A stretch of 64,000 bases of DNA from Tubulanus polymorphus (Eukaryota; Animalia; Nemertea). The notes under the pieces were generated by a model, which made no database searches, had not been told where the DNA came from, and was given only the letters and a program-made list of their open reading frames with translations. The stretch spans positions 1,860,001 through 1,924,000 of the forward strand of contig NC_134029.1 of assembly GCF_964204645.1 (NCBI RefSeq), given 5' to 3'. Of this stretch, positions 1-64,000 are shown one piece after another (within the stretch, counting starts at the first letter, position 1; every line of letters starts with the position of its first letter). The position numbers and the translations under genes are program-made.

Positions 1-66
1 AGGGTTAATCACTCGCCCTTTTTATCGACGAACGAAACTCAACATGATTGCATTGGTTGTTTGTAG

Positions 67-282
67 GTACCAGGAATCATTGCAGCGATATGGGGAATTG
101 CCTTTAAAGAAATTAGGGTAAATACTATATTTCCTCGTTTCGAAAATCAATTGTGTATGCTCTAATACTGTATACACATGTTAATCGTCTCATTTCAGGG
201 ACTGCGGAACTTTTTGATACTCGCTTTCGCATTTGCGGTGACAATAGCTGGTGCAATATTGACAGCGTTTTCAAAGAGTTGA
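67..282 (+). CDS. TMEM144: Transmembrane protein 144, last two coding exons (gene begins upstream of the window)
   Basis: Exons 67-117 (VPGIIAAIWGIAFKEIR, ag/gt bounded) and 199-282 (GLRNFLILAFAFAVTIAGAILTAFSKS*). They match the TMEM144 C-terminus pattern (PG.IAA.WG...KEIKG..N.L...AF....GA..TAFSK), recognised from memory. Confidence 0.85.
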
Positions 283-1128
283 TAGAATCTTGGAGTAGTC
301 AGATTACTCACAATAAGATCGACTCAAGTGAATCCTTTCACAAAACAAAAGCCTCTGTGATCAATTAAAAGACATTCGATTTGGTGCTTTAGACAATCTG
401 CGATGTAGGGCGCCAGGCGGCAAGCGTGATTTAAAGGATATGATAATTTCATCGAGAATCAAGAGTTTTTCACGTCGATTTCAATTCAATTTCAACTAGA
501 AACTTACGAATCTATTATTGCTAACGTGACTGTAAACAGCTGAAGATTGAATATAATCTTTAAAACAGAAAAACTATACCTTTTGAGTCCACTTTCTGTC
601 GTCCTTTTTTCACACCGAGGAATCAGCTTACATAGGTTTAAAAACAAATAACGATACGACAAATAAACTACTACAAATAAAACAAACTACTAAAATACTA
701 TACTATGAAAAGAGACAACAGAAAAAAACACGTTTTTAGTAAACAACTGAAATTTAATTCTTTATTAATAAATGTATAGAAAATGATAATTTGAATGAAT
801 CACAGTCACACAAACATTATATCAAATAATCAAGTTATTTTCAGAGATCATTTTAATTACCATAAACCTTTGAAAAGTCAAGGTCGGAGAGCAATCTTCA
901 TTATCAACAACGCGACGTGTGAATACAAGTGTTTTCGCCGAAATCAGCAAAGGTTAAGAATCGTATTATCAAATATCTTAAAGACCTGTATATTAGATAT
1001 GTTATCAATATAGAGGAATTACCTTTATAAAAATACAAGCATTGGAATACAAAATTATCGATGCAATCTAGCATTAGTAACGATGAATAGATTTATAATA
1101 AATGTTTATCATAATATGTGGATATATT

Positions 1129-3524
1129 CTATATGACACAATTCATTAAGAACTGGATCGGCTCGGAGCGTTTTAAAACTCTCGGTACTTTATACTGGTT
1201 CGCTGATGCTTGTGTCGTCTTCAACATGTATGTCCTCAGTTGTAGGAATGTGCCTTGTTTCACTTGATGAACTCTCATCGCAGAAATACTACCTTTATTA
1301 CGGAATGAACAGTAAACATAAGATATCTTCTGAAGTTCATCGTCGATCTGAAATTTGAAATAGCTTTACGTATGATTGGTCTCATTTTACCAGACAGATT
1401 CATGTATCAAGCAGCACTAACCTGATTCTTTTGTTCTTCTGTTAAAATCTTGTTTCCTTCTCCAGATATTTCGATGAATGTCGTATAAAATGGTGCAATT
1501 TCTTCACTTGCGTTACCTTCAAAAGCCAGAAATAATATTCAACGATATCTGACATACAATTCTGTTTTAAAGATTTCTCTGATAGTGGTTTAGAACTTTA
1601 CCTAAAGCAGTATTGACTGCGATACTTTCAGCGCAGCAGTAATCCACTAGTTTGTTATTCCACTTGTCAACAGCTGACGTCAACGCCTTGTAAAACGTCT
1701 CTTCTGATGTTTTCTCAGCGCGAACATTCAACATCTGGCCGCGTCTAAATGAATCATTTAAAGATGCGATGATGATTTGATTAATTTTCAAGCAAGTTTC
1801 CCATAAAGTTATACAATTCACGCTTTTCATAAACTCCTATTATAGTTTTGAACAGAATTTACCTGTACTGAAATTCTACAACTGGGCAACCGTTGTAGAA
1901 ATCGACGATTTTAACGACATCACCAAATCGATATCTACACAAACCGCTAGTGTTTGTAATGACAAGTTCGTAAGTTGCCTTTAATTCAACTTGTTCCATG
2001 AACAGTGTACCGGGCTGTGGTTTATCAGAATCATCTATAGGTATAAACTCAAAGAACATCGCTGACGGTACGAGGAGATACTTAGTAAGCGCCGACTCGG
2101 GCCATATATTCAAACCAACTAATCCTAAAAAAATATACGAGAAAAACTATATGTCGGTAAACTGCATAAAAGGCTTTATATTTGCCGCTGTAAAGCAACT
2201 ATACCTTCGGTTGCAGCATATATCGGAGAATATATCGGAACATCTTTACATGTTTCATCCGTCAACGCTTTACCATACAAATCAAACGCTCCTGTATTTA
2301 CTGCCAGAATGATATTCAAATCGGGCCAAATACGTTTAGCTATTCCATCAAACCCTTTCTCGAATTCGTTCTCCAACTCGGCCGCTCTCTTCGGATCCGT
2401 CGGCAGAACACCATTCAGTTGATTACGAATTTCTGGATCGATCTCCAGTTTAGGATCAACTCTTCCTAATTTGATATCTTCGATTATTTGTCGGTAGTGA
2501 GTTTTTAGCGCGACGAACATCTGGTAGATGAGCGAGACAAAATTACCTTCGATCATCCCGACTTCTCGATCAGCCAACGCAAATAATAAATGAACGTAAA
2601 GAGCCTCGGGTTCGGTGAGAATTTCAAACCCATACTTAGGCGTTGTGTAAAGATTCAACAAATGTTTCGAGTTTGTGGGTGACGATGAGTTGGGGCCGAT
2701 TAACAATCCACCTTCAGATTTTCTCCAACGCGGCGTGTAGAATATTTTCAACGATTTTTGAAGATTTCGACATCCGGGAAATTGTTTCAATAAGGACGAA
2801 TACATCATCGCCACGCCTTCGACGAAGAATAGTTTCCGTTGAGATTTCACCATCGGTAGAACCTTACTCGAGCCCGACGTGCCTGAAGTGACGGATAGTT
2901 GAACCGGATTCTCGGCTGTCAGAACGTTCTCTTCGCCTTTCTCGATGCGATCGATGTAACTTTTATAATGGTCGTATTCGGTCAACGGATGAAGGCGCAC
3001 GTAATCTTCTTTCGAATGCATATTCTTGAAGTCATAATCGCGTCCATAAACCGTGTCTTGATTGAGTTTGATTCGAGACATCAATAACTCATTCTGGACA
3101 GCGATGAAATTTGTCGTTTTCTTATCGAGTTTCGTTCTGATAATGCGACCGAAACACTGACCGGCTCTCAGCATTATGTATTGATCAATGGCGCTTCGTC
3201 CGCTGTGAAATACAGAAATCTTCCGACGCCAAACATCGAACGAAATGATACCGACCAAAAGCCAAAACAACGCAAAAGCACCTGAAAATATACCACAATT
3301 TGAAACCCTAATTGTCACCAAAATCAAAATACAGTCTAGCACTGCTAGATTATCGGGGAAAGGAAGCTTTACCAACCTGACAATCCATGGAAATGATATT
3401 GATCACTGACACAGCAAAATAATACAATGAAGATTGAGACCGAAAATGATCCAATAGTCATTGAAACACTTAATCTTCTATTCCACAAATTGCTGTAAAT
3501 ACTTTCACTCGCCGGGCACGTCAT
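1129..3524 (-). CDS. GHDC: GH3 domain-containing protein (GH3 acyl-acid amido synthetase-like), 6 coding exons
   Basis: Exons 3524-3377, 3281-2205, 2124-1863, 1744-1602, 1516-1422 and 1347-1129 join in frame at GT-AG introns. GH3 motifs TSGTSG, YAATEG, YRFGD, EKTSE and QYKVPR are present, with a hydrophobic N-terminus. Confidence 0.92.
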
Positions 3525-4047
3525 TTTCTTCTACTACGCTTCTTGGTTGAATATATTTTGTTCCTTGTCAGCTCTTAACTCGACGTGTTTAATCGGCCTA
3601 CTGAACTATTCAACTTAGTCTCTGCGTCGCCTTATCTAATAGAAATGCGCGTATTGGCGCTGTCCTGTCATCCGTGTCGCCGATTAACACCGGACCAGAA
3701 TTCAGTCCGATTCCGGATAGTTTTCTCCAAAACTCAATGAATCAAGGATTCGAACATGATTGTCAGAATCCGATGTGTGATAAAATTGCCTCCATCAGAT
3801 TCGAATCCCGCAAATATCAATCACCGGGCCGTTCAAATTAATTATCAGATGCTTGGGCTGAATTAAGTTAATTGGGCTGTTTTTTCTTTTATTGCACTTC
3901 AAGCCAAAGATTTCCGTAAAGAAATATCGTCACGGTTCATTCAAAATTAATTCAATTGATTTTCCCGTCCGGGTTCAGACAGACAGGTCATTTCACGCAC
4001 GTCCAATTAATTAAAACCCCGTAATTAGTGGGTTTGTTCTAATTGAG

Positions 4048-4095
4048 GTTGCTAGTCAACGCGGCAGGTCGAGCCCGGGTGCGCGGGGTATATAA
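4048..4095 (+). promoter_or_regulatory. RFX X-box-like site (GTTGCTAGTCAAC, 4048-4060) and TATA box (TATATAA, 4089-4095) upstream of SPATA18
   Basis: Both motifs lie in a GC-rich patch 65-110 nt upstream of the ATG at 4160. The X-box call rests on similarity to the RFX consensus. Confidence 0.55.
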
Positions 4096-4159
4096 GGCGC
4101 GCACCGGAGCGCACTGTCACCAGTCGGTAGTCAAGAAGCTCTTAACTAGCGCGTCGAAA

Positions 4160-7100
4160 ATGGCGGAATCACTGAGGAGATTAGTAAATATCAGTACATT
4201 TTCCGTCTTACAGGAAAAATTAGAAAAGTGGTTCGACGATTATAAGGTAAGCATTCGATTAACCGTATAATTTTCTAACTTCAACGCTTTAATAGTATGC
4301 AAAATATTCTGAAGATCATTGCAAAAATGTCGAAATTCAACCGGTTGCTATGAAGATTCTTAGGTTTTTCGTTGGGTTAGGTAGTCTGTTCAAATTGTGC
4401 TCAATTCATTCATAATCCTTGCCATACTTAATGCTGTTCGATATTTTATGTTTGTTATATCTGCAAGAAGTGCAATGAAATGGTTATAAGATATGTATTT
4501 TTGAATGTATTTTTTGCCAGCTAGTGCTAATTAGTTTGCTGGTGGTGAGACTGGGAGGGGGTGTGTCAGCCCTCCTCGCTCTTTGGCTCTCTATCTCACC
4601 ACAGCGCAAGCCACATAATCCTGCGAGTTCAGAGTTTTCCAGGGCTTTGATAGGCACGTTTTAATGATATTTTCATGTTTTCTGGCCTTTCTCAAGGCTC
4701 CGATGCCATAACTTCTGACCTGTCACACTGTTCTTTGGGAGGCCTCCAGGCCTATCCTAGAATTGTTTCAAAAGTTTTTAGATTTATAATTACTTGTGAA
4801 TTTGTTATTTCACGAAAGATGCACTGGATTTTTGTGACTTTTTACTTAAAATCATGACTTATCATCAAATATTAATAAATCCTTATTTCTTTCATTATCA
4901 ATAAGATAAAAACCGAATCATGAAAAAGATATTGAAATTTCCTTTAGGCCGTCTGAAAAACTGACATTGTGAAAGTTTGCATTTAGAATTGTTTTTGAAT
5001 CGCTGTCAGTAGTCATAACAACGTTGACAGTATAAGTACGGGATAGGTCTTATTTGTATTATGAGCCACCAATAGTAGAATGAACAGTATTAAGCCTACT
5101 GTAGGCATTGGGGGTTAATTCTTTAATATGACTTTTATTCTTCATGTTTAAACAAAGCAACTTGTTTTTACAGTTCACTTGCTATCAGTGCCATATACTA
5201 GGTCCGGGATTATAAAGCAGTTTAAACATTTATAAACTTGTCGACTTTCCAGTAGCAAATCTTACACGGTTCCTAAATTACCAACTCTCAAGTAGAATGC
5301 TATAATAAAAAATTGAATAACAAAATCTCAGTCGTCCATAGATACTGTCCAAAAAGTCATGTTTCAATTATGTGTTTGCACCTGAAAACATTTGAAAAAA
5401 AACTTTTCCAGCATGTCTGAATGCCCGGGTAAAATTATCTTTTTGTATTTTCATAGTTAAATACGACTGATCAGAATGTAGCTCGTGGTTGTGAGGTTAT
5501 TGAGCTTAACGCTAAAGTTCAAGGCCAGTTATTCCGTATTTTACACCAATGCGCTGCTGAAGGTAAGTTATTGATTATAGAAAGAGCACTGTATAATTTT
5601 TCCCCACATTTTTTATGTCAACTGCTGTCAAAATTTCATACAAATTTCTGAGTTGTACTAGCTAAATGGTTTAGAATCATCAATCACTGGTCTCATCAGT
5701 CCGGGTTCAAGGTTTTGAATCCGGGTGGTGGCGCAGAGTTTCTTGGTCGAAGGTCCTCTAATAATGTCCTGAGTGATGTTCAGTGAGGGATGAACAAACA
5801 AATGTTCATCGTTCCCCAATTTTCTAACTGTATTTAACCGAATCATTCTGATATCATGAATAAAGGTTTTATATATTTGCAATTTGAATTTGAACTTGTT
5901 TTATTACAGGTGGTACGTACGGAGGTGCGAGTATCATTAAATCACGTCTGTTGCCGTGGTTGAGTCAGGGATTGTTGCATACAGGTGGCGTTACCGATGA
6001 TAAACTCATCTCTGACTGCGTCGCGAAGGATAAAGAAATGAACGAAATTCAGGACATGTACGAAACGTCGATTCAACAATTAGAAACTGATCTCAGGGTA
6101 ACTCAAGATGAGGCTAATGTTCTAAAGGCTGAGTAAGTATTGAGTATGAATACGTGAGGGTTTTTGTATATTTCGTTGAAGAAATTTACTCAATATATTT
6201 TTTTTCTTAGATTGGACGATACAAAATGTGAACTGGATCGAGCGAAATCATCTTCTACGAGTGATAAAATGTTCACCGAAGCCGAAATTCGTGAACTTAA
6301 GACGAAGTAAGTTTCCATTTAACCTTCTCTAATACATTTCAGGTATGTTTAGATTATTCAAGATATGCGTTAATGGACATTTGAAGATATTTGCTCTTTG
6401 TAAATTGAAATGTATTAGTATAAACCTGTGAAGTGTTAAATGACACCGGTGAAATGGTCAAGTCTTATATTGCAGGGATTAAGACACACAGTCCATATTT
6501 CTATAACTTACACATTTTGAGGGTATTGCTAGAAATAAATAGTCAAGGTTCAGATTATTACTTCTATGGATATGATCTTATACAGGGGAAGGTTACACTG
6601 TAATGGATCAGGAATGAAAGTTTTATTACATGAACAATTAGAGTAAATTGTGGCTGGGTAATTAGACTGAATTGCTGATCAGTATGGTCTGCGTGAAATT
6701 CATTTCAGACTAGCTGAAAGAGATAATCAAATATCACAGCTGAAATTACGCACTGCTGTGATCTCTGACTATGAACGTTATATAAAAGATTTAAAGAAAG
6801 AAAATGCTTCTTTGTGCGTACGAAACATGTACAGTGCCGGTAAAAGTAGTTACCCGGCTACGGGTATTAACAACAAGTGTACATGTTTGAAACCCGCTGA
6901 AATTGAGCGGTAAGACTCCAACAAAACGACATCATATACGTATACACATATATACTATACTATATATAACTATAATATGTATGTATATCGATGTGAAGGG
7001 TTTGAGTTTCTGGTCACTATCTCCGGCTCCGTCACAAGCAACCAGTAGTTCTAATCAATAGCTACTCGGTCGCTTCTAAACATTTCGCCAAAATACTAGA

Positions 7101-10100
7101 TTCACAGATCTTGCTGAACGCTAGTTTTCTGATCACATGTTGACCTCGAGACTCAGTTTAATTCGCTTATTCTCATCTGATGAAAATAAGGTATAAATCT
7201 GCGGGTGAAATATGAAAAGTTTTCAGTTTTCTCTGATGATTGTATCTTGTTTTCATTCTCTACGCTGAATCAGAGATATCACTATAGTATTGTGTATTGT
7301 GCAATGAATGTTTTAGGCTAGATCTCGCGAACGACGAGAATATTCGCAATCGATCGCGCGTCAACTTACTGGACGATTATGAACGTCAAGTTCGTGTATT
7401 ACGTGAAGAGGTGGCAGTTTTATCGGGCAGACGTTCTGCTCTACGACATATCCCCCCTCCCCCTCCTCCGGCCATTCTAGTTAATGGGTAAGAAGAGCTT
7501 CAACGACTGCCCTGTATGAACGCGATACCTGTCTATAACTCATCCAATGCTGTGGGATTCATAATTTGATTTATGAATGATTAATAGTTTAGGGCAATAA
7601 CACGCACTGGACCCAATTCAATAGTTCATGGTTTAGGCTTAACTTGAAATATGTTCATTTCAATGTTTTAACTCAAATATTAACCAAGAATGTCAAACTG
7701 AGATGAACTGGGTCCTGTAGTCCGAAGCCAAATTTCTTGAATGCTTTAAAGGTTGTCTTTGACATTGAGTTATAGTAAGGTTTCTTTGTACGCAGCAGGA
7801 AAATGCTTTGTTACTGATATTATTAACCCATGTTTTATTGTTGTCTCTCTAACGTGCGTTACTAACCAGGTTAATGGGTGCTATCAGTGAAATACAATGT
7901 CAACAGAGAATCATCGACAATTACAGAAGTGAAATCAGATATCTTAAACATAAAATATCAATCCTACAGGATTCAGATTATTGGTAAGATATCAGGAGCT
8001 CTTACCTTCATCAATCTGGCCTTCATTTCATCTTGATTTAGATCTGATTAAATTATATTTCAATCTGAAAAAGATACCGGCTTCTGTTTTAAGATCTACC
8101 GCTTCATTGTGATTCTACCGGCTGTTTTAGATACTATGAGGAATTAACCTCAATCTTCACTGACTTCAGAATTTGAACAAATGAATAAAGGATTTTTCAT
8201 TCTGTGTGGTACAAAATCATTCCAGTTCTAACTAACTACTTATTAAGTGTATTATTTGGTTATTCTAACCTATCATTAACTTATAACTATTTATTATCAT
8301 TATCAAACTAACTCCTTTTTTAATCTCAATTATTTAGCGCTTGTAGTTTTAGTTATTGAAATTTATTTGCGAAATTGTCATCAAATTCATTGAGAAATTC
8401 AAAGATTCACGATCCAGTTCCACAATTTTAGGGTTTGTCTCAACTGAAACCTCAGGATCTGAAGATCAGTTAGAACAGTGGAACAAACTGGTTCCTGAGT
8501 GTGGAACTGGATCTATCATTGATTCTGTTTGATACAATTATGATATTTTTATGTTAGGTCTGAGGCTCCGTTGGATGAAGTAACTCCACGCGCTCTATCT
8601 CGTGTTGGTTCTCCGTTATCGTCTGAAGACCCGACTCAGCGATACAGACAACAGAATCTCATCTCGAGATTTAACGACATGTATTCGATTAATCGTATCA
8701 ATGCTATGGAAACTCTGAGAACTTACTCTCAAGACCACGAGAATAATCAGAAAATAGTCTTCGCTGCTCTAACGGTAAAACCTATTAGCACTTTACCATG
8801 AATGAATGGAAAATCATTAGACATTGAATTTCTGTAAATATTGAATCAAATTGATCAGAATGAATGGATTGTGAATTAGTATTTGTTTTTAAATCTGGAA
8901 TGTTGTTCATTGAGTTACCAGTACTACGATCGTATGGTATAAGCTGAACACTTATTCCAGAGTGTAATGAAGAGTTTTCCGATAAATTTTCACACATTCA
9001 TTTATTGAAGTGCTCTGTACAGCAGTGGGGTATAACGAAGGAAGGTGCCTGGGTATTTCATTTGTAGTAAATTTTAGTCAAAGAGATATGTATGACTTTA
9101 ACGTTTGCAGCCGGGTTCAATTCATTTAGTTGACATCGACAAAAGACGAACCTACTGATTTTCATTAATTGCTGTATGGTCTATTCAAACATTCACAAGA
9201 CGTGTTATTTGCATGTTCATTGAAATATCTATGAATGACATGCTATCTATAGTTGGTCGAGTGCCAGAAATTCCATGAATTCAAATAACTACGGCAAAGA
9301 TTGTCGTGTCTAATACATAAAGATTTACACATCGAAATCAAATATTTGTACATTTTCATAATCAATTTTATGATTGAGAATACTCTGGTTTGTGTACAAC
9401 ATGAAATTGAATTTCTAAATTCAGTTCCTATTGTCATTAATAGAAATGTTGGTTGAGTTACAACTACCAGTAATTGAGTCAGTTAAGAACATCCTTGAAA
9501 ATGTTTTACTATTTCTGATCAATTCACAGTCCTCTGTGATAATCAACCAAAATGAACAACTGTAATGTAAAAAGTATTGCCTTCCCTCCGATTAAAACTT
9601 GATTTGTTTTCACTTAACGATGAACAAACCTATTTAAATGATTATAACTGTGTTGTTGAATCCAGTTTTTGATTTAGATTATCGCATGTTGTTTTCATAG
9701 GAAGCGTTTAATGCGGCTAAAATGGGATTCCGTCAACACAAGATGAAAGTTCGATCAAGTTTGGCATTGACTCACCTCGGTCCGAGTACGCTGGAAGAAG
9801 CCGTCCAAAGCCACATCAATAGACATCCCGATAGTTACGATTTAGCTGAACTGATATCTGTATGTATCAAATATAATCATCAGCTTTGATTTTAAAGTAT
9901 GAAAAGACAATTATTTTCTCATTGTGATATATGTATATTATATATTTGTTTTTGCAGGCTGTTATCAGAAACTTGAATCATAACCCGCGTATATATCTAC
10001 CGGTTGATGCCTCGTATTCATTGATTCGTCCGTTTATTAGTGAAGCGTGTCAGATCTCGTGGGGAATGTCAGCTCTAGCTCATCCTCTCGACGTTGCCAT

Positions 10101-12632
10101 TACCTCTGAAGCTGAACTATTTGACGACACCAAGTAAGTTTTATCATCGAAAAATTATTATCTGATCATTTTCTAGTACCCTCTTCGAAAAATACCAAAC
10201 TTACAACAATCAACCTTTACAAGCTTTCCCAACTCAATCAACAAATTAGCAAAGCCATAAGCCCTAAATAATGAAACAAATACAACTTCAATATTTTCAG
10301 TGACGGGACCCATATCCTTCTGGTTTTGTACACTGAGCCTCCGGTCCTCACCCGGGTAAACTTTTCAATGTGTGATACACTATTTTTGCAGATATCGTCG
10401 AAGCTATGATTCTGAATTCACGGCTCCTCTCGTTGATCATCACGTCTGGCCCGCTCTCGTACAAGCTGGTCATACTATCGTGAAGGGTGAGGCTGTGACA
10501 AGAAGAGGTGCTTCTCTGGTAGGTTCACTAGACTTCACTCTTTTTCGAAGTGCATGAAATGTTTTATTTTGAGGCTGCATGTATTTATATGTTCTTCAAC
10601 TTCATTCAATGCACAAATTTCAATGAAAGTTTGAACCCTTGTACGTGAATTCTGCAGCGCAGATCTATCATGTTTCAGCGTAGATATTAAGTCGTTAATT
10701 CGGTGTCAATACGAAAGGTAAACAATTAATCGACTGTTTATTTATCTGGCATGCTTTCCTAAATACTAAATCAACACCAAACACACAAAGCTTTTTGTTC
10801 AAGTTTTCATAATTGAGAACATTTTGCTTCTGTATTAATGAAAGCGTGCCAGTTAGTAACACCAGTCATTCTCTATGGCTGCGTGCCATTCAGCTAACAT
10901 CGAGTCCTTTTACACTGAAGCGGCACTTTTTAGTTGGTAACTTCATTTATATTTCTTGTGTGTTTCTTATTTAGATACAGCCGTTTTCACACGTTGTAAA
11001 GTGTATCGACTGCTATCAATTTCTATCAAACTCGACTACACTGAAAAGAGTAGAACTGATCTATAATCACAGGGCTGGTTCTGATGGAATATACTCTGGT
11101 TTGTTGAATATTCCAGGCATTTTCTGTTCAAAATAATGCACCCTGAAGAGAATTCTAGATTTAGTAGGTTCAATCAAAACCTACCTAGGTTCGGTTTACT
11201 CTTTTACGTTTGTAGAGTTTTTAACTCGCTAGCTATATTGCATACCTATCTATCATTTAGTATTTCCTTCCATCTCTAACAGCATACATCCAGAAGTAGA
11301 AGCAAGAGTCCTGTGCGATCATTGAGTCCATCCCGGGCTGCCGCGACCCTGGCTAGAGTACGTGCCCGTAGTCGCTCCCCGAGCCCTAGACGGGCCGTGA
11401 GCCCTATCAATCTCAGTACAAACGGTGGAAGGAGCACCCCTACAGGTAAACATTGAAAAAAAAAAAACATATAATAATTTCAGTCAAAACTCATTAGATT
11501 CAAATCATTTGATAAATTCATATTGATGTACGCAATTCACTGTGCAGCAGGAAGTAGTTCTATTTCTAGTAGTAAGTGTTTAATTCACCTCCTTTTTAAA
11601 CGGCTCCATCTTCAATGGCTCCTTCTTCAATGGCTCCCTCATCAATGGCTCCCTCATCAATGGCTCCTTTATCAATGGCTCCCTCTTCAACGGCTCCCTC
11701 TTCCACCTCATCAATGGCTCCCTCTTCAGCTCCTTGATGCGTCAACTACTATTCATCTTTGTAATCATCGCTTCTAATTATTTCCCTCAATCTTTCCCTT
11801 TAGTAGAATTTCAGAACTAATTTCAAAGTTTATCATCGTTTGAAAAACATAAAAATGTATGATGTTGTAGGTTCCCATCTTCATCCATCCTCAGCAGCAG
11901 CAGTTCGTAGTGGTACAGCACGTACCAGTTCACGAGCTGCTCCTAGTACTGTACCACCTTCGAGCTTACGAAGTACCGCCCTTCCATCCTCATTGTTCTC
12001 AGATGATGAAGGTATCAATCTTATCGATCCCGCTTTTATCATTTAGCGTCACCCCAACAATATTTTACATCCTTATCTAAGCTCGCTGCGTGACAACTTT
12101 ACATATTCAGCATTGATTTCTAATTTTGAATGTAGGTTAATGATTAGTTTAAGACTATGCTACTCAACCAGTTCATCCTCAAGGTTCATCATCACATTTC
12201 AGAAATTAATCGCTGCCCTCCTCACTAACAGTAATATAAGCTAGGTTATAGCACTAACTCGTAAAGAGAAGCTTTCTTAATGCATTCATATTTTGATGAT
12301 GATTTTATATTACAAACGCATGGTATCATTTATTCCTAAAACTCTGGACCAGGTTCCATAGTTATAAGTTAGAATTCACTTTACGTTTAAATTAGTTCCT
12401 TTCCACTGTTTTCACTCTAGATACAAGTCTGTTAACTGAGAATCATGGAACTGACTCCAGTATTATGCATGAAATCTCTTTTATCATGTTGTACACATGG
12501 ATGTTTTTGCATGTTTTGAAAATTAAGTCATGAATTAATAAAAGACTCTTGTCACCAATGATAACTAATTATTTATGTTGCGGTTGTGTTTCAGGTGCCC
12601 GATCAACTCGCAGTAGTTTACGTACATTCTAA
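4160..12632 (+). CDS. SPATA18: Mitochondria-eating protein (Mieap/SPATA18), multi-exon, with candidate alternative internal and terminal exons
   Basis: Exons 4160-4246 ([18 protein letters not shown]), 5457-5562 ([14 protein letters not shown]), 5910-6132 (IKSRLLPWL), 6211-6306, tandem exons 6709-6909/7317-7487/7870-7983, 8558-8774, 9701-9859, 9958-10133, 10392-10518 ([28 protein letters not shown]), 11283-11445 (RSRSKSP-rich) and terminal exons 11871-12046 and/or 12595-12632. The N- and C-terminal motifs match SPATA18. Confidence 0.92.
7606..7718. mobile_element. Short palindromic MITE-like element (CCAGTTC-terminal family)
   Basis: Terminal inverted repeats ACTGGACCCAATTCA ... TGAACTGGGTCCTGT. 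Related copies at 8411-8513, 12344-12460, and partial ones near 20875-20949, 21282-21356 and 22518. Confidence 0.55.
8411..8513. mobile_element. Short palindromic MITE-like element (same family as 7606-7718)
   Basis: Perfect 14-bp terminal inverted repeat GATCCAGTTCCACA ... TGTGGAACTGGATC. Confidence 0.6.
11600..11728 (+). repeat. 15-bp minisatellite, consensus ATGGCTCCCTC(A/T)TCA, about 7-8 degenerate units
   Basis: Directly visible tandem units; they translate as [10 protein letters not shown] repeats. Confidence 0.85.
12344..12460. mobile_element. Short palindromic MITE-like element (same family as 7606-7718)
   Basis: Imperfect terminal inverted repeats CTGGACCAGGTTCCAT ... ATGGAACTGACTCCAG. 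Confidence 0.5.
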
Positions 12633-14239
12633 ACAGAATTGTGAAGATCCTCTACACAACACACCAGTAGAAATATCATAGTATTTATGACAAAAATGTA
12701 GATTTTTGTAGATTTGTTTAAACAACCAAAGATTGGTAATAGAAAGAGCACATGTACACTGGGACCATATTTATAATAACATCGTGGACCAGATATAAAT
12801 GAATTACTGAGTATTAGTCTTAACGTGTATAGATTGACATTATTAAAGGCAGCCAACATCTTGTCATTGTTTATTATCATCATAATAACCATCGAATAGG
12901 TAACTACAAAATTGATGAATCTATTTTTAGAAACATATATATTGTTAAATGCCAAATTATTGCGATGAGTTTATATGAGAATATTGTTGTAGCTGTTTGA
13001 TTCAGTAACTGATCTAGATAATATTTGTCTCATTTGTTTGTTAAGTTTTTCGTTGAAAATGCAATTTTTATCTGAAACGGTGGCAATGTTTGTAGCATGT
13101 TGGTATGTAAATGTTTATTGCCATGCTATTCGTCTGAACTTGATTCTCTACTTAAAATCTTATAAATATTATAGTGATTTGATTGTGAATTGAACTAAGT
13201 TTCAATGAATTCTCATATAAACTCATTATTGATATACAGTTTGATAAACTGATATTATGCGATGATTTCTTAGCCGTCCATATTTTATGATTGTTTGTTT
13301 GTTTGTGCTGATGTTTTGTTAGATCTGAGTACATTCTTATTTTATGCATCAGTTTTTGAATACATGTATAATGATTTTTTTGTACAAGTTTTTTGTATCG
13401 ATTTGCACCGAGTTTCAATGTTAGATCTGAACTTTACAACTTTAGAAATCCTTTATTTTAACATATTGTATGATATCATTTATAGGACAGTTTAAGATTT
13501 TTAACATTAATATTATATCAATTTATTGAACTCGAATGTTTGTTATTTATTGTAATTTATTCTAGTAAAAATAATCTGCATATATTTAGTGATGATTTTT
13601 TAGTGAATTATGGTTAGTTCTTCAGATACTTGGTGGTGAATTTTTGACTTGTTATCTAATAAGTTCAGTAGCTTTCTGTGATGCCTATTATATGCCTAGT
13701 ATTTTACAGACGATAAATCTTATTTATTTCAAGACAAGGTTTGAGGTTTTCCCTGAGATTTCAACTTCCAATATTAAGGAGAAAGGAACAGTTTCTCCTT
13801 TTATATCTCCCTTAGTTTTACTCAATTTCATTGAGTTGGATCCACAGATGTACTAATGCACTGTCTATTTCAGTAAACTAGGGTTCCATACAATTTCGCT
13901 TTCACAGGGAAGTTCCTTAACCACCTATTCAATAGTTTCTTTTTACAGTTCTATAGATATTGTTACAAATATTCGCTGATTTTAAACATGTTATAACAGC
14001 TTGTATGGTTGAAAGTGAAAGTTCATTCGAACTGAACAATAGGATATTTTTAAACTTTCTCATGAGTAAAACAGGTCTATGTCTATTAATGGCATTATTT
14101 TCGTCATATTGTAAATCATAGATTGAAGCTTTTTGACATTTCATGTGCATCACAATAAAGTTTGTACTTAATATCCAGAGTCTAAAAGCTGTGATTTTGT
14201 TTGATTGTTTCTGATCAAATTCATGCAACTATGCATTGC

Positions 14240-14380
14240 AGCAGATCCTGCTCGAACCCCGACAAAGCCATGTTGAACTGCTTCATCGAAAGGCTGTTTT
14301 CATGCAAAGACTGATGAATCCCAACTGATGTTGGTATCGATCCAGGAATTTCTAACAGGGAGAATCCATACAATGCGATA
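14240..14380 (+). mobile_element. Possible highly decayed non-LTR reverse transcriptase fragment
   Basis: Frameshifted peptides ILLE..DKA and IQEFLTGRIHTMR resemble the LINE RT motifs LDFSKAFD and WIxxFLTxRxQxV. The match is weak. Confidence 0.3.
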
Positions 14381-14577
14381 CCCGATGCCTAGTTGTATAC
14401 ACATTCAGTTTACTATCTTGATAAAGGATAGAGAAATGCCCCTGACTAACTATCAGACATCTAGGCCTGCATTTTCCTGGGACTAAATGCATGTGTCACA
14501 TTGAATGTGTTCTCATAACTGAATAAGAAGTTGAAAGAAAACTTTCAGAAAAATATTCTAACCCAAAAAGAAAACGT

Positions 14578-14649
14578 TAGCAGAGCGTGGTTTCGATCCA
14601 CGGACCTCTGGGTTATGGGCCCAGCACGCTTCCACTGCGCCACTCTGCT
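14578..14649 (-). tRNA. tRNA-iMet: Initiator tRNA-Met (anticodon CAT)
   Basis: Reverse complement AGCAGAGTGGCGCAGTGGAAGCGTGCTGGGCCCATAACCCAGAGGTCCGTGGATCGAAACCACGCTCTGCTA (72 nt). It has the A1:T72 pair, GGG/CCC anticodon stem and GATCGAAA T-loop of eukaryotic initiator tRNA, followed by oligo-T Pol III terminators. Confidence 0.98.
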
Positions 14650-15414
14650 CGGTGGAAATCGCCGCGTAGATAAATTATATATTCCCGTCAGTGTGCAAGG
14701 TGCAACCGTTGCAGTATTTCGTAAATTAACACTGTACTGCACAATATACTTGATTCGAGAAAGAATGAGATTTGTGTCAGAAATGTACTAATTTTGATTA
14801 AATCATTTGATATCCGAGACTTTATTAATCAGGATTCGAATTGATATGGCCTGGTTCTGAGGTACAAGAAATAGACTCCGCACTCTCACCTGTCACCACT
14901 AAATGAATGAACGTGTACCTGACGACTAGACCTGACCTGTTCAAAACTACCATTTATTCCTAATACAATGACAGATTTTACATCAAATATAACAGAGTAA
15001 GGAATTACAACCCCTCTTTTACTACTAACAATCACAAATAAGAGAATTCAGAAATCATCTTTTGAAGAAAACCGTAAAATAGTTCCTGAAATATTGAAAT
15101 ATCTAGTCTGTATGGAAATTGTTCAGTCCATACTATACACAGTTGTGTCACTGTGTCATACTAAATTATTAATAACATTTTCAGAATTGACCATCGTGAG
15201 ATTGACCAATCCAACAAGGTAGATTAATTTAATTACTAGACATTCTAAATGCCATAGCCGCAAGATCATAAGATTAGTAACCCACCTCCAGCAAACCAAA
15301 TAGCAATTGCAATTCTAGGTTTTATTGTTGAATAGGCCTATAAAAAGAAAAATGAAAATTATTTTGTTGTTATAATCTACCGAATTTCAGGTGTTTAATG
15401 GAGATATTGCAGTC

Positions 15415-18400
15415 ATGAAAGATTTAGTGCTTTTATCTGGTGAAGAGATACAATATACTACTTGTAAGTATGTATCGTTTTTGAATAACTGTCAGTGTTA
15501 CTCAGATAGTGAGTTGTTATTTTTGTGTTATTTTTATCAGCAGGTGAACCAGTCACATATATACCATCAGAAAGCACAGCTATACAAGGACTCCTGACTA
15601 TAACCAATTACAGACTTTGCTTTAAAAGCCTTTGTTTAGATACACTGAAGGTAAACCATCAAATATTGCCCTTATCTTAATTCTGTGTTTTTTGTCGTGC
15701 AGAATCAACTATGATAAACAAGCTTCATTCATTTCTAATTTCAGAATCCCGTTGTAGATGTTCCTTTAGGTGTGATAGCAAAAGTTGAGAATAATGAAAA
15801 TCAAATAGCTTTATTTTGTAAGGTAAGATCTCCCTGATACATGTTGGCCTGTATCATTGTCATTCTCTCCAATAGTTCTGCATGAAACGAGACAAAACAC
15901 TGATGACTTCTGCTGTCTATTTTCAGGATATAAGACGGGTAAAATTCATATTTGATGATGAAAATGTCCTCAATACAGCTTTATCTTGTCTTCAAAAATA
16001 TGCATTTCCCACTGCAAATGATCTGGTAAGTAAACATATCAAAATGTTTATGATCGACGGAAATGATTTGTGTTCAAAATTCTTTTATAAATGTATTGAT
16101 TTTTACAGCAATTTTTTGCATTTGCCTATTCAAAAACGTATAAAGAAGATGGATGGTTAATATACGATGAACTTGAGGAATACAAACGCCAGGTAAGAAA
16201 CATTGTATACACAAAATTTTACTGATTTAAGAAGTGGTCAATATATTCACTAATACATGGCCCCCTATATTATCTGCTTACTGTGATGAGAAATGACAGT
16301 TCCATTAGTGTTTTTGTGTTTTAGGGACTTCCTAATGATAAATGGAGGATCACTCGTACAAACAACAATTATGAGCTTTGTGAATCATATGGAAAAGTAG
16401 TAAGTTTCTTAATGTGCTAAAATCTATTCTTCTATAAACAATACCGGTATTAACACATGTCAATTTATGTTGATTCTTGTAGTTGTGCGTTCCAATGGAT
16501 TCAACTGATCAAGATTTAAAACTTGCTGCTGAATTTCGAGGTCGCTGTCGATTGCCTGTCAGTGTGCTCAAATTTGTTCACAAAATTACGATCGCTTTTA
16601 TGCTGTATATTATATAGAAATCTACTTTCATTCGAATAGATTTTGTCGTGGATCCATCCTGAAAATGGTGCTACTATTTGTCGGTCGTCTCATCCGCTGG
16701 TCGGAGTCGAAAATAAGAGGAATGATTACGACGAAAAACTTATCAAAAAAATTAGCGAAACTAATCGATTGAATGTTTATCGCATCATGGACGCTCGTCC
16801 TTTTCAGAGAGCAGAGGCAAATAAGGTCATTATGGATGAATATTTGAAGCATTTTATATCCAAATTGCCATTTCTTTAGTAAATGTTGGTATTAATTGTA
16901 TTTATTTGATATTTTAGACAGCTAAAGGTGGTGGTTATGAAAGAGAAGAATGTTACGAAAATTCTAAACTTGAGTTTCTCAATATACAGAACATACACGT
17001 AATCGCAGACAGGTAATTTACCAACTTCTTAGATAGATTTTTCTCGCAGAATCTTAACTGTTCTTAATTTATGACGTTACTTTTCAGCGTCAATAAATTA
17101 TGCGATTTATGTTTATCTGAAAAAGATGATTCCGATTGGGTAATAGGTTTAGAATGTACCCAATGGCTTCATCATATAAAAGTAAGTACCAGTTTGTTTG
17201 CAAACCAGAGTACAGTAAATCAGGAAAAATTGTTGACTGTTTATTTTAATGGTTTTGCAGAAAGTTTTAGAAGGTGCTGTAAAAGTAACAAATCATATTG
17301 TTAATAAGTCATCAGTATTGATCCATTGTACGGCAGGTTGGGATAGAACACCTCAGGTATATTTCACTACCCGGTATATTAGATGAATTCTATTGGGGTC
17401 ATTCATTTATTACGTACGCATTAGGGGAGGGGGGGTCAGTGCAATTGCGTACTGTAATGCTTAATGTATATGATAAAATGGCCGATTTTGCGTACAGAGG
17501 GGGGGGAGGGGGGTTGAAAAATTCAAATTTTATGCGTACGTAATAAATGAATGATCCCATTCTATTAGAGATACCGGTGCTTGTAGAATGGATGATATTT
17601 GTATTTATAGTTGGCGAGTCTAGCGATGATTATGATGGACCCTTACTACAGGAAAATCAAAGGTTTCGAAGTTTTGATAGAGAAAGAATGGCTTAGTACG
17701 GGACATAAGTATTCTACCGTGAGTATCACATACTCAATCTGACAGTCTAGTGAAGAAAAAACCTACAATACTGACGAATGATTAGGAGAGTAGTAAAGTT
17801 TCGACTCAATTGCTATGAGTCATTCAGCGCTGAATGGAAAACATAGCAACAATTCTCTCTTATATATCATATCAAGTTCAGGAACTGGTAGGCCTGTATA
17901 GGTCTTTGTCCTGATCAAAGCACTGTTCACGATTTTGCCAATTTCTTCAAATGGATTTTGCACTTAGTGGATGGATTGAGTAGGGTGGTGGCAAGATCAC
18001 TAGGCTACTCCATTCTCACAACAAATTTGTTGTCAGCCATATGCCAGTCAAGTCTATATTGTGAAGTTTTTCTGCAATAAAACAGTCAACCAACCGTCTG
18101 TGAACCGGCCTTCGTTTAACAGTATTGATTAGATTAGTTTTATGTGCGTTGTTTTACAGAGATTAGTTCACGGTGAAGATAATCACAATAGTGCTGATCG
18201 ATCACCTATGTTTGTGCAATGGATCGATTGTATCTGGCAAATATCTCAACAAGTAAATATATACCGTATACAGGATGAATAAAAGTCAACAATTCATCAT
18301 TTCAAAAATGATTGATCCCTGATATATTGTCTATTTTAGTTTCCTGGTGCGTTCGAATTCAACGAACATTTCCTGATTACGATCCTGGATCATTTGTACA

Positions 18401-18708
18401 GTTGTTTGTTCGGCACGTTCTTATTCAATTCCGAAATGCTTCGAACTAAAGAGGTAAAAATTCGTGATTCATTTCGTAATCATTTCCTGGGGTGCGATGC
18501 GAGTAAATTCAAAGAGAATATTCATGGTTTATTGTTTCAGGAAGTAAAAACTAGAACGGTTTCACTGTGGTCGTATATAAACTCAGATATTGAGCGGTAT
18601 GTAAACCCGCTGTATCGTCAGTCTGGTAAACATGTTATTGTTCCTGTAGCGAGTCTGAGCAGAATTCAGTTTTGGTCTAATTACTACGTTAGATGGAATC
18701 CGTTGTGA
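15415..18708 (+). CDS. Divergent myotubularin paralogue (MTM1/MTMR1/MTMR2 group): PH-GRAM plus phosphatase domain, altered P-loop, no C-terminal coiled coil
   Basis: 15 in-frame exons starting at about 15391, 15541, 15745, 15927, 16110, 16325, 16483, 16640, 16918, 17088, 17261, 17611, 18160, 18340 and 18541, with the same intron positions as exons 2-16 of the neighbouring MTMR2. Motifs [43 protein letters not shown] and FEFNE are present; stop after RWNPL. The start codon is uncertain (first in-frame ATG at 15415). Confidence 0.9.
17395..17558. mobile_element. MITE with terminal inverted repeats and an 8-bp target-site duplication
   Basis: TIR GGGGTCATTCATTTATTACGTACGCAT ... ATGCGTACGTAATAAATGAATGATCCC, flanked on both sides by ATTCTATT. 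An inverted copy lies at 47369-47518. Confidence 0.85.
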
Positions 18709-18850
18709 TGCAATTATCTCTCAGTCAATCAGGGACTAACTAGTATTGAAAACTGTGATATTTGCAATGTGTCTCAAGGAATTTTCTATAGTGTACTATC
18801 TTTCTACCTGATATGATAATGATATTTAAAAAAAGCTATTAAGATATTTA

Positions 18851-19070
18851 GGCTAAACAAAAATGATACCTTGTTTCTCCGCAGCGGCCGGGTCATTTTT
18901 GTAAAATATGATAAAATTTATAAACAGTTCATTTCTATAGCGGCCGGGTCTGTTATGGTGAAATTGATCACGATTTTAAAAAAAGTAATGTACAGGGTAG
19001 ATAGGCGGCCGGCCGGGTCAAGTTTTAAGCTCAACAGAGCAGAGAAACAAGGTATCAATTTTTTTTGGCC
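18851..19070. mobile_element. Tourist/PIF-Harbinger-like MITE, copy 1
   Basis: TIR GGCTAAACAAAAATGATACCTTGTTTCTC ... GAGAAACAAGGTATCAATTTTTTTTGGCC with TTA on both flanks. A near-identical copy lies at 29055-29270. Confidence 0.85.
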
Positions 19071-19536
19071 TTACTGTAAATCTAATGGATATTTTACTAA
19101 CTACTCAAAAGCTTCGAATTATTGTCTTGACAAGATAGCAATGTACTGAATTGGTGAATACTCTTAGATTTCTGGTAGAATTAATTGTCTTCCATTTTAT
19201 ATTTCGATCATTCCTCTTGATTAATATATTTTTATGTAATTTCTATACTGTTATACACCTTATGGCACATATATGAGTAGCAATAAAAATCTTCCAATCA
19301 TATTACTTATTGTCGTCCTTTAGTGGTTGGTTCCGCCCGAATAGCGACTTTCCGCTTGAATAACCTACTCTGGCACTCGAGGTAGACGAGGATTTCTACG
19401 GGCAGGTGCGAGATTCATGACGTCATCAATATGGCTATCCCGATGTGAACCATTTTCCGACTTTTTAATCAGAATTTACTGATTTATTACACCTTATTGA
19501 TCGATAATTCACCCCAAACAACACTCGCTCGATAAA

Positions 19537-22500
19537 ATGGACCCCCAAGAAACGAATGAAGAGTATTCAGAAACTGCAGGTCAAAGTGAACGTTTTGAAA
19601 ATCCTGAAGATAATAGTGAATCTGTGTCAATATCTGAGAAATCTGGCTCCCTGAAAAGTGCTACTGCGAGTAACGCCGATTCTAGCAGTAGCGTCAGTTT
19701 ATCTGGCAAACAATCTCCTTCAAAATCTCTCTGTTCATCAACTTCTACATCAACTGAGAATCTTCACAATGCGCCCGTAGAGCATATTCCTATGATAAAG
19801 GTAGGCAATAAATTTTTAGATAATTTTTGCAGTTTTTACAGTCGGAGTCTGGCTGGTCAGTGCTATTACAGCTTTTACTTCGTCTTTGAAATTCGTTTGT
19901 TGTAATGGGAATCAATTCTTCAAATTTCATTTGTTTTAACATAATTTTGGAAATTACGTTCTCATCATTTTACATCACTAATTGACAATACGTGTGAACT
20001 TCGACTACGAGACACTTTCAGGGACAACCTCCAAATACTAGACTAGATTTAGCCCTACCTTTTATATCAAGGCTTAGCTACCTTGAAGCTTAAACTTACA
20101 AAATACTTACATTCACTCGTTTCCCGTGTGAGGTTGTGGTATTAGTTGGGGACAATCTTTAGAGATACCACCTCTAAACTGGATTTGTGGTACTAATTTA
20201 GGGTCCTTTATCCCTATTTATCTTGTTTACGACTGACATGACTAAAAATAGACCCTTATTCGTTTTTATACGTGCGTACAATTTTTATCTTTTTATCCTA
20301 AATTTTCTATGCTTTTGTTGTTGTTAATGCATAATAAACTCTTGAGTGTTAATGACTTCCTTGTTTGCGTTTCCCTCGCGCTTAAAATCCAAACACGAAG
20401 CGCATTTACATCCTGATAAATATATGAAATAAATGAAATAGTTATAATGAAGGGAAGTTATTGCTGCAGTCTCAGTGACTCAGTCTACTATACAGTAAGC
20501 TGTTGAAATGTTTCGTTATGCAAGTACAATATTTCATCTGGATTCAATTCCTGAGGAAATAAACAGCGAAAACGGTGTAAAGAAAAAAAATATTCTTCGG
20601 ACAAAAAGTGATGCAGGGGTATGTTCAGCTAAAATATCAGTTTTTGTATTTGTTTGAATATTTAATCTCACCCCTGTTCGGTTGATGAATTTTGGTATCA
20701 GATCATTTCTTGATATCATAGAAGAAATAACTTACTTCTGTTGCCATCTTTTACAATAAATATTGTATATAGGCTCATGTAATTTGACACAGCTGTGGCT
20801 TAACGACATCACACCCTCTACATACTGACTTTAGAAAAACCATTCCTACCTTGTTTTGTTCATTGTAACAGAACGCACAGTTTTATACAACCACGACTCA
20901 TTTTACGCCTAGATTCTGCTAACTAGACTCACACTGTGGAACTGGGTTCAAACATAACGCGTATATTCATGTTTTGTGATAAAATTACGTCGTCGTGGAA
21001 AAGATAATTCTTATCACATGACACACAGATAATGTGTATATATCTAGTGTAAGGAGGAATATTGATCCGTTCTCTCTATACTGAAGACTGTTTTCACTGA
21101 GTGATTATTATTATATTTCGCTGGATTATTATTATTATAATATATATAATAACCCGTTATGGATAATGGAATACCCGGTGATACTGACTCTGAACAACTA
21201 GAATTAACTACTGTCAAATTCTTCAGCAATGAATATCACGAACATCCGATTGTATGTATATTTCATATCTAAACTTCAGAACACAGTTCTACGCGTTAAC
21301 TGTGTTATGTATTACCACTGAATTAAAACTTGAAACAACTGTGGAACCGGGTTCTGACTGTTGATTAAATCTGTCATCCAATTATTCCTTGAATTAAAAA
21401 AAATATGTGTCACATATACAATCAATGAACCTGCTCTATAGACTGGTGTGAAATGTATACTGAGATTAATTTATCCAAATTACTTTTTCCACATTCATTA
21501 GAAAATGTCAGTGAAGTAATTAACATTGCTGAAGGGGAGGGAGTCAAACTGTATACGATATATAACAGTAACCTGAGTTTATACCCGGTGTTTGAAATGG
21601 AAAGTGTTTGTATTTTACAGGTATCTAATAGAGATACAACTCAGAAAGCTGCTCCTGATGAACCACCATTATTACAGGGTGAAAAGATACAGGGCATGAG
21701 TAAGTTACAATTAATAAATTATTAAATTTCACCAATCTTATTGTTTTAATATGATTTTATGAATGGAATGTGGTTTGTTTTTAGCTCGTGAGGTCACCTA
21801 TCTCTGCCCATACACCGGACCAACGAAAGGAACTCTCTCGGTTACTAATTATAAACTATATTTCCGTAGCACTGATAGGGTACGTATAAGACCGTTCATT
21901 TTGGGTATCAAAACTATCATCTATTTCTTAAATTCGTCATCGTTGTTGTTTTATAGGAACCAGCTTTGATTTTGGACGTACCTCTGGGTGTGGTCAGTCG
22001 AGTTGAGAAAGTAGGTGGCGCTATGAGTCGTGGAGAGAACTCATACGGTATAGAAATATTCTGCAAGGTAAATAGAATAATTCTGAATACTGTGTTATTT
22101 ATTTGAAATGAATGAATCCTTCAGAAAATCCAGTTAAATCAAAAGTTGAATGAGAATGTTTCAGATTTTCTCTGTAGAGACCATCGTCGGGTATGGATTT
22201 TAATTCTATGATTTGTTGACTTTATGTTTTCAGGATATGAGAAATTTACGGTTTGCTCATAAACAAGAGAATCATTCTCGACGTCAAGTGTTTGAGCGAA
22301 TCAGTCAATACGCATTTCCTATCAGTAATAAATTAGTGAGTATTTTTCATATAAGGCACAAATTTCAGTTGTTTGTGTTCGGTGTTTGAGTTGATGAAAA
22401 TGTTTTTGTTTTTCAGCCAATTTTTGCGTTTGATTTCGATGAAGAATATGAAGAGAACGGCTGGTTAGTTTATGATCCGATTTCTGAATATAAACGTATG

Positions 22501-25500
22501 GTAAGTCAAATCGTTCAGGACACAGTTCCACAGTTGTGAGTGAGATTGAAGGCTTTCAATTGGCTTGATTTGAGTCAATTCCTAACTCTTAACTGTAAAT
22601 ACTGTGTGCGCAGTAATGCATTCCTAGAAGAGTTGTTTAATACTGGTACATTTACAGGGAATTCCTAATGACAGTTGGAGGATCACTCGAGCGAACGAGA
22701 ATTATGAATTGTGTGATACGTATCCACAGATAGTAAGTATTTTGATCTCTAGTTATTATTATGACTGATTATTGATTCACTGATTCAGTATCAGATTTGT
22801 ATGTTATGTTGTATTTCTAGTTAAGCGTTCCGGCGACTGCTACTGATGAAGATGTCAGACATGTCGCTGCATTCCGTAGTCGTGGACGTCTGCCTGTAAG
22901 TTGTTAACGTCCTCAAAAATTACTAGTTATAGAGGTTCTGCGGTAGAAACTGGTTTTGATTACAAATATTGTCCACCATAAAAAACGCATTAAGGCGTCA
23001 AATTTTAAACCCAAAGTTGATCACTGAAATTCCTAATGAACAGAGAAACAGTAATGAATCTAGAGCATTCATTACTGTTTCTTTGAAGATGGGATTTAGA
23101 CCATTTTGAAACTGTCAGAATAATAAATGAAGATATCATCAATTAATGAAGATATCATCAATTATTGGATCGTTCATTATCTTCAACACTCAGATGGAAT
23201 CTGGTGTTGTTTGATCTCTTATGGTCGATGGATGACATACTCTTGATTCCTCACATTGATGATTATGGAATGACCAGTTGTAATAGAGACGTTCAGTTTG
23301 CTGTATGAATTATTTGTTTTTTATAGGTTTTATCGTGGATTCATCCGGAGAGTCAAGCGACTATAACCCGCTCAGCTCAACCTCTCGTCGGAGTCGCCGG
23401 CAAGAGAAGTAAAGATGATGAACGGTATATACAGATGATTATGGATGCGAACGCGCAATCTCATAAACTCTATATTCTAGACGCTCGACCGAGTGTTAAT
23501 GCTGTCGCTAATAAGGTATCAATTCCATTAACAACTCTTTTTCTAAGGAATGGTAGCATTAGGGTTTGGAAATTTGCATCATACGTATGAGAAAAATATA
23601 TAGAAGTCACATTAAAAACCAATTGTAGGTAAACCTATTCAAATAAATGAAAAATACAACTGAAAAAACATAGATTTGTTTCATTTTTCATGAAAATGAC
23701 ATGACTAACACATTCCAGGCTGATAAACCGATTCATGGAAAGAAAAAGTCGAGAAGTTGTCCTCAGCTGGGTTCTCCCAGTAAACTGTCCGATTTAAAAC
23801 TTGATCATTTGGTAAAATTCTAACAGTTAATGTATATATAACAGTTAGGTGAATTGTACACTCTGGTTGAAATTCTGGTTATTGCTGAGATTTTCATGAT
23901 GCATGATCGATAAATCTCTAAGATCTGAGTATTTTTTTGATATTCTTGTTTTTGATTTCTAATTGTTGTTTTATTACTAACATCCATTACACATTACTAT
24001 TGGTGGCCTTCATGGATCGGACTTAGATAATAATTCATAAACGAATTTGTGTATCTTTTTCACCCCCAACTCATTCTAAGCTTTCAACCTTCTATTGTCT
24101 GTATATTAAAGCATGTTATAAAGCTTGGTATATTTGATTGTTGTGGGAAAGTGATATTCCTGAAAATGAAATAAAGTTCATGGGTTTTCACTCGGTTTAT
24201 GAGTGAAAGATTTATCTTGTTTATTATAGGCGAAAGGAGGAGGTTATGAGAATGAAGATTCGTATTCCAATGTTGAACTAGTCTTCTTGGATATTCACAA
24301 CATTCATGTCATGAGGGAAAGGTATAATCGTAGCCGGCCTATCTTCTGAAAATACTGTAGTTTTAATTTAAATGTTACCTATTTTTCACTAATCTATATA
24401 GTTTGAGGAAATTGAAAGATGTTGTTTATCCAAACATCGATGATGCCCATTGGTTGACTAGTATTGAATCAACACATTGGCTCGAACACATCAAGGTAGA
24501 TATCTGTTCGTCCAATTTAATGAGATTACCTAGGTAAATGACTTAGGAAAGTGAAAGTGATATGTTGATGATTATTTTCTAGCAAATTTTGGCTGGAGCC
24601 GTGAAAATAGCGGATAAAGTTGAGAGTAACAAAACGTCAGTGTTGATTCACTGTAGCGATGGTTGGGATCGTTCTTCACAGGTGAATATTCATCCATAAA
24701 TTCACCAGTTCAGTGTATTTAATAAACCAGTATTGATTATGTACCGATGTTCTATATTATAGTTGACGGCACTAGCTATGCTGATGTTAGATCCATACTT
24801 TAGAACGATAAAAGGATTTGAAGTTCTGATTGAAAAGGAATGGCTGAGTTTTGGACACAAATTCGGACTGGTAAAATTCTTGAATTTTGAGCACTTCCTT
24901 CGATGAATGCCTCTCTAAAGATTCTCTAATGCAGGGTTTACTATATTTTACAGCGTGTTGGTCACGGAGAAGATAAACACACTGATGCCGATAGATCACC
25001 TGTATTCCTACAGTTTATTGATTGTGTTTGGCAGATGACTAAACAAGTAAATATTAAACATCATCAATTTGCATTGCAAATAACTGCAAATACTGATGGT
25101 TAATTCCAATGAAATTTCACTTCATTTTCAGTACCCGAATGCATTTGAATTCAACGAACATTTCCTGATTACGATTCTGGATCATTTGTACAGTTGTTTG
25201 TTCGGCACATTCTTATTCAATTCCGACATGCTTCGAACTAAAGAGGTAAAAATTCTGTAGCAGATCTGAACTAAACTGTATGAGGTTAGATCTCTTTACG
25301 CACATGTCTAATTCTTAAATGCTCTCGATTCATTTCAGGAGGTTAAGACTAGAACGGTGTCAGTATGGTCATATATAAACTCTGATATAGAGGAATATAT
25401 GAATCCACTGTACGCGTCATATCTCAATCAACATGTATTATTACCAGTAGCCAGTCTTAGACGTATTGAACTATGGACCCGTTATTACATACGCTGGAAT

Positions 25501-25971
25501 CCTCGCATGCGCCCACAGGTAAGGGACCATTCATTAAGTATGAACAAATGTTTGGGGCTGGGGTCAAAAAGAAAAGAATGACCGGGTATACTACAAATAG
25601 CTCTGTTTGATTGAACTTGTTAAATTGGGTTAATCCAAAACCTGGATGAGAAACCATGGAAATTTCAAAGTGTCTCTAAGGATTATTCTGCTCCAACATT
25701 AATGAAACTCAGTCCAGGAATGTAGTCATAGCTTACAGAAAAATTTTCATTTCTACACAGGCTTTTTGTGTGTATTAGAATTAGAGAAGTTGAATATAAT
25801 ATCTTTCTGTTACAGGAACCAATTCATCTTAGAAATCGAGAGTTGTTATTGCTGAAGGCTCAACTGCAAAAGAGATTGGAGGAATTGCAGCGAAGTTTGG
25901 ATCAGAAGCATATTCGTAGTAATCGACCTGATTCAGCCTCTCCACAGTTATCTCCAGCTGTCCTGGTATGA
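19537..25971 (+). CDS. MTMR2: Myotubularin-related protein 2-like PI3P/PI(3,5)P2 3-phosphatase, 17 core exons
   Basis: Ser-rich exon 19537-19800, PH-GRAM exons ([27 protein letters not shown]), [12 protein letters not shown]|AKGGGYE, catalytic HCSDGWDRS (codons from 24649), coiled-coil last exon 25817-25971 ending in PAVLV* (PDZ-ligand-like). It is probably the co-orthologue of MTM1/MTMR1/MTMR2. Confidence 0.95.
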
Positions 25972-27665
25972 GTCAATTCTCACTCCTATTTAGTGCAATC
26001 AATTGACTCTCTGTGTTTTAAAGAGGAATGTTAGTTGTATTCATTCTCTCAATGAATATCAATAATAGAACTACCGGGGATATTCGTTTTATTACTGTGT
26101 ACATATATATGTACCTGAACTATGTAATTGGAATATGCAATGTATTTATCCGATAATATTTCACTAAATCAAATCATCTCTAATTATAATTGATTATAAA
26201 TGATGCTGCTTTAGGATGAGGAAGAGTAAGTGATAATTGTCGTAGTCTAATCGATGTTGGTTTAGTATTACTCAGTGTTACCTCAATTCTTGTTATACCT
26301 ACCTGTAATCCCCCCTTCAACGCTCTTATTTACCAAGAAATACCTAGATTTTAAGTGAATAAGATTTGTTATTCTATGTACTTATTTCTGCAGGTGTTGC
26401 TTTCTATTCTGCTTCATTATTTTTGTAAATCATGATAAAATCTCTTCTTTCAAAAATGAAAACTTAAGTATTTGCTCTCTTGTGTTGTGTAGGTCAAGAC
26501 TCAAACTGGTGTTGTATCTTAATAGTTCATGGATTTTGATTTAGTACATGTAATAGTTTCATGTTGTTTCTATAGATCATTGCTCAGTGTCTTGTATAAT
26601 GTAATTCGTAGATGGAATCTCAATTGCTTCGAGCCTAAGACTTATATTTCTCTTCAATTTGTAGCATCCTCCTTGAAGAGTGTCCATGTGCAGCAGTTGA
26701 AGCATAGATGACAACTTGTGATTAACTCTTATTTCTAGATTATTTAATCTGTTTGCTTTCTTGCAAATAATTAATGTACAAGTGATATTAAATAATGGTG
26801 CATGATAATCTTTTGCTTGTAATGATAATAATTTTGTACAATTTGTTGTTGTTACGCACATGAATGATGTAAATAATTTTTTTATTTCAATAAACTATAA
26901 CAATAACGAAGAATGCATCTTTATTTACTTCGTTGGAAATATACATGAGGATAAATCATTGTTAAAAAATTATAGAGGGTGGTTATTTTGCAAATGCGGC
27001 ATTATTCGTGTAAAAGCTATTTTGCCAATGGCTATTTTAACTAGTCTGTAGAGTGGATGAATATAATATAAATTGAATTGAATTGTCGATCTCAATCCTT
27101 GACTGCCAGCGATAGAAACGTCGATTGCCACAGTAGCTTACTGTACGGTCGACTAGCGGAATTTATCGGAACTAATATAATGCCACGGTCTGAAGACTAG
27201 CCTTAAACTATTTTTGAAAAACCAAATACAGCTAATTCAACATTAAGAATGAACATCTTATTGTCGGATTTAGATCAGGGTAGTTCAATAGTCTAAACAG
27301 TCCGATGTTAAACTCTCCATTGCGCCAGCCCGCAGGAAGTGTCAGTTCGTAGGAATTCCACTAGTACCGTATGGTGCTGCCATCATCATCAACGTATATG
27401 CGTATTGATTTTGATATTACTAAAATCAGCAATTAGCATGATTACTTAAATCTAATAATCTAATTACAATTTCTCAACATGCCATATAGTTGTAATTCAT
27501 TTTTTTGATGATATTTGTAATCACTTGGTTATTCATGAATCTATTTGATTATTTACCATAGGACTACATTCTCTGGTTGCTAGAGACCGGAAGGATATAG
27601 CGTCATCTCCTGAGCCAACCGGTCTGACAGATTTTGAGTGATAAATTAAGTTGAAATCGAACAAA

Positions 27666-28739
27666 ATGAGCTTAGATACTTCACAAAGGTACGAAGGATC
27701 CTTCCAAAAGAAAAGTTTACAAAAAGCTTTAAATTGGCAGCAAGAACGAATCAAAGTAAGGCATATATTTTTCTCATCATTTTGTTTTTTTCTGTTTTAG
27801 TTTAGGCTTCAATTAAAAAACGTTGTTGACATCTGCTGAACCTACCTGGATCTGACATTCTCTAAGTCAAAAACCCACTAAACCCGTCCCTAGGCCTGTA
27901 TACAGATGAAAAGTTTTGAAATCTAGAATTCATTCAGTCAGAAAGACAAATGTTTCGATCTCATTCTAGAGAGATCATCAGCAGGAATAACTAGAAATGT
28001 ATTTAGTTTATTTATAGGCTTGTCTTCCTCAATTTCAATCTCAATTTCATTTTCAGCGAGATGAATTAATGGCAGCTAGGGAAAATACAGTCAGGAAGTA
28101 AGTCGATCTGTCTCGAGGTTTTCGTTTGTTCGATGAGTTTGAATAGATTTAGTCAAAACTTCGAAACTGTCAGAATAAATTGTTATCCCATAAACTGATG
28201 GTTTTGAGTCTGAAGTACTGAGAATGAGATTGATATCAAAGTCATGTTGAGTCAGTTTCACAAGAAGTTACTGCCTTTACTACCTCAAAAAAATAAAACC
28301 GTTTGTATTTGATTTTTTAGGGAGAAAGAAACGAATTTGAAATCAAACTGGAACGAGTCATTACAGGTAGCAGCTGAAAACCAACGAGTAAAAAATGAAA
28401 TAAAACAAACGAAAGGAGAGTTGAAGATGGCGGGGAAGGCATTAATTGCGGTAGGTGTCAAATCAATTTGTAGACCTAGTTTTATTAATTTGATTGACTT
28501 GTATTTCATCTGATGAGGGGAGATCACCTCGCCTGCAGACGAGGTCATTGGACCCCGAAAACGTTAATAAACTGTTATCACTCATTAGAAAATGAGATAT
28601 ATTGTAATCGCTTCTTTGGATATTTCATACATTTTAGGTAAGAAGAGCTCAGCTGCGACAATTATTGCAAAAAGAATATGCTCTATATGAAGATGAACTC
28701 GGTCAAAGGGGACTTGCGTTTTATATCAACCGTTTGTGA
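27666..28739 (+). CDS. CFAP141: Cilia- and flagella-associated protein 141 (C1orf189), 4 exons
   Basis: Exons 27666-27755, 28057-28097, 28321-28450 and 28638-28739 join in frame. The C-terminus ELKMAGKALIAVRRAQLRQLLQKEYALYEDELGQRGLAFYINRL* matches the CFAP141 pattern. AATAAA at about 28845. Confidence 0.85.
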
Positions 28740-29054
28740 AATGTCTGTGGTGTATTTATTGAGTGAATGATAATCGATGTATTATGTACTTTGTTATCTT
28801 TAGTATTGTAAAAATTCTTAAGAAAAATGTATATTTTGTATTTCAATAAAGTTTACAAAGCTTCAACTACTTGACAGTGTTTTGTGAAATTAGATTTGTG
28901 ACGTTCTTGATGATACAGACAGCAAGATGGGGAGCTATGACTTTACCAAGACTACTGATTCAAACTACATGTACATTGGAAACTACCCGGTATTCTCCTT
29001 CCCACATGGATTGTATCCAAGGCGAAATTTATCCTATCAAATCAAATTTGATTA

Positions 29055-29270
29055 GGCTAAACAAAAATGATACCTTGTTTCTCCGCAGCGGCCGGGTCAT
29101 TTTTGTAAAATATGATAAAATTTATAAACAGTTCATTTCTATAGCGGCCGGGTCTGTTATGGTAAAATTGATCACGATTTTAAAAAAAGTAATATATAGG
29201 GTAGATAGGCGGCCGGGTCAACATTTAAGCTCAGCAGAGCGGAGAAACAAGGTATCAATTTTTTTTAGCC
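29055..29270. mobile_element. Tourist/PIF-Harbinger-like MITE, copy 2
   Basis: Near-identical to 18851-19070, with GGC...GCC ends and TTA flanks. Confidence 0.85.
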
Positions 29271-29988
29271 TTATGCCAGGATTAATTCGGCTCTGTGCTG
29301 ATTTTTGCAAGAAATGGATAGAACATTTCATCACAACGAACTGTTTTCACTACAATTCTATATTTATTCTTCAGTTCATTAACGAAATCTTAATGTTTAT
29401 ATAAAGATTTTTAGCCTAACAGAAAATTAAGCATTCTATTTATACAATATACAATAGTATTATTAATGGTAATAAATTATAAGTTAGAATATTTATTTCC
29501 TTTAAACATTTTTAATGTTTCGCTCTATAAAATCAATATCGAGTACATGTATTTACAGAATTTACATAAATGAAAAGAAAAACAATTAAAAAAACAAACA
29601 TTTTTCAGAACGCTAAAATTCTGACGTTGTGCATTTCATTTTTCAGTAAATAACGATGTTGGTATTTAAAGATTAATCTCTATCTTCAACGATTCATGGA
29701 AAGATATACGGAGCATTTGAGCCATTTTCAGAATGGATCATGCATTGATGAGAATCATGACGTTATAAATGTACTTTATATTTTATACAAAACAGCAGTT
29801 TCTATAAAAAGCTGAGAGATAACAACACTGATCTTACCGACTTAATGCATTTCAAATCACAGTCTTGATTAGACAGTAAATCCTCGCATTTCAAATTTTA
29901 GGCTAGAACGCTGTGCTTTTCAGAAAGTCCAGCTCTTCAAACCATCTCAGTCAAAATCAAGGGGGTATCACCACCAAGTATTTTCTCT

Positions 29989-32900
29989 TCACCTGTTATT
30001 CGGTATTTCGTTCGAAATTTCGGGTGAAATATGCTTCATACCACACGGAAGTGCTGGTTTATGTGCGTCAGTGCATGAAGGATACTTATTCTGAAATGAA
30101 ATATATGTACATACAGTAAAACCTGGATTGACCTTTCAAATCATGTTTCATCAGTTTCAAACTTACCGCGATGCATTGCCATTTCTTCTGTACTTGCTGA
30201 ACTAATTTGAAATGCATTTTCCATTTCTTATACGATTCTATGAATTCACACCTCAAAAAATCGTCACCAGACCCCTCACATTCTACAGAACACAATTAAC
30301 AGAGGGATTTCAAGAGTTCTATATCAAATGGTTCTCACTAGTTTGAAGGAAGTGAAGTAAGTTACCTGTCATTATGATTTTATATCTGACAAGATTGAAT
30401 TTAATGTCATTTTCGCTGGATTGACATGTAAATGTATTATTTCTCATATCCAACGTTACATTCAAAATTATCAATCCGTCGTCTTTAGTGAATAGGTAAT
30501 CTGAACTCGGTTTGATAGCAACTTCATTGCGGAACCAGGTTACTGGTGAGCTCGTTGTTTGACGACCGTTGCAGGGTAGATTTGCGGCATTACCGGGCAT
30601 TGTTACATGAACATCTTGAATTGTACACTTACAAACGCTTGGTTCCAAAATATTTTGGAGAAGTCTGAAAAATATATTTCAATGAATTTTGCTATCAAGT
30701 TTATTGTGTCAGAAATATTAGTCAACAAGTGAATAGTTAAACCCATACTCTTCACGGAGAATTAGTTTAGCTCGATCTGTACGACTTACCCAGGGGTTAA
30801 ATGAAGAAACAACCAGTGGTGTCAAAATAATAAATTCTATCGTATAATTTTAAATTCGAAGTGTGGGATTTCTTCATTTATCTGCAGTGTACACGGATTA
30901 TGGTGTTTATTCGACGACTTACCCAGGGGTGAATTTCTGACAAGTTTTTGTCGAATTATTCCAACCACAATAAGGATCTCTTATACACAAATGACACGAC
31001 TGATAATGTACATTGGAGCATTGATTCACACCCAACTGTAAAACCTTCTCATCGGTTCCTATATACAAACTATCACCCTAAAAAAAATTCCATAAAATTC
31101 CATAAAAAACAAATGACTTTAGACACATTTAGATTATTCAGACAAACACATGTGGTTGCTGTATTCTTTTAAAAATCGCTTCTACAATAGCATTTTTAAG
31201 TTAATGAACGCAATTTATTTTGTCTGGTACATACGTGTAATTTGAAACTCCAAATTAGCGTCCGTTTATTGAATAACTGCCATTTGGCCAACAAATGATG
31301 TCGTACTCGTGTGGGATTTTTCTCCGTCCATGTAACCAGTTTGTAAATATTACCATGATCTACAGAAATATCATATTACGTAACTAAAGTATCATATACT
31401 GTTCCCCCCCCCAAAATTCCATTTTTATCTTTAGATTTATCAAGCTTGATGGCATAAAAATTATCATTGTTTGCTGTGCCTAACATTGACTTACCGGTTG
31501 CTAGGTAATAAACAGTTTTGCCATTGACAATATGAACGGCTATTTTCCGGTAAACACTGGATGTTGTGTAATATACAGCGTCCAAGTTGTCGTTTGGTTC
31601 GACAGATTTTTCAGTTAACAGATAATCGTGGGTCATCGTTAAAAGCGTGTTGTTTTTAGCATCAGCATCTGTGCGACCACACTAGAAAATATCATGTATA
31701 GAACTAAACAATGACTGAAATCGTGAATGAATTGAATTCATACTAATGCTTTTTAAAACATACCCTCTTTATTCGATGCAGATTGACTAGGTCTGGACCA
31801 ACAGGAAGTGGTTCTATTTTCATATCATTGAGTTTGAGCAAATTTGAATTATCTAATATATTGTTGATGTTCTCCACATCGTATTCACAAATTGCTGAAG
31901 CGTCTAAACCTCCGTTTCTGAAATCGTAGATAAACATTAGAAGTCTTCCATAAGAAATGGCAAATGATGGAGGTATAATTCATATGATATATACTCACAA
32001 TCCGGAATTCGTCGCAAATGTGGCATAGAAAGTGTCATTAATTAGGAAAACATCCTCTGAAGAGATTTTCAATCATTTTCATTGAGCGTTAATCAAGACA
32101 GAAATTCAGATGATATTGAAATTTATTTCACTTACGCAAATGATCAAATGCATTCGGTTTATAATTTGGAATGGTACATTTCAGCCTTGCCTTAACATAC
32201 GTAAACCACACAAAGAAATTTAAATAATATGTTGCAGGGATTTGACTGTCATTCTAAAAAAACCAAGAAGTTGTGATAATTATACCGGCTCAATTTGAAA
32301 TTTGTAGAAGGTATTATATGTGTATATATACCTTGCAAACTCTAGCGACTCGAGCGTAGCTTTTAGAATGGCCATCTCCTAGTTCCACGGCTACTTCTCT
32401 ATACCAGAAATATACGTAATCGCCCCATTCGTAGGAGCCAACAAAATCAACCGGTGCTGAAATAAATCAAACAAAGCCTGATTAACAAAAGATCTGATTC
32501 TGGTGGAATTTCATGCAGAGCAAAATAAGATATTTCGAGCAAGTACGTAAAATGATTTGTCAATCTTCCACCCACCATTCAGACCCATTCTAGATTGTCG
32601 TTGATTCTTAGTTCTCAATACATCTTCAATCCTAGAAATCACTGGATCCATATCATTCACTGACTGTTGTGGAAAACCATAGTAATACATTGGAATGTTC
32701 TTCGGGTTTCCTTTTTCTGCCAGAAAAAAACAATGATCGTTCACGGGTGAATGCTTGATTTGATACGTTAACGAGGGATACAACTCGTAACTCAACTCAC
32801 GACTAATGAACTGGTGGGGTGGGGTGGTCCTGCAGGGGTGTTGATTTCAGCCAAAATACAGGGCCATAGACTACATATAGACTGGTATCATCTTTAACCC

Positions 32901-35605
32901 GGGGGTTAAATTGACTGGAAATGAATTGATTTAGCCCCCGGGTTAAAGTTAATACCAGTACATAAAACCGGGCCCCGGAATACTATATGTATATCCATGA
33001 AGACAAGTGCATATACAGAATGCTCAATTAGTATTCAGTACTTTTGGTAAATAGTGAATAATTAGAGGTCACCTTGAACTATCAACCATTCGTCACGATA
33101 ATTACAGCATATAGCAGCTATCTGTATGTTTATTACTGTATATTTATGGTTGCATGATCGGGAAATAGATATAGGTCTACTAGTTTATTAAGTGACGACG
33201 AAAAACCTTCACATTTCAAGAATTCTAACTTACCCACCCACAGCATAGTGGAATTATGGTTTGGGTCGTAGGGACATTTCGTTGTAAGTTTATTCGGTAC
33301 GGTTGAATGAGTAAGATTATTCTAAAAAAAAACAGTGAAAACATAATCTGTCAGTAAGGGAAACATGTGACTTAAGCAATCGACGAAAACAGGTCTGAGA
33401 AATCAAAAAGACTATTCTTATTTCAGCATTAGCATCAGTAAAATGTTTATTCTTACAACTAAATGTTTGTTCTTTTTGTAAGTTGTATTCTTTATTCGTG
33501 GATTCCTCGAGGAAACAATAGATAAACCAATCGTGAGGGAACGTTTACAGCAAGTTTACAATAGACGAGCGCTCGTTCTCAATCAATGAAAATAATGCCA
33601 TAAGCAAATACTTTGTCGACCAGCAATAATAAATAAATATTTATTTGCCTGTCTTAATGTGTTTGATTTACAATTTTCGAAATGAGACATGCAACAGATC
33701 CTGATAACAGTTGTATTGAATATACGTGGTTATCCAGAGGTCAGACAGAAATAAATTGGCATCAATTTAAACAACACAGTTTGCGATGTGTTCGTATAAT
33801 CATCTAAATGTCAAACCAGAATATCAAACATAATCTCGTATTGTATAAACTGCTCGATTAAAAAGGTTTACGGTTATTCGTATGCAGACTCCGAACTATG
33901 GGTAAGTCCTATACAAACCTGGTTCAGAGTAAATGCTATCGGACTCTGTCCCCCTGTACCGCAAATAAACAACAAATCCTTTTCTTGTACGATGAAACGT
34001 ATATGATTTTGGCACTCAAGCTTATCCTGAAAAAAATTATAATTCCTCAAATAAAATCATCACTAAATCAATAAGATTCAATATGTAATGCAGTTCTGCT
34101 TACAGTTTTACACGTTGATGCGACTGATGGTTTTATTTCTTCCGATGATAAAGGCTGAATTGAAAATATATATATTATAGCACATGTTCATCTACATCCT
34201 TAATTTTACCACAACATGCTCGTCTCTGATTCACGTTTTTACCTGTTTGCTAATATCTGACAGGTCCAGCCTGTAGACATAATTTCTGAAAACAGAATAT
34301 GTACGCAAATTTTAATTTTTCAAGAAAAAATGTATCACGGGTAGAATTGAATTTCGAGTAACTTACTGAGCTCCTACATAAAGTGTTTGACTCTCTTCAT
34401 CCACAGTCAAATATCGGTAATAACCAAATTTGGATTTTAGTTGTTCGTTCACAAATGAGCGAGGACGAAGAGCTATAATACAGAAGGAGTTCTTTTTTAT
34501 TACTTAAATTCTAACCTTACAAGGATGTGGAAATGTATAAGATACTTAACAAATTTTAGTTTTACGAAGAAATCTTACTCGTTCGCATATAGTGGAAATG
34601 GGTTTCCCATAAAAAAATGCCATTTTACGCGCGAGTGCATGATATTACAGAGAATTGTGTACATAACCAGGAGAATTCAGGAAAATGTTGTTTTCAGAAC
34701 TGGTCGAGGGGAAGAGGGATCCTCACCACTACGGTGTATGTTCAGTGAATCATAGAATGTACTTCATACTTGGAGAGATGTTCAACAGGTAAAGCAGGTA
34801 TGGAAGGAGTACAGTACCAGGTAAAACTAGTGATTAACGCACACCAGTTGGAAGAATTTACCGTTAAAAATATCATACCCACAGATATTGACATCAATTT
34901 ATACCACTTTATACGAGTTTTTTTTTTCTCGCTAAAAATAAATACAGTTTAATAAAGCAGGATTCCACATCGACTGCGATTTGAACTGTAATTCGGAACC
35001 AGATGAAAGTGAATGAAATCCCTCTCTATACATACGGGTAGAAAATCGAAGTACTTGATAACACCAACGTTTTATAAAATCTACCGGGTACTCATTCATT
35101 GCGGTTTGATATCGTTACCGTGAAACGTTTTTCGAATACAATAAAGTTCTTTTTTACAATAGTTTTTGCGGTTTCTACAAATGATTCTCACGTATAAATG
35201 ATGATAAAAAGCGTGGGATTCTCGTGTCCGGAAACTGGTGATTGATTTGAATAATTTTCCTCCACATCATCAAAAACACGTAAGAGTCCATTAATTGTAA
35301 TTATGTATAAACGAATTAATTATCGTTATTGCAGAAGCATTTTTTATCAATCAGTGTAGATCATTGTTTTTATAGAATGACAGACAGAATACTAATGAGG
35401 CGGTTGAACTGTTCTGAAAGACATGCACAAAAATACAATTTACGATGAAGGTTTTCATCTAGAGCTTACCGTCTCTGGGAATGACAATAGGATACGTCGC
35501 TGGTTCTCCAAATGTCCACAAATTGAAAATCACTACAAATTGCACAAGAAGAACACAGCTCCACGATATCCGGCATGGTCCTAGAATTGCGTAACTAGTC
35601 AACAT
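29989..35605 (-). CDS. Secreted class-2 semaphorin (signal peptide, Sema, PSI, Ig, C-terminal tail)
   Basis: First exon 35605-35470 encodes a signal-peptide-like sequence (MLTSYAILGPCRISWSCVLLVQFVVIFNLWTFG). Sema motifs LYVGA, CPYDPNHNST, WVEKGNP, FVGSY..GDYVYFWYREVAVE, ARVARVCK, KARLKC and SAICEY follow, then PSI (CIRDPYCGW) and Ig (ANLPC..VTWFRN..FTCQ). No transmembrane segment; last exon 30090-29989. Confidence 0.88.
32861..32975. mobile_element. Palindromic MITE-like element in a semaphorin intron
   Basis: Long inverted repeat ACTGGTAT..CTTTAACCCGGGGGTTAAAT ... ATTTAGCCCCCGGGTTAAAG..ATACCAGT. Confidence 0.6.
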
Positions 35606-35839
35606 TATTCTTATAATCCATCAAGCAACCAGACCTCAAAACAACAATCCAGTAGTTCACCGATCATAGTCTGGATAATTCTGTAACCAGAATTCCGAAG
35701 TAATGAAAACCAATTTCGATCGTGTTTTAAGAAGTTCTAGACAGTTCAGAGTTGAATCCTATGATGCGTTACATGACATTATACGTATCGTGTAAGCATC
35801 GTCAGCATCGTCTAAGTTTCTGTGAATCAGAAGAGAATA

Positions 35840-35906
35840 TCTCTCTCCTCTCTCTCTCTCTCTCTTGCGCCTCTCACTCTCACTCTCTCTCTTTCACCCT
35901 CTTTCT
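35840..35906 (+). repeat. (CT)n microsatellite upstream of the semaphorin coding start
   Basis: Imperfect CT tract visible in the sequence. Confidence 0.8.
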
Positions 35907-38900
35907 ACAGTCTGTTCTAGTAGTTGTTACTTCAGTATTTCAGTAGTAAACCTCACCTGTAAGTAAACAAAGTATTTGTAATGCTTTCATTACATGAACT
36001 ATTCGTTAATTAATTCTTCAAGTAACGTATGACGGATGCCGGTTATAAAGAATTTTGAATTGTTTCGATCAATTACACGTTTCAAACAATCTATCAAAAA
36101 TGGATCCGACAGTTAATGCCGTATCGGAACATGAACTTGATTGGGAAACACCTATCCCTTTAATCTGAGCTGGGGTAACCCCGAAGGGTCCCCAAGGGAT
36201 GTAAAACTAAGATGGTGGTCATCGTATTATCTTTCCTTTACTGAATCGACTTTTTGATTCAATTTTCTCAACAAAACAGTAATTTTGCCTATACAAAGTA
36301 CAAGACATTCAAGGTTGAATGAAACTGTTAAGTTATTAGAAAAATCATTCTCAGGAATATCATCGTTATAAACACCTGTATAACAGATTAATATACACAT
36401 GAAATAGATTGGGTTCAATTGGTCGTAAAGTTATGTTTAGTAATCTTGATGAAGATGTAATGAATACGAGATTTACTGTCAGAGTTTGTACCTAATCAAC
36501 CGTTACGTAAACTAGTTGAATCATCGTTTCAGAAAACCGTTACATTTTGGCCTCCGGCCATACGCCGGACATTAGAATGAAACTACATTCATGATATCAA
36601 TATTTCTTTGATCTTTTTTGCCTGGTGCTTAGTTAGAGATGGTTTAGTTTTGTTCAATTCTTACGTAGTCTATGTTCTCCCAGAAAATGTTATACATGAA
36701 TCATATCCACAAGTATGATTTTTAAAAAGTGACATTTAGTGGTTCTATAAGTGGATGATATCTTAACGATGAGAGAAGTCCTGCAGCTAGAAACCCACAA
36801 TGAATACGTTTATGTTTGAAGCAAATATTTACTATTTCTGCAATATGTGAAAAATATTTCAAGTTCTTCTTTAAACATGGTATGTTCCATAGAAATACGA
36901 AGTGCTTTATTAAGTGAATGTTCACACGAGCTTGCGGTCCTGAACTGCCAAAATGGTGGCTCCTCTGTAATCCTAGATGTATTCGGTATGACCAATAAAT
37001 ATGTTGATATGGAGGAAAACTTGCCTGGGCTATTCCCAGGTCTGCGCAGTCTATAAAGATACTCTTCTCACTGTTTGCCATCTGTTCACGCATTTCTATG
37101 TGTATCGTATACGTAGGAAATATGGCAGATTTTAGAAAATAAAAACGAATCTCGACGTGCAGGTGGAAAACACGAAAATAAAGAAAACAATGACGAGCAT
37201 TTTGAAGAATATGTGAAGCTTGCATCAACGAACTACAGAATAGACACGATGAAGTTAAGAAAAAAGATTGCGTAGGAAGAAAGAAGACTTTGATCTTTTA
37301 GGAAGACATTGAACGGGTTTCTTCAAGCTGCGAACATACAAAATTCTTTTGCATAGTACGATAGACCATTGACTTCGTTGTTAGACTGACTAAATTTCTA
37401 GAAAAAATATTTTGGATAAGTCGACAAAAATACGACGAAACATGAACAGTTACAACACGAGGGATTGTGTCATCTATTAATCTCCGAACTCATTTAGAAT
37501 CAAGCAGTAATAACTTGCAGACATTGGAAACTTGTTTGAAGAAACGGGTTTGAACTTTTTACAAGGTGTAAATGTCGGAGAGTCTGAAGAATATCGCAAC
37601 AACCACCAGACTCACTATAATCATTTACCTGAAACTATCGATAACATTCCAGTTAATTCGGTTGTAAAATACAGAAAAAACGAACATGGCTGAAAAATTC
37701 AGTTGAACGTGTTGTTGTAGGTTTTATAATCGTAAATTTGTATTTCCACACACCAAAAAAAACAAGATCGTAAAAACTCAAACCACAAACTGATTCATTG
37801 CTTTGAAGTCTGTATCTACAACACAACCAGCCATCCTGTTGAAAGGAAAAATAGGTCCATGGACCACCCTTTATCAATCAAAGCGAGTAGAATACTTCAT
37901 ACATGTTTTTGAGGCCAAAAGGTCTGATTCTCAGGAAATGACCACAGGTACGTGAAGGTCATCATTAGCGTGATCCGGATGTTTTGCTGGACACCGGAAT
38001 ATTTTCCCCATAACTTCAGACAATAAACTACACTATAATTCTCCAGAAGCTCAACCTTAATCAAATAAATGCGGTAAAAATTCTGGGTAAGCCAAACAGG
38101 TTATCAAAATACCTGTAAATTACTGAGGTCTGATGAACAGACACTACACCGGTGAGGTGAGGGGTGGGGGCTGAAATTGAACAGACACTTGTGAAAGAAA
38201 CTACTACTCAGACAGTATACAACACACCTGCATTTAATCATAGGTAATCTGAAAATACGGCGAATATACCAGCATGCTGCAAAAGAATTTGAAATATAAA
38301 TGTCTATCAGGATTGTATGTATTGGCACCTGGGAATCGAGGGTTGGGAATTTCATCAGAATCGGAGAAGCACGAACTTCGAATGTTCTGGGTGTTCAGGA
38401 TTTATCTGTTCCAACGAGCTTTCAAACACAGTATCAACATCTTGCCTAAATGAATTGGTAAATAAGGCAAAATATAAAACATTTTGGAGAAACATGTTCG
38501 ATTTCTACACGTTATGAATTATCGACAGTTAACGTTTATGGTCAGAGAGAGAATGAATGTGAATGAGGAGAAATCTGAAATCAATTTATAGCTTGAAAAT
38601 CCAGCAGAACATTGAATACTATTCGCTAATGATTTCAACGTTGGCAATTAGACAAGAATATCAAATCAAATGTGCAGGTGGATTAAATCAGTACACGCAA
38701 TTACAACCTGTCAGAGTCAGGTTCTCACGGCTACAACATCATCATCAGCGCCATTCAACCTCTCCTCGTGGCGTTTAAAAAGTGAACGTTATGTTACGTA
38801 AACTCTGTAAGATCTAAACCAACTCGCGAATGTTTTATATTATCCTCCTAGTACGATTAGGAGCTGTAGAATGGGATCTACGCCATGTTCCTCACGCTCT

Positions 38901-40814
38901 TCGATTTTCTTCTCATTCAGCAGCACTGCAAACAGCTTTTCCCAAATCGTATTAAACGGCTATCAAGATTGAAGCATTTTCCTCAGGAATGAAAAGGGGG
39001 TTACAAAAGTTGTTCAAAACTTTTAAGTGGGTTTCGTACACAAAGCTTAAACCTTTCAAGTATGAAAAAAAGATGTTTTTATATCCTACGCCATGCCCTG
39101 TACGTATAAAGTAAGCCTTTTCCAAGTAAGTGTTAACCCAAGCAAGAACCATGCATTTCGATAATTTTACGAATCATTATATTTCTTAAGATCCCCGTCG
39201 TGCTTCTTCTTACCGGATTGTGGTGTTACGCTTTGTAAGGTATTCCTGAAAACAGTTCCAAATGAAGTTTGCTGACGTTACGACGTTATATGCAGTATAC
39301 ACACTAGAACAGTACTACATAAATTCATAAGAATCGGTACATGAACTTGTGATAATCATATAACTGGATCAGATAATCAGCACTACTGCGCCATAAATAT
39401 GTATATATAGATATTATATATACGCTGTTCTGAAAACTCGTGCTGTGTCAATTATGTAATAAGACCGCATTATGATATTACGGGCTGCATTTATTTCGAA
39501 TCACGTCATAGCAACGTATTTTTGGTTGGAAAAACAGATCACACCAATGTGCCGATGATCTAATATAGAAACAGCGGCTGCACGCGTGTGTGTGTCTCAA
39601 TTTTGAAATGAAATATAATATTACAATCTCCTCTAGTGGTTTCTTATATGCTCAAAGATAACATATATATTTTAGTAGATGGTAATGAACAAGGCGGGTC
39701 CGTTCTGCTTCGGGAAGTTTTGGAAGATATCTACGTCATATTTATATCTACATATTATTTTCAATAAAAACGGAACAAACGTGCGCGGTAGATTTTGAGC
39801 CAAGTAAGAATAAAAAGAGTATTGATCAAAGATTGTAGAGATAAAAGATCAAAGCATTTTTTATCTTATTTAAAACTCAGTTGAAAGCGGTAAAGCACTC
39901 CTCGGCTGGCGATTTCCCCCACCCTGAGGTAGCTGTAAGTGGGTATATATATACATATACCGCTCAGATAGAAGCAGATCGTGTATTACAAAATCAAAAA
40001 CAACAAAAAGTCAAGATGAGAAAACACAACTGAGGGCAGAAAAATGTTATCCGCGATATTCGATCAGGGTGAAGTCTCTCGTGAACCATTGAACCGGGAA
40101 TCAGGAAGTTGTTGGACACTGGGAATTTATATGAACTCGGTTATTGGAATATCATGGAATCATGATTTAATCAATTAAACCAACAAGATAAAAACTGAAT
40201 GTTTTTGAATCGATACATGTCCATCGAGATGACAGAGAGCATAAACGGTGGTCCGTCCGATTTCAGAAATGCATTTCTTAAATCTTACAATAGGGATTGA
40301 CCATGTTATTTATTTGATTGGTAGATTTCATTTCATTTTTGTTTCGATTTGGTGTCCCATACAAACCCACCACACCTGCCTGAATCAAAACAGGGGGACC
40401 GATCGAGTCAAATAATGCAAATGTTGGAGGATCGAATAACTAAAAGGATGCCTGGCAGCATTTCAGTAATTCAGAAGCTTACATATAATATATACGTATT
40501 ATTATGATAACCCGTATAAAGTAGTTGTAAATTAGCCAGTAACTATAGGAAGGGATTTGTAATTGGATAATGAATGCAGCCTCTGGCCTAAATTTGGACT
40601 GATCGTTTTAACCCGCACTGCCAAATATAATCAATTCACTTTTGTTTATTCAAAGATTGATATATGGTATATACTAAAACTAGATGAAAACGAGAGAATT
40701 ACGCCATACACGACACGCAAATCGTTCATCTACGTCACATAGTCCGTCAAATGACAAGTGAACTGTGAAGTAGTTGCTAGCCGCTTGATCTGATGTGACG
40801 TCACATGAATAACC

Positions 40815-41080
40815 TAAGCCCGATCAGCGGACGTTTTTGCCCGTGTCGTCCGTTCACACTGGTGCCGCGTAGGTCCGTGCCCGCTTGCCAAATTCTAGTA
40901 CGGGTCAAATCATTCCATGTGAATGCTTCAAAGCATTTTCAGCAATTTAGTAACGAGTGGGTGATTTACGTCAGAATTAGTATTACGTTCGATTCTTATC
41001 AAGCACGGGCCGAATTTGACTCAGGTCTGGTCCAGACCAGTTTGTCCCGGGGCAAATCATCTTCAGTGATGGCCGCTATA
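40815..41080. repeat. Dispersed repeat, diverged inverted copy of about 47090-47357
   Basis: Shared blocks include GCCCGATCA..TTTTTG..TTCACACTG.TGCC and AATTTGACTCAGGTC..TCC..AGTTTG, matching the reverse complement of the PAR-bZIP intronic element. Confidence 0.55.
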
Positions 41081-42929
41081 GACTGAGTTCAGGGATTATT
41101 GCCAGATTTCAGTGACACGGTTATATTAACACCTTTTATCGAACAAATGGCAATCCAGATCGTATAATGAGTTAATTAAGTCTGAAAATCCAAGGTTGTG
41201 TAATTTTGATACGTACACGTCAGTTAAATCTTTATCAATAACTGATGAACAAACAACGCCCGCCTCCGATAACAAATACACCATAGAACATGAAGTTAAT
41301 TGCTGAATATTTGGAACAAAATCAGACGTAATGACTTAACTGCATTAATCCTACAGCTCTGTGACGACGACGGGTATTCGGTGTTTTTCAAGTGTATCAA
41401 TTCTATAAACAGTGTCTATAGTGACTTGAACATCAGTGTGAAACCGATTATACAGAGATGTTTTTTTCCACTAAAATGTCAGAATTATCGATGACTTACT
41501 TACCCGCATCTAACATGATATCACGTTGTTGGGTTCAATGAAAATTGAATGACGGATTCGACCGATCCTCGGGACAAACCTTTCGCAATTTTTCAACCAG
41601 GAATATTTATTCATCGAAGTGCTATATAGGTGTGCCGTGTAGTGTATTTTGACTCATAGTTGGGAGACATTTTGATAAGGGAATAATAAAAACCACAATT
41701 AGGTTAATTATACACAGATTACCATGAATTATCTGTGCACTTAATTTTCCTCTTGAAAAACATTTTTATGCTTGTATCGATTAAATTGACAGATATGATG
41801 TTAAAACGATTCATAATCAATATTCGACGAACGATTTTTTTTTTAGATTTGAACCGACCCTCAAAATCAATATATATCTAATCATTTCATTGAAACGCTA
41901 CACGTAAATGCAATTCACGCGAGTCAAGGTTCAAGAATTTGTGTAATGGTTTTTCGTACGCGTATGTACAGGTAAATAATATAGGTGATGACTAGGTGGG
42001 GAAGAAAATAAATATGCCTGAATACTGAGGAAACAAAGTCCCTTGATACCACATATTCGCTATAGATGTTTTATTAGCATTTGGATTCGATTTCAGTTAT
42101 TTTCTTCGTTCTTCACTGTGACATAAGTAGCCACTTTTCTGAACAAATATTAACCTTCTGAATACAATAAATCATTCAAAAAGAATTACACGACGTTAAC
42201 ATTCACATCGTCAGAACGGTGGAAAATTTAGGAAAATAATCAGAACTGATTAAACATCGATAAAAATGCCTCCAGATTGTCTCCACGATTTCATCTCAAA
42301 CCATTTTTCATTCCTGCACCACGTTGAAGAACCGATCAAGAATCGATTCAATTGAAACAATCCCGGGATTTTCTTCAGAATAGAAACTGATTTTGGATTC
42401 TTATTTGTTTGGACGGAATAATATGATAGTCACTAGAATGGCAAGGAAAGGGAGGTTCTTTGCACCAAGTTTGCATCAAGTTCACCTTTCTGCCATCAAT
42501 ACTATTTGGAATGAAAGGCCAATCATTTATCGAGAATAAATCATATCACCTTTATGGATATCCTATCGGCTAGACGTTAATTTTTAATAAGAGATTATTA
42601 ATTATGCGCAACGAGACAAATTGAGGTTGTGTAATTACGCGTATATAATAAGAGATTGTTTTTCAAGTTACTGCGACGCTTTATAAATCATTGTCACCAT
42701 CATTAACACGAACTGTTATAATCGACGGTGGCATGTGATCAATTATAACGGAAAAATAATAACAATAGCATTCCAATCATTGCATGAAGTATTATGTACA
42801 ATAATACATGCATAAAACCAGAAAAATCTCTGAATATTTATTGTTGCAAAGAGCAAAAGAATACTAAGTTTTTTTCCCTAATAGCAATATAATGAGATAT
42901 CTGAATTGAGAAAAATTTGTTAAAGAGTT

Positions 42930-43270
42930 TGATGGGGACATCGCGTGACCTGTTAGATTCTGGAGAAAGGTCATCGCAAACTGGACGCTATGCGATAAAT
43001 GACTATAACCTAGCCAAATCGTAATAGTTTGATAAAGAAAATACATTCAAGTTGGCAGATGCGAGAAGCCTCGATAGGCCGATCGAGATAAACAGCTGTA
43101 TCAAAAAGAGCTCAGTCAAATCTAACTCGGAAAGTGGAACTGGATCCAGAACTCTGCAGTCGCAATTATTGACTTGATTCTTAATGTTACTTACAAGAAA
43201 GCCTGAAACAAAAAGTGGCGTACCAAGATTCATCATGCTCGCACTTACCGCCAGATACAACAGCAGATGA
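42930..43270 (+). mobile_element. Decayed non-LTR retrotransposon (RTE-like) AP-endonuclease fragment
   Basis: Stop- and frameshift-ridden peptides DSGER, KWNW...IIDLIL and KKWRTKIHHARTY resemble the NGERL, TW..IDYIL and RWRS....RTY endonuclease motifs. Confidence 0.45.
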
Positions 43271-45976
43271 TTGAAGTAAAACTTTAGGGAGTCGTCGTCT
43301 GTTAGATGTACACTAGATGTCACTACTTGCTACGTAGTTGCATTAGCATCATAATATCCATCCCAGTCGTAATGAAAGGATTATTCCGTGGTCAAATGTC
43401 GTGTTTCAATAAAACAGTATTTTTTATTGAATTGCACCTGGCCTGAGCTTCAGTCGGCGGGAGGCAATCCAACCCTGGAAATTGAGGATGGACCATGTGT
43501 CAAACCTCACACTGTAACTCCCTAACAATGATAACCCGGCCCTGTAGCAAGTATACCGTATCATGGTTTAATGCTATCTTTTTAATCAAAATGAAAATCG
43601 GATAAAACAAATTGAAAACATTCAATCAAAAAATGGCCTGGAGAAATGATCAGACTCTCAGAAACTCTGGCAACGGCGACAACCTGGAAATATTTCTACA
43701 AAAGAATTGGTTTTGAAAGAGTCGGTATCGGGATATTTGCATTTTTACTTTCGGATGTTTGATCATTTTCTCGCAAAAAGACTGATGGAAGGAAACAGTG
43801 GGAGCTTATTTGGTCAATGAATGATTCCCCTCCCAAAAATTAATTGAATAACTTATTCCGTTAAGCAAGTGAGCTTTGCTAAAAATTGAATATAGTGCCA
43901 CAATTTCCGTAAAGGAAATTTATGTACCGGCGGTAGATGTGCTACTACTTTAGTTCACAGAAATTCCGTTATCGTTATCTATAGAGGCAGCACTGCATGG
44001 TCAAGATCTAATACGGCCTCGCTATTCTACTGTGGCATGTGAGGAATATAGATATTGAGGATTACTGTCAAATTTCATTCGCCACTCAGCACTGATTTGT
44101 TTGAAATGAATAAAAGTATTAATATTGAAGCTTAATTCAAGGAGTATCTACTTTGAAGCTGATTTTCAAGCTATTTCTAATAGAACTCTTTGCTCAGCGA
44201 ATGTATTAGCACCCAGTAAAGCGGCAAATTCACATGCCACAGCAAGAATTTAAAGCGAAAGATTATAATAATCAAACCACAGATCATAATAATAAATATC
44301 TTTCTGCTTTACTGACTAAGTAGTTTGCACTTTTCTCGGATCTCACTGGACTAATAGATTTCACTTTTCATCACTCATGCACTAGGATATATTGATTGCC
44401 AAGAAGTGATGTATGCGTGAATTGATGATTATTTGATCTCCAGGTTGAGTCGAAAAGAGTACTACTCTTCAGCACTTTTGAATTAAAAGCGAGCGGAACT
44501 TCATTTTCCATCGTGTGGTGGCATCATGCGCACTGCAGAGTTCGCTGAATCACCGATTTGATTTCTTTCCCATGAAAACAAAAAAACTAACTAGCAGAAT
44601 TTACATGTAAAATATAAACGAACTATATTACAATAAAGTTTGGATACAGAGGAATTTGTACATGTAATCAGCCTCAAAATTTTACAACGACAAAGGCAGA
44701 ATATTTCAGGGTACATTAGATACAACACCTGCTTTTATTTTGGGAATAAAAGGTTTCTTTGAAAACGATCACCTACTTTAAGTAATATTCAAATTTCAAA
44801 GAATTTCTTAACGAGTTTCAGTCTACATAAGAATTTTTATTTCAAAACTATTGAGACTCATTGCTGATAGAAAATAATCTTCAATATAGAGAAATTCATC
44901 ATATCTCAACAGGCACGGATTCAGTGAGGTGCTTTGGATGCTAGAGCGCCGCCACTCTTAAGCAAAACATCCCCATTGGCTAAAATTCTTATTCTAGGGT
45001 TATGATGGGGCAAGAGATGGGTAGAATTTTGATGAATGGGATGATCGAAACAGTACCTTAAATGCTCAGAATGCGTGAACATTTTTCACTACCTTTTCTC
45101 AGTAGAGCACCCCCTTTTTGAAAATCCTAAATCTTCACCTAGGAAGGTGGCTGCCTCCTAAATTTTTCTTCCAGTTGAAATTAAATCCAACCTTCAACAT
45201 TTTTAAAATCAACTCATACAATTCCTTAACGAAACAACTTCTTACATCATTCAACAAAGCTATTTCAAAATATAAGTCGTCACATTGACACCTCACATAA
45301 TTCACCGGCTTTTATATATTCTAAATATCACAGCGCATATATGACAACACTTCATATCTTATTATATTAGACTTAAAGGATTTATCAAGGTTACATTATA
45401 CAATATGTCATAGTTTAACCTTTCAGTTAAGCCGTGAAATCAATCCACTTATCACTGTCACTGGTGATAATTGATACTGCGGTTATTGAAATAGACAGAA
45501 TTGATGCCGTTTGACCACGGACTCGAGTCCCTGGTTTTACATAACATAAACTGTAATAAAGTTTCGAAAGTGAAGCGTGCAGAGTTTAGAATTCACAACA
45601 ACGCGATCAAATTTCACTGACTTCACGATATCACATCAAAGAATATCAAACAGCACATGATTTTCGCTAAATACAAGCGCCACTCCCTATCAGTCTTAAT
45701 TACAGCCGTACTCATCATTTAAATCTGTATCACTTCATCTTATTGCAAATACATGTGCAAAATATAAGTTCGAATTTATGAAGAACCTTTAGTAAATTTG
45801 TGACAAAGAGTCATTCCCGTATCATTTACAACAGAGGAAGACGATATAATGAAGAATATGTGAAGAAATTAAAACTCAAATTATCTAAATAAGTATCATA
45901 ACCTTATTTACAGTAAACAACTGAAAACTAAATGAGATAAATCAATGCCTTTGAGATACGATTTAAATAGAGTCAA

Positions 45977-46102
45977 GGGCCATTCATAAATACGCGTACA
46001 CAAAATTCTGCAATTCAAAGCCTAACATTATGTACAAATAGAAAAGTGACTAATTTCAACTTAATTCAGCCATGGATGTGTATGTACTTAATGAATGACC
46101 CC
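45977..46102. mobile_element. Older MITE related to the 17395-17558 family, in the presumed PAR-bZIP 3' UTR
   Basis: Ends GGGCCATTCATAAATACGCGTACAC ... GTGTATGTACTTAATGAATGACCCC. Confidence 0.55.
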
Positions 46103-46726
46103 CTTATACAAATACCGTATTGAATCTAAAAACCTTTCCGTTTAATCAGTTACAAGTCATTTAAATAATCCCTTTCCATATATGAAGTATTTAATGATGA
46201 AATTGTATGACATTTATACAGAGTGAAAAGTGAATAGTAGTCAGTCATTGTAGAATGAATGAATGGACTTGTTACAACTGTGTTCATTTGGGAGACTTGA
46301 GTCGACTGACTCTTTATCCGTCGTTCATGGTGACTCTGTTAAACCAGTCATGACCGAGCGAACCGGCTCAAGAGGGTCAGTTCGCTCAGCCAGTTCGATA
46401 TGAATCGATACGCTGAAGAAAACTTCAGAGTAATAGGAGTAATACTGGGAGCAGCCATATCGATAGTGACGGAATATATTGTATTGAGATGAAGCATCAG
46501 TTTACTCAGTCAGCCAAACAAACACAACTAATATCAATAACAGAAATTACAATTGAGAAACTACTTGATCGAGCTCTAAAAATTCTTGTGCGATTCTAAC
46601 ACGAAATCAGTACACAGGAGTCTGGATAATAGTATTTAACACATCATTACATTAATGACTAAATAAAATTCACATAAAATAAACAATGACAACAGTTGAA
46701 TTGACGAGCGTTGAGAGCGAGTGGAT

Positions 46727-49700
46727 TTAACCCTCGTATTTAGCCAGCCTGACCTTCAGAGAAGCGTTTTCCTTTCGGAATTTCTCCAACTGCGATTTCA
46801 AGCCGCTGTTTTCTTTCTCGAGGAATTGAGCCCGCAGCACAATTTGATTCTCTTTGATTCTGCGAGCGTCTCGCGATCGTTTCGCTGCAATGTTGTTTTT
46901 CTTGCGTCGACTCCAGTATTTGTCGTCCTTCAGATCTTCAGGCACAAAAATCTTAAAATAAATCAAAGAGAAACTCCGCATTTGAAGATTCATTGAAACT
47001 ACAACAGTTTAATCACAGCTGTTATCAGGTGAAAAATTGATAAAGCACACAGAATATAACAAGATATACTTCACAAGTTTCATACCAACTACGATGACAA
47101 TTTGGCGCTGGTCAAACTAACCCGGAGCGGACCCGAATCAAATTTGGAACACGTCTAATAAGAGAACGCTTTCACACGTGAATCATTCATGTGTTACTAT
47201 AATGCTACCACGCTGTGCCAAGTGAGGCGAGTCACTCGCAGAACCAGTTAGCATTCATAAGAAATAATTTGACACAGGCCTGGTCCAACGTTTTGGCCCA
47301 ATTTGGCACAGTGTGAATGGTTGGCCTGTGTCAAAAATGCGCGTGTGATCGCGGCTACAAATACTATAGGGATCATTCATTTATAACGTACGCATGATAT
47401 TTGATATTTTCCACCCTGTACGCAAATTTTTTTGCCATTTTTTCATATACATTAAGCATTACAGTTCGCAATTGCACTTACCCCTCCCCTAATTAGTACA
47501 TAATAAAGGGATGATCTCATATTCATTACGTGAAAAATGTTGTGGATTCTAAAAATCGATTTCATTTTTACCTTCCTTGATTTTTTCACCATTGGCTGTG
47601 GCTTCAGCTCATCGGGAGAAAAATGCCTCCTACGTGGGTCGAAATCTTGGCCTACACGAGAAACACGATGAAATAAACTTCAAATGGCAATGATGATTTA
47701 TCCAGTATTAAAACTCAATATTTGATGAATAAACACAGCTGAAAGCAAGCTTAACTAGATCACAGAAGCTGAACTTGTTTTTGCATCATACAACAAAATT
47801 TTCGTTCAAATTTAGCGAAATACTTTAAGGTTCAATAGCGCATTTTAGGCGACATTGCAACATGCAAATATACTTGTAGCAAAAAAAGCTTTCTTACATT
47901 TTCAATCACAGCTACGGGCCTTAATCATGTTTACAGAAAAACATTGACAACTAAAATCCAAGTTTATTTTGATTTTTGTCACTTTCTTTCATGAACTGAA
48001 TCACTAAAAATCTGTCAAAACTGTGCATCGAGACTGAAATAAAATGACTGCGAAGAAACTATCGCCAAACGTGAAAACACCAGTTTCTTCAATCTAGTCA
48101 TAATCTAGGATGAAATATATTTGATGCAGAATCAAACTACGAGGGATTTACAATTAATAGCACAGTAGCAGAAGAAACCTTTATATAAAACTCACAATCC
48201 AGGTGAATATCTTCTGGCTGATGTGGAGGAGTCCATGAACCTAGGAGCCAGATTTAAAATATTACCGTACGTACCAAACCATGGTACGACGCATTCTGGC
48301 CAATGATTATTAATTGTTTTTGGTAACATTTCACTGTCTTAGCTCCATGTGAAGCCGATGTCTAATTCGTCGTCAATGAAATGAACTTAGAGTATTTAGT
48401 AGCATACCTGGAACTGTAGCCAGAGCCAAATCATGGGCTTGAATGTCGTAATCTGGTGATTCTGATCTCGCTGGTGAAACATGTGGACTCTGAATAGGAG
48501 TCTGCTGCTGCAGCTGAGTTTCTACTGGTTTATCATCTTCCACAACTACAGAAATACAAGATTATGGACTTTGATGAAAACTGTTAGTGCAGACTGGATA
48601 TTCTCTCTACCCGGATACATCCCCTCCAACAATTTTCTACTTGGATACATCCCCTCCAACAGTTCCCTACCTGATACAATCTGCAGCCTGAAACAATCCC
48701 CTCAAAAATGTCTAATGCTTGGTGTAGGACTATTTTCAATTAAAAATGTCTTAAGGTGAAGTTCTGAACACATATATACTCTGGATATGAGCATAAATAG
48801 GAATAATAATGGAATATCTAATGTTTGAGGGGTTGCAGAGAGCTGGGGGGAGGTAAGAATTTCCATCTTACAGACATTCCAGTTCAAAGAAAAATCCCTA
48901 AATAATAAATTGTGATAATGAGTGATAATTTAGGCCTACCTGGTCGTGGTGATGAATGAAGACTTGATTGCGGAGATGGAGTTTGATCGAGGAGCAGTCT
49001 GGGAGGAGAACTGATACCAGTACTATCATCAAGACTGCTAGCATCTAACATATCATACGTATCCAATCCGTTAAAACCCTTTAATTGTTCATTGTTATTC
49101 AAACCGTTCTCGTGCAAGAACTCGTCGAGATCCATATATTCAAATTTGAAATCATCTCCGTCGAAAGGGATTGTTTTATCCCACAATGTCGGCCCGAGGA
49201 ACGCAGCCGACGCATCGTATATTCCACTTTCACCTTTGTTCTTCTTATCTGGAAAACGATTAAGTCATAATGACACAAGTTCTTCGGTTTAAAACAGTTC
49301 ATTTTCAAGCCTCTAAAATGATTGCAGGGGATCGTAATTGCAGCACAGCACTGCCACACTCTACACTAACATACTGTAATCTTGGTTTTTATCTAGTTTT
49401 GTTGTATCTGGCCCATTTATTACATTTTGAAGGTAGGTCTGATATGAAAAATATTCTCGCAGCTTTGACATGAGTGGCTTAGAATGGGACCACAAATTGC
49501 TTAGCTTTTAGTCGAGTTACATGTAACTTGTAACATTATATATGATGGGCAGTCAGCCCCTGATATTGCATATAACCTTTCATCTCAATCTGGAAAAAGT
49601 GAAATATGAGTGAAATCCCAGTTCTTCATAATGAAACGTAAGTGAATATTTGTAACGCCCTGTAACACCTGTAACACTATATGAAACACTAGTACATGAG

Positions 49701-50197
49701 TAGCTTTGAATTGAAATATGTTTGAGAAATAGGATCTGAAGATGTCATCTAAAAACTAAAATATCTTTTTGGGGCCCAAATGGATGTGTCACATTCATTA
49801 TCACGGGTTACATGCAGCAGAAAAAGGGTTAACACCAACCGATGTTCTAAAGGTCACACCACTGGTAGTAGAGGTGATTTTTATGCTGTTGTTATATTTC
49901 TATAAAATTGTATACAATTTGTTACAATAAACACCAACTTCTATTCAATACTTTGTATTTACATGCACGCATAATATAATAATATAATCGATTGATGAGG
50001 TGAACATAATAACGTATTGTCATGATGAAAATAGGAAGTGCCCTTGAAAGTGGATATTTTGCCAATCAAAATTTTGGATTGAATTTTTAGGAAGGTACTT
50101 TACCTTCGTTCGGCTCTGGTGCCTTTAACAGATCCGGATTTTCGAGTAGTGTCTTCAGTATTAAACTGCCACCAAAACCTGCTCCAGCCTGATCCAT
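46727..50197 (-). CDS. PAR-bZIP transcription factor (TEF/HLF/DBP/Pdp1 family)
   Basis: Exons 50197-50104 (LKTLLENP), 49248-48940 ([33 protein letters not shown]), 48545-48408 (DLALATVP), 47651-47572 ([27 protein letters not shown]) and 46951-46727 ([30 protein letters not shown] plus zipper). Confidence 0.96.
47369..47518. mobile_element. MITE, inverted copy of 17395-17558
   Basis: Contains CATATACATTAAGCATTACAGT.CGCAATTGCACT, the reverse complement of the interior of the 17395 element. Left TIR GGGATCATTCATTTAT. Confidence 0.8.
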
Positions 50198-51464
50198 TTC
50201 TGTGCGACTTACAGTAGCAAATAGCAAGAACGTATCTTCTATCTTTCACGCAGTGCCAATGTATGCATGTATACAAACAGCTTCGACCTAGATCTACTAC
50301 ACGTCACTCCAACCTGCATGTTCGTTCACAGTCCTGAAAAACAAACACTCGGGTTCGAATCCCAAACAATCGCGTTAGTCTAGTTATGCGCGAATTGTTT
50401 TGAGTTTTGTTTTGAAGTTCATACCTAATAACTCAATAAATCATGGAATTCTAAAAGTATCTAAGAATGAATTAACGTTGCATATACGTTTAAATATACC
50501 GTATTTTTCTTTATTATCATGCTTTTACGTGGTTTTGAGGTTTGGGAACGAATAATAGCCATAAGTCCACCGCTGTCACATGGATTCACGCGTGAGACGT
50601 ACTACAATCAATACGGGTTCGAATCCAGTTCACGCGCAGCAAGCTGCGGCCTGGCCCGTTCAAATGTGTTCTTTCATGGAGAAATAATGTAAACATGTAT
50701 TATGACGACGATGTTTCTGTTTCTAATCGTAGGACGTTCACTTCGGTTAGGGTCGAATCATGATTTGTTTAGTCGGGTTCGTCGATAGCTTCGATCGAAT
50801 GAAACATTTTGTCTATAAGTTTTGCCATGTAAATCGGAAATAAACCAGAAAAATTAATGATAGACTAGCACATTAGTCTTTTTTCGTATAAAATCAGTAG
50901 CCCGGCCCCATTCACTAAATTAATTCGCTAGAGATGAGTCCGGATCGATCCCGATTAGGTTTCGCATGATTTCAGGGACATCTGGCAGAGAACTCCGCCT
51001 CTCCTCAAAACTTTCGCGAATAAGATAAAATATCTGGGAAATTCAATCCACGCTCCACTATTTAAGAAAATCCACGGTCCTTCTAAGCGTAGAAAATATA
51101 ACAAATAGACACAAATAATAGATTTTTAGGTTACCAACAACTGTGTCCTAAAAGAACCATTTATTAACAATTACCCAATATATTACAAAATGATACACTT
51201 ATAACTTTATATTCCACTTATTTCACATCCCAATACTTAGTATTGATAGTTCTGATGAGAACCCCTCCGAATGAGATTCACCAAAATTACTTCCAAATTG
51301 GGTCTAATTCCTTGAAAATTGCACGTACTTAATAGGACACCTATTACACGTAAAAAATATAAATTCTAAAAGTAACTAGTTACATTATTGTTATATATAC
51401 ATTGATATTTACAAGATATGATACACAAATGCTTTCACGTTCCCAAAGTTTGAAAAGTTTATAT

Positions 51465-52219
51465 TCACTTCTTCCTTGCAGCTTTAGCTGGTTTCTTAGC
51501 TGCTTTTTTAGATTTAGAAGCAGCCTTTTTTGCTGCAGGTTTTTTAGCCTTCTTCGGCGATTTTGTGGCTACCTTTTTGGTGGGTTTCTTCGCTTTAGGC
51601 TTCGGTGCCTTTTTGGCGGCAGGCTTTTTTGCTGCGGGTTTCTTTGCCACCTTCTTTTTCGGTTTATCTTCCTTCGAATCTGATGGCAATTTAAATGAAC
51701 CCGAAGCGCCTACACCTTTCATTTGTACAAATTTCCCATGAACAACTCCATTTTTCAGCGCCAGTTTGACATATGTATTACATTTATCATCAACTTTGTA
51801 ATTAGCTTTAATGTATTTGATAATTGCCTGACGCGAAGAACCTGAAAATAAAAATCAGAAAACCTTATATTCAAATTCATTTTCTAAATTCACTAACATC
51901 TTCAATTTGTTTGTAATTAAAATTTATTCATTTGAAAGTACAAGAATTAAAATGTTTTTCCTTTTTTTCCATTGTTTAAATTCAAACTAAATATATCTTT
52001 ATAACCATTTAATCAAAACGCATCAATTGTTACAATCATTGTTTAAAATTAAAAAAAGGATATTTTGAAAAAATCTTTACCTGAACGTTCTTTCAATGAA
52101 GTAATTGCTGCCCTTATCATATCTCCATATTTCGGATGGTCCGCGGGTTTAGTTGCCTTTTTAGGTTTTGCCGCCTTTTTCGGGGATTTGGTTGGTGTAG
52201 CGTCACCTCCGTCCGTCAT
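51465..52219 (-). CDS. Histone H1 (H1.0/H1-delta-like), 171 aa, one intron
   Basis: Exons 52219-52081 (..[21 protein letters not shown]) and 51841-51465 ([25 protein letters not shown] plus a K/A/P-rich tail). AATAAA on the minus strand at 51160-51165. Confidence 0.95.
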
Positions 52220-55200
52220 TTTAGTTGTAGTTGATGATGAGAAGAATGAACAGTATAGTGAAGTATCGTGACTAGCAGACGCTCGCTCTACTATTAGAAC
52301 TCTCGCTAGTAGCGCTCAACGTTAACATACTACGATTGCCGACGCGAATGTAACGTCGCACGCTAGCTAGCTCGAGCGCTGTAAAATGTCTGTTACCGTG
52401 TTACCGATTGTGCTAGCATACACAATTCCAGACACTTTTTCGGCGTTCTCTTTTAACCGGCGCCAGACGAAACTCTCCGCAACGGACGGAAGAGATCTGA
52501 TACTTTGATATTTCAAGCGTTATTCGAATCGTCATCGCCATTTAACGACGAATTAGGCGATATTTATGCAATGTTTACGATAGAGATTTTGGTGATTTCG
52601 ACAAAGCGACGCGTCATTTGTAGCGATCGAATTTCGATCAGAAATCCTATGAGTGAAAAAAGTCACACCGAAAACCATTCCATAAGTCGCGACTGGTCTC
52701 GATAGTTGCCGGTGAACCCAAACAAAAATATCGCCGTTTTCTCTGAGAACATGAACACAAACTTCCCCAAGCGCCATATTACTCAATTAACTACACTTCT
52801 CACAAATCGCAGTTTTTTCCTACTTTGCCGAATTTTTGTCGACTTTTGCTTTTGGTTAACAGCTATAAGGGTAATTCATTGATTAGAAGCCTTAAAGACG
52901 ACAGAAGGCTGACTTTGGGTGGTCCATAACAAAATGATTTATTTTTGTGGATATCGGTTTGCTTCGTTGGAAAATGGCGTCGTTTACCGATACACCGTCA
53001 GATAAAGGCGAAGGGTTGATTTGAAAAATCCAAAATTTCCTAATGATTGGACCCGGCAATATTTAGTATTTAGTATCAGATGAAAGCTAAAAAGAAGAGC
53101 TTTATTATGCCATAAATCTTGTATCAATTTGACGATTGACTGCATAGAAAATCAGCCAGCAAATTTCTGCTTCGTGAACGTCATTGTGCGAGTAAATTTA
53201 TGCAGCCAATTGCGTACTTGGAAGCGATTCAAACTGAAATTTCGGACCCGAATAACTCATCACTGACTCGTCGAATCTACTCTATATTTTGTCCAATTAT
53301 CATTTGAGTTCCCCATCTTCGATGAAAATTAGCATTAAGCTTTTTCGTCTTGTCTAAGATACTTTAATTTGGGGTTGAATTTAGCCTTTTGAAAATTACA
53401 TAGTAAGAACGAACAACGCCAGGTGCCGCATAGAATGTTGTTTTGGTTTTTCCTTTTTAACAATATCTATGGACAATAGTTTTCATTAATTAAGTCCCTG
53501 AAAATGTGGAAATTAGAAAGATAACTTCTATTACGCTAGGATGAACTCATACATGCATGTGGCGAGACCGGTCACTCTTTCCAGTGTTCTAGACCTTTAC
53601 GAAAGCACGTCGCGCGGCCATGCAGGTTTCACACTCTGTAAGCTTGCATTCAATGCCAGTTTTTTGCACCTTTTCAAATGAATCAATTTCAACTTCATAA
53701 GATTAAATATATGTATCCATTATCACTGTGTTTCTTGTATCAAGTGGGCGACCGATCGCGCCGCCTTTCATTGAGTGAAAATATACATGTTTTGAATTAA
53801 TTGGCAAGTACCAAAATCATAGTATATCCTTTCGTGTACAACAGAAAGGCAAAAATGAAAGAATCATCGCAAACAAAATATTTTACTTTTTATTTTTCAT
53901 TTTACACCTGCTTCATTGAATTTGATGCAGAATAATTGAAAATTTGATACCTATTTTATGAAAACTGTTCAGAAATATGAAGTTATAACATAAATTTGTG
54001 CGCAAAATGGTTTTCCTCCCCGGGGCGAATCCAAAGGGAGAGCGAAGGGGGTGCCCCTTAGATGTCAAGTTGCCGTGAGAAGTTTAAGGGAAAATGAAAA
54101 ATATTTACTAACTTTAGAATATCAACTGATACTAAGAAATTTGGAATTCATAAGCATGTTCTCTGGTAATCTCCAAAAATCCTTTTCGATTATCCTATTT
54201 AGGGTGTACCCCTCCCCGAATCAGATCCTAGGTCCGCCTTGAGTCTATAGAAAACCGTATCATTCAAAAACTAAGTGATTGATTGAAATAATAAAATGCA
54301 ATTCTTGTTTAGAGATTCATGCAATTGTTGATTTTCCCGCCGGCGCGAAATGATCCTTACAGCGCGTCTCGCGTCCAACCAGGGCTTATTGGCGGGAAGA
54401 GACAACCAGACCTCGTGCTGTGGAAATTCTCGCGCATGTATTTGGTTTTTGAGAAAAATCTTTCTGGAAAACCAGGAACAGGTTCAGACGGTATAGCACC
54501 GTTTAGGTACGGGCTACACCGTCGCGAAAATTCCATGCCCTCTTTCATCTTTTTTTATCCCCAAAGTAACAAGGGCACATTTATAAAGTCGTCCCTTTTA
54601 ACCCCAAATGTAGAAAAGGGCACATTTTTACAAGACGAGAGATTTTTCAACAAAAAGGCATAGCATCTTCAGGATTTCATCTTTTTTTTGCCTGGGAACT
54701 ACATCTTAATGCAGTAAATTGTCTAGAAAGCAATCAACTTGTAGGACTGCATTCATTGCTTGTAGATTGCACGAAAAAGCAGTAAATTTCTACAATATTT
54801 GCCTTCGTTGGGCGTGGATCGTGCCCTTTTTTTAAAGTTGTGCTACCCTCAACAGGTCCCAAGACCTACCCCTGAAACTGTATTAATCACGGGGGTGGCT
54901 TAGACAGACTCTTTCCTTCTATCATAACATTTGTGACCACTTAGAGCCATTCTCTTTAGATTAATCTGGATGTATCCGGATACGTAAGATAAATCAGTCT
55001 GTGGTAGTTTGAATATCCTTAAGGGGGTAAAACCAATCGATATCATCTCTCGAAATACAAAAAAATACTTAGTCATTATTTTATTCAACACAGTGTACAT
55101 AACACGCATGATAAACATAAACTCTTGATACATAGATATGATACAATCATGAATCCACAGAACCCAATAAGCGGGAACCCGAGTAACTGATCATCAATTA

Positions 55201-55871
55201 CCTAATTATAGATTAAGACCAAATTTGGTAGACGTTTATCACATTTAATTTCTCGGTGGAATTTAAAATCATCACATATTCATAAGTATAAAACAAGCAG
55301 CGACATTATTTTGTCCTCCTAAAATATATATATATAACTTCCTATCGACTATGATAAAAATAAAGAATCCAGGAGGGTGAATTCGTAACTTTGCTCTAAT
55401 TTAATAGTTTGCTGCTTAAAGTATCTTTTAGCTACATCTCAATGAGGTGAGGTTTGATCGATGCTTAATCTAGCGAGACATCATTCACCATTCCAAGAAC
55501 ATTTACACCGACAGTATTTTTCTAACATAACAGACATCCATATTGTGACCATTTATTTTTTTTTCTTTCTCCATTTTTTACAAGCGGATACAACGATCAC
55601 CTACACATTATATCCTGGTTTTCCATTCTTTACAACTTCCAAAAATCTTGTTCGCCAATCTTTAATTCTTATTCAAAGTCCTTAGTTTCTGGTGTATATA
55701 TATATATATATACATTTATAATGTCAACGTAAAATATATAATAGTTTGTATATAACAACATTTCGTTGCTAACATATCAAAATATACATAGCTACGCATT
55801 ATATTTTCTGGTACAAAAAATAAATATATAACGTGGATATAAATGTTCTAATCTATTGCAGTTTATCACAG

Positions 55872-58793
55872 TTATATACGCTGGTCAGACTTCGCTTTAT
55901 TTAGAGCTTTTTCTAACCGCGGGAAAAAGTCCGAAACGATTGAAGGCATAACTGTGTCGATTAATCCATGAGGCACTTTACCGCACGGGTCTGATTGTAC
56001 TATGTTCGTCACTCGGCATTTATTCGGATCGCTGAAAATGAGCGCAAAAAAAGGTTTTTTTAAAATCAGCGAAGACGATGGTATGGTGGAATATTTTTGA
56101 TTTGTCAACGTACCTCGGTATTCGTGAGCAAATGATTCCGAGAGGATGGTTGAAACCTCGAATACACTTTGGACTCGGAGGACACGCGGGATAGTCGATA
56201 CTTACAGCTGAAAAAAGGAATTGAGTGAAAACAACGATCACTATTGGTGGAACGAATCAGAAAGTAAAAATCATGGCTTTAAATGAAATGTTTCACAAAC
56301 CTGTATGTGATAAAGAATCAGTAGATCGTTTTATTAGCACCAAATCTACAAATTCTCGAGATGAGATCGCTCCTCCAGCTTGACTTCCCACTAAACATTT
56401 TTGTATGAATAAATCCTAAAGAAATCAAATAAATCATTTCAATATATGACAATCAGGAAGTGTCGCCATCTACTGTAAGACTAAGACACTAGCTAACTTT
56501 TGATAAAATGTAGTTCGATATATCAATTACACTCGATGATTGTTGGCTGTGACTGTAAACTTATATCACAGCTGTGATTGTCATCGAAACTACATCAAAT
56601 TATTGTAATCATTTTAGTCATTGACTGTTAATAAACAGTTGTATATCAAATCTCTTCAAATGATAAATCTCGCAGTTCGTCAATAACAACAGTCTGTGAA
56701 ACGCGTATATAGGAGAAATTATTGTAGCATACCTGATCAAGTTGTTCTAAAGTTTCTATATGTTTGATTGCTTTGTCCCATTTTACACGTGTGGATCCTG
56801 TACTAACGAACTCAAAAACCGTTTCGGGGCTGAAGTTTATTATGGATTCCGCTACAAACCTGTTAATTACACGTATGATAAGTCGGTATAAAATATGAGA
56901 TCGTGAGTGGAGTGAAGTGGAGTGAATAGTAGCTTAATCCTCATTCACATCCCTAATGGCACATTGCCATATTAAAAAGGGTTTTCCCTTCAATCATGGA
57001 CCATAAAACGATGCTTCAATGAACCTCATTATCGTGTATTTTGAAATTAGTTTTTCTTCCGCGTTATTTTCGCGGATAAAATCGAATCGAAAATGTGTAA
57101 AAATGAAATAAAATAGATTCAAGGAGGAATGATGATTTATAGACGTGCGTACCACGAGAAAATGAGATAGAGGGTTTGAAGGTCGGGAACACCTTCATCG
57201 CATGATTGAATGCAAGCATAATGCGCGCAATCACTTATGAAATCACAAACGAATGTTATTATGAGCTTCAGGGATAAATTCGTCAATTTCATCTTTATTC
57301 CACGGGGTTTATATTGATTACAAGTATACTTACAGTTTACCAGAATATTCAGTCGATGAGCGTGAGTGAACAATAATCATGTTCTGAAATACAACCAAAC
57401 AAATCATCAGATAAGAAAAGTCGAAAATGTTTGATAAGTATGAAGAATTTGTAGATCCTGTTTCAATACAATATATTCAATAAGCATGAAGTGAAGTGGT
57501 TACGAAAACAACTGTAATACAGAGATTCAAGATGGCCGCGAAGGACCTATTTCTGATAATCTCTGATGATCGATGTTTGGGGATCGAGTGTCGGTTTCAG
57601 GAAATGTGAAGAGCATTTAATCACTTCTTCTGATTAGATATTGATTATTGTAGAGACGAGACTACTTATTTGAATGAAGTGAATGAAGAAATACCACGCA
57701 CAGTGCGTGTGCGAGTGACGCGTTACGTTAATGAGATCACAAGAACATCTGTAGAGCGAAATTAGCCGTGATTTGTTGACAAGTAATCGATGGTATTCTC
57801 CTTACAGCAACATCAGAAAAAATTTCGATAAATTCCGTCATAATTCCGACGGGAACTGGTATTTTAGCTTCAGGGGTCTACAATCGAAATGTATTGGTTT
57901 TGTGTACCAGTGTATGACTGAACTATCACAACATCGGATTATATTGATCTTGCCCGAACTTGGAACATTGCTGTTATTCAATAGTAAAAACAATAGATTT
58001 ATGATTGTGTACGGTGACGTCCACGTGTAGAGGCTGATTCAGGCCACATTTTCTGAACGGCTTAAGCAATGATTTTAAAAAATTTATATTGGCCCATTTT
58101 TTATTTTCTCATCCTAGAATTCAAAACGTCTTGTTTTCTCGCGCGAGAAAACAAAAAATGCAGGGCCAGCATGAAAATTCTTTTATCGTGCCTTTAGCCG
58201 TTCAGAAAAAGTTTTTATTATGGCCCGCCCGAAACAGCCACCATAAGAGGCTGATAAGGATGTAATTCAGACAGTCTCAGTTAAGACCACGGTAAAAAAA
58301 AATCAATTACAATGTGAGGATGTTTGACTGGAGATTATGCGAGTAAGGTTTTTACGGTTGTTTATAGCTAGTATACACCCACACGCAGCCGTTCTAACCA
58401 CTGATCTATTACCAATATTCTTATTGCTGGAATTGTAGGATTTCTATAATAGGATTTGTAAGAATTCCGACGCAGTCAACACGGAAACCTTGGAAATTGA
58501 CGTGTCTTAGACACAACCAGTCGGACGGACAAATTACTTTTTTCTATTGGAATTTTTATGTAAGCCCTATATATATGAATTTCCTCAACGTATGTATTTA
58601 TAAGTTATGTGGGGTTCACATGGCGGCATTGCGAAGAATATAAAAAGCGTCTCGCCCTTTTGTCCGGGGAACCCACCGATTTCTTTTTCGCCCATGTTTG
58701 CCGATCTTCGGAAACGTAGCCTTCAATCTTTCGGGCAGTTTCATGAGCGAGTTGTGTAAGTTCGTCAATCGTAGGTTGCCGAGATGGGCCCAT
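55872..58793 (-). CDS. STARD5: START-domain lipid transfer protein, STARD4/5/6 subfamily (STARD5-like), 6 coding exons
   Basis: Exons 58793-58677, 57383-57334, 56859-56733 (RVKWDK), 56415-56301 (ISSREFVDLV), 56207-56114 (CPP...IRGFNHP.G) and 56031-55872 (DPCGKVPHGLIDTVMP) join in frame. Confidence 0.85.
58042..58224. mobile_element. MITE-like palindromic element in a STARD intron
   Basis: Inverted ends GGCCA..TTTTCTGAACGGCT ... AGCCGTTCAGAAAA..TGGCC, with an internal palindrome TTGTTTTCTCGCGCGAGAAAACAA. Confidence 0.6.
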
Positions 58794-61700
58794 TTTGTAG
58801 TTTTCTTCCACTGAAAAAAATAGAATATTTGTGAAAAGGAAAGAAAATAAAACGGTAATGAGCGAGCGGAAAAGAGGGAGTTTATACACTGGATAGACTA
58901 GCAAAAAAGTAAAAAACCCATTAATCTGTATTTTACTGGGTAAAGCGGGTCTGTAGACGAGTTTTGAAAAAATAATTCCTACACCTTAGACCAAGTTCTA
59001 GTAATCTGAAAAACCCTGTCGTTAGAGCGATAAAAAGAAACAGAACTCAAGTAACCCGCACCACACACGCAAACATGCCCGCAATGGGTATATTCAAATT
59101 CATGTTTTCTTTATCGAGTACGAAGGCCTTCGCGACGTTCCTGGGATACGAACACATAACAACAATTCTAATGTTTTACGGATTGAAGCGGGTCTCTGTA
59201 GACCAGTTTTTATAATTCCTACACAATAGAACAAGTTATAGCAATCTGAATGAAAAAAAATGACGACGTTAAAATCGACTGAAAAACAGTAAAAACCCGT
59301 TGCGAATAAATAAGGAATCCCTCCCTCATATACAATACTAACGAACTAATGACAGTTACCTGCTAGATAGATTAATTGAAGTAAGCACATTTTCTGTGGC
59401 GATCGCGCACAAACCTTGGCAAAATTAAGAATTACGACGGAAATCTACGAGCACTAACCAGTCGTAATCGGCAACGTAAAATAAAATCTACCTTCTTAAC
59501 TGAACTGCGTGTTACTTACATTCGATGAACTAAAATCTGGAGAAATGCCACTAACTGCACGATACACTACAGTTAACCACGATACTCTCTTAGATTTACT
59601 GGGATTTTAATCAAGAGATTAACAATTCATAGTGAATGAACTCAGTAATACCCTAAAGTACTGAATATCACTGTATTGTATTGGTGGTTACTGGTTTAGT
59701 CATGTTCATATAGTCATTAACCATAAAAACATACGTATTCATATATTCATATTCATGTATTCGATATGTTATGATATGCGGTGTTTCTCCGGGATTCTAC
59801 ATAGAAACGAATAAATCGAAAGGGGATCATAGAGAAATTATAGATTTTAATCAAAACATTGCAGCATTGAAAATTTTCATAAGATCGAACAAAAGCTTCG
59901 AGGCATTCGCAGAATCGAAATCAAACATAATGACTTTAGTTCATTAGCATCGTCGATGCTATGGAAAAACGGCGAATTTTTCAAAGATTTTCTGCTGATA
60001 ATTTCATTTTCAGTGAATGGACATTTTTACATGATCGTTGTGGCACACAGGCGAGTGTTGGTCGGGTATTGATCTATTTATTTCTATTGCTTGTATCAAT
60101 TTTTAACACGTTTAGTTTTCTTATGTATGTTTAGTTTTATTATATGACAGTCCCGCGCGAGTTCAACTCCCGGCGGGAAACTAATCGATTAATTCTTCAT
60201 TTCTTTCTAAATCGATGAATTACAATTCAAATGGTTCTAAGAGAATGGATGTCCTGCAGCCCTGTAGAGACGTAGTGTTTACACGGGTAATCGTTTTAAT
60301 AGAGATTTCATGAATAGCGCGTCCTCACGTTTTTCCCGCGATGTCACCGTCACCCTTGATCTGCGGGTCCTTAATGGAGCTGGTTTTTCCGTCGTCGGGA
60401 ACTACCAGAGATATTCATTATTATTTCGCCAATAGATCAATACATAGCTCCAATCTTATCAATCATCGATTAATAATTGATTTTTGTGTAATTCAACTAA
60501 CATCATGTATAACTGCATGTGTAACAGTCCACCTACTGTCAATTTGGTCAGTTTACTATATATTCACACATTGATGTTAACATTATGAATAATTAATGTT
60601 ACTAACAATAGCGGTTTCATTAGAAGAGCGAATATATAGAGGCATAACGGTATGTTCGGTATGTTACGATAAACCTGTCAGTATAATAGACTTGATGAAG
60701 GAAAAGGGGGTTAAAGAGGCGGTTTTAAATTCTATACGGGTATGACAAGACATTCTCCAAGGTCAAGATATGCCGTATACATAACAGCATTACAGGAGAA
60801 GATGGGAGACGTTGCGAAGACAATCCCAGACTAATTCTAATAGCATGTAGTAGGGCTGGAGGGTAAAGGTCAGCCGGACACTCTCCTCACGGATACACAG
60901 TAATCATCCGACTCACATGGAAGCAATATAAAAAGTAGCGCTGTAAATCGTGTGTCGCATATAAATCACTATCATAGATCGATATCCATAAAACAGTGTA
61001 TTGATCTTGATAGAATATCAGTGCGCGGAAAGTGTAAGGGGTAGTACTGCACCAGTTTCAAGCTGTTACACAAAATACTCAGTTCAATTACAGGTTAATA
61101 TAAGTGGATGCTTTATTCTATATCAATAGAGGTAAAAACTCTGATTTCAAAACAGCAATCGATAAAATGGCATGCGCCAGACAGAAAATCAACCAACATA
61201 CTGAAGGAATGAAAAGAATTTAAAAAATTCAATAACCCGAAATCCTTAAATGCAGAATGTATTGTTAACGATTAAAAATCTCAACAAAAAACCTTTATAT
61301 TTGTACCCTGAGATTTAGTGTTTATACGTGCCTTGTTTATTTGTGTATTACGCACGTAATCGTTGGGATTAGGGGTTTAAGCCGGTTTGATTTCCAGCCA
61401 AAACAGTCATCATGTCCGGACAGCATATTTCCATGAAATACTGACTGAATTCGTCGTATGATTCACTGTGATTAAAGGCTGCTCCACTAGAATAATCCCT
61501 GCAAAATGAACGATTAGCACTGGATGGAACCAGTGACTGTCATCGACGCCCGTTGTGAACACAACAATATAGTCGAACAATATACATTATTTCAAGCAGT
61601 TTTCAATGCATTCTGCTTATTCAAAATGTTCACAACATTGTTCAATTTACTTCGACAAATATCAGAATCAGTGTTTGCATAATAATTACCACCCGCAGAG

Positions 61701-64000
61701 CGGGTACTGCTCGATCCATTGAGATTTTTTTAAACCGGATTCGCTGTGTACGTGTTCTTAAACATTAACCCTTTTTAAAATAAAACCAGATAATGAAGCA
61801 TCTGTGAATGTGACAGCGAGCAAAAGCTACACTCAAGAAATCTTAAAGGTCATTAATTGTTCATGAAATCAAATAATGTATGAATAATCACGTTTGTCTC
61901 TTGGTTCGAAAGAGTTGCTACATAAAGTTGTTTTCCTGGGGGTCTTATCCTTCGAATCAAACAATGAAAGACTGTTACAACTTGCTATATTGAATGAGCC
62001 CATTGATTCCCAGTACACTGGTCACATGACCACAACGGGCCAGGGACAGATACCGATCTTTGGATAGATAAAATATCCGAGAATTCTGTAAACTTTAAGA
62101 GAGCGAGAGAAAGAGATGTAATCGATTCAGTTGAATGACACTGTGTCACACAGACTTCACGTTGATTAATATGTACTGTACATATCGAACCAAGCATCAA
62201 TTTAGCTAAGTGCCCCTATACACAAATTCCTAATTTCGCACGAGATAATGTCTTCGTGAAACATGAAATTGTTAAACTGTAACACAATATAACGTTGTAA
62301 AAGTTAGTGGAACCCTCTTGTTGGTAAACTTGACTTGACGGCACCACTACAAGGGTGCGGACAGTTCCAACGATGAATCGGAGAAAAGTTACGCGGGAGA
62401 AAACGGTGTTGCAAGACCTGCAATTCCATTTCAGTATCCCATCAGTTCAAATTCTAATGATTTAAGCTGATTTAGTATTTTGACCCACGGGGAATTGGTC
62501 AGTCAGAAGATGGAACCATTCAAGAAGTTACCCTTGATTGAGAGAAGCTAATCAGATAAACTAGAACCGTAATTACGCTTCAATAACAGCTGAAGGGAAC
62601 GTAGTTTCAGAGTCAAACGAGTTACGGCAATAATGCGATGTTGTATCTCCGCACCAGAAAATTCCACACGAAACAAAATCAACCCAAGCGAAAATATCAG
62701 CTATTGACGACATCATTTCCGTGGATGCTAAAAAACTCAAGATTATCAACGATTTTTTAAGTACATTTATATATTTTAGCGGCATTGATTCGATGTGAAT
62801 CTTGGTATTGATCGGCGGATCGATGGTGTGTATTTAGAAGACATTGATTTAAAGTCACCCAGTAAGACATGTTATACGTAAATCTAATGTCAAATCAATG
62901 AATATTAATTAATACCTTCAAAAACAAATAAGTATGACCACGTTTTAGACCACGCCATTTTTTCGTATCCTTGTAACCATTTCAGATAATATTCGATAAC
63001 AACCATTCAGGACCACGAAACCTTTCTCTTTTCATTCGAACTTAGAACAATGTGGTTACCAACCCAGGGTAGGTTTTGACCCAAATATTAAAAAAAAAAA
63101 AAAACAAGTTCAAGCACAAAATTCTGAAGGTATGAATATTGTATTCCACGCTTACATTAGGAAATATACCTGGCAAAATTTGGGCTAGGAAAAAATGAAG
63201 CTATACATAGTATACATAAAAGAATCATGGATTTTTGATTGAATCCGTGCGGTGGGGGAGGGATCGGTATGGGCAACCACTTAAGACAACATGAATCTCT
63301 TTTCTCCATCAAAGTAAGACTACATTAGTCTTCTCTTCTTATGATCTAAAATTCCGTGTCCTTCTAGATTATCACAGAAGACCAATCCCCTAACCTTAAT
63401 AATCAATTCGCTAACACCACAGTAATATTGTTTCTGTTCCTCAGTGCGGGACGCGGGTGGGTACTATACTCCTCTTCTCGCAGGGGAATAAATCTCACTT
63501 GCAATCACGCATTTCCATTGAAATGACAAGCTATGGCTTTATGGCTTCACAACACGCTGCGAGCTTATACTGTGTGGACAATGTAGTCCTATCATTGAAA
63601 TGATGAAGAGAGAATTTATATCCTGAATAATACAGGGATGAGCTGTGAAAACGTCACTTATTCATTGCGTGGGCTGACTGTGTCGTATGGTTTTAAAAAT
63701 CACAGAAGAAATCGCACACCAAACAGCTGTAGCAGAGTTTGGGACTGATATTTCAAACTATAAATTCGAGCAAAAACATGATATTCCCTATTGAACCCGC
63801 TATCAACTCAATTCATAGATTATGAGGTCATCCAACTACCATCATAATCCAAACGACAACCAAGCCGAGGTGAAAAGCGAATGAAATAAGTATATTTACC
63901 ACTAGGGTCAGTTTTCAGGCATGACCTTAACCCCAAGGTTGATCAACTATTTTAGTCAGCCCCTACACATTGGTAGGCCTATATAGAACCATGGACTAAA

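What the first reader, a model, noticed from the sequence alone, without database searches (positions are those of the whole stretch)
6709..7983. Three tandem homologous exons in the Mieap coiled coil: candidate mutually exclusive exon cluster
Seen: exons A 6709-6909 (201 nt), B 7317-7487 (171 nt) and C 7870-7983 (114 nt) are each stop-free, phase 2-2, a multiple of 3 long, and end in a GTAAGA donor. They align from the acceptor: [36 protein letters not shown]; [36 protein letters not shown]; [33 protein letters not shown] (3 residues shorter). Their tails differ: Cys-containing in A, poly-Pro in B, short in C. From memory, vertebrate SPATA18 has one such DY..Q.R.L.EE.AVLS motif, closest to B. 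Inference: exon triplication produced either swappable coiled-coil modules or a lengthened coil. The ORF track finds only B.
Basis: partly seen in the sequence, partly recalled or inferred. Interest (0 to 1): 0.8.

Follow-up and report, generated by a model that had tools for sequence, protein, structure and literature searches.

The report
Tandem duplicated coiled-coil exons in Mieap
The three look-alike exons in this ribbon-worm Mieap/SPATA18 gene are real, ancient tandem duplicates, but the only RNA evidence and the public gene model use the middle one alone, and related animals include such exons singly or together, so they are not strictly swapped one for another.

Summary
A (6709-6909), B (7317-7487) and C (7870-7983) are stop-free, phase 2-2 and a multiple of 3 long. 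Each has an AG acceptor, and they carry the only three GGTAAGA heptamers in the gene. Their homology is not chance. Scanned against every stop-free stretch of the window, B, and real exons from other species, pick B, A and C as the top hits.

The gene is the Mieap/SPATA18 orthologue of Tubulanus polymorphus. The RefSeq protein XP_074651373.1 matches exons 1-4, B and 6-8 exactly and lacks A and C.

The one spliced RNA contig joins 6306>7317 and 7487>8558, so it carries B only. No junction touches A or C.

RefSeq isoforms of relatives (the nemertean Lineus, the brachiopod Lingula, many molluscs) carry two homologous tandem exons at exactly this site. They occur as both, first only or second only; in Lingula the two are swapped. 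So this is a conserved array of duplicated cassette exons, not a strict mutually exclusive cluster.

A and C keep their frame, donors and heptad core, but their tree branches are about five times the median. They are probably rarely or tissue-specifically used exons (about 0.55). Recently dead copies are the main rival (about 0.3).

This is a new member of a known kind, of moderate interest. The scan has not noted it on other DNA.

The parts
4160..4246 (+). Mieap coding exon 1 (start codon at 4160)
   Evidence: Exact match to residues 1-29 of RefSeq protein P0200. The loose end of an X2 contig joins these letters to about 5457.
5457..5562 (+). exon 2
   Evidence: Exact match to P0200. AG acceptor and GTAAGT donor.
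5910..6132 (+). exon 3 (first coiled coil)
   Evidence: Exact match to P0200. RNA joint 6132>6211.
6211..6306 (+). exon 4, the constitutive exon upstream of the array
   Evidence: RNA joints 6132>6211 and 6306>7317. Exact match to P0200.
6709..6909 (+). Candidate exon A: a divergent homologue of B. It is unannotated and no splice junction was seen.
   Evidence: AG acceptor, G|GTAAGA donor, 66 open codons, phase 2-2. It is the best non-self hit of B. It scores 64-75 against mollusc second exons and 68 against Lineus exon 1. It is covered only by low-depth unspliced contigs. It is absent from P0200.
7317..7487 (+). Exon B: the expressed, annotated member and the orthologue of Lineus exon 2 and the Lingula B-like exon
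   Evidence: RNA joints 6306>7317 and 7487>8558 at depth 40.8. Exact match to P0200. It groups with Lineus exon 2 at 97/85 support.
7870..7983 (+). Candidate exon C: the most divergent homologue. It is unannotated, with no RNA coverage.
   Evidence: AG acceptor, G|GTAAGA donor, 37 open codons, phase 2-2. It is the second-best non-self hit of B. Its best outside match is Lineus exon 1, at 59. Depth is about 0 in X2, X3 and X4. It has the same length (114 nt) and the same place downstream of B as the Lingula alternative exon.
8558..8774 (+). exon 6 (linker and start of the MIEAP domain), the constitutive exon downstream of the array
   Evidence: RNA joints 7487>8558 and 8774>9701. PF16026 hit. 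Exact match to P0200.
9701..9859 (+). exon 7 (MIEAP domain)
   Evidence: RNA joints. PF16026 hit.
9958..10133 (+). exon 8 (MIEAP domain)
   Evidence: RNA joint 9859>9958. PF16026 hit, E = 5e-10.
10392..10519 (+). exon 9 (end of the MIEAP domain)
   Evidence: The X2 contig's loose end beyond 10133 carries these letters and stops at 10519. P0200 continues from here into a downstream exon. PF16026 hit at 48.7 bits.
11283..11445 (+). exon 10 (Ser/Arg-rich tail); boundaries approximate
   Evidence: tblastn of P0200 onto the window.
12591..12629 (+). last coding exon; boundaries approximate
   Evidence: tblastn of P0200 onto the window.

Best explanation
The window holds the Mieap/SPATA18 orthologue of the nemertean Tubulanus polymorphus. 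Between constitutive exons 4 and 6 lies an array of three tandemly duplicated exons. Each encodes one copy of the second coiled-coil module (heptad core ...D.Y....I/V..L....L) followed by a different disordered tail.

The array is old. Spiralian relatives have two or three homologous exons at the same place and splice them as independent in-frame cassettes: both, either one, and rarely none.

In Tubulanus, B is the default exon. A and C are fast-evolving but still splice-competent members. They are most likely included only rarely or in tissues or stages not sampled, either beside B (a longer coil) or in its place. Because every member is phase 2-2 and a multiple of 3, any combination stays in frame.

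The inferred effect is to change the number and kind of coiled-coil modules, and the attached linker, in a protein whose coiled-coil region mediates partner binding, mitochondrial targeting and condensate formation.

Shown: the homology, the B-only transcript, and the isoform patterns of relatives. Inferred: present-day use of A and C, and the functional effect.
For: Gene identity:
- PF16026 hits in exons 6-9.
- RefSeq XP_074651373.1 (P0200) matches exons 1-4, B and 6-8 exactly, and its contig length equals that of the window's contig C5.

Homology of A, B and C:
- Shuffle tests.
- B's two best non-self hits, of 1148 stretches.
- Top three of 2158 stretches for foreign exons.
- All three fit one alignment template.

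Relatives:
- Lingula X3 swaps the B-like exon for a 114-nt homologous exon between identical flanks.
- Among the 12 Lineus isoforms, most have exons 1+2, X4 has only exon 2 and X6 only exon 1.
- Crassostrea, Mytilus, Haliotis, Babylonia, Pomacea, Littorina and Dreissena show both, first-only and second-only isoforms.
- Lineus has a third, unannotated candidate exon downstream of exon 2, with an AG acceptor and a G|GTAAGA donor.

Constraint on A and C:
- Open frames of 66 and 37 codons, where only 2.4% and 10.9% of window frames of those lengths are stop-free.
- The only three GGTAAGA heptamers in the gene sit at the three donors.
- Third codon positions are at chance identity (0.26-0.31), while first and second positions keep 0.29-0.58 identity (0.45-0.58 between A and B).
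- The a/d heptad positions (I/L, Y, I/V, L, I/V/N, L) are kept in all three, read.
- A is closer to mollusc second exons and to Lineus exon 1 (64-75) than to its neighbour B (46), which argues for an old origin.
Against: There is no RNA evidence for A or C:
- The spliced X2 contig (depth 40.8) skips both.
- A is covered only by unspliced low-depth contigs no deeper than the surrounding intron, and contigs in X3 and X4 read through A's donor.
- C has essentially no coverage.
- RefSeq lists a single B-only isoform.

Other points against:
- A and C have terminal branches of 1.62 and 1.85 against a median of 0.33, which is consistent with relaxed constraint.
- C has a weak polypyrimidine tract.
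- Only one RNA-like run, of unknown tissue, was available, and only as contigs, which drop rare isoforms.
- The codon-position contrast rests on fewer than 40 codons per pair.
Confidence: 0.55

Rival explanations
1. A and C are dead or dying duplicates (pseudo-exons). They descend from once-used cassette exons but are no longer spliced in Tubulanus, and only B is functional.
For: B-only spliced contig and B-only RefSeq model. No coverage of C, and unspliced read-through of A's donor. Branches about five times the median. Weak acceptor tract for C.
Against: - Both frames are open (chance 2.4% and 10.9%) and both keep an AG acceptor and the exact G|GTAAGA donor.
- The heptad core residues are retained.
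- Third codon positions look saturated while first and second do not.

Long neutral decay should have erased these features, so the death would have to be recent.
Confidence: 0.3
2. The array is a strict mutually exclusive exon cluster: every mRNA carries exactly one of A, B or C, chosen by tissue.
For: Shared phase, homology and tandem order. The Lingula annotated isoforms carry either the B-like exon or the alternative exon, never both. The Tubulanus transcript has exactly one member.
Against: - In Lineus, the closest relative sampled, and in many molluscs, most or many isoforms carry two homologous exons together.
- Double inclusion stays in frame, so there is no NMD filter.
- The introns are 407 and 382 nt, so there is no steric block.
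- All sites are GT-AG.
- The best intronic inverted repeats are 19 nt at 79-84%.
- No A-only or C-only transcript has been seen.
Confidence: 0.12
3. The resemblance is a chance effect of coiled-coil composition, and A and C are ordinary intron sequence.
For: Pairwise identities are low: 40% over 25 aa for A-B and about 26% for B-C. tblastn E-values within the window are only 0.05-0.7.
Against: - B's two best non-self hits, of 1148 stretches, are its two neighbours, on the same strand and in the same phase.
- Independent exons from five other species pick the same three stretches.
- The alignment runs in register from the acceptor.
- The donor heptamers are identical.
Confidence: 0.03

Closest known systems
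Lineus longissimus mitochondria-eating protein-like, RefSeq isoforms X1-X12 (XP_064636264 to XP_064636276)
   Same: Same phylum, same gene, and the same site between the ...EIREL+.K exon and the ...SPL..DD exon. Two homologous tandem coiled-coil exons are annotated, and the second is the orthologue of window exon B (97/85 support). A third candidate copy lies downstream with a G|GTAAGA donor.
   Different: In Lineus both exons are included in most isoforms, and each can be skipped (X4, X6). In Tubulanus only B is seen. Orthology of A and C to Lineus exons 1 and 3 is unresolved: position says A=1 and C=3, while sequence puts C nearest to exon 1.
Lingula anatina mitochondria-eating protein isoforms X1/X2 versus X3
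   Same: An annotated one-for-one swap of the B-like exon (195 nt, donor GG|GTAAGA) for a homologous 114-nt exon lying downstream of it. Both are phase 2-2. The alternative exon has the same length and relative position as window C.
   Different: Only two members are seen, and no A-like exon lies upstream of the B-like one. The Lingula alternative exon lacks the D.Y motif that C keeps, and by sequence it is nearer to A (41) than to C (30).
Mollusc mitochondria-eating protein-like isoform sets (Crassostrea, Mytilus, Haliotis, Babylonia, Pomacea, Littorina, Dreissena)
   Same: Two tandem homologous exons at the same site, with isoforms carrying both, only the first or only the second. Window A scores highest against the mollusc second exon (64-75).
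   Different: Two members, not three, and both are well conserved among molluscs. In Tubulanus A and C sit on long branches.
Classical tandem-duplicated mutually exclusive exons (SNAP25 exon 5a/5b, arthropod Mhc, human tandem duplicated exon substitutions; PMC2581893, PMC2257972, PMC9741552)
   Same: Origin by tandem exon duplication, a preserved phase, and homologous peptide modules that differ in detail.
   Different: Those events are substitutions of near equal-length exons, with exactly one included. Here the lengths differ (201, 171 and 114 nt), co-inclusion is in frame and is annotated in relatives, and no mechanism enforcing exclusivity is visible.
Vertebrate Mieap/SPATA18
   Same: Same domain order: N-terminal region, two coiled coils with disordered linkers, and the MIEAP domain. 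The B motif is conserved. The coiled-coil region is needed for NIX binding and mitochondrial targeting, and Mieap forms condensates (PMC3022033, PMC10845071).
   Different: The bat and bird orthologues examined show a single copy of the motif, and masking it leaves no second copy. No tandem array was seen there.

Membership tests
Mieap/SPATA18 (Pfam PF16026 MIEAP) | C-terminal MIEAP domain | tested here: met
   Exons at 8558, 9701, 9958 and 10392 hit PF16026 piecewise, together covering profile positions 1-195.
Mieap/SPATA18 (Pfam PF16026 MIEAP) | Orthology to named Mieap proteins over the whole length, including the N-terminal region and coiled coils | tested here: met
   RefSeq 'mitochondria-eating protein-like [Tubulanus polymorphus]' matches the window's exons exactly. 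It is 59% identical to Lingula Mieap over 97% of its length.
Tandem duplicated alternative (cassette) exon array | Adjacent exons homologous to each other | tested here: met
Tandem duplicated alternative (cassette) exon array | Each member has usable splice sites and keeps the reading frame, alone or in combination | tested here: met
   AG acceptors, G|GTAAGA donors, phase 2-2, lengths 201, 171 and 114 nt.
Tandem duplicated alternative (cassette) exon array | Transcripts that include or skip individual members | tested here: inconclusive
   Met in relatives through RefSeq isoforms. In this species only B inclusion is seen, in one RNA-like run held as contigs.
Mutually exclusive exon (MXE) cluster | Exactly one member of the cluster in every mature mRNA | tested here: inconclusive
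But Lineus and the molluscs have isoforms with two members together.
Mutually exclusive exon (MXE) cluster | A mechanism that enforces exclusivity: an intron too short to splice, U2/U12 incompatibility, a frameshift with NMD on double inclusion, or docking/selector RNA pairing | tested here: not met
   The introns between members are 407 and 382 nt. All sites are GT-AG. All lengths are multiples of 3. The best inverted repeats between the introns are 19 nt at 79-84% complementarity. Conservation of any pairing could not be tested.
Mutually exclusive exon (MXE) cluster | Members of equal or near-equal length that encode interchangeable segments | tested here: not met
   The first 35 or so residues correspond, but total lengths are 67, 57 and 38 codons with unrelated tails.

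The most novel reading that the evidence does not exclude
Spiralian Mieap genes carry a conserved array of two or three tandem coiled-coil exons. Combinatorial inclusion sets the number and type of coiled-coil modules, and so the valency or partner choice, of a mitochondrial condensate scaffold. In Tubulanus the unannotated exons A and C would be germline-, cilia- or stage-specific members of this array. This would be a natural splicing dial on a phase-separating protein, and the searched literature does not describe it.
Probability: 0.4. Interest if true: 0.55.

Novelty: new member of a known kind. Interest (0 to 1): 0.4.

Why it matters
Mieap is a p53-induced protein. Its coiled-coil and disordered region drives condensate formation and mitochondrial targeting (PMC10845071, PMC3022033). 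An array of duplicated coiled-coil exons shared by nemerteans, brachiopods and molluscs, and spliced in several combinations, would be a natural experiment in how module number and type affect the protein's behaviour.

For annotation, it shows that the single public model of this gene probably misses two exon candidates. It also points to a third, unannotated candidate exon in Lineus.

It is not a new kind of mechanism. Tandem exon duplication with alternative inclusion is well known, and automatic isoform models of relatives already contain the pattern.

Tried and rejected
- Word search with exon B alone found nothing, because the length filter excludes full-length proteins.
- The two other MIEAP-domain loci of the same genome (C2 at 18.70 Mb, C5 at 22.01 Mb) have no B-, A- or C-like exon within 30 kb, so they do not explain A or C.
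- Four orthologue look-ups gave nothing usable: P0040, P0030 and P0173 had no genomic record, and P0001 sits on a contig of only 1.3 kb.
- The loose-end letters of X3 and X4 contigs at 6411 and 7178 do not occur in the window, so they are not splices to A, B or C.
- An RNA-duplex scan for docking/selector pairing first timed out. Then it gave only a meaningless full-length duplex and was dropped. I relied on the inverted-repeat scan instead.
- A fourth array member was sought with exons of six species as queries, and none was found.
- I assigned A and C to particular exon types by tree. With 38 columns and long branches this is unresolved.
- I found no paper describing tandem or mutually exclusive exons in Mieap/SPATA18.
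Exons were searched one by one by reference, and full-length comparisons used database proteins returned by the searches.
Full report
OBSERVATION. The three segments are as described. A is 6709-6909 (201 nt), B is 7317-7487 (171 nt) and C is 7870-7983 (114 nt). Each follows an AG, is open in the frame inherited from the upstream exon (phase 2-2), is a multiple of 3 long, and is followed by G|GTAAGA. Between 4000 and 11500 the heptamer GGTAAGA occurs exactly three times, at these three donors. The whole window has seven on this strand.

GENE AND ORGANISM. The downstream exons carry the Pfam MIEAP domain PF16026. A search with the last domain exon recovered Mieap orthologues. A second search, with the Lingula protein as query, returned RefSeq XP_074651373.1, 'mitochondria-eating protein-like [Tubulanus polymorphus]'. 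Its contig length (24,873,478) equals that of the window's contig. That 520-aa protein contains the window's exons 1-4, B and 6-8 letter for letter, and contains neither A nor C. The window is therefore the Mieap/SPATA18 gene of this palaeonemertean, and the public model is B-only with a single isoform. I did not build or search a joined spliced model. Exons were searched one at a time by reference, and full-length comparisons used proteins that the searches returned.

RNA EVIDENCE. No run on record as RNA holds the stretch. Of the four runs that hold it, X1 is DNA-like (share 0.90). X2 contains a 1172-nt contig at depth 40.8 with five GT..AG joints: 6132>6211, 6306>7317, 7487>8558, 8774>9701 and 9859>9958. 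This is a spliced mRNA that goes from exon 4 straight to B and from B straight to exon 6.

No joint enters or leaves A or C in any run. A is covered in X2 only by an unspliced contig (6682-6920, depth 3.8), no deeper than the intron around it. X3 and X4 have contigs starting inside A (6788) and running through its donor into the intron. C has essentially no coverage. X3 and X4 show no splice joint anywhere in the gene, and their kind is unknown, so they say little about splicing. Contigs drop rare isoforms and the tissue is unknown, so this shows that B is the main form, not that A and C are never used. Constitutive A+B+C inclusion is refuted for this sample.

HOMOLOGY. Several tests agree.
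- Against composition-preserving shuffles, the pairwise local scores are z = 5.6-7 for A-B, 5.7 for B-C and 3.2 for A-C.
- Against an empirical null of all 1148 stop-free stretches of at least 30 aa in six frames of the window, B's two best non-self hits are A (46) and C (44), with the next at 38. The best non-self hit of both A and C is B.
- Independently, expressed exons of Lineus, Crassostrea, Haliotis and Paralvinella, scanned over 2158 stretches, return B, A and C as the top three. They score 51-69 for A and 39-59 for C, against a background of at most about 40. A Pomacea exon ranks A first (71) and B second, with C fourth.
- A and B align without offset from the acceptor; C needs one 3-residue gap.
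Chance resemblance is excluded.

RELATIVES.
- Lingula anatina. Isoforms X1 and X2 carry a B-like exon. X3 replaces it, between identical flanks, with a shorter homologous exon. In the Lingula locus the B-like exon (195 nt, ending ...AATGG|GTAAGA like window B) is followed 902 nt later by the alternative exon (114 nt, the length of window C). Both are phase 2-2.
- Lineus longissimus, a nemertean with 12 isoforms. Two homologous exons lie at this site. Ten isoforms carry both, X4 carries only the second and X6 only the first.
- Molluscs. Crassostrea, Mytilus, Haliotis, Babylonia, Pomacea, Littorina and Dreissena have isoforms with both exons, only the first or only the second. One Haliotis isoform has neither.
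- A third Lineus candidate. The Lineus locus also holds an unannotated candidate exon downstream of the second one (L018:7845-7979, 135 nt, AG acceptor, G|GTAAGA donor). It resembles the Lingula alternative exon and the single exon used in the Bugula and Owenia models.
- Deuterostomes. The hemichordate proteins each show one such segment. The bat and bird orthologues have one motif copy, and masking it leaves no second.
The array is therefore old within Spiralia, and its members behave as independent in-frame cassettes. A pure swap is annotated only in Lingula.

ORTHOLOGY OF THE MEMBERS. A 38-column tree pairs Tubulanus B with Lineus exon 2 (97/85 support), next to the Lingula B-like exon. It also groups the mollusc second exons with the Lingula, Owenia, Bugula and Lineus-third type (88/87). 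A and C have terminal branches of 1.62 and 1.85 against a median of 0.33, and their placement is unsure. C pairs weakly with Lineus exon 1 (90/29), and A is unresolved. By raw score, A is nearest to the mollusc second exons (64-75) and to Lineus exon 1 (68), rather than to its neighbour B (46). C is nearest to Lineus exon 1 (59). This argues that A is not a recent copy of B.

ARE A AND C ALIVE? Evidence for:
- Only 2.4% of 66-codon frames and 10.9% of 37-codon frames in the window are stop-free.
- Both keep an AG acceptor and the exact donor heptamer.
- Third codon positions between copies are at chance identity (0.26-0.31), while first and second positions keep 0.29-0.58 identity (0.45-0.58 between A and B).
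- The a/d heptad positions of the core are hydrophobic in all three: I,Y,I,L,N,L in A; L,Y,V,L,V,L in B; I,Y,I,L,I,L in C (read).
- The one DNA variant inside C, and the two inside B, are synonymous in frame, but the numbers are far too small to weigh.
Evidence against:
- No junction reads, and no RefSeq isoform.
- Long branches.
- A poor pyrimidine tract before C.
I put live but minor or tissue-restricted use at about 0.55, recently dead copies at about 0.3 and strict mutual exclusivity at about 0.12.

MUTUAL EXCLUSIVITY. None of the known enforcing mechanisms is evident. The introns between members are 407 and 382 nt, all sites are GT-AG, and double or triple inclusion stays in frame. The best complementary intron segments are 19 nt at 79-84%. 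Together with co-inclusion in Lineus and the molluscs, the cassette-array reading fits better than an MXE cluster.

LIKELY FUNCTION (inferred). In human Mieap the coiled-coil region is required for NIX binding and mitochondrial targeting (PMC3022033). The coiled coils with their flanking disordered regions underlie condensate formation (PMC10845071). Each array member supplies one coiled-coil module plus a distinct tail: Cys-containing in A, poly-Pro in B, short and acidic in C. Splicing choice would then change module number and linker chemistry. I found no paper describing this array.

LIMITS. One RNA-like run was available, of unknown tissue and held only as contigs. RefSeq isoforms of relatives are automatic models whose transcript support I could not inspect. 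No palaeonemertean genome besides this one was reachable, so constraint on A and C could not be measured directly.

Noticed in passing
window 7028-7101 (intron between A and B): An X2 contig carries nine T>C changes in 74 nt and no other kind of change there, while X3 and X4 contigs over the same place match the reference. One-directional clustered changes look like A-to-I hyper-editing of an antisense transcript (T>C on + equals A>G on -), though an allele cannot be excluded. X3 and X4 also have contigs over 6788-7110/7178 although they lack the Mieap exons, which hints at a separate transcript or a DNA-like library.
   Followed up: partly
L018:7845-7979 (Lineus longissimus Mieap locus): An unannotated third homologous candidate exon (135 nt, phase-compatible, AG acceptor, G|GTAAGA donor) lies between the second array exon and the next constitutive exon. 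It is absent from all 12 RefSeq isoforms and is most similar to the oyster second exon and to the Bugula and Lingula-alternative type.
   Followed up: partly
window 7478-7488 and 7870-7880: The last coding letters of B plus its donor, and the first letters of C, share the 10-mer GTTAATGGGT, in different reading frames. A few such 10-mers are expected by chance in 2.5 kb, and no duplication model explains the placement, so it is probably coincidence.
   Followed up: no
window 6411-6607 (intron 4): The DNA-like run X1 breaks into contigs here, with doubled depth and a variant contig (SNPs, a TATA insertion). X3 and X4 have an identical 99-letter loose end at 6411 that is not in the window. This is probably a heterozygous insertion or structural variant.
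   Followed up: partly
window 9076: All four runs carry 7 extra letters (GTTCCGC) after 9076 relative to the window, in the intron between exons 6 and 7. This is either a small assembly omission or a minority allele in the reference.
   Followed up: no
window 10519-12629: The open frame after exon 9 runs on to a stop at 10557, but the RefSeq protein splices at 10519 into a Ser/Arg-rich exon (about 11283-11445) and a short last exon (about 12591-12629). The RNA contig also ends exactly at 10519.
   Followed up: partly
G000:C2:18699391-18707402 and G000:C5:22010157-22010420: The genome has two further MIEAP-domain loci, one scoring higher against Pfam than this gene. Neither has a recognisable B-like coiled-coil exon within 30 kb.
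   Followed up: partly
window 2176-3375, minus strand: A 399-codon open frame lies upstream of Mieap on the opposite strand. From memory its sequence looks like a GH3-domain protein, but I did not test this. In Lingula and Lineus the upstream neighbour is a sarcoglycan gene instead.
   Followed up: no

Follow-up and report, generated by a model that had tools for sequence, protein, structure and literature searches.

A divergent tandem myotubularin copy with a CTAGWDR active-site loop in the nemertean Tubulanus polymorphus

In Tubulanus polymorphus, a divergent myotubularin copy (gene A) precedes a conventional MTM1/MTMR1/MTMR2-type gene (gene B) in a window of 64,000 nucleotides of contig NC_134029.1, and its active-site P-loop is altered (Table 1; all positions are those of the window). 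The explanation that we prefer, and to which we give about even confidence, is that gene A goes back to an old tandem duplication, persists under purifying selection and would encode a stripped-down myotubularin of ~507 residues that is likely still a phosphatase; its history would be one of sub-functionalisation or specialisation rather than of new chemistry. In the predicted product, a putative PH-GRAM domain whose loop is shortened precedes the phosphatase domain. Because all residues known for the chemistry are kept, the protein most likely remains a phosphatase, and it would act as a phosphoinositide 3-phosphatase with the usual Cys-phosphoenzyme mechanism. How it engages the membrane, or its kinetics, has probably changed, and for want of a coiled coil it is probably unable to pair in the usual way with the gene B product or with partners that are catalytically dead.

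Table 1. Positions of gene A, gene B and the features discussed in the text
Feature	Position	Strand	Remarks
Gene A, divergent myotubularin copy	15391..18708	+	15 coding exons; likely start ATG 15415, giving 507 codons
Gene A, 5' region	15340..15417	+	TATAAAAAG at 15340; strong acceptor ending 15390; putative 5' end, as read from the genomic sequence
Gene A, exons 1-5	15391-15463, 15541-15650, 15745-15822, 15927-16025, 16109-16192	+	
Gene A, exons 6-10	16325-16399, 16483-16557, 16640-16825, 16918-17012, 17088-17181	+	
Gene A, exons 11-15	17261-17356, 17611-17718, 18160-18252, 18340-18453, 18541-18708	+	
9-residue deletion in PH-GRAM loop, exon 3	15790..15795	+	From the alignment of genes A and B
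Gly for Pro (TYP to SYG)	16391..16393	+	Pro conserved in 33/34 representatives
His for Gln (SxQP to SSHP)	16691..16693	+	Gln conserved in 32/34 representatives
Helix alpha-5 equivalent, end	16805..16825	+	Aligned to MTMR2 chains 1lw3, 1zsq, 5gnh
Inserted Thr codon	16918..16920	+	First codon of exon 9, immediately past Lys331, beside the D1-phosphate-binding Asn
Ala for Arg (VMRES to VIADS)	17005..17007	+	Arg conserved in 32/34 representatives
Gene A P-loop HCTAGWDRT	17324..17350	+	Codons CAT TGT ACG GCA GGT TGG GAT AGA ACA
P-loop Cys, Thr, Ala	17327-17329, 17330-17332, 17333-17335	+	Cys (TGT) is the nucleophile; roles from PMC4809516
P-loop Asp, Arg	17342-17344, 17345-17347	+	Asp (GAT) is the general acid; Arg is AGA; roles from PMC4809516
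MITE-like insertion, intron 11 of gene A	17394..17559	.	28-nt inverted ends
Exon 14 of gene A	18340..18453	+	91% DNA identity to gene B exon 14 (25132-25245)
Gene A stop codon	18706..18708	+	Five codons into the stretch where gene B reads on and splices to its coiled-coil/C-terminal exon
Gene B, conventional MTM1/MTMR1/MTMR2-type gene	19537..25971	+	Downstream of gene A
Gene B, extra 5' coding exon	19537-19800	+	5' ORF
Gene B P-loop HCSDGWDRS	24649..24675	+	Codons CAC TGT AGC GAT GGT TGG GAT CGT TCT
Gene B, last exon	25816-25971	+	Encodes the coiled coil and C-terminus

Origin and family membership of the duplicate

Genes A and B share the position and phase of every intron, and their proteins are 57% identical. 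Identity to fish MTMR2 amounts to 67% for the gene B protein (comparison with P0007) and to 50% for gene A. In gene B, the exons were aligned from 21597 onwards, and a candidate in-frame acceptor for the exon following 19800 lies at 21621. Only gene A and gene B matched exon 8 in the genome. By its intron positions and protein sequence, gene A is a tandem duplicate of the single MTM1/MTMR1/MTMR2-type gene of the worm. The first-pass annotation had described it as an intact tandem myotubularin paralogue, and this description holds, given the open frame, the shared introns, the protein identity and the low dN/dS reported below. The proportion of synonymous differences between the two genes was 0.72 and that of nonsynonymous differences 0.27; since synonymous sites are saturated, the duplication should be old. 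In phylogenetic analyses gene A fell within the metazoan MTM1/MTMR1/MTMR2 group together with fish MTMR2, MTM1 and gene B, with a support of 95 in one tree and 94/96 in another, and a clade of genes A and B was neither supported nor rejected (p-AU 0.41).

Exon 14 departs from this general divergence. The other gene A exons are 49-73% identical to those of gene B at the DNA level, the introns flanking exon 14 are ~50% identical, and the synonymous difference was 0.44 at exon 14 compared with 0.65-0.86 in the other 60-codon windows. The tract in exon 14 is a probable short gene conversion, as judged from these identities.

Exons 8, 9 and 11-14 each scored above the 25-bit cut-off of the Myotub-related profile (PF06602) and were collinear along profile positions 85-351, and the P-loop exon scored 31.8 bits. 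Scanned alone, exon 2 gave 21.1 bits for GRAM against a cut-off of 23.6, and exons 1-4 are collinear with the GRAM region of gene B apart from the 9-residue deletion. The P-loop exon also showed some likeness to DSPc (17.2 bits, cut-off 33.5) and Y_phosphatase3 (21.8 bits, cut-off 22.2), but the normal gene B exon gives similar weak matches, and a likeness to dual-specificity or tyrosine phosphatase loops was rejected as a hallmark of gene A. Like PTEN, the dual-specificity phosphatases and the classical tyrosine phosphatases (HCxAGxxR), gene A carries Ala at loop position 3 and Gly at position 4, and would use Cys-phosphoenzyme chemistry. Unlike in those enzymes, its domain is wholly that of a myotubularin, and the general acid lies in the P-loop and not in a WPD loop.

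Compared with MTMR2, MTM1 and MTMR1 (structures 1LW3, 1ZSQ/1ZVR, 5C16), gene A has the same phosphatase domain, preceded by a putative PH-GRAM domain, and keeps the Cys and the Arg, the general acid Asp with its Arg tether, and Asn330. It differs from them in the CTAGWDR loop, in an altered membrane-contact helix with one inserted residue, in a shorter GRAM loop, and in the loss of the N-terminal extension, the coiled coil and the C-terminal tail. Its exon structure is that of the worm's own orthologue, gene B, except that the Ser-rich N-terminal exon, nine GRAM-loop residues, the coiled coil and the C-terminal exon are missing. Dead myotubularins are those that have lost the Cys and/or the Arg. 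The inactive members MTMR5 and MTMR9 to MTMR13 resemble gene A in being divergent and in having changed P-loop residues; however, they lose the Cys and/or Arg whereas gene A keeps both, and gene A lies inside the MTM1/MTMR1/MTMR2 group. It had been proposed that this copy fits neither the active nor the inactive class. This could not be upheld: although the full CSDGWDR signature is absent, the Cys, the Arg and the P-loop Asp general acid that define the classes are all kept, as are the equivalent of the Arg463 tether and Asn330. By the usual criterion, gene A is a predicted member of the active myotubularin class.

In vertebrates, local duplication within the same subgroup likewise produced a head-to-tail tandem pair, MTM1 and MTMR1, and in both of these genes CSDGWDR and the coiled coil are kept. 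The worm genes lie head to tail too, but gene A differs in its loop and in having no coiled coil, and the worm duplication appears to be independent of the vertebrate pair.

Altered loop and substrate pocket

The codons agree with the first-pass reading of the loop as HCTAGWDRT in gene A and HCSDGWDRS in gene B. CSDGWDR was found in 41 of the 44 motif-bearing family representatives; none of the 44 had Ala at loop position 3 and none carried CTAGWDR. This loop was not mentioned in the searchable literature, in which five other loop strings (CISGWDR and four more, including an MTMR14 loop) were not found either. When the stop-free stretch 18340-18705 was compared with 1.84 billion representatives, only ordinary MTM1/MTMR1/MTMR2 proteins and fragments came back and no protein like gene A, though such a protein could escape notice through the length filters or the clustering at 50%. 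Word-index searches gave 66 matches for the same stretch, none of them like gene A, and no candidate for exon 8; the filters and clustering weaken these blanks as well.

The other changes listed previously (SAQP to SSHP, TYP to SYG, VMRES to VIADS, WLSFGHKF to WLSTGHKY, an extra Thr after ANK, and the gap in the GRAM loop) were all present in the alignment of genes A and B. Three of them, Pro to Gly, Gln to His and Arg to Ala, are non-conservative changes at near-invariant residues. At the end of the helix alpha-5 equivalent, gene A has Gln (16805-16807) for Val325 and Glu (16814-16816) for Val328 of MTMR2, and retains Asn330 (16820-16822) and Lys331 (MTMR2 numbering). The Asn-Ile-His stretch is retained as well. 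The replacements at loop positions 2 (Ser to Thr) and 3 (Asp to Ala), the two Val replacements on the helix and the inserted Thr all fall on that side of the pocket where the D1 phosphate and the diacylglycerol are held. Val325, Val328 and Ala332 of MTMR2 make contact with the membrane (PMC4809516). In MTMR1, the D1 phosphate is bound by Ser439, Asn351 and Arg444, Asp443 serves as general acid, and Arg484 is indispensable; of the loop residues, only the Asp at position 3 makes no contact with the scissile phosphate (PMC4809516). The equivalents of Trp442 and Arg484 of MTMR1 are retained in gene A; the latter, the Arg463-equivalent tether of the P-loop Asp, lies within GHKYSTR, a stretch shared by exons 12 and 13.

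It is unlikely that gene A encodes a pseudo-phosphatase or a very weak enzyme, whose fold and pocket would bind lipids or partners while catalysis would be crippled by the Thr, by the missing Asp brace and by the Ala that replaces the Arg of VMRES. This alternative is favoured by the conservation of Ser at loop position 2 and of Asp at position 3, each found in 33 of 34 representatives. However, gene A keeps the Cys and the Arg, one or both of which the known dead myotubularins have lost, together with the general acid. The Ser to Thr replacement also preserves the hydroxyl, and Ala is what the wider Cys-X5-Arg phosphatase superfamily normally has at position 3. In MTM1, the mutation S376N at the same position as the Thr abolishes activity through loss of a hydrogen bond to the D1 phosphate and a steric clash (PMC3469422), so the pocket might bind its substrate less well with the bulkier Thr, and phosphatase-independent roles of myotubularin have been documented (PMC3469422). 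On the other hand, Lys285 of MTMR1 pairs with the position-3 Asp (Asp440), and the mutation K285A, which disrupts this pair through its Lys partner, had only a small effect (PMC4809516).

A neofunctionalised enzyme with another substrate preference, such as soluble inositol phosphates or differently presented lipids, seems quite unlikely. All notable pocket changes (loop positions 2 and 3, V325Q, V328E and the Thr insertion) lie on the D1-phosphate/diacylglycerol side, and both the faster evolution of gene A, at four times the rate of gene B, and the absence of its loop from the family representatives and the searchable literature are in line with such a change. However, the Trp and the Arg tether are unchanged, and the exclusion of 4-phosphorylated lipids has been attributed to Trp442 and Arg484 of MTMR1; the same helix of MTMR1 also carries hydrophilic residues while ordinary specificity is kept (PMC4809516). 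Relaxed constraint would explain the faster rate equally well. We likewise regard as doubtful the related proposal that gene A is expressed and catalytically competent, and that selection has rebuilt only the D1-phosphate/diacylglycerol side of the pocket, through the loop Thr and Ala, the polar membrane helix and the insertion by Asn330, for a substrate class or membrane context not known from other myotubularins, such as soluble inositol phosphates.

Gene structure, constraint and integrity

The claim of 15 in-frame exons with normal splice sites was confirmed: counted from 15391, the joined exons of gene A comprise 1548 nt (515 codons and a stop) with an open frame, and all 14 introns are GT-AG. 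The exon frame from 15391 stood, but this position, the first base past a strong acceptor, is not a start codon; the first ATG in frame follows at 15415. A 6-codon uORF begins at an out-of-frame ATG at 15398, and its stop overlaps the ATG at 15415. Local BLAST of the sequence outside 14602-14650 did not find an upstream gene A exon resembling the first coding exon of gene B. Exon 9 is 95 nt long compared with 92 nt in gene B, and intron 11 is 254 nt compared with 81 nt. At the 3' end, gene A stops directly after the phosphatase domain, with no counterpart of the gene B exon 25816-25971.

The coding sequence bears the marks of constraint. The dN/dS of gene A against gene B was ~0.14, not near 1, a value that had been named as the sign of a young pseudogene, and none of 20000 neutral simulations at equal divergence was free of stops. 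Among 34 diverse full-length family members, 74 positions were near-invariant (at least 90% conserved), and gene A retains 66 of them; its changes affect 8/74 conserved columns compared with 211/435 other columns (Fisher p = 1.4e-10). The Tajima relative-rate test counted 116 changes unique to gene A and 29 unique to gene B (p = 5e-13), and the terminal branches were 1.01 and 0.15, respectively, so that gene A evolves about four times as fast as gene B by the relative-rate test and four to seven times as fast across measures. To judge from these substitution patterns, gene A is maintained by purifying selection and is faster-evolving than gene B.

It is therefore very unlikely that gene A is a silent or recently inactivated copy in which disabling mutations are yet to come. 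In favour of this reading, among five sequencing runs the one guessed to be RNA, from 2015, contains next to none of the words of the stretch, the 5' end is ill-defined with the upstream out-of-frame ATG, the terminal exons are missing, introns 11 and 12 are enlarged by TE insertions, and the first AATAAA 3' of the stop is at 19282, ~575 nt downstream. However, the frame, 28/28 splice sites and 89% of the near-invariant residues survive although silent sites are saturated, so gene A could have lost its function only very recently. That the active site reflects an error of assembly or base calling has a negligible probability: the altered codons ACG GCA of gene A differ from AGC GAT of gene B at four of six bases, which rules out the single slip at 17330-17335 that had been named as a possible refutation, gene A as a whole is 37% diverged in DNA from gene B, and the stretch is present in four public sequencing runs of the species.

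Implications for the myotubularin family

Myotubularins are disease genes, involved in X-linked myotubular myopathy as well as in Charcot-Marie-Tooth type 4B, and the CSDGWDR sequence of their P-loop hardly varies. If gene A is silent or enzymatically ordinary, it is merely a lineage-specific divergent duplicate. If the substrate side of its pocket has indeed been rebuilt, gene A would be the first CxAG myotubularin known from nature, and one acting alone, as it has no coiled coil. Gene A represents a natural experiment on the contribution of loop positions 2 and 3 and of the membrane helix to substrate binding, and it also poses the question of whether a myotubularin can function without a coiled coil.

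Gene structure and neighbouring elements

Gene A, the divergent myotubularin copy, and gene B, its conventional MTM1/MTMR1/MTMR2-type neighbour, are listed below with the other elements of the region. All 14 introns of gene A are GT-AG with pyrimidine-rich acceptors, and codons 17324-17350 read HCTAGWDRT, confirming in every detail the first-pass annotation, which had reported this loop, 15 in-frame exons and normal splice sites. The translations matched Pfam Myotub-related exon by exon in collinear order, and also matched solved chains of MTMR2, MTMR1, MTMR6 and MTMR8.

Features of the myotubularin region and its surroundings
Feature	Position	Strand	Remarks
Short-period tandem repeat	11523-11777		Upstream of gene A, apparently gene-poor stretch; translates to a QWLP-type peptide repeat in one orientation and to a Glu/Gly/Ala/Ile repeat in the opposite one
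TATAAAAAG	15340		Upstream of first listed exon of gene A
Gene A	15391-18708	+	15 exons joining to an open frame, 515 codons plus stop
Gene A uORF	15398-15418		Six codons; TGA stop overlaps presumed main ATG (ATGA)
MITE-like element	17394-17559		Gene A intron 11; 28-nt terminal inverted repeats, internal G-rich runs
Gene A intron 14	18454-18540		87 nt, in frame, no stops
Second MITE-like element	18850-19071		Between A and B; 33-nt inverted ends
First AATAAA 3' of gene A stop	19282
Palindromic TGACGTCA (CRE-like), then CAATATGGC motif	19408-19435		About 100 nt 5' of gene B start codon
Gene B 5' coding exon	19537-19800	+	Preceded by promoter-like region with palindromic TGACGTCA
Remaining gene B exons	to 25971	+	Sixteen exons
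177-codon ORF	28871-29404		Contains a copy related to the second MITE-like element

A search for a gene A counterpart of gene B's Ser-rich first coding exon found none. The strong acceptor directly before 15391 suggests an exon upstream; equally, TATAAAAAG could mark the promoter, with translation starting at ATG 15415 after the uORF. The overlapping stop and start could permit reinitiation if the transcript begins upstream of the uORF. At the other end, gene A stops five codons into a stretch where gene B reads on and splices to its coiled-coil/C-terminal exon. Retention of intron 14 would add 29 residues and leave the protein unbroken, and because this intron is in frame and stop-free, 18340-18705 can serve as a stop-free reference. 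Gene A exceeds gene B in the length of intron 11 (254 versus 81 nt) and intron 12 (441 versus 83 nt), and it has a 9-residue deletion in a GRAM loop (A/B alignment). The TGACGTCA and CAATATGGC site upstream of gene B is likely a core promoter element. Since the 177-codon ORF translates a MITE-like copy, it probably represents a repeat rather than a gene.

Active site and rarity of the loop

The residues of gene A were mapped via PDB alignments and the A/B alignment. In the MTMR1 structure, Cys438 is the nucleophile and the loop's own Asp443 acts as general acid and base; phosphate is bound by Arg444, and Arg484 is the essential tether of Asp443 (PMC4809516). Gene A keeps the Cys, Trp, general-acid Asp, Arg and Arg tether, as well as Asn330 (MTMR2 numbering), the Asn-Ile-His stretch and, at the counterpart of MTMR1 Lys285, a basic residue. 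The earlier suggestion that this copy fits neither the active nor the inactive class is not supported, because gene A qualifies for the active class.

The changes in the P-loop are Ser to Thr at position 2 and Asp to Ala at position 3; in the helix, Val325 became Gln, Val328 became Glu, and an extra Thr directly follows Lys331 (MTMR2 numbering). In MTMR1, six loop residues hold the D3 phosphate through their main-chain atoms, and only Asp440 of the loop makes no contact with it; Asp440 pairs with Lys285, and K285A has little effect (PMC4809516). The D1 phosphate is held by Ser439, Asn351 and Arg444; the helix that carries this Asn also bears, in MTMR2, Val325, Val328 and Ala332, surface hydrophobics for membrane contact (PMC4809516). 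Since the catalytic residues are kept, the catalytic machinery is intact, and the altered residues cluster at the side of the pocket facing the D1 phosphate and diacylglycerol. The likeliest reading, to which we give about an even chance, is that gene A has been maintained as a specialised and probably monomeric phosphoinositide 3-phosphatase that engages membrane or substrate differently and is altered in its partner binding.

A weak or dead enzyme retained for binding is unlikely. A caution for the main reading is that the MTM1 mutant S376N, at loop position 2, is phosphatase-dead through loss of a D1-phosphate hydrogen bond and a steric clash (PMC3469422); the Thr of gene A retains the hydroxyl but is bulkier. 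Further near-invariant sites changed non-conservatively as well: the Pro of TYP became Gly, the Gln of SxQP His, the Arg of VMRES Ala and the Thr of YYRT Lys.

HCxAGxxR is the general loop of the wider phosphatase superfamily, with which the Ala-Gly of gene A agrees. A true shift of substrate class seems quite improbable; the exclusion of 4-phosphorylated lipids is attributed to Trp442 and Arg484 (MTMR1 numbering; PMC4809516), both kept in gene A. Nothing suggests convergence on DSP/PTP loops beyond the Ala-Gly dipeptide, because the P-loop exon of gene A scored no better against DSP/PTP models than the normal exon of gene B.

A Cys..G.DR loop was present in 44 of the 150 best cluster representatives (clustering at 50% identity): CSDGWDR in 41, and CADGWDR, CSGGTDR and CSHGWDR in one each. 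None of the 44 had Ala at position 3, and none had the CxAGWDR that the first-pass annotation had proposed to look for. CTAGWDR, CSAGWDR and CAAGWDR were not found in the searchable literature. Searches with stop-free pieces returned no protein like gene A, a negative that is weakened by length filters and 50% clustering.

Relation to gene B and selection

All intron positions and phases are common to A and B over 15 exons. Protein identity is 57% between A and B, 50% between A and a fish MTMR2, and 67% between B, whose P-loop is HCSDGWDRS, and the fish protein. In trees, both fall inside the metazoan MTM1/MTMR1/MTMR2 group, with terminal branches of 1.01 (A) and 0.15 (B); their sister relation was neither settled nor rejected (log-likelihood difference 0.15, p-AU 0.41). 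Across the whole genome, exon 8 of gene A matched A and B alone, which leaves neither a third copy nor a retrocopy. Five further PF06602 loci were found in the 268-Mb genome, two of them with CSDGWDR. The duplication is old, because the synonymous difference (0.72) is saturated and intron similarity is at background level. Exon 14 (A 18340-18453, B 25132-25245) is 91% identical in DNA, compared with 49-73% for the other exons and about 50% for its unrelated flanking introns, and gene conversion between the two old tandem paralogues over a short, exon-sized tract is the apparent cause.

The first-pass annotation had named a dN/dS near 1 as the sign of a young pseudogene; A versus B gave about 0.14 (pN 0.27). 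With fish MTMR2 as outgroup, unique changes numbered 116 in A and 29 in B (p = 5e-13). If dN is apportioned four to one and half of dS, which is saturated and so underestimated, is assigned to each branch, gene A's own ratio is roughly 0.2-0.25 or lower. Gene A has therefore been under purifying selection through most of its history, weaker than that on B. Conservation reached 90% or more in 74 alignment columns of 34 diverse full-length family representatives; of these, A kept 66 and B 71, and gene A changed 8 compared with 211 of the 435 others (p = 1.4e-10). When the coding sequence of B was mutated in simulation to equal divergence, none of 20000 runs stayed stop-free. A silent or dying copy is given only a small chance, though, judged from sequence alone, function may have been lost very recently. 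A 2015 sequencing run, only guessed to be RNA, contained almost none of the stretch, and the listed runs are not recorded as RNA. An artefact is hardly conceivable.

Taken together, gene A is a lineage-specific, truncated MTM1/MTMR2 paralogue with a previously unreported P-loop. The gene deserves a bench test, and its neofunctionalisation, as proposed earlier, is a hypothesis.
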